Assembly: GCA_036785375.1 (NCBI GenBank)
Contig: JAWMAR010000401.1
Span: 1-64,000 of the forward strand
From: Leucoraja ocellata
Lineage: Eukaryota
Direction of reading: 5' to 3'
Length of the DNA: 64,000 nucleotides
The notes beneath the pieces are model-generated. The model saw only the letters and a list, made by a program, of their open reading frames with translations, made no database searches and was not told where the DNA came from. Positions 1-64,000 of the stretch are shown here, in pieces. The number at the start of each line of letters is the position of its first letter. Positions within the stretch are counted from its first letter, which is position 1. The position numbers were made by a program, and so were the translations under genes.

Positions 1-469
1 TCTATCTTTCCCTCTCATCCCCATACTCCTGCGATCTCCCCATAACCCTTGACATCAATCCTTCTGCTACCTTAGCAAAATTAATTACATTTCCAGTCCA
101 TAAGGAAATGCTTCACAGGAAAGGCAGTGAATGCCAGCTGTTTAATTAAGTCTTTTAATTCGTTTCCTAGTTCTGGGGAAAAGCAACTTCTGCTCTTGTA
201 TTTCCCTATGAGATGGGGTAGTCTGTTTTATTTCAAAATAGACTTTATTCAAGAAATAAATATATACAATAGATGATCCGTGCAAGAAACTCCATTCGAC
301 ATTCTCGGAAGCTATAGATACATTCAATACAGTTTCCCCAAACCACAGTATTACCCCACACCCTTGCCATTCATGTGGCCCACTAGCGTGAAATCACTTC
401 CTTTATTTTTGAGGGGCGTCTCCAACACACCCTGCCCCCCCGTGTCCAGCAGCGGAGGGTAGTCATTTT

Positions 470-720
470 GCCATTCCCTATATACCAGACCATCACACAA
501 ACCAACCTCTCCATTTATACCTCATGCTGCCTCGGCAAGGTCAGCAGCAAAATCAAGGACGAGTCACACCCTGGCCACTCCCGCTTCTCCCCTCTCCTAT
601 CAGGCGAAAGGTATAGAAGTGTCAAAACGCATACCACCAGAATCAGGTCAAGTTTCTTCCCAGCTGTAATCAGGCAACTGAATCATCCTACCACAACCAG
701 AGAGCAGTGCTGAACTCACT
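470..720 (+). mobile_element. Rex1/L2-type LINE 3' fragment
   Basis: HPGHSRFSPLLSGERYRSVKTHTTRIRSSFFPAVIRQLN, typical ORF2 C-terminus. Confidence 0.7.
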
Positions 721-961
721 ATAATAATAACGTTATCTCAATAGCACTTTCTCATACAATTGAATGCACCCGAAGTGCTTTTCACAAAAACACAGGTCTA
801 AACAAAAATACAAATTAAAACCATAAGGACATAGACAGTTAATAACATAAAAAACACATATTTATATAAAAATATTAAAAAAAAAAAAAAAAATTGAGAG
901 TGTAAAAGGACAAAAACCAAAAACACTGAGGTCAAATACAGTCCCATATACTATATGAGCA

Positions 962-1180
962 CACAATAGACAATAGACAATAGGTGCAGGAGTAGGCCAT
1001 TCGGCCCTTTGAGCCAGCACCGCCATTCAATGTGATCATGGGTGATCATCTGCAATCAGTACCCCGTTCCTGCCTTCTCCCCATATCCCCTGACTGCTAT
1101 TTTTAAGAGCCCTATCTAGCTCTCTCTTGAAAGCATCCAGAGAACCTGCCTCCACCGCCCTCTGAGGCAGAGAATTCCAC
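962..1180 (-). mobile_element. CR1 LINE 3' end
   Basis: (acaatag)n tail plus the 3'UTR shared with other CR1 copies in the window. Confidence 0.8.
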
Positions 1181-1499
1181 TGACTGCTGAAGGGTATGCT
1201 GAGGTAAATGCAAGAGAATAAAGATAATTTTTACAGTGTCATCAAAAGAAGTTGTCAGTTAAAGGCTTGACTATCCTTAATTGGATTTTGCTGGCTTTAC
1301 CTTGCACTAAACATTATTCTCTTATCATGTATCCATACGCTGTATAGATTGGCTCAAATGTAATCTCGATTTGTCTTTCTGCTGACTGGTTAGCACGCAA
1401 CAAAAGCTTTTCACTGTACTTTGGTATACGTGATAATAAACTAAACTAAACCTTTCCTTTTACCCTGTAACTTAAGCTCTGCTGCATGCCCATCAACTC

Positions 1500-1680
1500 C
1501 TGAATTTTCCTTACGTTAGCTACACTAGGGGCAGTTTACAGTAGTCAATTAACCTCCCATCCAGTAGAACTTTCCCATGTGGGAGGAAACCAGAGGACTT
1601 GGGTGAAATCCATATGGTCATAAGAACAAGGTGCAAACAAAAAATCATGGTCAAACTTGGGTTGGTGCAACTATTTTGCT
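1500..1680 (-). mobile_element. Degenerate tRNA-derived SINE
   Basis: tgtgggaggaaaccagagg core shared with the other SINE copies. Confidence 0.55.
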
Positions 1681-2366
1681 TTAATTTTATGAAGAATAAA
1701 ACTATAATGTAATTTGCTTTGTGCACAATTTGCATTCCATTATGACTTTGTTTTCTAAATGAATTGGATTTGTAGAGAACTTATTAATATGTTCAAAATT
1801 GTAGTATATAGCTGGAGGTTATTAGTAATATGCATGTAAAGATGGTATGTATATTTTGCTGTTATGTGACAATTAAATATACCGTTCATTTCATTCAAAT
1901 CACATACAAATAATACAATCTCAATTATTAAATATGTATTAGGTTAACAACTGACAAACTTGTAACCTAATCCCTGCAATAAATTTCCAATCTGGGAGAA
2001 ATTCTAGCAACATCACGTCAATGCAAGCTTCAATACTGCTAAACAGATGTTCCTTCTGTTTTCTAAAACTATTTCACATTTGTTCATTCATTCTGTATAA
2101 ATGTTTATTTCATTTTTTTAAACATTTATATCTCTTGGATTAAGATTGAAGGGCATAACATCACAACAAGGATTTGTTTCTGACAATGCAGTTTATTTTA
2201 CATAATCAGATTATGTGGGTTTTCAAAAATAAAGTTGTGATGATCATGATTTTTTTTTTTGGAAATGTGTAACAACATTTAAGATATTTGTTGTTAAACA
2301 GCACCTTTCTATTGAAATATTTATCATCTATGTACAGAATATAGAAGAGAGGCAATTAACAAACTT

Positions 2367-2945
2367 TAGGATTAGATTAGATTAGATTAGATCCTTTATT
2401 TGTCATTCAGACCTTTCGGTCTGAACGAAATGTCGTTGCCTGCAGCCATACATATAATAATAAACAATAAAACACACAATAAACACAAATTAACATCCAC
2501 CACAGTGAGTTCACCAGGCACCTCCTCACTGTGATGGAGGCAAAATCTTAAAGTTACTGTCTCTTCCCTCCTCATTCTCCCTCTGCGCTGAGGCGATACC
2601 TCACCGGGTGATGGTAGTCAGTCCCGCGGCTCGGGCCGGTTCAAGCACCGCGGCCCGGGGTGGTTGAAGCTGCCGCCCTCCAGTCCAGTGGATGCAGCTG
2701 TTGCCACGGGAGCTCCGGAAAACAGGCACCAGCCTGTGACCTGCGAGCTCCCGACGATATCGTCCACTGGCCCGCAGCCGAGCCCCGGATTCAGGTCGCC
2801 GCCGGAACGCCGCCTCAGCCACTGGAGCACCGTCTCAGCCCCGCGCCGGGCCGCCCTCACCGGAGCGCCGTCTCTGCCCCACGCCGGGCTGCCCTCACCG
2901 GAGCGCCGTCTCAGCCTTAACAGCCTTAACAAGCCTTGACAAGCT
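2367..2945 (-). mobile_element. GC-rich non-autonomous retroposon with (ctaat)n tail
   Basis: (ttaga)n microsatellite tail plus tttatt, CpG-rich body with a ~39 bp unit repeated about three times (2810-2916). Confidence 0.6.
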
Positions 2946-4202
2946 CTTACCCATAACAAAAATGTGTTGTCCTAATTAAATGCATCTTTATTCTGGCAGT
3001 TGGAGGAGATGCATATTTGATGCTTAACACATGGTATTCCTTAAGGCAAAGAATGATTTAACAAGTGTAATTAAAAGGACTAAAATATCACAACTTGAGG
3101 TGAAGTAATACAATTTACTTCAGCCCTGAATTCCATTCACTCAATTATTTGCATTCAGTTGTTGGAGTTACAGTTTTTCCTTGTATGTGCTGATGCACAT
3201 TCTCATTCTATATTTCCAAATCAATAATGCTACTCATTGTTTATCGTTGCACTCCAGCTAATATTTATTGTTGCACTCCAGTTTACAGTTTGGGAGGAAA
3301 ATCACTGTCTGCTTTCATGACCTTGCCTTCAATATACAACTTCTAACTGAACTCAGTACAGACTGTGGACCTGTACAAAAAAAAGGCATTGCTCTGCGAG
3401 GACACAATAGCATGAAATCTCAACTTTGGACCAACATTGAAACACTAATCTTTTACTTGCCATACAATTTTGCTATCTTCATGCAATACTAACCAAGTTC
3501 CTTTGAGAATGCCCCAGAACAATTTGCATTACAATTGTAGTCCTCATCACTACATTGAGATACTCTGTCACTCACAATGACATTTGCTGTAGAGGACATA
3601 CACAGTAACTACTTAATCATTGAAATGAGTGGCTTAATTTGCTGATTTGGTCAGAGTGCAGGGATAAATCCCCATATAGTGCCAATAAAAGCAATCCATC
3701 CTCGCATATCTGTAGATAATTGATCGTAAAACATTTGATCTGCTCTTGGTAGAAACTGCTATCAAATATCTATTTGTAATTCTGTACCATGACCTACAAG
3801 ATCAAAATGAATAAATAATTCACAGATAAAATTGCCACAATGCCATTGGGTGGATAATAGTCAGTCAGTAAAGTTTTGAATTTGTAACAAGAACAAAGTG
3901 CAAACATATTAACCAGTGGAAAACTGAGATCTGGAAGTAAACAGCCAATTTTAAGATATTTAAGGTTGCCACAAACTCATAAGTATGTCGTTAAATCTGC
4001 CATTAAACACCATAATTGAACATATTTTTTGATTGTACTTTAGGTTTTATTGTTATTGTTTTCTATGTTACTTGAGAGGGGAAAGCTGATGTGGTTAGAT
4101 CTGAATTGTTTTATCACAAAAATCAGGTTTAGTAGTATCTTAATCCATCATACACTATCAAGACAACATCAAGCTTAAGTTAACATTATTCTTGTAAACT
4201 AT

Positions 4203-4406
4203 GCCTTGTACCATTGTTGAACATTCTCAGCAGCCATTCTCTCATCACCAGACCATATATCAGCACTCACAGACTAAACATAACATAAAATATTGGGCAG
4301 AGGAGCTTCATTTTTTCACTTTATACAATTTAAAATCCAGTTCATAAATTAAGTTTGGTGTTCATATTTGGAGATCAAACAGTATTGCTGATTTGGTCCG
4401 TGTCTG
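4203..4406 (+). repeat. 204 bp direct repeat, copy 1
   Basis: Matches 6768-6971 with only 2 mismatches seen, near the 3' end. Confidence 0.9.
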
Positions 4407-5314
4407 CTACCTGGTTCCATAGTGCCTCATAATATTACACGTGAGGCATGTTATGCAAAGTTATGCTTTCTTGCCTTTTCCTCCTTAACTTGATAACCTC
4501 ATCTAGGACTACATCTGTGCCTGAACTTTGGTTATCTTTGGTCTGTTGTGCAGTCCCTCACCTCATCCCATGTTATTTAACTGTGCCTTGAGCCCCATTA
4601 GCTGTCACAAAACCTTTTGTCTCACTAACACTTATGGTTGCCAATATTGTATTGCAAGAATAACAAAGACTTGTAGATGGGTCTGCTGTATCTCTTTTTT
4701 ATGGGACATATTTTCCAAAGGCCACTATGTTACTTTTGTAATTGTCGGTACTTGAGGCCTTTTCCAATTGATACCTGATTTGATAACTGATGGTGCCTAC
4801 CTATAGCGTTTCACCAATGCCTGCACTCTGGGGATCTCCGCTACTTTCAACTCTTCATTGGACCTCAAAGGGACAGCGGTATCTCCTGCACCTTTGCAGG
4901 GCTACTAATGGCAATTCATGCAGCACCAATCATAAGGTTGCAACACGCTGCTGAATGAAGGGCAGCACACGCATGCCTTGTGAAACAAGCAGGCAAAGTT
5001 CCAATATTATCTCAACTGTCCTTCCAAACTCCAGCACCTCCTCATTGTTCTGGTTTTCCCCAAAGCCCCACTGATTTCCACAATGCTCTGTAATTTCAGT
5101 CTCCAGGTACCACTTGTATAACTGAAACTGTCCCATCGGAGAAAAATTATTAATTTTGCAGAATTCTTCTACTAAGCAAATGTTGTGCAGCATATTATGA
5201 ATGCAACAGTGTCTCAGTAAAAGCTCACTGCATGTGTTGTTAGCCATGTAATATATTTCCATGGGTACAAACAGATTTAAAGAGATTCCATTCATAGGAT
5301 GGTGAGCCCCTCAT

Positions 5315-6020
5315 TTCAAAGGTTTCAATGGTCTTTTATTGTCATGTGTACCAATTAAGGTTGAGCGATATGCGAATTACCATACAGCCATACTAAAAAA
5401 ATGCAACAAGACACACAACTACATAAAAGTTAACATAAACATCCACCATAGCGGATTCCCCACATTCCTCACTGTGATGGAAGGAAAAAAAGTCCAATCT
5501 TCTTGCTCTTCTCCCGCGGTCGGGGCAGTCGAACCATTCGTCGGGGGTGAACAAAGCTCCCATGTTGCGGGCGGTCGAAGGTTGGAGCTCCCACAGTCGG
5601 TCTCTAACTAGAGACCGCAAGCTCCGCAATGTTAAAGTCCGCAGGCTCCCGCAGTTGGAGCTCAAAGGTCGATCCCTGGCGAAGGGATTGCGAGCTTCGC
5701 GATGTTACGTCCGCAGGCTCCCGCAGTTGGAGCTCCCGAAGTCGGTTCCAGCAAGAGGATGCCAACTCCTTGATGTTAGGCCGCAGTGCGGATGGAGATG
5801 CGATACGGGAAAAAAAAAACGCATCTCCGTCGAGGTAAGAGTTTTTTTAAAGTTTCCCCCAACTCCCCCCCCCCCCCCCCACCCCCCCCCCCCCCCAACC
5901 CCCACATAAAACAAGCTAAAGAACACTAAAAACATACATTTAACACATACTATTAAAACAACAAAGAAGGAAGGGACAGATAAACTGTTAGCGAGGCAGC
6001 CATTGCTTGCACCACCTGGT
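5315..6020 (-). mobile_element. GC-rich non-autonomous retroposon related to 2367-2945
   Basis: LINE-like tail ttttattgtcatg, shared hairpin region, internal repeat gtccgcaggctcccgcagttggagctc x2, poly-C tract. Confidence 0.55.
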
Positions 6021-6767
6021 GAAATTTTCACAAAACATTGGTTATTTTGATCTTCTCAAAGTGGCTCTTGTAACAGAATGTGGTGCAATGTTACCATGAA
6101 ATAAACAGTATTTGTACAAAGAGTGAGGGATGTTGCTCCTGTTGGTGTTTAACTGTACATTCCCTTTATAATTGTGCATGTGAATGAGGCTAACCTCTGA
6201 TTTGTTTGAATTTGGTTTGTTCAGACAGATGGCCCAACCAGGCTGCTAACACAGTGTGCTTGATCTTGGCAAGGTTTCCTCTTGCATCCCTATTATCAGG
6301 TTGGTGCTGTACATGAAGTTTTGTATCTGTGCACTAATTGATGGATCGTTTGTGCACATTTGAAAACTCTGGGATGCCAATACATTATCTTGGAGTATAC
6401 ATTTATATTGCAAGCACCAGTTGGAGTGTTTTTCTACATTCAACATTTAAACTATGACTTTCTGCAAATTGTCTAGAGCATACAGAGTAGTGCTGCTTCA
6501 TTGTCATGTCAAGGTTTTTCAACTGACATGGGTTATATTTTGCTGACTGGTCAAATATATGGCAACAGTGACTAGAACATGTCCAATTGAAAACAAACTT
6601 ATTCGGAATACTGTTGCTTAGGCAAAATAGATGAGAGGTGATTCAGAATCAATGCAGTAAATGTTTATAGAAGTATGAAAACCAGGGAAATGGGTGAAAG
6701 TTCTTTCAATCTGAAGTGACATCTGGCCTCAGTGCACGTTTTACTCTGATACTAGGCCAACAAATAG

Positions 6768-6971
6768 GCCTTGTACCATTGTTGAACATTCTCAGCAGCC
6801 ATTCTCTCATCACCAGACCATATATCAGCACTCACAGACTAAACATAACATAAAATATTGGGCAGAGGAGCTTCATTTTTTCACTTTATACAATTTAAAA
6901 TCCAGTTCATAAATTAAGTTTGGTGTTCATATTTGGAGATCAAACAGTATTGCTGATTTAATCCGTGTCTG
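6768..6971 (+). repeat. 204 bp direct repeat, copy 2
   Basis: Matches 4203-4406. Confidence 0.9.
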
Positions 6972-6979
6972 GTTTGCTG

Positions 6980-8105
6980 CTGATGACCTGATCCATAATC
7001 CTTGTCAGCTTTTCCACACCACCGCCACCTGTGGCATGCGGTCAGCCATGTTGTTGCTTAGTTTTAACTTGCGATTTGGAGCCTACATTACTCATCTCAA
7101 TGGTCTCTGTATGTATACAAATTAAAGTACTTGTTATGATATATAATGACTCTGTATCATAAGAGGTGGGATTTTGAATTGACTTTGGCTGTTATTTACA
7201 AGGCTTTTCACACTCAGACATGGCTGAAGGTTTCAGAAAACCGGACCCACTTGTTTTCGATTGCAGAATCGGACAGCGGTGGCGTACCTTTGAGCGACAG
7301 TATGATTTGTTCATAGCTGCAACTTCTCATGACAAGCCTGCAGTGTTCCGTGCAAGTATGCTCCATCTACCCGCAGGAGATGAAGCACAACAGTTTGTGT
7401 ATGCTGGGGCAATAACTCATCAACCTGTCGATGGTGGAGCGCTGATCGTGACCCTGGCTGAGTCGCCGGACGACCCGGAGTGTCTCAGGAGAAAGCTTCG
7501 ACACTTGTGTGGCCCTCAAGCTAATCCGCTCACCGAATGTGTGAAACTTTTCTCAAGATACCAGAATGAGAACTAAACTACTCAATCTTTTGTTTGTGCT
7601 ATCAAGAAGGCTGCAGGAACTTGCAGATTTGGCAATCTTTTTAATGACAATCTGAGAAGGAAGTTTGTCCACGATCCTGCAATAACTCTGGATAGAGTTA
7701 TCGCAGACTGGTTTTGTTTCAGATACTTTGTAAGTCTTTTCGCCACCACACTGAAAAAGATCTTGCCTTCTATGTTAAGAAGGTTTATTTGCTGAAACTG
7801 TTCGATGATGGAATAATTTTTTTCTTTTGGGATCAGCACTCTCCCCGCTCTTCGCCAGGCTTTGGGGATGACTTGCTTTTCCCACGCAACCCTTATGTTC
7901 TTCCAGAGGAATATGTCGTCGGTTTCGTCTGTATAGACCTCCGCCAGATTGAATGAAATAAGACATTGGTTCTGGACACAACTCCTTGACCGTGCCTATA
8001 CGGTCATACCCCTTCTGGGTTTAGAGACAGACCACCTGGCCCTCCGACAATGGTTGGAGAAACTATCAGCCGTGAAAATATGCCCCACACACATCACCTG
8101 GTTAA
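6980..8105 (+). mobile_element. Gypsy LTR retrotransposon remnant (gag start plus pol scraps)
   Basis: ORF 7220-7576 MAEGFRKPDPLVFDCRIGQRWRTFERQYDLFIAA resembles Gypsy gag N-termini; degenerate PBS-like gaggtgggatt near 7165; CIDLR and LETDHLAL.WL fragments at 7925-8105 resemble RT and RNase H motifs. Confidence 0.6.
7706..7910 (-). mobile_element. HERO/R2-superfamily non-LTR RT fragment
   Basis: Minus strand reads FLWKNIRVAWEKQVIPKAWRRAGRVLIPKEKNYSIIEQFQQINLLNIEGKIFFSVVAKRLTKYLKQN. Confidence 0.65.
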
Positions 8106-8774
8106 CACGGATCAATATTTTTGGGGATAATGCAAATATTATTATTCGAAAGTACATTTACCAGCCTTAGAAAATAGTTCCATGGATTATATCTTTATTC
8201 AGAAGCTAAAATCACTGCAATTATTGAAATAGTTTCAAATGAATGGATGACTAAAGAAAATCCAAATAAATGAGAATTCAGTGGTGGTCGGGTTTAACAC
8301 AAGCAGACAAGCCTAACATTTTAATAGTGCATGACAGAGAAATAGAGATTCTCATTTTCACGTGGGAAATGGTAATCATAAGATCAATATCTACTCATCC
8401 TAAAGCTAAATACAATGATTTAAAACGATAATGAATGAATCTTGATCAAATGGGCATTTATTCTAACACTAGTGCCATTTTTTATATATGCTAGATAACA
8501 TTTTCTTTATCTGACCTGTGCAGCTTTCACTTCTCATATTTTTTAGTTTCGAAGGCTTAATATTGATTGTTTGATGAAAATATTTGAAAATCAATGTACC
8601 AACTTTCTTAGATCTGTTGAGAGGTTTAATATTGCACCTTTTCAATTCATTTGTAATCACATCACTTTTTTTAATTCACACCTAGCTATTTCACATTCAT
8701 TTGTTCTATCACCAGTGCATGGTGGCTACAGGATGTGCTATCTACTCTGACATTGTCCAAACTCACAACCTTTA

Positions 8775-10322
8775 CCACGTGTGAACACGAGGAAAGCTGT
8801 AGGCCCAGATGGTATATCTGGGCGAGTACTTAAATCTTGTGCTACTCTGCTAGCTCCAGTGCTCATCACAATATTCAACCTCTCCCTAGCCAACTCCGTG
8901 GTCCCTACCTGCTTCAAAAGATCCATCATTGTACCTGTACCAAAGAATGCCTCTCCAGCTTGTTTGAATGACTACCGACCAGTGGCCCTCACCTCGGTAG
9001 TCATGAATTGCTTTGAGAAGCTGGTCAAGAACCACATCTGCGCCTTCCTCCCTCACAACATGGACCTGCTACAGTTTGCATACCGTCCGAACAGATCCAC
9101 AGATATGATGCGGTCTCCCAGGTTCTGCACACCGCTCTCTCTCATCTTGACAGCCAGAAGGTGGGCTATGTGAGGATGCTGTTCATAGACTTCATTTCAG
9201 CCTTCAATACGATAGTCCCCACCAGATTTGCTGAGAAGCTGCTGGAACTGGGGCTTAACACTCCCCTGTGTGCCTGGGTCCTGGACTTTCTCACCACCAG
9301 GCCTCAGGTAGTTAAGATGGGAGGAAATACATTGAACACCCTCACCCTGAACACAGGATCCCCCCAGGGTTGCGACCTCAGCCCCCACTGTACTCCCTGT
9401 ACACACATGACTGTGTGGCCAGGTTCAGCTCCAACTCTATAATCAAGTTTGCTGATGACACTGTGGTGGTGGGCCTGATCTCAGACAATGATGAGAAGGC
9501 CTACCAGGAGGAGGTGGCTGATCTGGCACTCTGGTGTCAGGACAACAGCCTCCTCTTGAATGTCATAAAAAATAAGGAGCTGATTGTGGACCTTAGGAGG
9601 GCACAACATCCGAGGACGTACACACCACTGGAGATAAATGGGGCTACTGTGGACAGGGTGATCTGCTTTAAATACCTGGGAGTCCACATCACAGAGGATC
9701 TGACATGGACATCACACGCTGCAGCACTCGTGAGTAAGGCAAGGCAGTGCCATTACCACCTCAGGCAGCTGAGGAAATTCAGAGTCTCTCTGAGGATCCT
9801 TCACTGCTTCTACTCAGGTGTTGTAGAAAGCATCTTGTCCGGCAACATCACAATCTGGTTTGGGAACTGCTCTGCCCAGAACAAGAAGGCTCTGCAGAGA
9901 GTAGTGCGTTCGGCCGAATGTACTATGGGAACTTCACTCGCCCCCCTGCAGGAACTATACATCAGAAGATGCAGATCCAGTGCTAGCAACATTATGGGGG
10001 ACCCCTACCACCCCAGCAATGGACTGTTCCAGCTGCTACGGTCAGGCAAACGCTTCCACTGTCATGCTGTGAAAACAGAGAGAATGAGATGGAATTTCTT
10101 CCCACGGGCCATTAGGACTGTAAACTCTTATCTCACCAGGGAATAATTTACTGTACCAATTTACTGTTATGTTGTGTCTTCTTAAAATTACTGGGGGGTT
10201 TTTCTAACATGTAAATACTTATTCTGTTCTGTAGTTTTTTGCACAATCCGCAGGCATTGCCACTTTCATTTCACTGCACATCTTGTATATGTATGTGACA
10301 AATAAACTTGACTTGACTTGAC
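8775..10322 (+). mobile_element. Rex1/Babar LINE, 5'-truncated, frameshifted ORF2
   Basis: KAVGPDGISGRVLKSCA, LNDYRPVALTSVVM, KFADD in three ORFs; aataaa(cttga)n tail. Confidence 0.9.
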
Positions 10323-10997
10323 CAAGCCAGACTGGAGTAGCCGATACCTGGAGACACAATTACCTGGAAACATTTCACTGTTATTTCATTTTCATGGGTC
10401 TAAATCTTAGAATTTCCTCCCCATGAAAATCCTGGAATTCACAACCAACTTCAATGGTTGCAATGATTCAAGACTGTTGCACATCACTACCTTCTGAAGT
10501 GCATTTGGGGATGGACAATAAATTGTGGCCTACCCAGCAAAGCCCACATTCTCAAAAGTGGATCATCTTCAAGAAGTTAATTGTGATCTGAAGGATAAAT
10601 ATTTTGTTTCATTTAATTATCATTTAAGATCTGTAACTGTGTTTCAGCTCAATGGACCTCATGCACCTCGATGTACCTCAGCAATTTTCATGTCCAATGA
10701 CCATTCATCAGAATTTGAAGCAGTCAGCACTGAAATGCTTCACATCAAAATCAAGAAAATCATGTTTTGTATATCTCTGACAAGTATTCTTGTTCTCTTC
10801 TTCCTATTCATGCTGCTCCTTGGCATATCTGAATTCACTGTCTCAGCCTTAATCTTTATGCTGACAACCCCCAATTCTATCCCTACCTCAATATATGCCA
10901 ACATGAGCCCTGGTGTTGTAATTTGAAACTAATTTCACAAGTCATATTGGTTGAGAGATAAACATTGGCCTGGATTCCAGAAAACCGTTTTATAATT

Positions 10998-11127
10998 AGA
11001 CTTGACTTTACTTGACTTGACTTGACAATCAATGCCAATTTCTACATCCTATAAACGAATCATTCACCATTCATTTCACTGCACATCTCGTATGTGTATG
11101 TGATGAATAAACTTGACTGGACTTGAT
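10998..11127 (+). mobile_element. Rex1 3' tail fragments
   Basis: (acttg)n and tttcactgcacatctcgtatgtgtatgtga...aataaacttgac match the tail at 10260-10322. Confidence 0.7.
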
Positions 11128-12234
11128 GAAATCTTGCACGTTCAACTGAGAGATAAAGACCATTTCTATGTAATACTAACTCTCTGAATGAATGAAATGT
11201 GAAACCCAATCTAATGATTTTGCTGAAAAAACAGCCAGCTCTGCATGCTGATAACCAGTAAATATGTTTAAACTGCTGACTCGATTAACCAGGAAATCTA
11301 AAAGTGCATTCAAGTGGATTTAATGTTACCGGTCAGAATTGCATCTGTCTTCCAGGGGTTTGCAAACAATATAATATATTTTACAATCCCTGTATTCTAA
11401 ACTTGAACCATGTGCATGGACTAATTGGATTTGTAGTCTGTTTTCAGCAGGCTTGAGTCTTGCCTTAGCATATGGTTAAAGGTAAATATGATTCATAGAA
11501 CAGCATTGCTTTAGGAGAAAGATTTTGGAAGAAAATGAATCCACAGGACTAAATATAATAAAACATTGGGAATATATGAGAAATCCTTTGGTTAAATAAT
11601 AAAGGTTAATGTGTCTTCAAAGGTAAGCAGAGGCTAACATTTAAACACTTAATCTTACCTGCATGAGTGTGCACATCAATGTCAAATAGAAAGTTCCTTT
11701 GGAGAGTTTGTTATGCTCATTTTTTAATCTCTGTGGTGATACTGCTTGTCTAAAACTCCATTTGATGTGCCCATTGATTCTGGCTGATTAGCATGTGTCC
11801 ACATGTTTTTTAAAGCTGCTGGTCCATCAAACCATCCCGATTTCCCTCTCCTCCACCCCCACCCCCCAATTTTTTTATTTTCTCTCCAAGGTCCTACCCC
11901 CCACCCACCTGCTACTTTTAGTCTGAAGAAGGGTCCCAACCTGAAAGCCACCCATTCCTTTTCAACAGAGATGCTGCCTGATCCACTGAGTTACTCCAGC
12001 ACTGTGCTTATCCTTGAATGTCCTGACACATTTCAAATTCATGCCCATCTTTTCAAGAACTCCGAACATAAATGACCAATCTTTTGGCCATGCCACAGAA
12101 TTGAAACAATCCTTGCCAAATTAAAAAATGTTACCCAATGGGACCATGTATAATAAACTATCCATTTTGGTCCAACGTCATCTTTCTTCAAACTATAGCA
12201 TGGTTGAACAGACTGGACCCATCAAATGATGTCT

Positions 12235-12510
12235 TCGTGTGTAGGAAGGAACTGCAGATGCTGTTTAAACCAAAGATAGACACAAAATGCTGGAGCAACT
12301 CAGCGGGACAGACAGCATCTCTGGAGAGAAGGAATGGGTGACGTTTTGTGTCTAGACCCTTCTTCAGACTTTGAAGAAGAATCTCGACCCGAAACGTCAG
12401 CCATTACGTTCTGTCTGAAGAAGGGACTCGACCCGAAACGTCAGCTATTACTTCTCTCCAGGGATGCTGCCTATCCCGCTGAGTTACTCCAGCATTTTGT
12501 GTCTAGCTTC
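12235..12510. mobile_element. Palindromic Penelope-pLTR-derived unit with three hammerhead-like motifs
   Basis: Inverted arms (gacacaaaatgctggag...gcatc / gatgctgc...ctccagcattttgtgtc) around CTGAAGA...GAAACGTC motifs. Confidence 0.7.
12415..12442 (+). ncRNA. Minimal type I hammerhead ribozyme motif
   Basis: CTGAAGA-a-GGGactcgaCCC-GAAAC-GTC. Confidence 0.55.
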
Positions 12511-13644
12511 AATGCTTTTCCTCCATGACTGAACAGAGGTAGTGGCAGATTCATATGCCTCTCTTGCTTTTCTATCCACCCACAACCACAAAATCTTGGG
12601 CAATGGGTTTTCTTCCTATTCCTGTAGCAATACCTTTGAAATCCACAGGATTTTCTCATTGCCATCTATTATTTTTCAACATTCTGCCACTTGGCAATGT
12701 GGGATCAAAACACAAATTCCAGTTGTACTCTGCCATATAGCTCGATATCAGATTTTCTTTGATAACAATTCTGCAAAGACACATTATAAGGATAAATTAT
12801 ACTTACTCCTGAACTATAAAGGATCATTGAATTATACATACACGTATTCGTTGGTAACAGAGAAATAGTTAGGTACAGCACAGGAACAAGCCTGTTGGCC
12901 CCCAATGACTGTGTTGAACAGAATGCTTAGATAAATTAATCGCATCTGCCTGCAAGTGATCCACATCCATTCACTGCATATCCTAACATTTAACAGCTAG
13001 ACAGGTACATGGATAGGACAAGTTTGGAGGGATAGTGACCAAACGCAGGCAGGTGGGATTAGTGTAGCTAGGACATGTTGGCTGGTGTGGACAAGTTGGG
13101 TCGAAGGGCTGTTTCCACACTGTATCACTCTATGACTCTAATTGCTACCATTGCAATTTGATTTTAGTTGATTGACAACTCTACAGCCACACTGCTTAAG
13201 CATGAATGAACATCAAAGTTGCTTGAAATAGCTTTTATTTGTTTAATCCAGCCTTGTCGAAGCAAAAGTTTAATTAAAAAAATTGATACTAGGATTTAAA
13301 AATGTTGGGAGCTTCCATTATGATGAGCTTAAAGGAGCTGTTTAATGTATCTTTTGAAGGTACGTAATTCATCTAAACTGTTGATCTATTTTTGTTTTGG
13401 TATAATCTCCTTAACAAAATTAGTGGCTTTGCGAGAGCTGGAGATTCTGTCAGCATGGTGCTTTTCCATGGGTTTAAAGAGATTATGAATAAATGGAACT
13501 ATTCATTATTATTCTTCATTTAAGTAGAGGAAAACCATGACAACATTGTGGTACATTATCCCAGTTATCATCCAGTGTGCAGGGGGGGGGGGGGGGGGGG
13601 GTTAGGCACCACTGATTCACTTGAGAATGATTCATGATCTCGAG

Positions 13645-13987
13645 CAGTGGTTCCCAACCTGGAGCTATGGCAAATTTCAGGGGGGCCACAGAAAACATTT
13701 GGGATTTAGGGGGCCACAGGTTCAATGAAGGGGGCCACAGAGCTACCACCCCGTTGCCTCCTAAATTTCAGTTCTAATAAATTTAAATCGATGTAGTTGA
13801 AATATTTTTGATGTTTGTGGAATAGAATAAAAAACAATATATGTGCAACTAATAGACTGATATTTTTATGGAAGGTATTATAATATTGAAGTACTTTTTT
13901 TCCGCTGATAATGTCGGGGGGGGGGGGGCACAGAAAAATTAAAAGATCCCAAGGGGGCCATGAGCTAAAAAAGGTTGGGAACCACTG
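13645..13987. mobile_element. hAT (Charlie-like) MITE
   Basis: 16 bp TIRs CAGTGGTTCCCAACCT / AGGTTGGGAACCACTG; 8 bp TSD ATCTCGAG / ATTTAGAG. Confidence 0.85.
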
Positions 13988-14435
13988 ATTTAGAGCGTGT
14001 TTTCTCATCTCAAGTGGCTCCATGATTGTGTCAGGCTTGGGACTGGCTTTGGCTTTGACTTTGACCATTGAAAAAAATTAGAAAATGGGCTACCTTGCTA
14101 ACTCAAGGTATTTGTATATACAAAATTCATAGTCAATGTGCCATTGGGTTTGAAGAAAGGTCTTGACCCAAAACATCACCCATTCCTTCTCTCCAGAGAT
14201 GCTGCCTGTTCCGTTGAGTTATTCAAGCATTTTATGCCATTGGGGATCTTTTCATGAACTGTTACTTTATCCTTTCTCTGTGATTTAAAAAAATATATAT
14301 TTATTTTATTAGAAGCAATTGTTCAAAGAGAAAGTCATCGACATAACAGTTATACAATTTTTGTACTGCTTCAATTTTAACATTTTATAAACTAATAACT
14401 AAATCGGAAAAAAAGAAAAAGGAAAAAAGAGAAAA

Positions 14436-14795
14436 TCAAGTCAAGTCAAGTTTATTTGTCACATACACATACGAGATGTGCAGTGAAATGAAAGTGGCAA
14501 TGCTCGCGGACTTTTGTGCAAAAGACAAACAACAAAACAACCAAACAAATTATAAACACAATCATAACACACATATTCTTTTACATAATAAATAATGGAA
14601 GGAAAAACGTTCAGTAGAGTTAGTCCCTGGTGAGATAGGCGTTTACAGTCCGAATTGCCTCTGGGAAGAAACTCCTTCTCAACCTCTCCGTTCTCACCGC
14701 ATGGCAACGGAGGCGTTTGCCTGATCGTAGCAGCTGGAACAGTCTGTTGCAGGGGTGGAAGGGGTCTCCCATGATTTTATTTGCTCTGGAGTTAC
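14436..14795 (-). mobile_element. Rex1 LINE 3' fragment (same family as 8775-10322)
   Basis: (tcaag)n tail; FQLLRSGKRLRCHAVRTERLRRSFFPEAIRTVN. Confidence 0.85.
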
Positions 14796-15299
14796 AAAAT
14801 GTTGATAATAAAACGATTACTAAATGCTGCATTCACTTGGAAATTGATTAACTTCCATCAGACGTTTTAATTGCAGTGAGTGCAGTTTGTTACACAACAT
14901 GTCATTTATAAGATTATATAAACAAAAAGGCTTGTTTTCATCAATTGCACTTTTGGTAGAGGAACAAATGCTGAGCTCAAAGTGCTTATACATTTGGGAT
15001 AAAAATTCTTCAGAGAGCTGCCTGATCCATATCTATGGCCATACCCGTTCATGCCTGATTTTCCCTAGAAATGTGCTAAATACCAAACTTGAACCCAAAG
15101 ATTTCTTAACATCCAGGTTGTCAAGCAGGCTTTGTCGATTCTTAATCAGGAAACTTGCTCCTGATTTTCTGGTAAAAATATTCTTATCGTACTATACAAT
15201 GGGCAAATCCAGAAATTATATTCAGTGACGATGAACAAATAGCAATATATTTCTAAATTAAGATGGTGCCCAAATAGTATTAGGGAAGTTAGTGCATCA

Positions 15300-15825
15300 G
15301 AGAAACATAGAAACATAGAAAATAGGTGCAGGAGTAGGCCATTTGGCCCTTCGAGCAAGCACCACCATTCAATATGATCATGGCTGATCATCCAGAATCA
15401 GTACCCTGTTCCTGCTTTCTCTCCATATCCCTTGATTCCATTAGCCCTATGAGCTAAATCTAACTCAAGAGAGTACATCAAGTTAATTGGCCCCCACTGC
15501 CTTCTGTGGCATACAATTGCACAGATTCCTCATCTCAGTCCTTATGGTCTACCCTTATCCTAAAACTGTGACCACTGGATCTGGACTCCCCCAAAATGGG
15601 GACCATTTTTCCTGCATTTAGCCTGTTGAATCCCTTAAGAATTGTATATGTTTATGTAAGATCCCCTCTCATTCTTCAAAATTCCAGTGAATATAAGCCC
15701 AGTCAATCCATTCTTTCATCATATGTTAGTCCCACAATCCCAGGAATTAACCTGAACCTACGCTGCACTCCCTCAATAGCAAGAATGTCCTTCCTCAAAT
15801 TAGGAGACCAAATCTGCACACAATA
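15300..15825 (-). mobile_element. CR1 LINE 3' fragment
   Basis: (agaaacat)n tail; YCVQIWSPNLRKDILAIEGVQRRF. Confidence 0.85.
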
Positions 15826-16065
15826 AGCAAACCGGAGGACTGGGGGGGGGGGGGGGGGGGGGGTGGGTGGGAGGGGTTTAGAACGCAACAGAGAACAAAG
15901 GGGTTAATTAAAAGTTGGGGGAAATGAGCATGAATGAAAGCTTGCAGAAAACTGACTCTAAAATCTTCTTTAGATATGTAAAAAGGAAAGGTTTAGTGAA
16001 AACAAATGTAGGTCCCTTACAGTGAGATACAATAGACAATAGGTGCAAGAGTAGACCATTCGGCC

Positions 16066-17422
16066 ATATAACCATAAAACTATATAACAATTACAGCACG
16101 GAAACAGGCCATCTCGGCCCTACAAGTCCGTGCCGAACAACTTTTTTTCCCTTAGTCCCACCTGCCTGCACTCATACCATAACCCTCCATTCCCTTCTCA
16201 TCCATATGCCTATCCAATTTATTTTTAAATGATACCAACGAACCTGCCTCCACCACTTCCACTGTAAGCTCATTCCACACCGCTACCACTCTCTGAGTAA
16301 AGATGTTCCCCCTCATGTTACCCCTAAACTTCTGTCCCTTAATTCTGAAGTCATGTCCTCTTGTTTGAATCTTCCCTATTCTCAAAGGGAAAAGCTTGTC
16401 CACATCAACTCTGTCTATCCCTCTCATCATTTTAAAGTCCTCTATCAAGTCCCCTCTTAACCTTCTACGCTCCAGAGAATAAAGACCTAACTTATTCAAC
16501 CTATCTCTGTAACTTAGTTGTTGAAACCCAGGCAATATTCTAGTAAATCTCCTCTGTACTCTCTCTATTTTGTTGACATCCTTCCTATAATTGGGCGACC
16601 AAAATTGTACACCATACTCCAGATTTGGTCTCACCAATGCCTTGTACAATTTTAACATTACATCCCAGCTTCTATACTCAATGCTCTGATTTATAAAGGC
16701 TAGCATACCAAAAGCTTTCTTTACCACCCTATCTATATGAGATTCCACCTTCAAGGAACTATGCACGGTTATTCCCTCTGTTCAACTGTATTCTTCAATT
16801 CCCTACCATTTACCATGTACATCCTATTTTGATTTGTCCTGCTAAGGTGTAGCACCTCACATTTATCAGCATTAAACTCCATCTGCCATCTTTCAGCCCA
16901 TTTTTCCAAATGGCCTAAATCACTCTGTAGACTTTGGAAATCCTCTTCATTATCCACAACACCCCCTATCTTGGTATCATCTGCATACTTACTAATCCAA
17001 TTTACCACACCTTCATCCAGATCATTGATGTACATGACAAACAACAAAGGACCCAACACCGATCCCTGAGGCACCCCACTAGTCACCTGCCTCCAACTCC
17101 AAATGCATTTCGTTGTCTCTGTACTGTACACTGACAATGACAATTAAAATTGAATCTGAATCTGATAAACAGCCATCCACCATTACCCTCTGGCTTCTCC
17201 CATTCAGCCACTGTTGAATCCATCTTGCTATTCCTGCATTTATACCCAACAGTTGAACCTTCTTAACCAACCTTCCATGAGGAACCTTGTCAAAGGCCTT
17301 ACTAAAGTCCATATAGACAACATCCACTGCTTTACCCTCATCAATTTCCCTAGTAACCTCTTCAAAAAATTCAAGAAGATTAGTCAAACATGACCTTCCA
17401 GGCACAAATCCATGTTGACTGT
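16066..17422 (-). mobile_element. Young CR1 LINE, RT and 3' part
   Basis: QHGFVPGRSCLTNL, GVPQGSVLGP, YADD; near-identical to 27395-28900. Confidence 0.92.
17098..17163 (+). mobile_element. 66 bp LINE/SINE 3' tail inserted in the young CR1
   Basis: Absent from the sister copy; ends attaaaattgaatctgaatct. Confidence 0.7.
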
Positions 17423-17729
17423 GAGCCAGCAACGACATTCAATATGATCATGGCTGATCATCCACAATCAGTACCCCGTTCCTGCCTTCTCGCCATATCC
17501 CCTGACTCCACTATCTTCAAGAGCTCTATCTAACTCTCTCTTGGAAGCATCCAGATAATTGGCCTCCACTGCCAGAATTCCACAGATTCACAACACTCTG
17601 TGTGAAAAAGTTTTTCCTCATCTCCGTTCTAAACGACCTACCCCTAATTCTTAAACTGTGGCCCCTAGTTCTTGATTTCCTCAACATCGGGAACATTCCT
17701 GCCTCCCAATGTGTCCAATCCCTTAATAA

Positions 17730-17865
17730 CTTATAGTCTGAAGAAGGGTTTCAGCCCGAAACGTTGCCTATTTCCTTCGCTCCATAGATGCTGCTGCACC
17801 CGCAGAGTTTCTCCAGCTTTTTTGTGTAACCTTCGATTCTCCAGCATCTGCAGTTTCTTCTTAAA
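17730..17865 (+). mobile_element. 136 bp hammerhead-containing Penelope-derived insertion
   Basis: 10 bp TSD cccttaataa (17720-17729 / 17866-17875); core CTGAAGA-GGGTttcaGCCC-GAAAC-GTT at 17738-17765. Confidence 0.75.
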
Positions 17866-18192
17866 CCCTTAATAATCATATCTGTTTCAATAAGATCCGC
17901 TCATCCTTCTAAATTCTAGAGTATAGAAGCCCGGGAATTAATGTTGTGAACCTACCCTGCACTCCCTCAATAGCAAGAATGTCCTTCCTTAAATTTGGAG
18001 ACCAAAACTGCACACAATACTCCAGGTGTGGTCTCATGAGGGCCCTGTACAACTGCAGAAGGACGTCTTTGCTCCTATACTCAACTCCTCTTGCTATGAA
18101 GGCCAACATGCCATTAGCTTTCTTCACTGCCTGCTGTACCTGCATGCTTACTTTAGGTGAATTTATAATGGGAAAGAAGGATATGGCAGAAC

Positions 18193-18449
18193 AGGCAGAG
18201 GTTCACGTGCACCTCCTCCAACCTCATCTACTATATTCGCCGTTCCAGGTGTCAACTTCTCAACGTCGGCGAGACCAGGTGCAGACTCGGCGATCGTTTC
18301 GCTGAACACTTCCGCACAGTCCGTCGTAACCTACTTGATCTCTCGCCCAGCACTTCAACTCCTCATCCCATTCCCAATCTGACCTTTCTGTCCTGGGCCT
18401 CCTCCATTGTCAGAGTGAGGCCCAGCGTAAGTTGGAGGAACAGCACCTA
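18193..18449 (+). mobile_element. Penelope-like element GIY-YIG endonuclease remnant
   Basis: FTCTSSNLIYYIRRSRCQLLNVGETRCRLGDRFAEH...QHFNSSSHS...RKLEEQHL. Confidence 0.8.
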
Positions 18450-18469
18450 TTGCTTTTCCATTGACTAAA

Positions 18470-19088
18470 CTCAAAAGCTGTGATCAAGGACAGTCAAAAG
18501 CCCATAACTTTCTTAAAATTAAAAGAACTGAAAGAAATGTTCAGTTATTGTAGATTGAAGCATTCTGAAACAAATATAAAACAATCTTACTAGTGTTTAA
18601 TTCCCTAAATTAATGTTATTTAAATCATCTTGCGAGTGGGATTTTGGGGAACGCGGTCGTTTGGAACGTTGCGGTTCCAGTGAATTTGAACCCCATATCG
18701 GCGGGAAAAATACTGCCGGTTCGTATATTTACATAATCACATTTTCGCAACGTGAAAGTTTGATTAAAGGCATCCTAAGAAGCATGTTTATATGTAAAAA
18801 TAAATGGTGTAACTTGCTTTGTCCCCTACGCGAGATCCGTCCCGTTGTCGGCGTTCACGGCTTTAGAAGATGATTTTAATATTACTCCTGCTATTAAATT
18901 ATCCAGCGCTAATTTTAATAAACTTCATAAAACGGCAGTCGGAGCGATTTTTCTTCAGCAACTACTCAGCCTGACAAAGATCGATTTGAACAGGCTGGAG
19001 AAAAGCGGCATTTTAAACCCGCCTCCCCTCTCAAAGGCACCAGTGACAGAACAGCAGCGTCGCTGAAGGTAAGTTTTGTAACGTACCT
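18470..19088. mobile_element. Probable non-autonomous DNA-element fragment
   Basis: CpG-retaining non-coding block with an abrupt end (gttttgtaacgtacct); no second TIR identified. Confidence 0.3.
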
Positions 19089-19402
19089 ATCTATAATACA
19101 TATAGATGTGCGTCTGACCTAAAATATCACCTATCCATGTTCTCCAGAGATGCTGCCTGACCGGCTGAATTACTCCGGCACTTTATGTCCATTTGTGTAT
19201 TAACTGGCATCTGTAGTTCTTTATTTCTACATACTGTAGATGTGATCCTTTGCTCTGAGGCTGATTAAGGTGCAGATGCAAGTCTGCTATCTGGCAGACT
19301 AATGATAAAGATATGTATATTAATGAGACATGATAAAGTATTTAAAATCAGTAATAAGGGAACTCAGAATTATTTTGCATATGCATGTGTACACGCAAGC
19401 CT

Positions 19403-19602
19403 GCACATGTGGCTCTGTGTGCATGGATGTCTCTTTGTGCAGGTGTCTGTAGATAGTAGTTATGTACTGAGGAATGCACACTGACGCTGCAAATTTCCAA
19501 GCCTGATTATCCCCCTCTGCAATTGCTGGTCTCCTGAGTTCCCCTTAAAGAGTGTCAATACTGGTACGATAGCAGTCTGCATTTAAACCATCCTCCACTC
19601 AT
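19403..19602 (+). repeat. Donor of the 200 bp inverted copy at 27825-28024
   Basis: Reverse complement matches with about 5 mismatches. Confidence 0.9.
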
Positions 19603-19682
19603 GAGCTATCAATGAACACTTCATATACAGTATATTTAAAGCTCTCTGCATCATTGGAACTTAGGCCCACAGTTGCAGTTCG

Positions 19683-19858
19683 GTCAAGTAAGTTACAAAC
19701 CCACATGCCTTTGGGATGTTGGAGGAAACCGGAGCACCCTGAGGAAATCCACGCGGTCACAGGAAGAATGTGCAAACTCCACACAGACAGCACCTGAGAT
19801 CAGGATCCAACTTGGGTCTCTGGTGCTGTGAGGCAGCAGCTCTATCACTGTGCTGCCT
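19683..19858 (-). mobile_element. tRNA-derived SINE (HE1/V-SINE-like)
   Basis: Minus strand ggcagcacagtgatagagctgctgcctcacagcaccagagaccc A/B-box-like head plus ctccggtttcctcc core. Confidence 0.75.
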
Positions 19859-20329
19859 TAATCTTTGTTCTCTTTGTTGGGACATTATTGAATGTGCTTT
19901 ATTCTGCAAATAAACAGAGCCACAAATTGGAAGGTGCTCAGTTGTACAGCACTTGAGACCTCTTAACATAAATTTTAAACAGAAAAAAAAATTAAGGGTA
20001 ATTTGTAAGCATAGTTAACCATTAGGAAACATTATTCAGGCATACTGCTGATTTACTTTTAGGCAGGTGAGTATTTAAATTAGTTATTAAAATGCAAACT
20101 ACCTGACCTAGTTTCAGAATTCTCAGATAGCCAATGTTCCGGAGGATTTGCATCTAAACTTTCTATTTGAAAACTATTCTGAATCATGCTTTCCATCTCT
20201 GAAGCCAGTTATTTTCAGCAAAAAGACTTTGACTATCAGGTGACATTTACTTTCCTCGTATATTTCTTTGCCATTGATATTTTCACTGAGGCTGATGGAT
20301 GCACATAGAGTAAGAAATTAAAACAATTC

Positions 20330-20910
20330 AGGATGGAGGGGTCTACTTTCTGATTAACTGTGTGTGGTGCTCAGACTTGGAGGGCCCAGTGAGTTCCTGC
20401 CCCCTGTAAACTGGAATATGTTATGGTGAATTGTCGTTCCTACTACCTGCAATGTCAATTCACTTTAGCTTTCCGACAGCAGTCTACATCCCTCCCTAGG
20501 TTGATGCTGACGTTGCACTTGGAGGAACTGCACAATGACACCAATAGCCTTGAAACAAAGTACCCCAAGGCCTTATTCATAATAGACGGGGACTTTGGAA
20601 TAGATAGGGTGAATGCACGGGGTCTTTTTTCCCCACGGTAGAGCCAAGGACCACAAGACATAGGTTAAAGGTGAGAGAGGCAAGATTTAACACTAACCTG
20701 AGGAGATAGTTGAGGCAAGCACTATAACAGCATTTAAAGGGCACTTGGACAGGTACATGGATAGGAAAGGTTTAGAGTGGAGTCAGTGGATATGGGGAGA
20801 AGGCAGGAACGGGGTACTGATTGGGGATGATCACATTGTATGGTGGTGCTGGCTCGAAGGGTCGAATGGCCTACTCCTGCACCTATTGTCTATTGCCTAT
20901 TGTCTATTGA
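20330..20910 (+). mobile_element. LINE endonuclease fragment fused to a CR1 3' fragment
   Basis: CRSYYL...VYIPP...KYPKALFII.GDF, then CR1 3'UTR with (ctattg)n tail. Confidence 0.6.
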
Positions 20911-21349
20911 GTGATACAAGGCCAAATGGGATTAGCTTAAATGGGGCATCTTGGTTGGCATGGATGATCATCAGTTTGCTTTCCGGCTCTAGCACTACTA
21001 GTAATTAAAAAATACTTACTTTTAAAATGTTAGATTGTTTTAAGATCTTCTCAAAAAAAAATGCTAGGCTATGTTTAGAATTTCTACTGAGATGGAATGA
21101 GAAATTATATATAATTCAGTGCCAAAGAAATCTGCTTGGGACCAGATGTGTATTAGCATGATACTGTGTGTTTTCATCCACATTTCACCATAACACAAAA
21201 ATGTAGTCTCTAAGGGCATGGAAGGTGACTGGATTTGTTGTATCTTTCAATCTAGGAGTCGTCATTGCTCAAAGTCAAATTGCCTCTCAAGGTCTACTGT
21301 TCTTTCAAAATACACCATTATAAACCAGAATCCCTGATTTCAAAACATC

Positions 21350-21545
21350 AACTGCAATTGTGGGCCTAAGTTCCAATGATTCAGAGAGCTTTAAATATAT
21401 AGGAAGTGTTCATGGGCAGCTCATGAGTGGAGGATGTTTTAAATGCTGCCTGCTGTCATACCAGCATTGACACTCTGATAACAATGTAAGGGGAACACAG
21501 AAGACCAGCAATTGCGTAGGGGTATAATCGATCTTGGAAAGTTAC
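21350..21545 (+). repeat. Diverged inverted copy of 19490-19680
   Basis: tgtgggcctaagttccaatgat...gagctttaaatata...atgagtggaggatg...gaccagcaattgc. Confidence 0.8.
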
Positions 21546-22479
21546 AGTGGCTTGGAGCTGCTTGGCTATTGTACGCTTCCTATTTTAAATGCAAGCGCCA
21601 GAAGCTGTAAAGGCTGACAATAAGGGTACAGAAGATCTAAAACCTAATATCGTTCTGGGGGAATAAGAAGGGTGAAAATATAAGCATATAAAGTGAAACT
21701 GGCCCAATCAAAAACATTATTACCATGGTAGAAGATACATCAGGAATACTGTATGGAAGCTGCCATTGGTATAGGTTTATTATTGTCACATGTACTGAGA
21801 TGCAGTGAAGAGCTTTGTTTACATGCTATCCAGTCAAATCATATTATACTTAAGTACAACCAAGCCATACACAAGTACAACAGGGCATTGAGAAAAATGC
21901 CAGAGTGCAGAATAGTGTTACAGGATTCTAGCGTTACAGTTACTGAGAAAGTGCTGATAAACAAAAATTAATGGTCCACAATGAGGTTGGTTGGAAGATC
22001 GAACATCATTCCAGTTTATGGGAGAATCGTTCAGTAATCTAATATAACAGGAAAGAAGCTATTGTCTTCTGACTTTGTCTGAGAAACTAAGAGGAATGGG
22101 ATAGAATTGGAAAAGGTTGGATAAGAAATTAGAGTCATTGTGCTGTGCTGGTTTTCTTTTTTATCCGTGTAGAAATGCCTTAAATCTGTAGATTGCAATA
22201 ATGAAGTTTCATAATTATTTGTCTGAGGGTTCAACCCAAACAAGAGATGAGAAGTAAACACCACATCTGTCAGCACCTAAAGGAAAAAAAAACTGACTGA
22301 TATCCTTGGCAGAAATAAGGGACAATGAAACTGGTTAAGAAATGTTGGGAGAAAAAAAGGATCAATGCAGTTAAAGTGAATAAAAGTGCAAAAGAAAGAT
22401 TCTAAGAGAAAATAAGAGAACAAAAGTGTGTGATTGCAAGATGTTTCATTTTGGGAAGTCAGGAACTTCACAGTGAATG

Positions 22480-22995
22480 GTCATTAAGGAAGGATGTCAT
22501 TAAGCTGGAAATGGTGCAGATAAGATTTATGAAGATGTTTGCAGGACCTGAGGGCCTGAGCCATAGAGAGAGGTTGGGCAGGCTAAGACTTTATTCCTTG
22601 AAGCACAGGAGACTGAGGTAATCATACGGGTGTACAAAAGCATGAAATAAATACCGTAGATAGGGTCAATGCACAGAGTCTTTTGCCCAGAGTTGGGGAA
22701 TCAAAAACAAGAAGCCATATGTTTAAGGGGAGAGGGACAGATTTAATACAAACCTGAAAGGCTACTTTATCACTCAGACAATGTTGAGTATATGAAATGA
22801 CTTTCCAGAGGAGGTAGTTGAGGCAGATGTTATAACAGCATTTAAAAAACACTGGATAAGTACATGAATAGGAAAGGTTCAGTGGCATGGGCCAAACGCA
22901 GGAAAATGGGACAAGTTTAGATGGGGGAAACTTGGTTGGCACGGATGAGTTGGGCCGAAGGGCTTGTTTCCATGCTGTCTGACGTTATGACTCTA
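22480..22995 (+). mobile_element. CR1 LINE 3' fragment (old)
   Basis: RKDVIKLEMVQ...RLGRLRLYSL plus CR1 3'UTR. Confidence 0.75.
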
Positions 22996-23847
22996 AGACA
23001 GAATTAAAATAAGTCTCTGCACACTGGCTCAGGAATTTGTTGTCACAGCAATCGACATTCCAATATGGACAATGGCATCTGTTAGTACATTCCTTGCCTG
23101 GTGCCCCATGTCTTACATAAAATTATCCTTAAAGGGATCTGGTGAGCACAAATTAGCATTTTTCCCATACAAGAAGCAAATAATTAAAATTTGGTGTGAT
23201 TGCGGCTCTCTGGTCGTCATTACCTGTCAATGAAATCTCAGCCACGGAGCTTTGGAGGATGTAACACCATACATTCTCAGCTTGCATTGGTGCCAGGAGA
23301 AACTATATCCAACAGGTATAATATTTTAATATTTTTAACCTTTGATTATGTTCTTTCTGTACTGGAATCTCCAAGTGGAGGATGAATGAGATGTTTATGT
23401 ATCAAAGTGGCAATTACCCCAGTCTTTTTAATCATTGATCAATATTGAAAGCCATTTGTTCAGTATCTAAATGAACAGTGACCTCTGCTGGTAATAGTTC
23501 TGTGCCTATATCAGCAAATATATGTTTAGCACATACAGGAAATGCAATGAAGATAAATCTAATTACTTATGATGTTTGACCATTTACCAGGGTCCAGTAT
23601 TTATCTATTATTATGGAGATACTGCTGTACATTGTTTTGTTTCCAATTTAAATTATTGACCACCTGCTGAAATGTTTTTATCAAGAAATTAACCAACTAT
23701 TTTGAATTAAAAATATATTTACTATGATTACTATTTCATATAATAGTAGTATTTTAATAAATGTCGATTAAACCTGGTCCTGTTTCAAAATACCTTGTTG
23801 CAGCCATGAAAATGTAATGTGACATTGACAACAAAGGATTGTAATAT

Positions 23848-24230
23848 TGATATTACTAAAAGTCTGATGTTGACCACTTCCTGTATATTGATTTAAAATA
23901 AACGCTGCCACTTACGACTGTGATTTTTGGCCATCTTACTCAGAGTCTCCCTCCGCTGTGCAGGACAAGAGGATTTTTTCCATCTTGAAAAGTAAAAGAG
24001 TTTTTAGTGTTTAAAAAATGTTGAGATTCTCTCTCCTGAAGGCTGCGCCCCTTCCGGAGGGATTATAAAAAGAGAGAGGGAGAGAGAGATTTTTTTTGGC
24101 ATTTCAGCCTCGTTTCCATTCGGTTCTTTGGCTTCGACCTCGTCCGTCGGCGCCACGTCCGGGTACCCATAAAAACTGAGTCCGCGCCGACCAGTGGGCT
24201 CCACCACTTCCTTTCTTCTACCCGTGCCCC
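23848..24230 (+). mobile_element. Truncated non-autonomous Helitron
   Basis: Shares tattactaaaagtctg, tttttggcca..tt.ctcagag and gagga.ttttcc blocks with the element at 48189. Confidence 0.6.
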
Positions 24231-24803
24231 CCCCCCCACCCTCACATCAGTCTTAAGAAGGTTTTAGACCCGAAACATTGCCTTTTTCCTTCGCTCCATA
24301 GATGCTGCCTCACCCGCTGAGTTTCTCCAGCATTTTTGTCTACCTTCGATTTTCCAGCATCTGCAGTTCCTTCTTAAGCAATGAAATGATTGGAGTGTTG
24401 AAAATCTCATCTTATACATGAATGCCCCTTAGACAAAGAACTGGGACTGGAATGCTTGTGATTCCAAGACCTTGACTCAGAACTACTCACTGAAATGACC
24501 CAGTGTGCCATTCGATGCAGGAACCATTAAGGATATTGAATGTGAAGTCTTGTTCAGTGAAGCTCACATTTTGCAGAAAGTCACATGCCCATGCACATGC
24601 AATATTTAAAATATTGCAGAGTTACTATTCACCATGATGCCTCTGACATAGAATGGATGATTTAAAGGTCAAAATGACAACTAATAAACATTATCAAACA
24701 AGATCCACTGGTCTCTAACATGGTATTATTGAGTTCATTGAGTTTGGCCAATGTTGAAGAGCCATGATTTCACCATTTGCTTTCTTTCCTTTCAGTTGTT
24801 GCT

Positions 24804-24827
24804 ATGAGACGACCCAGAAATGACTGA
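24804..24827 (+). other. Overlapping upstream ORF (MRRPRND*) in PKIB
   Basis: gctATGagacgacccagaaATGacTGA: ATG 16 nt upstream of the main ATG, out of frame, stop inside the main ORF. Confidence 0.7.
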
Positions 24828-24967
24828 TGTTGAGCCTGTAGTCACAGATTTTGTCTCATCGGGACGGACCGGCCGCAGAAATGCTTTGCCTGACATCTTG
24901 GGCGCTCCAACAGAAGCCAGTTCATCTGATTTACCACAGAAACTCACAGAGCTCTCCCTGAACACAG
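24820..24967 (+). CDS. PKIB: cAMP-dependent protein kinase inhibitor beta, first coding exon (exon starts at 24796 after tttcctttcag)
   Basis: Translates MTDVEPVVTDFVSSGRTGRRNALPDILGAPTEASSSDLPQKLTELSLNT: PKI pseudosubstrate GRTGRRNA and leucine-rich NES LPQKLTELSL; donor G|GTGGGT at 24967/8 (phase 1); lies directly upstream of FABP7 as PKIB does in mammals. Confidence 0.93.
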
Positions 24968-25039
24968 GTGGGTATTTGGTATAAAATCCTGACATTGTTA
25001 CACTAACCAAACAAAAGGGGGATGTTCATGTAATTACCT

Positions 25040-25250
25040 TGTTTATAATTTCAAGTAGCCCTTGCTTTCCATCCCCTCCCATTCCCAGTTCTCCTACAGG
25101 TCTTACTGTCTCCGGCTCCATTTTATCTCTGTACTGCCCACTCCCCTGACATCACTGAAGAAGGGTCTTGACCCGAAACGTCACCAATTCCTTCTTTCCA
25201 GAGATGCAACCTGCCTCGCTGAGTTACTCCACCATTCTGTGTCTATCTTC
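25040..25250 (+). mobile_element. Penelope 3' end with intact hammerhead core
   Basis: CTGAAGA-a-GGGTCttGACCC-GAAAC-GTC at 25155-25182. Confidence 0.7.
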
Positions 25251-26178
25251 ATGTAATGGCCAACAGCTAGAGTTCTGGGTCATTGATTCAATTGCAATAG
25301 TTTCTATTCCACTGTAACACCTGGGGACTACATCCAAATAATTAGATTAATTTGAGGTAATAAGAAAAAATGCATAAAATCACTCCACTATCATAAAAAT
25401 ACATCCTGCTCATTGATACAAATCAAATTTACTGCCGTTACCCAGTCTGGCCTTTAAGTAATTCCAGACCCATCAATCTGGACAGCTCTTCAGTAAATCC
25501 TGAAGGAGCATTATGAACAAACAACAAACACCAGCATTGTCAGCCGTATCCACACCCTGTGAATGAATACATTTTTTAAAAGTTCAAGGCCATTGTTGAA
25601 ATTTTTCAGTAACTATTCTTTGTCCATGAGAAAGAGTTAGATGCCATGATCATTTCCCAAATGCCCTCTATTTATGCACATTATTTCAAACTTTGATCGC
25701 ATCATACAAGGGAGAGGGAGTTATCAAAATTTGTTTAAAACAAATATTTTTCCATCCATTCACCAATTCACTTTTGATTTATTCAAGAATAAATTTGGAG
25801 CTTAACATGCGGGAATATTATTTCCAAAATTCATCCTCCCAGGTTTGCCATTGTGGTGATAGCTAAATGTAATTTAACATCGGAAAGATCTATGGCATCT
25901 ATGCTGCTCTTCACACGCCATGACCACCGTGATAGGTTTCATTGAAGTCAAGTATGATACATTGAATCCACAAATTTGTCTCATGCTTTTTACAAAAGGT
26001 TTTTGCTGGTATAACTTGAATGCAGTAACATGCATATGGGATAATGCCAGCCACAAAATATCCTACCTGATGGATGTATGATTCAGATACTGGTGGATTA
26101 AGAGGTGAGGCATCTGTTCCAGAGTCCTCTCACATTAGCTTCTTCATCTATAGATTTGTTAATGAATGAATTATGAAT

Positions 26179-28900
26179 GCAGAGATTAGTAGTAAGCACA
26201 AGGTAGTGATTGTGGGAGATTTCAACTTTCCACACATAGACTGGGAAACACATTCTGTAAATGGGCTGGATGGGTTGGAGTTTGTAAAATGTGTGCAGGA
26301 TAGTTTTTTGCAGCAATACATAGAGGTACCTACTAGAGGAGGGGCAGTGCTGGACCTCCTGTTAGGAAATGAGACTGAACAGGTGGCGGAGGTATGCGTT
26401 GGGGAGCACTTCGGGTCCAGTGATCACAATACCATTAGTTTCAATATAACTATGGAGAGGGTCAGAACTGGACCTAGGGTTGAGATTTTTGATTGGAGAA
26501 AGGCTAACTTTGATGCGATGCGAGATGATTTAAAAGGAGTGAACTGGGGCATTTTGTTTTATGGGAAAGATGTAGAAGAAAAATGGAGGACATTTAAAGG
26601 GGAAATTTTAAGAGTACAGAATCTTTATGTTCCTGTTCGGTTGAAAGGAAACAGTAAAAATTGGAAAGAGCCCTGGTTTTCAAGGGAAATTGGACATCTT
26701 GTTCGGAAAAAGAGGGAGATCTACAATAATTATAGGCAGCATGAAGTAAATGAGGTGCTTGAGGAGTATAAGGAATGTAAAAAGAATCTTAAGAAAGAAA
26801 TTAGAAAAGCTAAAAGAAGATATGAGGTTGCTTTGGCAAGTAAGGTGAAAGTCAATCCAAAGGGTTTCTACAGCTATATTAATAGCAAAAGGATAAGGAG
26901 GGATACAATTGGTCCATTGGAGAGACAGAGTGGACAGCTATCTGCAGAGCCAAAAGAGATGGGGGAGATATTGAACAATTTTTTTTCTTCGGTATTCACC
27001 AAGGAGAAGGATATTGAATTATGTGAGGTAAGGGAAACTAGTAGAGTAGCTATGGATACTATGAGGTTCAAAGTAAAAGAAGTACTGACACTTTTGAAAA
27101 ATATAAAAGTGGATAAGTCTCCAGGTCCTGACAGGATATTCCCTAGGACATTGAGGGAAGTTAGTGTAGAAATAGCCGGGGCTATGACAGAAATATTTCA
27201 AATGTCATTAGAAACGGGAATAGTCCCCGAGGATTGGCGTACTGCGCGTGTTGTTCCATTGTTTAAAAAGGGTTCTAAGAGTAAACCTAGCAATTATAGA
27301 CCTGTTAGTTTGACTTCAGTGGTGGGCAAATTAATGGAAAAGATACTTAGAGACAATATATATAAGCATCTAGATAAACAGGGTCTGATTAGGAACAGTC
27401 AACATGGATTTGTGCCTGGAAGGTCATGTTTGACTAATCTTCTTGAATTTTTTGAAGAGGTTACTAGGGAAATTGACGAGGGTAAAGCAGTGGATGTTGT
27501 CTATATGGACTTTAGTAAGGCCTTTGACAAGGTTCCTCATGGAAGGTTGGTTAAGAAGGTTCAACTGTTGGGTATAAATGCAGGAATAGCAAGATGGATT
27601 CAACAGTGGCTGAATGGGAGAAGCCAGAGGGTAATGGTGGATGGCTGTTTATCGGGTTGGAGGCAGGTGACTAGTGGGGTGCCTCAGGGATCTGTGTTGG
27701 GTCCTTTGTTGTTTGTCATGTACATCAATGATCTGGATGAAGGTGTGGTAAATTGGATTAGTAAGTATGCAGATGATACCAAGATAGGGGGTGTTGTGGA
27801 TAATGAAGAGGATTTCCAAAGTCTATGAGTGGAGGATGGTTTAAATGCAGGCTGCTATCGTACCAGTATTGACACTCTTTAAGGGGAACTCAGGAGACCA
27901 GCAATTGCAGAGGGGGATAATCAGGCTTGGAAATTTGCAGCGTTAGTGTGCATTCCTCAGTACCAAATTACTATCTACAGACACCTGCACAAAGAGACAT
28001 CCATGCACACAGAGCCACATGTGCTCTGCAGAGTGATTTAGGCCATTTGGAAAAATGGGCTGAAAGATGGCAGATGGAGTTTAATGCTGATAAATGTGAG
28101 GTGCTACACCTTGGCAGGACAAATCAAAATAGGATGTACATGGTAAATGGTAGGGAATTGAAGAATACAGTTGAACAGAGGGATCTGGGTATAACCGTGC
28201 ATAGTTCCTTGAAGGTGGAATCTCATATAGATAGGGTGGTAAAGAAAGCTTTTGGTATGCTAGCCTTTATAAATCAGAGCATTGAGTATAGAAGCTGGGA
28301 TGTAATGTTAAAATTGTACAAGGCATTGGTGAGGCCAAATCTGGAGTATGGTGTACAATTTTGGTCGCCAAATTATAGGAAGGATGTCAACAAAATAGAG
28401 AGAGTACAGAGGAGATTTACTAGAATGTTGCCTGGGTTTCAGCAACTAAGTTACAGAGAAAGGTTGAACAAGTTAGGGCTTTATTCTTTGGAGCGCAGAA
28501 GGTTAAGGGGGGACCTGATAGAGATCTTTAAAATGATGAGAGGGATAGACAGAGTTGATGTGGACAAGCTTTTCCCTTTGAGAATAGGGAAGATTCAAAC
28601 AAGAGGACATGACTTCAGAATTAAGGGACAGAAGTTTAGGGGTAATATGAGGGGGAACTTCTTTACGCAGAGAGTGGTGGCGGTGTGGAATGAGCTCCCA
28701 GTGGAAGTGGTGGAGGCAGGTTCATTGGTATCATTTAAAAATAAATTGGATAGGCATATGGATGAGAAGGGAATGGAGGGTTATGGTACGAGTGCAGGCA
28801 GGTGGGACTAAGGGGAAAAAAAATTTGTTCGGCATGGACTTGTAGGGCCGAGATGGCCTGTTTCCGTGCTGTAATTGTTATATGGTTATATGGTTATATG
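26179..28900 (+). mobile_element. Very young 5'-truncated CR1 LINE in the PKIB intron (EN C-terminus + RT)
   Basis: VIVGDFN, SPGPD, NYRPVSLTS, YADD; removing 27826-28028 gives one stop-free frame of 811 aa; (ttatatgg)n tail; gaat on both flanks. Confidence 0.95.
27825..28024 (-). repeat. 200 bp inverted copy of 19403-19602 inserted in the CR1 RT
   Basis: Direct sequence comparison. Confidence 0.9.
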
Positions 28901-29998
28901 GAATACGTTTACTGGCCAAGTATGTACACATACAAGGAATTTGCCTTGGTGATCCGCTCGCAAGTAACAATACGGCATACAGTAACAATTAAGAAAACAT
29001 TAAACATTAATAATGAAACATTATCGTTTAAACATGTGAAAAATAAAATACCAGAGAAAAAGGAGGCTACAGATTTTTGGTTATTGAATAGAGCTACTAC
29101 TCGTGGAAAAAAGCTGTTTTTATGTCTGGCTGTGGAGGCTTTGACAGTCCGGAGTCGCCTTCCACAAGGCAGTGCTTCAAATAATTTGTGGCCAGGTGTC
29201 AGAGATGATCTTACCCACTCGCTTCCTGGCCCTTGCAGTGAACAGTTCGTCAATGGGGGGAAGGTTGCAGCCAACAACCTTCTCAGCTGATCAGATGATT
29301 CACTGCAGCCTCCAGATGCCATGCTTGGTGGCTGAGCCAAACCAGATCATGATTGAGAAGGTGAGGACAGACTCTACAATGGCCGTATAGAATTGGACCA
29401 TCATTGCCTGTGGCAGATTGTGTTTCCTCAGCTGCTGCAAGACATACATCCTCTGTTGGGCATTTTTGACTGTGGAGTCGATGGTGGCCCCCCATTTCAG
29501 GTCCTTGGAGATGATGGTTCCAAGGAACTTAAAAGACTCCACAGATGTAACTGTGGTGTTGGTGATGGTGAGTGGGGTGAGGGGAGGGGGAGCTCTCCTA
29601 AAGTCTCCTATCAATTCCACTGTCTTAAGAGCATTGAGCTCCAGGTAGTTGTGATGGCACCAGGACACCAGCTGTGTCACTTCCTATCTGTAGGCAGATT
29701 CCTCCCCATCCTGGATCAGTCTAATTAAGGTTGTGTCATCAGCAAACTTGAGAAACTTGACAGAGGTGTCTGTGGAGGTGCAGTCGTTGGTGTAGAGATA
29801 GTAAAGGAGAGGAGAGAGTACGCAGCCTTGCGGTGCTCCTATGCTGAGGGTTTGCGGGTCCGAGATGTGCTTTCCCAGCCTCACATGCTGCTTCCTGTCT
29901 GTCAGGAAGTTGGTGATCCACTGACAGAGGAGTTTAGGCACAGTCATCTTGGAAGGTTTGGAGTGTAGTAGCTCTGGCACATTGGTGTTGAATGCACC
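28901..29998 (-). mobile_element. Rex1/Babar LINE (second family)
   Basis: GAPQGCVLSPLLY, KFADD, LNALKTVEL, FKFLG. Confidence 0.88.
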
Positions 29999-30488
29999 TC
30001 CTCAGTTTCTATTGTGGGTGATGGAGAAGTGGCTAGACTGATGTTGGGTAGCAAGGAGGGGGTGGGTAGTGGAAGAGGGCTCCAGATTACCATTCTACCA
30101 TAGAATATCATTAAAACAAAATACAAAGAAGGTCTCTTTTTTTTTAAAGCTTTCCAAAATCATAAAGATAAAGAAAAAACATTATTCTAAAACAATGATA
30201 CTATCATACATTCAACCAAATGCACCACCACCTACTTTAAATCCTTGCAGTTAAAAAGAACACTTCTTTTTTGGTAAAAAATAACATTGGGTATGCTAGC
30301 ATCTCTCTTAAATATCCTATCATCTCAGTACCGCCTCAAGTAAACTTGCATCAATATTAGTCAAATATACATAGAAAACAAAGCACATTCATTTTCAAAT
30401 GATTATTTCAGTAGTAAAAATGTATTTAAAGTAATAAATAACTGGTCTTTTTTTAAAATTATTTATTTTATCCTTGGTTTGATCCCAG

Positions 30489-30571
30489 ATAAAGGAGAAA
30501 AGGGAAGAACGGGTTCATCTGAAGCACCACCCGGATCACCAGAATGTGAAGATAAGAACAATGCACTGTAG
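30489..30571 (+). CDS. PKIB: PKIB terminal coding exon
   Basis: Acceptor ttggtttgatcccag; phase 1 continues DKGEKGRTGSSEAPPGSPECEDKNNAL*, giving 76 aa (typical PKI length); followed by repeat-free AT-rich 3'UTR-like sequence. Confidence 0.8.
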
Positions 30572-33199
30572 CTGAACAGCTAACTGCAACATATGATATC
30601 CATGGAGTACCAGGAATCCCGATTTATACAAAATCTTAAAACCAGAGATTGCAACTTTAAGTTGAAACAACCTCAATATTTGATTATTTTGTGACAAAAG
30701 AGGGAGAAATTAGATTGGATACTCAAAGATAAAAGTTTTTTATTTTCATTGTTTCCAATTTATATCCTGTTTTGTTAAAGCAATCCATTAAAAATGCTGA
30801 CATGATTCATTCAAAATATATTTATACAATGAACCAGCTTTGGGTAGAATGTGTGAAGACATCCGTGATTTACTTTGTAATGGTTTAAATATTCTCAAAA
30901 TATTTAATTTCTGATCAACACTTTAGCAATAGTTCCCAGAAAATTGCATTAATGGCTGAAAATCCTATTTTAATGCCACTTGTTACATATTGTCCAAAGA
31001 GTGTTTGGTTTCCTTAACTTCTAGCCTGCAACAATTCACAGGACATGGACTGATTAAAAACAACTGCTGTAAATTTGTATGGCTTTTGTAAATACAACTT
31101 TTAGATGTGATTTTTAAAATACAGTATATATAAACTTTCTTTTTGAAACTAGCTCAGCTCGTTTTCTTTAATACTGAATGGTCTGCTACAGAATTATGAA
31201 TGTAATTATAAAAAAGGTCAAACACTGACTGAATGCAATGTTTTATTCTTAATTCCATTCACTCAACACTCAATTGTCTCAAATCATCTTTAAAAATAAT
31301 TATATGTAGAAGCATTTTTAATTCATAGAAAATCTGAACTAGTCATATCTGAAGAAGATAATTGTTTTCTTCTTCACATTATCAACCAAATCACTGGCAA
31401 GATAGTGCCCTGTGAGGAATTTAATATACCCTATTTTTTTAACTTTCAATGCAGCAATGTTGGTACCATTGTGGGTGATGTGTTACTTGGGTATTGCCTG
31501 GTCTTATGCAGCATTAATTTCAAGTTTGGAATAGAAACTCAGAGGTTTGGCTTTCAAAGATTTGAGTTTGAAATCTGCCAATGGCAGCTGGGAAACATAA
31601 ATACTATTAGTTAAATCAATCTTGCATGAAAGAACAGGTGTTAATATAAGTAACCCCAAATATAATGGGCAGTATATGCTGGACATGCCAGCTGTCCATA
31701 AGACCTATTAACTATCTTTTTAAAATATGTCAGAAATTGGTGACTAGTGAGAGTCATTCACATTCGCCAGTTAGCCACCTGCTATGTCTTCATTTGTATG
31801 TATACCCCAGTAAAAAATAGCAGTCCCAATCCCTATCAGTGACACATGTGTTGCCTAGGCCTTATTAACATAATCCCATTACATGATCATACAGAAAAAG
31901 CCCTACTTACAAAAACACGGACTGCTTTTACAGCTGACTCCTTCAAAACATGTGGAGATGGTCCTGATTCTTGGCAGCAAGGTCTATACTGCTCCGGACT
32001 TCCAAACTAAATCCCATCACTTGGAGGAGCTAAAACACATTCCTGCCATAGAAAAGAAATCCTGAACATGAAAGGTTTGTATAAAAATCAAACTCTAAAC
32101 AATTATTCATATCGAAATTAAAACACTTGATGAACTTTAAATAAATAATTTTGAAATGCATTGATTGGGTAGACAGTCAAAACCCTTCCCCCAGGGTGTA
32201 AATATTCAACACAGAGAGCACAACTATAAGATGAAATGGGGAAAAGTTCAATGGAGATGTGCGGGGCAACCTTTATTTTCCACAGAGAGTAATGGGGACT
32301 TGGAACACATTGCCAGGCCATCAATGGAGGCAGACACAATAGTGGTGTTTAAGGGGCTTTTAGACGGGAACATGGAAGTGCAGGAAATAGGGGAAAATGA
32401 ATCATGTACAGACAGATTAGATCAGTTTAAATTGGCATCACGTTCAGCACAAACATTGTGGGCCGAAGAGTCCATTTCTGTGTTGTGCTGTTCTATGATC
32501 TATGTTAGATGTTAACCGTTGAACCAGATCACACTGATCCTGGCCCATGTCTCACAGTCACCACTCAGATTCAAACTCAGTCTGGTGAAGGGTCCCCACC
32601 CGAGTCATCATCTATCCCCTTTCACCAGAGATGCGGCCTGACCGGTTGAGTTACTCCTGTACTTTGTGTCTATCTTTGGTATAAAGCAGCATCTGCACTT
32701 CCTTTCTACACTATTGCACAGCCATGCTGTTGATCTATATCCTTGTGTCAGTGTGACTCCCATTACAGGGCTGGTGTCACTGCCTCAGCCCTTCTGCAAG
32801 GTGCAACAAGGTGCAACGCAGCAGAGAAAAAAACTAAACCCACACATCAGCTTGATAGCCTCCTGACAACTCCATCAAATGTCGCTTGCAATACTCTGAT
32901 GTTCAGCAAAATTTGGAAATAGATAATAAAAATAGATTTAATAAAATAAAAATTTTGAAAAACTATAGATGTATTTAAAATGCAGTTAATTAAAAATAAA
33001 CATACATTGAAAAAAACAAAAATAGACAAACCTAAACTTAACTTCCAAATGGAGATTGACAGTCTCTTTCAAATAAATGGGGTCACACATCCTGGCATAA
33101 AGCCGAGAGGCCAGATATTGGTATTGGTTTGTTATTGAAACATACCGTGGTAGTCCCCTCATCTCTAATCTAGACAATTAATATAGTTGGGATTAACAG

Positions 33200-33930
33200 T
33201 AATTTAGCCGTATGGATTGATAACTACCTTACTGATAGAAGGCAGAATGTTGTAGTGGAAGGACAACATTCAGGACTTCTGTAGTTTGAGATATGTATAG
33301 ATGACTTGGACCTTAATGTAGATGGGTTGGTTAGAATGTTTGCGGATGGTACCAGGATTGCTGGGATTGCAGTCTGTGATGAATGTTGTCAAAGTACATA
33401 GTGGGATATAGATCAGCTGCAGAAATGGGCAGAGAAATGGCAAATGGAGTTTAATCTGAGCCACTGTGAGGTATTGCACTTTGTAAGGGAACAATATACA
33501 ATTAATGACAAGGCTTGATAGCATTAATGTACAGAGGGATCTTTGATGTTCTAATCATTCACTCTGTGAAAGGGCCAACACAAATAAATAAAGTGGTAAA
33601 GAAGGCATTTAGTACTCTCGCCATTAGCCAAAAGTCAGGAAGTCGTGATGCAGCTTTATAGGACTTTGGTTAGACCATATTTGAGGTATTGCATGCAGTT
33701 TTGGTCTCCCCAATACAAGAAGGATGTGGTGGTTTAGGAAAGGGTGCAGAGGATATTTACCAGAATGATGCCTGGATTAGGAGGCATCAGCTACAAGGAG
33801 AGATTGGACACTTGGACTATTTCCTCTGAACCGCCGGAGGTTGAGGAGAGACCTAAGAGAAGTATATAAAATGAGAGGCATAGATAGATTAAACACAGAA
33901 CCTTTTTTCTGAGGATGGAAATGTCACATA
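33200..33930 (+). mobile_element. Old CR1 LINE RT fragment
   Basis: Degenerate FADG/W.EKWQMEFN/RPYL.YC.QFWSP blocks. Confidence 0.7.
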
Positions 33931-35330
33931 ATGGTGGGTATCACATTTAGTACGGAGAGGACAATCTAACAAACAAATGAATAATTTCTAACTTTGAAGC
34001 TGCTGCTCCTCATTCCTCAGCACCATTATGCTGGTCTGCCACTGGATGGCGAACTTACTTCATATAACAATTTCACATCATAACATCATTGAGCAGATGG
34101 TCCTTGAGCATTTAACCCAAGGACCGTAACGGCCAACTATCTTCTTCCATCTGACTAAGGATCATACCCTGAAACATCAATTTAGTTTATCTCTCTGCAG
34201 GCATGGTCTAGCCTGCCGAGATCGTGCAGCATTTTCTGATTTTATTTCTGATTTTCGGCATCTGGAGATTTTGTTTTGCTTTTAATTCACCAGTAATTTC
34301 TTTTCAAGTCAGGGGTTCTTGAGGAGTCGTTCATTGCTCCTCCAGCCAGTGGCCTTCTGACAGTCTGCTTGCTGATCTCTTACTAAGCACTCAGAATGAG
34401 GCATCTCCCTGTGTCTGTGTCAGCAGAGACCCCCAACCCTGTCAGCGATCCAGACTCCACTGAGATTCATTGATTCACCTGGACCACTGAGTGGTAAGGA
34501 GGAAGATAAACTCATAGTCATGCATCTTGGAGACAGGCCCCTCTAACCACCAGCTCTGCATTAACCATCAACCATCGATTTATGTTCATCCTACATTAAT
34601 CCTATTTTTTATTCTCCCCAGGTTATCATAAATTCACCACACTCTGACGCCCATCTCTCCACACCCTAACCCTGATTCTACCCCTCACATACATACTAGG
34701 GAGCAATTTAGAATGGCCAATTAACCTATCACATCAATTTCTCCATTCAACTGCATACTAAGGGTTATTTAGAATGGCCAATTAACCAACATGTTGGAGA
34801 AGCCCACACGGTTACAGGAAGGATTCGGGTCATGCACTTTTCTCACTGTTACCATTTGGCATGAGGTACTGAAGTCTGAAATCCCACATCACCTAGTTCA
34901 GGGACTAGCTACTTTATTACCAGCTACTTTCCCCACAAACATCCTTGAACTGACCTATACAAACCTAATTCTACCTCAGTACTGGTAACCCAACTGACAA
35001 CAGACCAGCTCTTGCACTAACATGGACAATTTCTGATTGTGTTTTTCACTATTATCTTGTTCTTTTTCCACAGTCTATTTCTTTTCAATGTCTTGTTAAA
35101 TTTATGTGTAAGATATATAATTCAAATTTTTGCATCCCATTGAAGACCAGAATTTCTTCAAGATTGGCATTCCTGGAAGAGAAGTGACAGTGAGTCCAAC
35201 AGGGAAGGAAAATCCCTGCTCAAGGAACAACCTTGAGCTTCTGGTTGCCAGCCAGTTTAACCAAAACAACTGAATATGCTGTAAATCTGCAATGGGCCAA
35301 ATTAATATTTCAGAGCAAATATCCTGCATC

Positions 35331-36141
35331 AGAACATAGAAACATAGAAACATAGAAATTAGGTGCAGGAGTAGGCCATTCGGCCCTTCGAGCCTGCACC
35401 GCCATTCAATATGATCATGGCTGATCATCCAACTCAGTATCCCCTACCTGCCTTCTCTCCATACCCCCTGATCCCCTTAGCCACAAGGGCCACATCTAAC
35501 TCCCTCTTAAATATAGCCAATGAACTGGCCTCAACTACCCTCTGTGGCAGAGAGTTCCAGAGATTCACCACTCTCTGTGTGAAAAAAGTTCTTCTCATCT
35601 CGGTTTTAAAGGATTTCCCCCTTATCCTTAAGCTGTGACCCTTGTCCTGGACTTCCCCAACATTGGGAACAATCTTCCTGCATCTAGCCTGTCCAACCCA
35701 TTAAGAATTTAGTAAGTTTCTATAAGATCCCCTCTCAATCTTCTAAATTCTAGAGAGTATAAACCAAGTCTATCCAGTCTTTCTTCATAAGACAGTCCTG
35801 ACATCCCAGGAATCAGTCTGGTGAACCGTCTCTGCACTCCCTCTATGGCAATAATGTCCTTCCTCAGATTTGGAGACCAAAACTGTACGCAATACTCCAG
35901 GTGTGGTCTCACCAAGACCCTGTACAACTGCAGTAGAACCTCCCTGCTCCTATACTCAAATCCTTTTGCAATGAAAGCTAACATACCATTCGCTTTCTTT
36001 ACTGCCTGCTGCACCTGCATGCCTACCTTCAATGACTGGTGTACCATGACACCCAGGTCTCGCTGCATCTCCCCCTTTCCCAATTGGCCACCATTTAGAT
36101 AATAGTCTGCTTTCCCGTTTTTGCCACCAAAATGGATAACC
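35331..36141 (-). mobile_element. CR1 LINE 3' part
   Basis: (agaaacat)n tail; ORF 35709-36143; near-identical to the copies at 42781 and 48381. Confidence 0.9.
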
Positions 36142-37139
36142 AAGAACAGGGAAGGAGAGACAACAAATTGTTTTTAATTTGCAGAATGGGCTGGGGAATT
36201 TTGTTTTACTTTTAGAGATGCAACATGAATACAAGTCCTTCAGCCCACTGTCATTAATTAGTAAAAACAAGGAACAGACACAAAAGGGATACAAAGTGCT
36301 GAAGTAACTCAGCAGATCAGGAATCAGTCAGAAGAAGGGTCTTGACCCGAAACGTCACCTATTCATGTTCTCAAGAGATGCTGCCAGACCTTCTGAGATA
36401 CTCGAGCACTTTTTTGTCCTCACATTAACTACCCATTCAGTCTAGTTCTCACCCACTCACACATTAAAGACAATTTTACAGAGGCCTATTAACCCACACA
36501 TTTTGGGATGTGGGAGGAAAGCAGAGCATCCTGAGGAAATCCACCCAGTCATAGGAGAACATTTAATCTCCAGACATACTGCACCCAAGGACAGGATCAT
36601 TCAGTGCCAGTGTGGCACTGTGAGGCAGTGGCTCTACCAAAATGATAGATCAAAGGAAAAATCTCTGATACACTGACCAGGTTTTGCCTATTATGTTCTG
36701 TTGTGCTGAAGCAAAGCAATAATATCATTGTTCTATCAGGGATACATGACAATAAACTCTCTTGAATCTTGAATCAGGTTTGCTGCAGTGATATGTTATA
36801 AATGAGGTTGTCTTGTCAATTAATTAATGAGGTTAGAAGAAGAGAAGGCCATAAAGCCCATGCAATGACGATAGTTAGAGAATGAGCACATAAACAAAGG
36901 AATGATCCAATAACTCAAAGAGGCCTTCTGGATGAAGAAGTGAATTACTTTTACTTCTCATCTAATATACTTCACTCAATGTTCATAATATGGTCTCCTC
37001 CACAACCCCAAGCTACCAGTTGCCTGCCTCTTTAATTCTACATCCCACTGTTATAATAGCCACAATGTTAGCTGAAGGAACAGCACCTCATCGTCCATGT
37101 GAACACGTCACAGTCACACCCTCCCCATCACAATGTGGA

Positions 37140-37380
37140 ACTTTTTTCACACAGAGAGTGGTGAATCTCTGGAATTCTCTGCCGCAGAAGGTAGTTGAGG
37201 CCAGTTCATTGGCTATATTTAAGAGGGAGTTGGATTTGGCCCTTGTGGCTAAAGGGATCAGGGGGTATGGAGAGAAGGCAGGATACTGAGTTGGATGATC
37301 AGCCATGATCATCTTGAATGGCAGTGCAGGCTGGAAGGGCCGAATGGCCTACTCCTGCACATATTTTCTATGTTTCTATG
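37140..37380 (+). mobile_element. CR1 3' end
   Basis: FFTQRVVNLWNSLPQKVVEA; (tttctatg)n tail. Confidence 0.85.
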
Positions 37381-39219
37381 CACTCTCCCCATAGCCGTTC
37401 AAATTCAGCCCTTTCATGTACATATTCCAGTTTCCATCCAGCTATGTCTGTTAGTTCTCTGTCAATAAAAATAGTTATCTCCATCGATGTCCTTCATGAA
37501 ATACCTTAAAATTTACTTAAGATTTAACATAAACATTTATAAATTGTTCTAGATGTGAAATGGCTACAATGGCTTCAAATTTAAATTGTCATTGAGTTAT
37601 TTTGCTTTGTAGTAAACATTCTATTAATTTGATTTTTTTTGCAATGAATAGATAAAGAACTGTAATGAAACAGTGTTGATAAACATAGCTGATATTTTGG
37701 CAAGGATAGCCTCTACAGACCGAGGACTTTCTTTGCTCCTTTTTGGTGAAAATGACAGCCCTATTGCAACAAATTGGTAAGAAAGTATACAAGACAGAAA
37801 AACATAGTTTGCCTATAACATTTCATATACATTGTTCCTCTTTTTTCTCTTGGTCGAAGAATTAAAATTTTCTTGTGACAGCTAAGTTTTACTAAGTAAG
37901 TAAACTAGTTTATGGTGTTTTTAATAACATTCTTAAAATGCTGTGGCCAAAAATTATTTTAAATGCATTAACATTTGTCATATCCAATTGGGAATGGTAA
38001 TAGGTAACTACCTGTATGTAGCATCAGAAACTTTAAGGAACTGTTGTGTTTCTAGCATTTTCTATTTTTACTTCAGATAACATTTGCATTTTTTTTAATG
38101 TCCATCTATCGTCCACCCATGTGTCCAACATCTGCAGTTTTATGTTTCTATATTTTAAACATAGATACCACTTGATGTACCACTTTAATTCAAATTTGAT
38201 GTAAGAATAAAACTGAATCAGAGCTTAACCAATACGGGGATATGCAAGGAAAATAGGATTGGCCAAATATACGGAAATTCGACCAATTCAGCTTTATGAC
38301 TTTTGAGTAGATGCACTTGGATGATGAACAAACATTTACATGATAACATGTAGAAACAAGATACTGCAGATCTGAAGAAGGGTCCCGATACGAAACGTCA
38401 CCAGCATGTTCTCCAGCGATGCTGCCTGACCCGCTGAGTTACTCCAGCACTTTGTGCCCTTTAAACATTTTTTTAAATAACCAACCACTTCCATTTCGCA
38501 GGATCATTTCCTTCGAACGTGTTGTTATTTCTCAACCAAACACCAGGCGTCGCTTTCGCCGCCACAGATATCGTGAGCACGTATTACATTTCTATGCATA
38601 GTTCATTTTTATGCCCGATCCATCGCAATTTGCTGTAATTAATTAGTTCCATTAAAAATATAACTTTGGAGACAACCAACCGGATTCCATCGTCAACAAA
38701 TATGTAAAGCCGCAGATAACTATTTGATTGAAAGAAAACGCCTTGAAAATATGTATTTGGAAAACAAATCCGATTTGTATGTAAATGGCATTAAAACTCA
38801 ATGGGAACTTTACAGTCAGACCCAGAAAAATCTCCACTCTTATACATTTTAATACAATTTAAATTGGAAAGAAACTTAGTCTTTGAGATTTGAGATTTAC
38901 TTACGTTAACTTAAATACAATGCTAATGCATGGAGACTTTTCTCGATAACGTTGAAACGTCTTTTATTTTCTAATCAAACGGTTAGGAAATAAAGAGTAA
39001 AATATTATGGAAATAGAATGTGTTCATGTGAACAAACGCTGTAATTATTAGAGCGTTCGGGACTTCCATTCCATGTTTTAATCCCAGCCTCTCTACTTCT
39101 AGTGTTTAGTTATTTCGAAGTGTTCTTTGTCATCGTTTTATTTTCTTGAGTTGCTTCTAATAGTTTCTGGTTGTTCGCTCACAGTGGACGGGTTGCAATT
39201 TACCTCATCCGTTATTTCC

Positions 39220-39330
39220 ATGCTCCGCCCGTGACTCCTCCTCGCCGTGGTTGTGTATTTAGGGGGTGTCGCGCCGAGCCGGACCACTGGCTTTTTTTTG
39301 CATCCTACGGGACCGCCAGTTATAATTTTA
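39220..39330 (+). promoter_or_regulatory. FABP7 proximal promoter
   Basis: GC box CCGCCC at 39225-39230, TATA-like TATTTAG at 39256-39262, CpG-rich. Confidence 0.55.
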
Positions 39331-39390
39331 AGGTTAGTTCTCCACCCGAAGTCGCTTCTTTCACTTTCTCCAATCTTCGGTACCGGCAAC

Positions 39391-39463
39391 ATGGTCGATG
39401 CTTTCGTTGGAACCTGGAAGCTCATTGAAAGCGAGAATTTCGATGCATATATGAAAGCTTTGG
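39391..39463 (+). CDS. FABP7: Fatty acid-binding protein 7 (brain), exon 1
   Basis: [24 protein letters not shown] + G|GTAAG; 73 nt, canonical FABP exon 1. Confidence 0.96.
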
Positions 39464-39739
39464 GTAAGCAGCGCACTGCATGTCGGCAATCTTGCGAATA
39501 ATTAAACCTTAAATCTGGTAGTCCAGACAGAAATATATACTTGAAATAAACATTTTATATTAAACAACGACAGATATCAATATTTCACGAGGAAGCTAAG
39601 CTATAGGCATGTTTGATGTTCTTCAGTGTAAATAATTCCTGCCGTGTTCATTCAAGGCAAAGCAGCATATAGCTAGTGTGTTTCATTCACTCACTTTGAA
39701 TGGAGAATGGAAATTGGTGCAATATGTGTATTTTGGCAG

Positions 39740-39912
39740 GTGTGAGTTTCGCTACTAGACAAGTCGGGAATGTGACCAAACCGACTATTGTCATCAGCAA
39801 AGAGGACGATACTGTGGCGTTGAAGACGCTGAGCACCTTTAAAAACACCGAAATCACCTTCAAACTAGGAGAAGAGTTCGACGAAACTACAGCGGATGAC
39901 CGGGTCTGCAAA
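39740..39912 (+). CDS. FABP7: FABP7 exon 2
   Basis: ttttggcag|[58 protein letters not shown]|gtaagt; 173 nt. Confidence 0.96.
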
Positions 39913-39977
39913 GTAAGTGCAGTGATTGTCATTGCGCATTGTTTGTCCGTGCGCGCTTCAGTAATAGATTCAGACAA

Positions 39978-40096
39978 GGTTACACAAAAAAGCTGCAGAA
40001 ACTCAGCGGGTGCAGCAGCATCTATGGAGCGAAGGAAATAGGCAACGTTTCGGGCCGAAACCCTTCTTCAGACGGGTTCTGAACTAGATTCTGAAC
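39978..40096 (-). mobile_element. 119 bp hammerhead-containing insertion in FABP7 intron 2
   Basis: 13 bp TSD tagattcagacaa (39965-39977 / 40097-40109). Confidence 0.78.
40044..40071 (-). ncRNA. Minimal type I hammerhead ribozyme motif
   Basis: Minus strand CTGAAGA-a-GGGT[TTCG]GCCC-GAAAC-GTT; stem II capped by UUCG. Confidence 0.6.
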
Positions 40097-40360
40097 TAGA
40101 TTCAGACAATGTGGATAATTGAGCTGACGAATAAGATTTATTTTCTGTTCTGCCTCCCGGTTTGGAGTAGCGGCGGGAGCAGACAAAGATTTGTTTCAAA
40201 CATTGCTTTTCGAAAGTAGTACATTATCGTTACTAGCTAACCTCGATTTAAATATTTATAGTTATTTTGCCAAACGCAATTGTTGACAAATGCTGCCCAG
40301 TTTCTTGTTTATTGCGATTAACGTTTGCTGATCGACAATTCGTATTCTACTTGTCAACAG

Positions 40361-40462
40361 ACAACGATAACTTTGGAAGGTGATAAACTTGTTCACGTCC
40401 AGAAATGGGATGGAAAGGAAACTAGTTTTACCAGGGAACTCAAGGATGGCAAAATGGTCATG
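40361..40462 (+). CDS. FABP7: FABP7 exon 3
   Basis: tcaacag|[34 protein letters not shown]|gtacgt; 102 nt. Confidence 0.96.
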
Positions 40463-40546
40463 GTACGTTAACCTGTAATTGTATTTCTATTGCATTATTC
40501 TTTTGGTGTGAATGGCTTAAGTTAAATTGTACTTGTGTTTCAACAG

Positions 40547-40597
40547 AATCTAACATTTGACGATATTGTTGCTGTTCGTACCTACGAAAAGGCATAA
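40547..40597 (+). CDS. FABP7: FABP7 exon 4
   Basis: tcaacag|NLTFDDIVAVRTYEKA*; 132 aa in total with ligand-binding R106/R126/Y128 retained. Confidence 0.96.
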   Translation, partial: NLTFDDIVAVRTYEKA

Positions 40598-40888
40598 CGT
40601 TCCACGCGAAGGGCTGTCAGAGCAATCGGGCAATACTCATGACAGTATTTAAAATCTGGAGCGGTTCTTCCTCTGACTGTACTGCGACTTGCCTGGATTT
40701 CCAGTGAAGAGCCAATCTGAGAACCTCTTTTGTAACAAGATACGAAATACTGTTTTTATGTTGTAAAAAAATTAACAGTCTAGCATTTTTAATACCTGTA
40801 CATCACTTATCCACGTTTTTATTTTTTATAAAATGGAATTTGATCATAGAAGGCATGTTTTAGTCGGAATGAAGAAGTTGAAGCGGTC

Positions 40889-40894
40889 AATAAA
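40889..40894 (+). terminator. FABP7 polyadenylation signal
   Basis: AATAAA ~290 nt after the stop, followed by GT/T-rich sequence. Confidence 0.7.
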
Positions 40895-42009
40895 CATGTT
40901 GCTCTTGAACTGACAGTTGTGGTTTCTTATGCTAACATTTTTGTACAAACTATTTGCCTTTTCGTTTTATCACCAATGTTCATACAAAAAAAATAGTTAG
41001 TTCCATTCTAAAGGTGTAGACCAAAGCGCTTAAATACATTGGAAGATTAAACTTTAGCCGTTTCTTGCCTTCCTAAAGACAACAAAGTGGCATATGTATT
41101 AAATAATAATTATAACAAGAGATAGGAACCAGGGTGTAGAGTGTCTGTGCAGTACGTTCATGTGCGATATATGGCCTCACTGGGCCACGAGAGGTTATTA
41201 TTCCGTAATTCATTAACAGAATAATCGTATTCATGCTTTGGAGCTTATTTTGGAGCTAAATGTTTTAGCTCGATCATCAAAACAGTCATGCAAAGTGAAA
41301 ATAGATTTTCAAAGACAAGTTGTTCCAACGATTCTGTAAAGCACATCGTGGAAGATCAAGTATATCTCCCATGATTAGTTTTCCAACCGCATGGGTGGGA
41401 AAATGCACTCCACGTGTAATTTCTTCGACTCATCTCGCATGCAGATTTTTTTGTGCCAGTTCACGTGGATGTAAGCATCGTATCTGGAGAGCTTAGTTGT
41501 TATCTCGGTAACCTATAAGGAAAACGACTATTTTTTTCATTTTTAATAAGGGATCTATGGTCCAATCTCGTGCATTTCAAGGAAATGTCATAATTTTCAA
41601 TGTCATTTTCGTTGTACAGTTTTTTTATACAACCCAAAGCGAAAAAATGCAGTACTTAAAACAAGAGACTTGAAAATGCAGAACAGTAAAAAAGAACCAG
41701 AGCCTCCATACCTAAATCTCGCCAGTTCCAGATTACTTGAATCAAATTTGGAACAAATCCGAGCTCCACAAGTTCAAATTCGAATTTCAGAAATAGAACA
41801 GTTCTTTACGTAAATGAATCAGCCCAATTCACAATTGAGTAGACTCGATGGTCCGAATGGCCTAATTCTGCTCCTATGGCGAATGCACATTAAAATGAAT
41901 AGCAAAGGAACAGCAAATTGTCTAGTTGATTTCAGAGTGCATAATAAAATCCATACCGTGTGTTAATATTTCAAACGAATTAAGCTGCAGGGGTTACATT
42001 GACGCGGTT

Positions 42010-42166
42010 GGCTATTTCCTGGTGGTTTATAATAGTCTGTCCCCAGTATTGAGTCACTGAGTGTGAGAATTGAGTGCTTGACCTGATTAGAACATGGCCC
42101 GGATCTGCGCTGGTCACGTGTTGGCACGTGCTGCGGCTGCGCGAACGTCCCCGCAGCCGGGTAGCG
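42010..42166 (+). promoter_or_regulatory. SMPDL3A CpG-island promoter with tandem E-boxes
   Basis: CACGTG at 42115-42120 and 42125-42130, AP-1 TGAGTCA at 42050-42056, ETS-like ATTTCCTG near 42014. Confidence 0.6.
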
Positions 42167-42287
42167 ATGGAAGTCGGGGGGGCATTTGTGCAGCTATGGC
42201 TTGTTTGCGGATTGTGGCTGCTGGCCTCAGAGTTAGCGGCGCCTGCCGCCGCACCGTATCCCGAAAGGACAAGGGCCAGGGTCACAG
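42167..42287 (+). CDS. SMPDL3A: Sphingomyelin phosphodiesterase acid-like 3A, exon 1 (signal peptide)
   Basis: MEVGGAFVQLWLVCGLWLLASELAAPAAAPYPERTRARVT + G|GTAAGC in a CpG island; phase 1 matches exon 2. Confidence 0.85.
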
Positions 42288-42780
42288 GTAAGCGGAGTGA
42301 AAGTTGCTCTCGTCGGGTGACTGAGATACAAAGGCATGGCAGAAGTGCTTACTTGTTTTGGGCTTAAAGCCGTACTGTCTTCTTGTCGCCACCCTAAAAT
42401 ATTGCTCTAATTAGGGGGATGAAATCTAAGTTATGGAAAGAATGTCACTTTTGTTTTGCTAAAGTACAAGTTGATTGAGGTATAGGTGCCATAAACGTTG
42501 TGTTGGGTAACATTTATACGCTGTAGTTTGCTTAATGAGCGAATGGAAATAAAGTGCTTAGTTAGTTTCTGACCGTGCAAAAACATTAAATGGATAATTC
42601 GGAAATAATTGCGGGGCAAAATTACATAGACCAGTGTGAAGATAACACAGGCGAAACCGCGAAACTCATGATTCATTGTGGTGGCGATTTAAAAACCGGA
42701 ATTGATGGACACATAAATTAGCAAGGTTTCGCAAGCTTTCATCATTATTGCTGAACCGCGTAAACATTAAGTTGCTTACA

Positions 42781-43112
42781 ACATAGAAACATAGAAATTA
42801 GGTGCAGGAGTAGGCCATTCGGCCCTTCGAGCCTGCACCGCCATTCAATATGATCATGGCTGATCATCCAACTCAGTATCCCGTACCTGCCTTCTCTCCA
42901 TACCCCCTGATCCCCTTAGCCACAAGGGCCACATCTAACTCCCTCTTAAATATAGCCAATGAACTGGCCTCAACTACCCTCTGTGGCAGAGAGTTCCAGA
43001 AATTCACCACTCTCCGTGTGAAAAAAGTTCTTCTCATCTCGGTTTTAAAGGATTTCCCCCTTATCCTTAAGCTGTGACCCCTTGTCCTGGACTTCCCCAA
43101 CATCGGGAACAA
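42781..43112 (-). mobile_element. CR1 3' end
   Basis: Tail and 3'UTR match the copy at 35331. Confidence 0.88.
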
Positions 43113-44359
43113 CATATTCCAACATCGTCAATCTCTACCATTAGAACAGTCGCGAATACGACATGGGGGAAAATACATTGGTTTTGGAAGAGGGTCTAAG
43201 ATAACTTAGCCGTTCCAAATAGTTATTCGTCTAAAATTATATTTTCCCAAATAAAGTGATTTTTTTTGTACATGCATGTAATGGGCCTACTTCATTATCA
43301 TCACAAGGGAGAATTTTTCAGAGATATGGTGGTTTCTAAGATTAATTTAACTATAAATCATATAAGATTTTAATGTCCTGGCTTCACCATTTTACAAGCT
43401 TTGACCCAGAAAATTGTGTCTGTCTCTTATCTTGTGACAATTCAATTTATATAACTGGTTTATATAACTGATCTTTCATCACAATGTGGTAGGTTATAAA
43501 GTGGTAGGATTTGTCCTCTTGATCTTTACCTTTTAATATATCCTATTCTCTGGAGGGATAGGAAATATTACTCGCAGAGAATGTTCCACTTTGGTTCATT
43601 ATGTATCACATGCAACTTGGTACACCACCAGTTGATATATTTATGGCAGAGATAGATAGATTCTTGATTAGTACAGGTGTCAGAGGTTATGGGGAGAATA
43701 CAGTTGAATGGGGTTAGGAGGGAGAAAACGGAGTAAACTTGATGAGCCAAATGGCCAAATTCTGCTATCATTTATAACCCCCCCTCAATTCCAACATTGC
43801 AATGTTGCAATTCTTAGTTCCCTTTGTGAAAGAGGGTGGGCCACAAATATAACTTGGAGGAAGAAAAATAACCTTGTTGAACCAACAAGATTTAAAATAT
43901 GCTAATGTGCACACAGCAGCATAACCTTTTAGATTCTGTGGCAGACCATCAAGTTTGGCACTGATGAACTGGTTACTCTGTAAAGGTATTAGGAGAATAA
44001 GATATGTTTCCACCTTAAATTGAGTGGTAGGGTAAATAACCAAAATAAATAAAAATACATGAACATTTGACTTCATAAAACCAGACACTGAAAGCGTAAC
44101 ATTTACTTCAAGTAGCCTGAAGAAGAGTCCCAACCCAAAATGTCAGTTGTCCATCCTCAACTTCCAACATCAGGATCCAGATGGGGGGGGGGGGACCTGC
44201 TGAATTCCTCCAACACTTTTTTTGCTCAAGATTCCAGCATCTGCATTTTGTGTGTCAAATGTACTTCAAATATTTGGGAGCATTCCTTCGGAAAATGTGA
44301 ATTCTTATATTAGCATTAATGTGTTCCCTAACAGACACACATGCATATATATTCTCAAA

Positions 44360-44820
44360 TTATAGGAGTAGAATTAGGCCGATCATCCCATCGGGTCTAC
44401 TCAATCATGGCTGATCTCTGCCTCCTAATCACATTTTCCTGCCTTCTCCCCATAACCCTTGACACCTGTTCTAATCAAGAATTTGTCTGTCTCCACCTTA
44501 AAATCCATTGATGGCCCCCACAGCCTTCTGTGACAATGAGGTCCACAGATTAATTATCCTCTGACTAAAGAAATTCTTCCTCGCCTCCTTTCTAAAAGAG
44601 CGTCCTTTAATTCTGAGTCTCTGACCTCTGGTCCTAGACTCTCCCACCAATGGAAACATCCTTTCCTCATCACTCTGTCTTTCATTATTCTGTAAGTTTC
44701 AATGAGGTTCCTCCTCAACCTTCTAAACTCCAGCGAGTAGAGGCCCAGGGCTGTCAAACGCTAATCATATGCTAACCCACTCATTCCTGGAATCATTCTT
44801 GTCAACCTCGTCTGGACCTT
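44360..44820 (-). mobile_element. CR1 3' fragment
   Basis: LGLYSLEFRRLRRNLIETY. Confidence 0.75.
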
Positions 44821-47800
44821 CCTCCTATTACTGCAACATCTTACAGGCTATCAACCTCTACTATGTTTAAAGTGCCAAACCTAAGTGAGAGATCAAAACC
44901 TGGGCAATTTATTGATTATAAGCCATGAAAAGTGTATGGGCAGTATTGGCACTAGGCTTGAGAAAATGTAGTTGGGATGAAGTACTCAGGCCAACACGTT
45001 TGAAGCAAAAATTAGATATGATTTTCACGAGTTTTTTTTAAATATAAAGGTTTTGTTAAAATTACTATGAAAAGATTATTAGTCTGTCTCAGATGGGGAG
45101 TGAGGGGAAAGGGAAATTTTCCATTTGAAGAAGGGTCTCGACCCAAAACTTCACCTATTCCTTTTCTCCAAAGATGCTGCTGACCAGCTGAGTTACTCCA
45201 GTTTTTTGTGTCTATATCTTTGGTTTAAACCAGCATCTGCAGTTCCTTCCTACACATTAGTATGGGTGCTTGATTGTCAGCACAGTCATGGCTTTTTGAT
45301 GTGTGTAATGATTATGAGGAGTGGATTGGTTGTGATTTGTTGACTGTAGGTAGGAAGAATTTAGGAAGTGATCGGTGGTGTAGTGAGTTGGCAGAAAGTG
45401 ACAAATAATACAATTCTGAAAAGTGCGAGGTAATGCATCTGAGGAGGTGCAACAAGCTAAAGCAGTATATGGTAAAATGATAAACTATATTGTGTGGTGG
45501 AGCCAAGGGAATGCATCTCACAGATCCTTTCAGTAGTAGGGAAGGTTAGTAAGGGTATTAGAGAATGTTCGGCAGTATTAATGAAGGCACAGAATGTAAG
45601 AGAAGGGAGATGTATGCACCATCAGTAAGGCTGCAGTTTGTGGACTATGTCCAGTTCTGGTCACTGCAATACAGGAAGGGTGTGATTCTACAGCAAAATA
45701 TACGGAAGAGATTTGAGGAAGTTGCCAGAACTGAAATATTGTAGCAATAGGAACAATTCAATAGACTAGTGTTATTTTCTTTGAAATGCATGAAGAAATA
45801 CTTAAAAACATTAAGAACTGCGGATGCTAGAATTTTGAGCAAAGTACTGGACAAACAGCAGACCAGGCAGCATCTGTGGACGAATGTGCGGGTGGCATTT
45901 GGAGTAGGGAGGTGATAACTGGAGACGAGAGATGGGGGCAGGACAAAGCCTGGCAAATGATGCAGGAGATGGGTGTGGGTGGGGGAGGGGTTGATTGGCT
46001 GATGGGTGGAGTAAATTACAGTGGCTAGATGTGGAAAACAAGACAAAAGGGTGTCAGATAAAGACAGCCTATTGTTTTTTATAACTAATTTTGTTGCCTA
46101 AAGTCACAAGTACTAGGTAAAATAGGAAGGGTGATATAAGCAGGAAGGACAGTACAAACGATGCCCTAGGCCAAAAGTTTGAAAACAAAACAGGGGACAT
46201 ATAGGTTTAAAGTAATCCGTAGAAGGATCCAAGGGGAGAAGAGGAAAGGTTCCTTCACCCATTGAGTATTGGATGTTGGCAACTCACTGCTTGAATGAGT
46301 GGCAGACGCACAAACCATCATCACAGTCACACATTACTAGGATGTGCACTTTAAGTCGAGATCTGAAGTGGTATGAGCCTACAGCTGGAAAGTGGGATTA
46401 AGTTGGTGCTGACATGATGAACCGAATAACTTCTTGTGAAGTAAGTTTTCTATAATAATGTGTATTGCTAATAAAGAACTATCATAGAAACATAAGCTGC
46501 AAGCACTGTTTGTATTGTGAACTACTTTAATTTTGCAACCTATTGATCACTTTGGCAACAACAGAATAAACAGATTTTTTTTTAATAGGAGGGGTAAAGA
46601 ATGAAGTTGACCATCAGACCAAAGTCTTCATTTTGAACAAAAATATGTTTCTTTGGAAGTTCATGAAACAACATCTATTGTTGATAGAATGAGCTCATGT
46701 TAACAATTGTAAACGTCCATTGAAAATAGAAAAACATGTTACAATGATACCATTTCAGTTATTGCATGGTTACATTTACGGGTGTATATCACTTGGAAAT
46801 AGTTAATGACAGAATATAGATAAAAAGATTAATTCCCATTTGTGAGGAGCTAGTAACTGTGACAATTGGACTATAGGAAGCTGAAAAAAGACTGAATTGC
46901 ATGGTTGATTCTCGTTTTTGCGATTTATACGAGAGGCTAACTTTGTAGTTTCTTCTAATTTTAATTATGTATGCTTGTCACAGCAACATCAGTTTTTTTT
47001 GATGACCTTGAAGTTTCACACTGAGTGTCAATCCTACTGCGTGACTGAAGTGTATCAGTTTCCTGTGATGTTTCCCTGCAGCATTGCAATGCTGTGGGTC
47101 ATAGCTTGAAATTATTCTACTTGGCCAACAGTGTGTTGGGGTAGATGCAAGAGAGAAACCTTGACCAAAATTGCCTATTTTAGCAGAAAAAATAAAAACA
47201 TATCTAAATTGTGAGTGGTTGTAGAGTTGTGAGGTCTTGATGTCTTGATACACGAGTTGCAAATGCTTGTTAGCAAGCATAGAAAGTAATTTGGAAAGCT
47301 ATCAGAACCTTATAATTTATTGTGAGGGGAATTTGTTTGTCCTTTGTTTAAGGCATTGGTGAGACTATACCTGGAATGTTGTGTATAATGTTGGTCATAT
47401 TTAAGCAAGATTGTAAATGTGCTGGAATAGTTTGGACTGATATGTCATCTTGTGGGCAGGTTGTGTCATCGGGAAAAGCTGGAGAAACTTGGCTTCTGTC
47501 CACAAGAGTGAGAGAGAAGTTGATTGAAACAAGTTAGATAGTGATGGGCTTTCCTCTTGCAGGAGAATCTGGATTGAGAGTTCATTGTTTAACAATATTT
47601 AAGGTAGAGAAAACACAATTTATTTTCTCTCAGCTTTTGTGAGACTTTGGAACGCTCCTCCTTAAAGGGTGGTGGAAGCAGAGAATTGTAATGTTACGGC
47701 AGAGGTGGAGACATTCTTGACAAGTAAAGAGATGAAAGGTTATGGATGGCAGGTAGGAATGTGGAGGTGAGATTAGAGTTTGCGTAGTCATGATTTTAAT

Positions 47801-48188
47801 AAATGACAGAGCAGCTCCAGGGACCATGTGGCCTACTTCTGTTCCTAATGTAGATATTTGCGATATAACATGATATAGATAGTAATATAACACAGAGGTA
47901 CAAGAGACTGCAGATGCTGGAACCTGTAGCAAAAAAAAAAAAGACAAGCTGCTGGAAGACTTGTAGAAAATCTTTGGAGGGAAATGGGCAGTCGATGTTT
48001 CAGGTTGAGACCTTTCATCAATGCATTCAATGTGTTATATACACTGACCTAGAAGATGAAGGAGGACACTTTTGCAGTTGGTGCATTTAAAATGGCCCAA
48101 GTGAATGGGTATGAAACGTATTCTACAAACGAGTTTTGTATTAACCATCAGTGTTCTGCAAAAATACCAATGAACCCTGACCGTTATA

Positions 48189-49520
48189 TCTATATTACTA
48201 AAAGTCTGTTCTTGATGGGTTTTGGCCATCTGTACTGCGATTTCCGAGAGAACGCCGCCACCTTCGGCCGTCATTTTTGGCCACCTTGCTCAGAGCCCCC
48301 CTCCGCCGTATGTGTGCTGAGGATTTTTCCCGTCAATGAAAAATGACAGAGATATTAATGTTTTTACAAAATTCCCCATTAGAAACATAGAAACAGAAAT
48401 TAGGTGCAGGAGTAGGCCATTCGGCCCTTCGAGCCTGCACCGCCATTCAATATGATCATGGCTGATCATCCAACTCAGTATCCCGTACCCGCCTTCTCTC
48501 CATACCCTCTGATCCCCTTAGCCACAAGGGCCACATCTAACTCCCTCTTAAATATAGCCAATGAACTGGCCTCGACTACCCTCTGTGGCAGAGAGTTCCA
48601 GAGATTCACCACTCTCTGTGTGAAAAAAGTTCTTCTCATCTCGGTTTTAAAGGATTTCCCCCTTATCCTTAAGCTGTGACCCCTTGTCTTGGACTTCCCC
48701 AACATCGGGAGCAATCTTCCTGCAACTAGCCTGTCCAACCCCTTAAGAATTTTGTAAGTTTCTGTAAGATCCCCTCTCAATCTCCTAAATTCTAGATAGT
48801 ATAAACCAAGTCTATCCAGTCTTTCTTCATAAGACAGTCCTGACATCCCAGGAATCAGTCTGGTGAACCTTCTCTGCACTCCCTCTATGGCAATAATGTC
48901 CTTCCTCAGATTTGGAGACCAAAACTGTACGCAATACTCCAGGTGTGGTCTCACCAAGACCCTGTACAACTGCAGTAGAACCTCCTTGCTCCTATACTCA
49001 AATCCTTTTGCTATGAAAGCTAACATACCATTCGCTTTCTTCACTGCCTGCTGCACCTGCATGCCTACTTTCAATGACTGGTGTACCATGACACCCAGGT
49101 CTCGCTGCATCTCCCCTTTTCCTAGTCGGCCACCATTTAGATAATAGTCTGCTTTCCTGTTTTTGCCACCAAAATTCTCTCTGCTGCCCCTGCTGGCGGC
49201 AGGGGGGAGGGACTATAAAACCAGGAAGTCGTGGGCCTCACATTCTCTTCATGATGGATGAAGGCAGAGGGTCACGTTTCTCTGAGCTGTGAATAACACT
49301 GAACACATGTTTACTCAAATGTAAGTAGCCTTAGTGGTACTAAAAACGCTTGCAAAATGTGTCTATTGGTTCTACAATGCTTGCAGAATGTGTCTTTTTT
49401 GGTTCTAGTTCTATGTTTAGAACCTGTAGCAAACCTGTAGCTCTCTACCCCCCCCCCCCCCCCCCCCCCCCCCTCCCGCACGTTGGGGGAACAGACCCAA
49501 CGGGTCTGCACTTGGTCTAG
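48189..49520 (+). mobile_element. Non-autonomous Helitron with both termini, interrupted by a CR1
   Basis: A|TCTATATTACTAAAA at the 5' end; subterminal hairpin CAGACCC-aac-GGGTCTG (49492-49508); CTAG|T at the 3' end; no TSD. Confidence 0.85.
48381..49175 (-). mobile_element. CR1 LINE nested in the Helitron
   Basis: 211 aa ORF2 C-terminus; host sequence ccccatt...ctctctg is split. Confidence 0.9.
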
Positions 49521-49729
49521 TTAATTATAAAGAGCTGGGAAATAAACAACAAACAGTCAATAAAGTTTCCTATTTTCTGTCAATTTGATTCAATGTGATT
49601 TCCCCCCCCCCCCCCCCCCCCCCCACCAGTAACATCTTCCCATCCGTGCTTGCTTCCGCTTTATGTAGAGAACAGTCCAACCTCAACACGTCCCTTCCCG
49701 CTCAACAAAAAAAGGTGAAAATATGTGAA

Positions 49730-50230
49730 ATTGGCGTGTCGGGCAACATCTCTGGAAAATATGGATAGGTTATGTTTCGGGTCAGTTCCTTTCTTCAGGC
49801 TGATAATAGTATGGTGAGGGGGAGAGGAGGAAGAGAGTTGGAAAGGAGGTGGGGCAGAACAAAGCCTGGTGAGTTAGACATGGATACAGATGAGGAAGGT
49901 TTTTGATAAGCAGTTGATTGGGTAAAATGATGAAAAGCCGAAAGGTGTGAGCTAAGGACGGAAGTGCGAATTGTGAATCCCGAGGAAGGAATATAGGTGG
50001 GATAGAAATAGAGAGGGCAGAAATGGGTACATATCCAGGTGGGACAGGGCAGAGATGTGGTGGGAAAAGTGGATGGGTTTGAGGTTAGTTACATAAAATT
50101 TGAGAATTCCATGTTAAATCTACCAGGTTGTAATCTCCCTAGGTGGAGTATGAGGTGTTTCTCCAATTTGTATTTGGCTTCACTCTGGCAATAGAGGAAG
50201 CTCAGGACAGAAAGGTCAGAATAGAAATCG
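49730..50230 (-). mobile_element. Penelope 3' region remnant
   Basis: Reverse complement resembles the endonuclease C-terminus at 18380-18449 and ends in a degenerate hammerhead/pLTR. Confidence 0.6.
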
Positions 50231-50699
50231 GATAGCTTTGGATAGTTTTTTTAAAAACACTCAATGTAGTTTTTCTGTGATTATCTTGACCTGTTAGATT
50301 TGAGCGAAAGTTATTTCAGCTCCTTTCACTCAAGCAGGATAAATAGCTGGGTCTTGTATGGAAACAAAGAACTGCAGATGCTGGTTAATATGCAAAAGGG
50401 AGCAGTGCTGGAGTAACTCAGCAGGCCAGACAGCATCTCTGGAGAATGTGACATTTTGGGTCGAGACCCTTCTTCAGACCCTAAACGTCACCTATCCATG
50501 TTCACCAGAGATGCTGCCTGACCTGCTGAGTTACTCCAGCAGTTTGTGCCCTTTTGGGTCCTATTTGGTGTACCTTGCATGACATTTTGAAATTTGCACT
50601 TTTACTTTTGTTAATTTCTGTGATGACTTGTGCAAATGAATAAACCCTGAATCTCATTGTGTAGCATTCATTTAGCTTGGGTATTTAGAAGTTATCATT

Positions 50700-52395
50700 T
50701 GTTATAGGAAAGATGTTGTCAAGTTGAAAAGGGTACAGAGAAGATTTATGAGAATGTTGCCAGAACTCAAGAGTCTGGGCTCTAGGGAGAGGTTGAGTAG
50801 GCTGGGACACTATTCCTTGGAGCGCAGAAGGATGAGGGGTGATCTTGTGTCTACAATCATGAGAGGAATAGATCCGGTAGATGCATAGTCTCCTGCCAGA
50901 ATCGGTGAATCAAGGACCAGAGGACATGGGTTTTAGGTAAAGTGGAAAAGATTTAATAGGAATCTGAGGGACTATCCTATCCAATCCATGTACCTTTCTA
51001 AATGTTTCTTAAATGCTGCAATAGTACCTGCCTCAACTACCTCCACTGGCAGCTCAAACCATATACCTGTCACCCTTTATTTAAGAAAAAAAAAATACCC
51101 TCAGATTCCTAATAAATCTTTCCCCCCTCGCCTTAAACCCATGTCCTCTGGTTCTCGATTCCCATTTTCTGGGAAAGAGACTCTGTGTGTTTACTTGATC
51201 CATTTTCCTCATGATTTTGTACACTTCTCTAAGATCACCCATCATCCTCCTGCGCTCCAAGGAATAGAGTCCTAGCCTGCTCAACCACTCCCTATAGCTC
51301 AGGTCCTTGGGTCCTAGCAATATCCTGGTAAATCTTCTCTGCACCTTGTTCAGCATGACAACGTCTTTCCTGTAACCTGGTGCCCAAATTGATGACACTA
51401 CTCTAAATGTGGCCTCACCAACATAGAAACATAGAAAATAGGTGCAGGAGTAGGCCATTCGGCCCTTCGAGCCTGCACCGCCATTCAATATGATCATGGC
51501 TGATCATCCAACTCAGTATCCCGTACCTGCCTTCTCTCTATTCCCCCTGATCCCTTTAGCCACAAGGGCCACATCTAACTCTCTCTTAAATATAGCCAAT
51601 GAACTGGCCTCGACTACCTTCTGTGGCAGAGAGTTCCAGAGATTCACCACTCTTTGTGTGAAAAATGTTTTTCTCATCTCGGTCCTAAAGTATTTCCCCC
51701 CTATCCTTAAGCTGTGACCCCTTGTCCTGGACTTCCCCAACATCGTGAACAATCTTCCTGCATCGCATCTAGCCTGTCCAACCACTTAAGAATGTTGTAG
51801 GTTTCTATAAGATCCCCCTCAATCTCTTAAATTCTAGCGAGTACAAGCCAACGTCTTATACTGTATAATTGTAACATGACCCCTCAACTTCCATACTCAA
51901 CTTCATCGGACAGATGAAGTGCCAAAAGACTGACAATCTTATGTACCTGCAATGCCACTTTCAAGGAACAATATCCTAGATCCCTCTGCTCCCCAGAGCC
52001 CTAGATCATAGATCCCTCTACTCCCCAGAGCCCTTTCATTCACTGTGTAGGTCCTGCCGATTTTTCTGTATTAAATTCCATTAACCATTCCTTCGCCCAC
52101 CTGTCCAACCGATCAAGATACTGCTGCAATTTCTGATAACCATCTTCACTATCTACAATACCACCCACATCTGTAAACTTATTAATCATGTCATGTACAT
52201 TCTCGTCCAAATCATCGATGTAGATGATAAACCTCAATGGAGCCCAGCACTGAACCTTGAGGCACATGACCAGTCACAGGTCTCCAGTCCGAAAAACAAT
52301 ATTCCACCATCACCCTCTGCTTCCTTCCATGAAGCCAATTTTCTATCTAATCAGCTATCTCTCCTTGGATTCCATGCGCTCTAACCTTCCAGAGT
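50700..52395. mobile_element. Cluster of CR1 fragments (+ 50700-50970; - 50970-52395 with a younger CR1 at 51421-51850 nested)
   Basis: ORF2 C-terminal and RT peptides; (agaaacat)n tail at 51421. Confidence 0.75.
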
Positions 52396-52649
52396 AATCT
52401 ACCAGCAGTTCTCAACAGCTGCCACTTCTTCATTTAAAAATCAAATTGATAATGATTGTCAGGTGTAATATGTTTGTCAAGACAATGGCATTTCCAAAAT
52501 ATCAATTTTTGAGGCAAACTTCAGTTGGCATCTGTTAGGAAACTTGCATTTGAAATGGATTTCTAGCTTGACTTATCAAAGTTTGATTAGAACTTAAGTA
52601 ACATGGAGATTAGTGTGGTAAGCATCTTTTGCCTTTTGTTTTCTATTAG

Positions 52650-52863
52650 GAGAATTCTGGCATGTGACTGACTTGCATTTGGATCCGACCTATCACTTGT
52701 CAGCTGATCCTACCAAAGTTTGCTTTTCATCATTGGGTCTTCCAGCAAAGCATGCAGGACTTTATGGAGACTATGCATGTGATTCACCATATAATCTTAT
52801 TCACTCTGCTTTTAAATTCATGAAAGATGCCGAAGTTCAACCCTCCTTTGTGATATGGACTGG
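52650..52863 (+). CDS. SMPDL3A: SMPDL3A exon 2
   Basis: GEFWHVTDLHLDPTYH...GDYACDSPY...FVIWTG; metallophosphoesterase DxH motif; AG/GT boundaries. Confidence 0.95.
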
Positions 52864-53439
52864 GTAAGCATTAATGTTACATAAAACCTTACTCTGACAA
52901 ATAATTTCTTCCACCAACACCATGGCTGTAGAACATATCTTCAACATAATGAAAGCTGCAATTACCAACAGGTTTCTTTGAGAACAATTCTTGTGCCTGT
53001 GACTATACCATAGAAGAACAAGTTGAGCAGGCTTATGGCAACGTCACCATAGTGGCATGCGACACTCCTCCATGTCGTGCGCTATGCATCCACAAATGTT
53101 TTATTGTTTGTTTATCATTATTTTGTTCTTGGGCACATCCATCAGATACCACCATCTGGTTGTATTTACCCCTAATGACGTGATCACCTCTGTCTGCATG
53201 AAGTGAGTCCCACTGAGGAATGTGTTTGGATGGTGAGAAGCTCTTATACAATTGGATACTGTTCTGTTTCCAGTATTTTTATTTGCAGTCATGGTCTTCC
53301 TCGACAGATCAGTGCAGTGCAAATGTTAATTATTTTCATACATATTATTTCAAATACAAATAATATCGTAGCTCGTAAAGTAATTGGGCTCAGTGTTTTC
53401 CTTAGCTGTTTATAAATAGTGTCTTTCCTTTTAATGCAG

Positions 53440-53584
53440 TGATAGTCCTCCCCATGTACCAGCTGAGAAACTCTCTACAAAGATCGTGATTGACATCCTC
53501 CATAATATGACACAGACTATTCAGAACCACTTCAAAGATCTACAAGTTTTTCCTGCTCTGGGAAACCATGACTTTTGGCCACAG
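53440..53584 (+). CDS. SMPDL3A: SMPDL3A exon 3
   Basis: GDSPPHVPAEKLSTK...VFPALGNHDFWPQ; GD and GNHD motifs. Confidence 0.95.
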
Positions 53585-54009
53585 GTAATGACAAAATAAA
53601 GATCTACATGAAGTATCAGGGTGTTTATATCACATAGTACTTTGCAAAGCATGTGCACTTTTTTGATGATTTGAGTTTTCACAAGCCTTTTTTTTTTTTG
53701 GCAAAATTAATCAAGGCAATTTAAGCAGATGGTTCATATTTGACATTTGTCATTACCCCAAATCTGCCACAACAGTAAGAGTAAGGGGGGAAAACACTTT
53801 CATCTTTTTTTATTTTATTCCCAGTCAGCAAAATACAAATAATTTAATATTTATGATTGACAAACTATAAAGAATGGTATTTTTATTGCTAGATCTTGAG
53901 AATATGGAGAACATCAGCATAGGAACAGGCCATTCTTGACAATATCGGTGCCGGTAATTGAGCTGAGAAAGCCATTTTTAGGAGTACTGATAAAATAACC
54001 AATAATAAA

Positions 54010-54190
54010 TAGGTGGCATGTTGGTGCTGAGTCAAAGTGCTTCACCGCTTCAGCAACCTGGGTTTAATCCTAATCTCTGGTAGTGTCCTTATGGAATTTG
54101 CACATGTTCCCTGTGACCAACTGAGTTTCTTCTCCCACATACTGAAGATGTGCTTGTTGTAAGGTTAATTGAGCTCTGGAAGTTGCTATT
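54010..54190 (+). mobile_element. Degenerate tRNA-derived SINE
   Basis: ggtggca...ctgggtttaatcc...ggaatttgcacatgttcc. Confidence 0.55.
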
Positions 54191-54194
54191 AGTA

Positions 54195-55250
54195 ATGGCA
54201 TGTTGGCCTTCATAACAAGAGGAATTCAGTACAGGCGCAAAGAGGTCCTTCTGCAGTTGTACAGGGCCCTGGTGAGACCACACCTGGAGTAATGTGTGCA
54301 GTTTTGGTCTCCAAATTTGAGGAAGGACATTCTTGCTATTGTGGGAGTGCAGCGTAGATTCACAAAGTTAATTCCCCGGATGGTGGAACTGTCGTATGTT
54401 GAAAGAATGGAACGACTGGGCTTGTGTACAATGGAATTTAGGATGAGATGTTATTGAATCATATAAATGGCCTGTCCCACTAGGCGATTTTTTTTTTGGT
54501 AGGCCACTGTCATAGTCGTAGCAGGTCGCCGAAAAACCGGCGACTGGAGTAATGGGCCTGTCCCACTTAGGTGATTTTATTTTAGGCGACTGCCGGCGAC
54601 CACGACAATGGAATTCACTGAAGTCAGCACCGGCGATGACCTACGTCATCCTGGCGACAACCTACGACAGCACCTACGTCAGGAGAAGACAAGCTACAAC
54701 AAACCCACGGTCACCGACTCGCCGAAAAGTATTGAACATTTCAAACTCCAGCGACGACCAGAAAAAAGCTATAACTATTTGGTCGACTGTTGAGACTACT
54801 CACGATCATACAGGCGACACCCCGGCGACTATGTGGTGATAGCCTAGTCGCTGGCAGTTGCCTAAAAAAGCGCCTAAGTGGGACAGGCCCTTAAGATTAG
54901 TAAGGGATTGGACACACTAGAGGCAGGAAACGTGTTCCCGATGTTGGGGGAATCCTGAACAAGGGGCCATAGTATAAGAATAAGGGGTAGGCCATTTACA
55001 ATGGAGATGAGGAACAACTTTTTCACCCAGAAAGTTGTGAATCTGTGGAATTCTCTGCTTCAGAAGGCAGTGGAGGCCAATTCTCTGGATGCTTTCAAGA
55101 GAGAGTTAGATAGAGCTGTTAAAGATAGCGGAGTCAAGGGATATGGGGAAAAGGCAGTTACTGATTGTAGATGATCAGCCATGATCACAGTGAATGGCGG
55201 TGCCAGCTCGAAGGCCCGAATTGCCTACTCCTGCACCTATTGTCTATTGT
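54195..55250 (+). mobile_element. CR1 3' part interrupted by a MITE
   Basis: ORF2 C-terminal homology plus ctattgtctattg tail. Confidence 0.8.
54467..54891. mobile_element. PIF/Harbinger-type MITE
   Basis: TIR (t/a)GGGCCTGTCCCACTTAGG / CCTAAGTGGGACAGGCCCt; TAA target duplication at 54464-54466 / 54892-54894. Confidence 0.8.
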
Positions 55251-55607
55251 AAGTATGCGAGTGGAAAAATCTGAATGGATAGGAGCGTGGAGCGGATTAA
55301 AAAAGGGGTGGTACAAATGTATGCTTGATCGTTGGCAGAGACTCAGCGGTTCAAAAGGCCTGTGTTGTCTCGCTCTGTAACTATAAAATGTTACCAAGAC
55401 TTTTCAATGACAATTATTGCAACTACAGTTTATTTTGGTAAATATTGCAAGGTGAATATTCCAATGAAAAGTCTAACCTAATATCAATGTTGATCGGGAA
55501 GTTGGTCATAGAGCATGGAACAGAAATAGACCCTTTGGCCGCATTGCTGCAAATTTAACCTTCACATCTGTTGCATGTGTTCTACACCCCTCAATTCCCT
55601 ATTTATT

Positions 55608-56160
55608 ACATAGATACATGGAAAATAGGTGCAGGAGTAGACCATTCGGCCCTTCAATCCAGCACCGCCACTCCACTAGGCCTAAGAGTTCTATCTAACT
55701 CTATTTTGAATGCATCCAGTGAGTCGGCTTCCTCTGCCTTCTGAGGCTGAGAATTCCACAAATTCATATCTTTCTGGGTGAAAACATTTTTCCTCATCTC
55801 AGTTCTAAATGGCCTACTACCCCTTATTCTTAAAATGTGGCACCTGGTTCTGGATTCCCCAACATCGGGAACATGTTTCCTGCCTCTAGCGTGTCCAATC
55901 CCTTAATAATTTTATGTTTCTATTAGAACGCCTCTCATCCTTCTAAATTCCAATGCATACAAGTCCAGTCGTTCCATTATTTCATCATATGACAGTCGCA
56001 CCATCCCGGGAATTAACCTTGTGAACCTAAGCTGCACTCCCTTAATAGCAACAATGTCTTTCCTCAAATTAGGAGACCACAACTGTACACAATTCCTCTT
56101 TGTTCCTATACTCAAATCCACTCATTATGAAGGCCAACATTAACTTTCTTCACTGTCTGT
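55608..56160 (-). mobile_element. CR1 3' fragment
   Basis: CVQLWSPNLRKDIVAIKGVQ. Confidence 0.8.
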
Positions 56161-56229
56161 GTAGGTTTATAGTTTTGTTTATAGTTTTGGACATACAGCA
56201 TGGAAATGGGGTCATTGGCCTTCGATCAC

Positions 56230-56500
56230 TCATTCACACTTGTTCAATGTTATCCCCATTTTCTCATCTGCTCCCTGCGCATTAGGGGCAATTTTATGGA
56301 GGCCAGTTAACAGACAAATCTGCGTGTCTTTGGGATGTGGGTGGAAATTGGAGCACCCGGAGGAAATCCATGAGGAGGGATCTGCTGGGGGAGTGTGCAC
56401 ACTCCACACAGATAGGATTAGGAAGTAAGAAGGTCAGGGTCGAACCCGGATCTCTGACACTGTGCAATAGCAGCCCAACTAGCTGTACCATTTGTGCCAC
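56230..56500 (-). mobile_element. tRNA-derived SINE
   Basis: Minus strand gtggcacaaatggtacag...ccgggttcgaccc B box. Confidence 0.75.
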
Positions 56501-56627
56501 TTTAAATGCTGCTTAAATATTGCTATTGTATCTAATTGCACTAATTCCCCCGGAGCGGCTTTGAAAGTACACTTTATAAGTTCATATATATTAAAAAATA
56601 ATAATTATTATCTTCTCTTTTTGTTAG

Positions 56628-56724
56628 GATCAGCTTCCTGTTAATATGAGTGAAGTTTATTGTGCTGCAGCTGACATGTGGAAACAGTGGTTGACACCCG
56701 AATCACGTAGTACCCTGCAAAAAG
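56628..56724 (+). CDS. SMPDL3A: SMPDL3A exon 4
   Basis: DQLPVNMSEVYCAAADMWKQWLTPESRSTLQK + G|gtaac. Confidence 0.93.
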
Positions 56725-56999
56725 GTAACACTGCTCATGAAAACAATGAATGCTGACCAGGCAACATCAGTGGAGAGTGAAACAGAGTCAATGTTTCAGA
56801 CAAGTACACATCATCAAATATGGAAAAGTAAGAAGACCGGTCTGTTTTAAGTTGCAGAGCAGGCAATACGTGGAAAGATAGAATTGAGGGAGGGGGGAGA
56901 TGAGAATGCAGGCCAATGTCAAAGTAAGAATCACAAAAAAAACAGTATTTGCAGAGTGTTTGCCCCTTCTCTGTGGTGAAGGGGCAGCCATGGGTGTCT

Positions 57000-57585
57000 G
57001 GTGTCATCAGAATGGATTCAGCGTCATTGTTCAACTTCTGTCAAGGAGAAGCTATACTTCACCCTCGTTCGACCTCAGTTGCAGCATGGGACCTATACAC
57101 AAATAGAAACATTTCTTCCATTGAACGTGTCCAAAGTCAGGCAGCTCGATTTTTTGTTACTAATACCTATGAGAGAGAAGCGAGTGTTACCAAACATCTG
57201 ATTTCACTGGGGTGGAACCCTCTCCAAGACAGACGTGAAGCTCACCGTTAGATCTGTTTTTACAATATGTTAAATGGTCAGCTCGACATAGATAACCAAA
57301 CCTACACCAACCCCAAACCAATTAGGAGCAAACAAAGGCATTTGATCCAATTTGAGATACCAGCTACCAAGACAGATGTGTACAACGATTCATTCTTCCC
57401 CCCCCCCCCTGCACAATTAAAGCATGGACTAGTCTTCACCCTTCCATAGTTACCCAACCAGATGCAACTAAATTTAAGGTAGCTCTTTCTTCCTAAGAAC
57501 CCTTTCTGGCTTAAGTCCTCCCTCCACCACCTCCAGTTTAAATTCAATTTGGAATATTTAGGAGGACCAGGAAACCAAGAACCAA
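57000..57585 (+). mobile_element. Divergent CR1-group LINE 3' fragment
   Basis: KEKLYFTLVRPQL, IERVQSQAARFFVTNTYEREASVTKHLISLGWNPLQDRR, DSFFP; (aaccaag)n tail. Confidence 0.65.
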
Positions 57586-59204
57586 GCGGAGGCAGAGAAA
57601 CTGGAGGAACTAGATAAAGACCTTTATAGAAAGGAAAGCTAGTTGTGTGAAGAACCTGAGTAGACCTGAGATGGGCACAATAACACATATTCCAATGAGG
57701 AGTTGTGCACACCTGGGTCCCCTGTGGCTCCATCTTCATTGTGGCAAAGGTGAATGAAGATGTAGAAGTTGTTCAAAGTAAGAATGTGTTGAAACCTCAC
57801 AAATGTGATTACCTTTGCTGCAGCAATTCTAACCTGCATTCCACATCTTTAAACACTTTGTTTTCTCTGCAGCTGCCCTATTTAATTGTATTAATCTAAT
57901 AGGTCTTTAAATATTGGGATTGCCTGGGCAACCAGAATGAGGCCACTGGGGCTGACAAAGGATATTAAAGATAGCATTAAAGCAAAAGAGGGCATGTAAC
58001 ATGGCAAAGATTAATATGAAGCTGGAGGATTGGGAAGCTTGTAAAAATCCAGATAGGAGTAGGCATGGGTTGCTGGAAAATCATGTTGGAGAAGCAACCT
58101 TTAGAATGGAGATGAGAAGAAATATATTTTGCTGAAGGTCGTGAATCTGTGGAACATTCCGACAGATTGCTAAGGAGACTAAGTCATTGGGTATTTTTCA
58201 AGTGGAGATAGATTGATTCTTGATTAGAAAGTGGTCAAAGGTTATGGGGAGAAGGCAGGAGAATGAAGTTGGGAGTGAAATATAAATCAGCCATGATGGA
58301 ATGGTGGGGTAGACTCAATGGGCCAAATGGCCTAATTCTGCTCCTATGTCATGAATTTATGAAACCAAATGCAGATTGGGTAATGACTACAGAATATTTG
58401 CAAGAGTAACTCTGAGCTCCAGTTGCCTAATGCTTTATCCATCCCATTCCTATTCTCACGCGTGGCTTTAACTTTCTGCGTTGTTCCAGTGATTTTCAAT
58501 TTGAGTTTGAAGGATTAGGAACAGTAAAACTCCAATAATCCATCATCTGACTATTTGGAAATCTTGATGGTTTGACATTTGAGTGACCAGGTAATGTTTG
58601 CTGCACTCAACTTGTGCCCTGGTTCCACTGCTCCCTTTCAACTTATCTGGTTTACTTAACATTTTATTGTCATTATGTGATATTATTAAAAAGTGAAGTA
58701 AGTGCATTGCTGAGTTCCTCAGTGTATCCAAGTATCCCTCAGTTTCCATTTTTATTATTTTCTGTCTCTTAACTGTTGACTTTTAAAGTAATTGTTATCG
58801 TGTTAACTGTGCTCCTACCCTATTACTGATATTCTATGTATCCCTCCCCCACTCTCTGCAGCTTAAAACATGTTTTCACCTCTTATTTTCTGATGAAGAT
58901 TCCTTGACCTGAAATTTAACTGTTTCTCAACACCCAAGGATGAGCTATTTGAGTACATCAGCAATTTCGGTTTCAGTTTTGGAGTTAAATTTGTTGCTTG
59001 TAATATTTTAATTGAAAATTGAAAAGTGAAATCATATTTGGTCCATTCTTAGTCATGTGTGTGACCAAAAATATGAAAAATTGTGGAATACATCTCTTCT
59101 AATTCTGAAAGCATTACAGATATATTGTTTTGTACTATATATGACACTTTTTTTTTTTCGAGGTTTATGTGAAATGTTCATGTTATGCTGACAGTGTTTG
59201 TCCA

Positions 59205-59429
59205 GGGTCAGAGGTCAAATATGACTGGTCACGTGTGTGACCTCACACAGAAGCATTTTTTTCATCTCAGTTTTATCTTACAAACTGCATTTTAAAAAGC
59301 TAGAATGTTCATATCTTTAGCAGACATGCATTATTGTTATGCAGGTAGGAAAACAGCAATGAGTAAGATTAATCTCTTACAAGAATTTTTCAATGTATCA
59401 CTTTATGTGATGCCATCTGGTCACGTGAC
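59205..59429. promoter_or_regulatory. Candidate intronic enhancer (DR1 + CLEAR motifs)
   Basis: GGGTCAgAGGTCA at 59205-59217, GGTCACGTG at 59227-59235, perfect GTCACGTGAC at 59420-59429. Confidence 0.4.
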
Positions 59430-60219
59430 ATTTTGGATCACTTTCCAAAGAATGGCCCATTTTGGTTTGTCTTTTAAACGTACCCATATGCATTTGCTGC
59501 ACTAAAAATAATTGATCTTGTACAATTTTAAGTACGGATGTTGTTTGTATTAATAAAAAATCAAACGGCACATGGTTTCTGCCTAATTCAATTAATTTGC
59601 ACAAAAAATGTCTTAAGGAATTGGTTGAAGATGTTTGGCATTATTTGTGTAATGCTACAGATACACATTGGTTCTATGAGTAAGCAGATGTTTAATTAAT
59701 TGGATGATCAATTCCACCTTCCTATGCAATAGTTGATTCAAAACTTGATTCGTAATGAATGCTAATTAGTAGAGCTTTAGTGTAGGTTCATCTTACACTA
59801 AGGAGGTTCTAATCTTCTTGGTTCTCTTCTGATTTATATCCCACATTTGGTGTAAACTCAAATTCAAAACCACTTATAGCATTGCTTTGTGAAATTCAGT
59901 TTAAAGTATCCTATGATAATGAGACTTTTGAGTAACCAAGGGATGAATTTACACCTAGCCATCTTGCATTTTGAAAGGAATCCTCACCATTGGGGAAATT
60001 CATTCTTCATGATACAAATTAAGAAATTGACCAGCTGGGTTACTCCAGCACTTTGTCTTTTTTTTAAACCCGCATCTGCCGTCCCTTGTATCTCTAAACA
60101 GGTGTCTCCTGCTGTCTTAGTGATAAAGTTCAACCCTTCCATTGATGGGGAGGAGATTAGATTACTTAATCTTTAGTTATTTTAACTGTACATTTCAGTT
60201 TGATTTCCTCTTCCTATAG

Positions 60220-60404
60220 GTGGTTTCTACACCCAGGTCCTTAATGTTAATGCTACTCAGCATAAGCAGACACTCCGGATAATCAGCCTGAATACAAATT
60301 TGTACTACGGTCCAAATAAAGTGACAGAGAAATTGCCAGATCCTGCAGGGCAGTTTGAGTGGTTCGAAGAAATATTGAAGAGGGCTCAGAAAAATAAAGA
60401 GAAG
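60220..60404 (+). CDS. SMPDL3A: SMPDL3A exon 5
   Basis: GGFYTQ...LRIISLNTNLYYGPN...DPAGQFEWFEEILKRAQKNKEK|gtaaat. Confidence 0.95.
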
Positions 60405-62304
60405 GTAAATCTATTTCTCGTGTTCAAAATAGAACATCGTTGGAGCAAATAATCCTTTATCATTTGCCAGTTAACAATTTAATATTGATGTAATTGAGGT
60501 TTTATTTTGTAAATTAATTAATGACATACCATGTAATTTGGTGTACATGTTGTTCCTGTGTCTGGCTCTCTATGTTTGTGGGGTGTATCACTTGGAACAT
60601 GCAGTGAGGTCTTGCATGCAGAAGCAAAGGGAACGAGGGCACAGTGATATCAGCCCAGGATTAAGAGTGAATGGTAGAGGAGAGGGATGGAGAAAAGACC
60701 GAAGCATTTTCTTTTTTCCCTCTCTCTTGCTGACTCTTGTGTGAGATGCGTCCCTCCCCAACATGCCCCTGCCCTTTCTTCACTTCCCCAACCACCGCCC
60801 TCTGTCTCTGGTATCCAGGACAAGGTGTGTCTGACATGAGGTCCTATAACCAAGGCAACATGATGTGTTTGATGCACCCCAGCTGATAATGCAACCCATA
60901 GTTTGGGAAGACTGATTGATTATATACACCGTGTATAAGTCGCCACCCATTTTAGTTAGACCTTCCAAATGGCTTAATAGTTCCTAGCACATTAAATTTA
61001 TGGAACCCAACAGCTCAGTTGAGTTAAAAATGCCATAATTTCTCCGAATAAAGTGGGTCGAGTACCTTTGTGAATTTTGTCATAGTCTGTTGTTGACATT
61101 TGCTGGGTCACAGTGTTGTCAGTCAAGGACAGCTTTAATTCCTGACTGGTTGGTACAAATACATTAGATCCTATTTATTTAATGGGTAATCCTTTGATTT
61201 TACAATACCTTAGATACTGTAGGGCATTTAGGGATTTTTTTATTAAAGTAAAATCTACTTTTTTTCACGACTTAATTTATTTCTTTATAATATTTAAGAG
61301 TTGTCCATTAAGTGATTTAAAAAAAAAAAGTATCTATATATAATCTATTGGTGGGAAAGTGGGTATTTTTTTAAAGCTTTTTCAGCTGCAGATCCCACAT
61401 GATTCCCCTATTTTGTCTACAAGTTAGTGGCCTTCATGTATGAACTTCTATTCTTTCCTTTTACTTTGAGAATGAGTCACAACACAAGATGTTTCACAGC
61501 ATATTGGCAGTAAATGTCCCGAAAACACTGTATCCCCATATCTTGTTTTGTAAATGCCTGCAATTTCTTTCGTTTTGTCCTATTTCTTTTTGTATTCTTA
61601 CAGTGAATAAATGGCATAATATGCTTTTTAATGGCAGTTGAAAATTAAGTGTTTTAAGAATTACAAGTAGAGAGTGCAGCAAACAACTGCTCAACTGGTT
61701 AATGTTGTGAGCACTTTAGAGGTTAAGGCAGACTCTGGTTAAAATGGCATAATCCATACAGGGGAACAAATCTGATCCAAACTCTGCTTAATGATAGATA
61801 GAAATAAAGATAGATCATTATCATATCACAGAGAAATTATTTGTTTTGCATAACATACACAAAGTATGCAGTCATCACATATAGGGCACTGTCAATTTCC
61901 ATATTTCTAATCTCCATAATGAATGTTCTATCCTGGGCCTCTTCCATTGCCAGTGAGGTCACACAGGATCCATCTACGGTGTTGAATAATCAAAAACTAT
62001 ATCTTTATGTTTTTTGGAAAATTGCTTTAGGGAAGGCAGCTTTCTTGAAAATAAAAAAAAAAAAGACACAGTGCTGGAGTAACTCAGCGGATCAGGCAGC
62101 ACTCCACCAGCCTCTGCATCCATCAAAACCTTCTCTGAGATTGCTGCCACCTTCAAATTGTTCCCATCACCAGCCTTCGTCCGAAAAAGCGTCTCGACCT
62201 GAAACATTACCCATTCCTTCTCTCTAGAGATGCTGCCCGTCCCGCTGAGTTACTCCAGCTTTTTGTGTCTATCTTTGGTTTAAACCAGCATCTGCAGTTC
62301 CTTG

Positions 62305-63462
62305 CTAAGGTCCCACATAGGAGTTTAGTGGGCAAATTTAGTGCACATGGTATTAGGGGTAGAGTGCTGCCATGGATAGAAAATTGGTTGGCAGACAGAA
62401 AACAAAGAATAGGGATTAACAGGTCCCTTTCAGAGTGGCAGGCAGTGACTAGTGGTGTACCGCAGGGCTCTGTGCTGGGACCGCAGCTATTTACAATATA
62501 CATCAATGATTTAGATGAAGGGATTCAAAGTAACATTAGCAAATTTACAGATGACACAAAGTTGGGTGACAGTGTGAACTGTGAGGAGGATGCTACGAGA
62601 ATGCAAGGCGACTTGGACGGGTTGGGTGAGTGGGCCGATGCATGACAGATGCAGTTTAATGTGAATAAATGTGAGTAATCCACTTTGGTAGCAAAAACAG
62701 GAAGGCAGATTATTATCTAAATGGTGTCAAGTTGGGAAAAGGGGCAGTACAATGGAATCTGAGGATCCTTGTTCATCAATCAATTAAAGTAAGCATGCAG
62801 GTACAGCAGGCAGTGAAGAAAGTGAATGGCATATTGGCCTTCATAACAAGAGGAGTTGAGTATAGGAGCAAAGAGGTCCTGCAGTTGTATACGGCCCTAA
62901 TGAGACCACACCTGGAGTATTGTGTGCAGTTTTGGTCCCCTAATTTGAGGAAGGGCATTCTTGCTATTGAGGGACTGCAGCGTAGGTGTACAAGGTTAAT
63001 TCCCGGGATGGCGGGGCTGTCATATGTTGAGAGAATGGAGCGGCTGAGCTTGTATACTCTGGATTTTAGAGGAATGAGAGGGGTTCTTATTGGAACATAT
63101 AAGATTGTTAAGGGTTTGGACACGCTAGAGGGAGGAAACGTGTTCCTGATGTTGGGGGAAGTCCCGAACAAGGGGCCACAGTTTAAGAATAAGGGGTAAG
63201 CCATTTAGAACGGAGATGAGGAAACACTTTTTCGCACAGAGAATTGTGAGTGTTGAATTCTCTGCCTCAGAGGGTGGTGGAGGCTGGTTCTCTGGATGCT
63301 TTCAAGAGAGAGTTAGATAGAGCTCTTAGGGATAGCGGTCGGGGGATATGGGGAGAAGGCAGGAACGGGGTGCTGATTGTGGATGATCAGCCATGATCAC
63401 ATTGAATGGCGGTGCTGGCTCGAAGGGCCGCATGGCCTACTCCTGCACCTTTTGTCTATTGT
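62305..63462 (+). mobile_element. CR1 LINE RT and 3' end
   Basis: KVPH...GVPQGSVLGPQLF...FTDD; ctattg tail. Confidence 0.88.
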
Positions 63463-63690
63463 CATCCTACACACTTCTGCAGAGCGCTCCCTCCGCAATA
63501 TCTTGGTTCACACATCCTTTCCCACTCTGGCTAACACTCCCTGGGTACTTTCCCCAGCCACTGAATTAGATGTAGCTGCTCCTGTACCTCTTCCCTCACA
63601 TCCATGCAGGGATCCCAGCAGTTCCTCCAGGTACAACTCCTCCAGCCTCATCTACTGCATCCAGCATTCTCAATGTGGACTCTTATATCA
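63463..63690 (+). mobile_element. Penelope remnant (start of GIY-YIG domain)
   Basis: SSSLIYCIQHSQCGLLY. Confidence 0.6.
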
Positions 63691-63966
63691 TTAGATATAA
63701 TTAATGTTAGGATAAAAGATTGAGGATTTGATAGTTATGAGGAACTGGCAAAGAGGAGCTGAGGCAGGATCAGCCATGATCATATTGAATGGCAGAGCAG
63801 ATTTCAGGGGCTTGATGGCTTATTATTGCTCCGGTTATCATACATTCTTGTCTTGACTATAAAATGAGTTTCAGATCTCATGACCACTCTTGTATTGTAA
63901 CAAAATAAATGTGATTCCTAGCCAATTGGTTTATTCCCATAAAATAATTAATGTACTTTCTTCTAG

Positions 63967-64000
63967 GTTTATCTCATAGGACATGTTCCTCCAGGCTACT
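63967..64000 (+). CDS. SMPDL3A: SMPDL3A exon 6 (truncated by window end)
   Basis: ttcttctag|VYLIGHVPPGY, containing the metal-ligand His. Confidence 0.9.

Follow-up and report, generated by a model that had tools for sequence, protein, structure and literature searches.

The window, by which we mean the whole stretch of 64,000 nucleotides analysed here (Leucoraja ocellata, contig JAWMAR010000401.1, positions 1 to 64,000), holds a short insertion that carries a hammerhead motif and interrupts a fragment of a host LINE (Table 1). The insertion measures 130 bp, or 131 bp counting one base common to the target. Positions within the element are numbered from the C of CTGAAGA, which is 0 and corresponds to window position 17738, with negative numbers upstream; so numbered, the insertion starts at −2, that is, 2–3 nt before the hammerhead core.

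Table 1. Features at the insertion, the related copy in the window and the short arrays elsewhere in the genome (window coordinates unless a contig is given)
Feature	Position	Strand	Remarks
Host LINE fragment hit by the insertion	17526..17940 (bounds approximate)	−	3′ part of ORF2; frame 17526–17750; empty sites
Left target-site duplication	17720..17735	+	Host LINE, 16 of ~17 bases, one lost; from the majority among 22 empty sites
Insertion: end piece of 130 bp (tail and end of the pseudo-LTR), Penelope-like element of probable Neptune type	17736..17865	+	127/131 match to element end
Minimal type I hammerhead motif	17736..17767	+	Core from 17738; helix II 17746–17757; predicted cleavage at 17765/17766
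Inner 3′ end, site B	17824..17831	+	End of tail-less copies and inverted arms; likely second reverse-transcription start
Penelope tail, 34–35 of 37 nt	17832..17865	+	Ends at outer 3′ end (site A)
Right target-site duplication	17866..17882	+	17 bases, two changes versus LINE majority
Sister copy in intron of FABP-like gene	39978..40073	−	Same subfamily, 5′ start −2, tail-less, ~95 bp
Array locus L371	G000:C466:676300–678000		
Array locus L372	C188:3671000–3672500		
Array locus L373	C1:13750800–13752600		
Array locus L374	C71:788600–790200		

An earlier note on this DNA had described a 136-bp unit between 10-bp target duplications. The repeat CCCTTAATAA is present at 17720–17729 and again at 17866–17875, with the spacing of 136 bp as described, but the true duplication is longer and the insert shorter. 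This follows from 22 LINE sites scored as empty among the fetched loci and the window (18 others were filled or otherwise interrupted), the majority of which continue with the six bases at 17730–17735. These bases are therefore LINE and not element sequence, the duplication is a decayed one of about 17 bp, and the start that had been placed 8 nt before the core moves accordingly. Neighbouring LINE frames match the Pfam domain RVT_1, and the host LINE is probably of the CR1 type. Over its length the insert is identical at 127 of 131 bases to the pseudo-LTR and tail that end a reverse transcriptase (RT) and GIY-YIG element in the same genome, in agreement with the Penelope relationship proposed earlier, and both the target duplication and the end defined by this parent support a retrotransposed insertion. 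Its four differences from the reference end and its decayed duplication suggest that the window copy is probably old.

The same host-LINE site was hit independently many times (loci L002, L005, L006, L009, L012, L014, L019 and L027, and window 17720), with differing 5′ junctions and duplication lengths, and the target has a few bases in common with the 3′ end of the element. Such loci were favoured by our first DNA query, which included LINE flank and was not used for the counts of 5′ ends.

The sister copy belongs to the same subfamily, as the earlier note had said, and sits antisense (40073–39978) between exons of a FABP-like gene that lie at 39415–40500 on the plus strand. It lacks the 37-nt tail and has its own 13-bp duplication and 23 extra bases at its 5′ junction, so that the two copies do not represent a single defined unit. 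The extra bases look like snap-back synthesis. Older subfamilies of the same Penelope end occur in the window at 11915, 12242–12502, 14148, 24249, 25155, 32579, 36326, 38372, 45126, 50407–50540 and 62179; several of these also start at the core, two are inverted pairs, and helix II has U-G versus U-A among them. Additionally, an older Penelope copy has left a decayed piece of its GIY-YIG-coding region at 18190–18450, 300 bp downstream of the insert.

The hammerhead-like core had been recognized correctly from 17738 onwards, but an unpaired A had been left out; the real order is CTGAAGA-A-helix II-GAAAC-GTT. In the window the motif has a helix I of 2 bp (17736–17737 with 17766–17767), the unpaired A and a loopless helix III with a palindrome; its triplet is GUU, and one loop base is changed (+15 G>A). 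Among 294 cores, chosen on the core pattern, the extra unpaired A after position 9 is present in 287, the first helix II pair is G-C in 257 and C-G is found at helix III in 252. Helix II consists of 4 bp, three G-C pairs plus U-G or U-A, and helix I of 2 bp with an unpaired third position (−1/+28 is U-G in 203 or U-A in 62, −2/+29 is G-C in 225); 187 of the cores have the triplet GUU and 106 have GUC. Thus the core, the unpaired base after 9, G10.1-C11.1 and the palindromic 15.2–16.2 are all those of minimal hammerheads of Penelope-like elements (PLEs), whereas the helices fall short of the 4–5 bp (I) and 7–8 bp (II) of that class. At gathering scores Rfam gave no matches in the window, and monomer folding of four stretches compared with shuffles gave no signal (z −0.23 to +0.57). 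By its sequence the motif, though shorter in its helices, fits those minimal PLE hammerheads which depend on dimer formation or on protein.

A 30-base word from the 3′ part of the insert matches the 3.44-Gb genome exactly at 8,120 places, and an inner 32-base word does so at 81,824. From the first 100 listed matches of the 30-base word, 90 loci were fetched and 89 analysed; 20 of these continue into a pyrimidine-rich region. One locus (L113) is a 3.57-kb insertion that has the same end as the window insert, a 15-bp duplication, and RT and GIY-YIG frames. A search with its 5′ part led to full-length copies, which are partial tandems: the upstream copy of the same end reads on, tail included, into the ORF. 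At 13 of 20 fetched loci this gave a 3.9-kb unit, with upstream and downstream pseudo-LTR copies about 3.9 kb apart and a majority frame of 1,228 codons. Two partial-tandem copies, L153 and L151, retain natural open frames of 1,241 and 1,202 codons, on which basis the parent family may have been active recently. Judged by its match to this end, the insert represents the last 130 bp of a 3.9-kb Penelope-like element that is autonomous and encodes both RT and GIY-YIG.

The motifs DKG and YIDD are visible in the parent frame, and the Pfam scores for RVT_1 on the L153 frame (E 8e-5) and for GIY-YIG on L113 (E 5e-4) both lie under the curated cut-offs. Ahead of GIY-YIG the parent frames have a C-X4-C-X2-C linker that fits the CX2-5CxxC definition and points to a Neptune or Nematis type, an assignment made from this motif. 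The parent has the features of EN+ Penelope-like elements: a single ORF with RT and C-terminal GIY-YIG (at the scores just given), partial-tandem pseudo-LTRs, an inverted 5′-truncated copy, a 30–40-bp tail and a target-site duplication. Its end pieces have two 3′ ends, at about +93 and +130, which are 37 nt apart with the Penelope tail between them; at the tail-anchored loci inverted arms end almost always at ~+93 and direct arms at ~+130. Site B was placed where tail-less copies and inverted arms end, and two start sites bounding the tail have been described for the Anolis element (PMC11167929).

The start at the hammerhead edge is shared by copies across the genome. From the first 100 of the listed matches of the inner word we recovered 97 arms and kept 85 after collapsing duplicates, namely 31 long, 18 short inverted and 36 simple short. 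The claim that other copies begin just upstream of CTGAAGA is true genome-wide: 27 of the 36 simple short copies start at −6 to +3 and 33 at −6 to +9, the other three being at +28, +36 and +46. A second, tail-anchored sample comprised 27 simple insertions curated by eye, with inverted copies, segmental duplicates and two rearranged tandems left out; 14 of these start at −4 to −1, nine at −100 to −3440 and four at +6 to +57. The modal 5′ end is −2. Short inverted arms stop most often at +10 (18/82), inside the helix II palindrome.

Exact counts across the genome fall as the core is extended upstream from −1, from 33,416 to 30,775, 24,939, 21,383, 16,891 (at −6) and 13,919 (at −9, counted with a degenerate pattern), and the loss per base is greatest between −2 and −3, at 19%. 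As these figures also take in duplicated loci, both arms of inverted copies, mutated sites and differences between subfamilies, they bound the short class rather than measure it, and within those bounds suggest well over ten thousand copies. About 42–55% of intact cores continue past the boundary. The 5′ ends therefore form a spike on top of a continuous tail and are not random, which differs from the purely continuous spread that the earlier note had named as the mark of random truncation. The survey of boundaries and duplication lengths that it proposed, carried out here on samples, gave this sharp 5′ edge together with two 3′ ends, not those of one unit, and duplications of 8–20 bp in 25 of the 36 simple short copies.

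These distributions bear directly on whether the insert could be a product of self-cleavage, a circular (retrozyme) monomer or the result of random 5′ truncation, a set of readings to which we give very little credence. Random truncation predicts, from its rate on either side, that 2–3% of arms reaching +9 stop within 16 nt, but 33 of 64 do so. Retrozymes derive from pLTRs (bioRxiv 10.64898/2026.07.22.740005), and a few copies do begin at the cut site. A cleavage product would start at +28; however, only one of the 36 simple short copies starts there, the 27 in the spike start 25–34 nt upstream, and the 3′ end is not at the cut site. For the window copy itself, a cleavage product or retrozyme monomer is contradicted by its 5′ end at −2.

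Another reading would make the boundary a 3′ splice site, with the short copies derived from spliced RNA. A pyrimidine tract followed by CAG precedes the core, with AG at −3/−2, and an intron of the Drosophila virilis Penelope ends at helix I (PMC4209133). We nevertheless regard splicing as highly improbable. No common upstream exon was found in 30 copies starting at −1 or in 30 starting at −2, target duplications abut the insert within 0–9 nt, and the one candidate spliced junction has no match in the genome. Among the read joints shown for RNA runs from two other organisms there was no such skip. For the one donor tested, the splice-acceptor model is largely refuted.

A rare class of rearranged copies gives a second view of the templates. 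The tail-to-ORF junction has 152 exact matches in the genome; we inspected the first 30 and, further down the list, another 40, passing over nine listed matches that had been obtained before (some of them full-length). This gave 63 distinct loci, of which 48 are mini-tandems. In these a segment runs from +93 or +130 back to a variable point and is preceded by a segment that starts within the ORF at +186 to +302 (in one case +507). The variable point lies at −5 to +7 in 13 mini-tandems, at +28/29 in four, elsewhere downstream in five, and is spread over −17 to −283 in the remaining 26, so that not all templates start at the ribozyme. The templates of mini-tandems thus included the ORF start along with tail and ribozyme, a combination that no solo copy can supply. 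They represent only about 0.2% of copies (152 versus 81,824 matches), and it is thus by inference that their templates are extended to the solo copies.

The first base after the predicted hammerhead cut is +28. The downstream mini-tandem junctions at +28 to +31 make up four of nine (p 5e-4), with different ORF donors, and in the 40 loci fetched after this pattern had been noticed they make up three of seven (p 0.003), although these numbers are small and microhomology at +29 to +31 could explain two or three of the junctions. Across all short arms the excess at +28/29 is at most slight (9 of the 69 arms ending at +12 to +48). We take the cut-site junctions as a hint, read from genomic sequence, of hammerhead cleavage in vivo. 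At L372 all four segments start at +28, and L240 has a similar junction.

An identical junction is often seen several times in a single insertion, or in each of two inverted arms (L264, L266, L271, L282, L284, L391 and L392, and also the hand-picked L371–L374), as expected if a single short RNA served for several rounds of copying, either as a circle or with jumps from one end to the other. L371–L374 and L391 are retrozyme-like short arrays with units of 145–317 bp, each made of the pseudo-LTR end and the ORF start with the same junction repeated. Identical junctions are also seen at unlinked loci, +250 to −50 in L289, L373 and L401 and +266 to −51 in L374 and L391; these would reflect either repeated template switching or non-autonomous source elements of about 300 bp. 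We tentatively propose, as a possibility that we hold at rather less than even chances, that Penelope copies short pseudo-LTR/ORF RNAs round repeatedly, through jumps or circles, and sometimes RNA cut by its own hammerhead, with the genome as the fossil record of this process. If true, this would amount to in vivo evidence of ribozyme cleavage and to a mechanism for partial tandems. It would also provide a direct route from a Penelope element to retrozyme-like arrays of 145–317 bp, some already self-moving.

For the solo copies we consider it somewhat probable that the terminal 130 bp was written when RT started inside the element's own RNA and ran off the RNA 5′ end. This reading is supported by the identity with the parent's end, the two fixed 3′ ends, the target duplications and the pile-up of 5′ ends at the hammerhead edge, and templates that carry the ORF start are supported by the 48 mini-tandems and by the 13 among them that jump from −5 to +7 into the ORF. 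The GIY-YIG domain would nick both target strands about 10–18 bp apart, and RT would prime at site A or B (+130 or +93), some 95–130 nt from the RNA 5′ end. The template transcript would begin at an Inr-like sequence just before the ribozyme, in the upstream pseudo-LTR, at about −3/−2. On reaching the RNA end, the cDNA could be joined to the target to give a solo copy like that in the window, could pair with another cDNA that had been primed from the opposite strand, to give an inverted pair, or could jump to an RNA 3′ end within the ORF start to give a mini-tandem; longer copies would come from RNAs that start further upstream. The ribozyme would be mostly uncut in the copied RNA, with a small minority of templates likely beginning at the cut site. 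Internal priming at two sites, with uncut RNA as the main substrate, has been described (PMC11167929), as has an internal promoter in the pseudo-LTR of Drosophila Penelope (PMC2377424).

Among the top rows of raw reads from 3′-biased libraries (three RNA runs, two other organisms) we saw no RNA 5′ end at −2/−3 and no position at which molecules begin or end in large numbers; the bias of these reads towards one strand probably comes from oligo-dT priming on A runs. A G precedes 40 of the 100 listed −2 ends (p 0.012), a confounded figure that counts as weak for a cap-derived G, and before −3 ends G is not enriched (about a quarter of 100 listed, by eye). At L297:1248 and 1276, loose antisense read ends in runs X23 and X24 lie near the element's two 3′ ends (agreement 0.43–0.46). 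Their loose ends resemble what is presumably a template-switch oligo, and they are possibly antisense RNA starts or a library artefact.

The position of the boundary also admits a reading with the same parent and the same internal priming in which the edge is set by RNA trimming, or by RT stalling, at a protein-bound ribozyme fold. It is the chief alternative to our reading, since helix I begins at −2 too and the modal end coincides exactly with the 5′ strand of that 2-bp helix. The mini-tandem templates look like short fragments ending at +186 to +302, as from a protected footprint, and the Anolis ribozyme is described as folding only with protein (PMC11167929). An RT moving 3′ to 5′ would, however, already have passed and unwound the 3′ strand of helix I by the time it reached −2, and roughly half of the intact cores (the range given above) read through the boundary. 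Furthermore, there is an Inr-like motif at the boundary, where the Drosophila element has an internal promoter (PMC2377424). We regard trimming or stalling as rather unlikely, and retain run-off at an RNA 5′ end as our working explanation of the edge.

The earlier note had proposed a tiny separate unit mobilised in trans by Penelope proteins. Its sharpest form would be a SINE-like non-autonomous family in which solo 95/131-bp copies, each with an internal promoter of its own, give transcripts that include flank and are copied again in trans. The fixed ends and the frequent 8–20-bp duplications are what such a family would have, an internal promoter with internal priming makes the route possible in principle, and in Adineta the trans mobilisation of other DNA by pLTR sequences has been described. 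Both 3′ ends occur among short copies, however, giving two lengths of ~95 and ~131 bp that match the parent's two ends, and the tail is present in 11/36 short and 12/31 long arms (scripted scoring, in which a few tails were missed). Every subfamily tallied among long copies is found also among short ones, and none of 12 variants (non-CpG, seen at least three times) was private to short copies when 103 short and 88 long arms were pooled from all loci. Divergence is alike (0.83 short versus 0.69 long per 80 nt), in a comparison region of 80 nt that has little power to expose small secondary sources. One variant, +91 A>C, does differ in frequency (short 50/96 versus long 22/86, p 0.0003), in a long set that was enriched for the young subfamily by the young-subfamily query.

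The two mini-tandem junctions that recur at unlinked loci may be 300-bp secondary sources, but they belong to 300-bp tandems and not to the 130-bp unit, and one has ~9 nt of microhomology. The Anolis protein depends on RNA that lies past the start sites (PMC11167929), and a solo copy has none. With neither diagnostic variants of their own nor one defined length, and with shared 3′ ends and subfamilies, the short copies do not support a separate trans-mobilised unit, and we consider a SINE-like family improbable, though a minority of copies may have arisen in trans from non-coding source loci. The window insert is instead the terminus of an autonomous element, and the two lengths of short copies are set by the two 3′ ends of that parent.

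The element itself is unremarkable, a Penelope end piece among tens of thousands, and its value is mechanistic. The common start of thousands of end pieces is likely to be the start of the RNA from which they were copied, and the fixed 5′ boundary predicts where template RNA begins, while the mini-tandems give exact, testable RNA-end coordinates (−2, +28 and +186 to +302). These data bear on how Penelope regenerates its partial tandems and on whether the hammerhead cuts in vivo, questions raised in PMC2377424, PMC11167929 and PMC4209133.

Much of what is seen here has been published. Dispersed single hammerheads from truncated PLEs, solo pLTRs, the tail, inverted copies and internal priming are described, as are short non-autonomous Penelope elements and retrozymes as pLTR derivatives (PMC11167929, PMC4209133, PMC3846280, PMC8557442, PMC2377424, PMC7229834, PMC6765202, PMC6685494, bioRxiv 10.64898/2026.07.22.740005). 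In searches of the openly accessible literature, neither a fixed 5′ boundary at the ribozyme nor genomic junctions at the cut site turned up as the subject of a paper, although Repbase or Dfam may contain a consensus or non-autonomous entry for this family. Thus the undescribed system that had been suspected at this locus gives way to a known kind of retroelement, of which the window insert is the shortest common product.

Among known systems, the parent most resembles EN+ Penelope-like elements of the Neptune type (PMC8557442, PMC3846280). It shares with them a single RT and C-terminal GIY-YIG ORF with a Zn-finger-like linker, partial tandems with an inverted 5′ copy and a 30–40-bp tail, and heavy 5′ truncation with 8–20-bp duplications and solo pLTRs. 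Their 5′ truncation is described as variable, whereas here there is a fixed boundary at the ribozyme edge and more than ten thousand solo 95/131-bp insertions. In Poseidon PAc of Anolis (PMC11167929) the tail likewise lies between two internal start sites for RT, with a hammerhead about 100–150 nt upstream of them, both strands are cut and extended, and uncut RNA is the main template. Its ORF starts inside the hammerhead and here after the tail; that study reports no RNA reads ending at the cut site, and here a few genomic junctions start there.

The minimal hammerheads of metazoan PLE pLTRs (PMC4209133), in an account consulted that does not deal with sharks or rays, share with ours the unpaired base between 9 and 10.1, G10.1-C11.1 and a palindromic, loopless helix III. 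They too are mostly single dispersed motifs, 'probably related to truncated PLEs', with close pairs on opposite strands. Those of Schistosoma have a helix II of 7–8 bp and a helix I of 4–5 bp, against 4 and 2 bp here, and the D. virilis hammerhead also has a 2-bp helix I (PMC4209133).

Non-LTR retrozymes, as described in PMC7229834 and bioRxiv 10.64898/2026.07.22.740005, are likewise short, ORF-less, hammerhead-bearing and derived from PLE pLTRs. Their units stand in tandem, each with its own, usually canonical, hammerhead, and are expressed as circles. The window copy, in contrast, is solo rather than built of at least two hammerhead units, and its ends are set by the parent and not by self-cleavage. 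It is the rare mini-tandems of 145–317 bp, which alone have the tandem build, that resemble retrozymes here.
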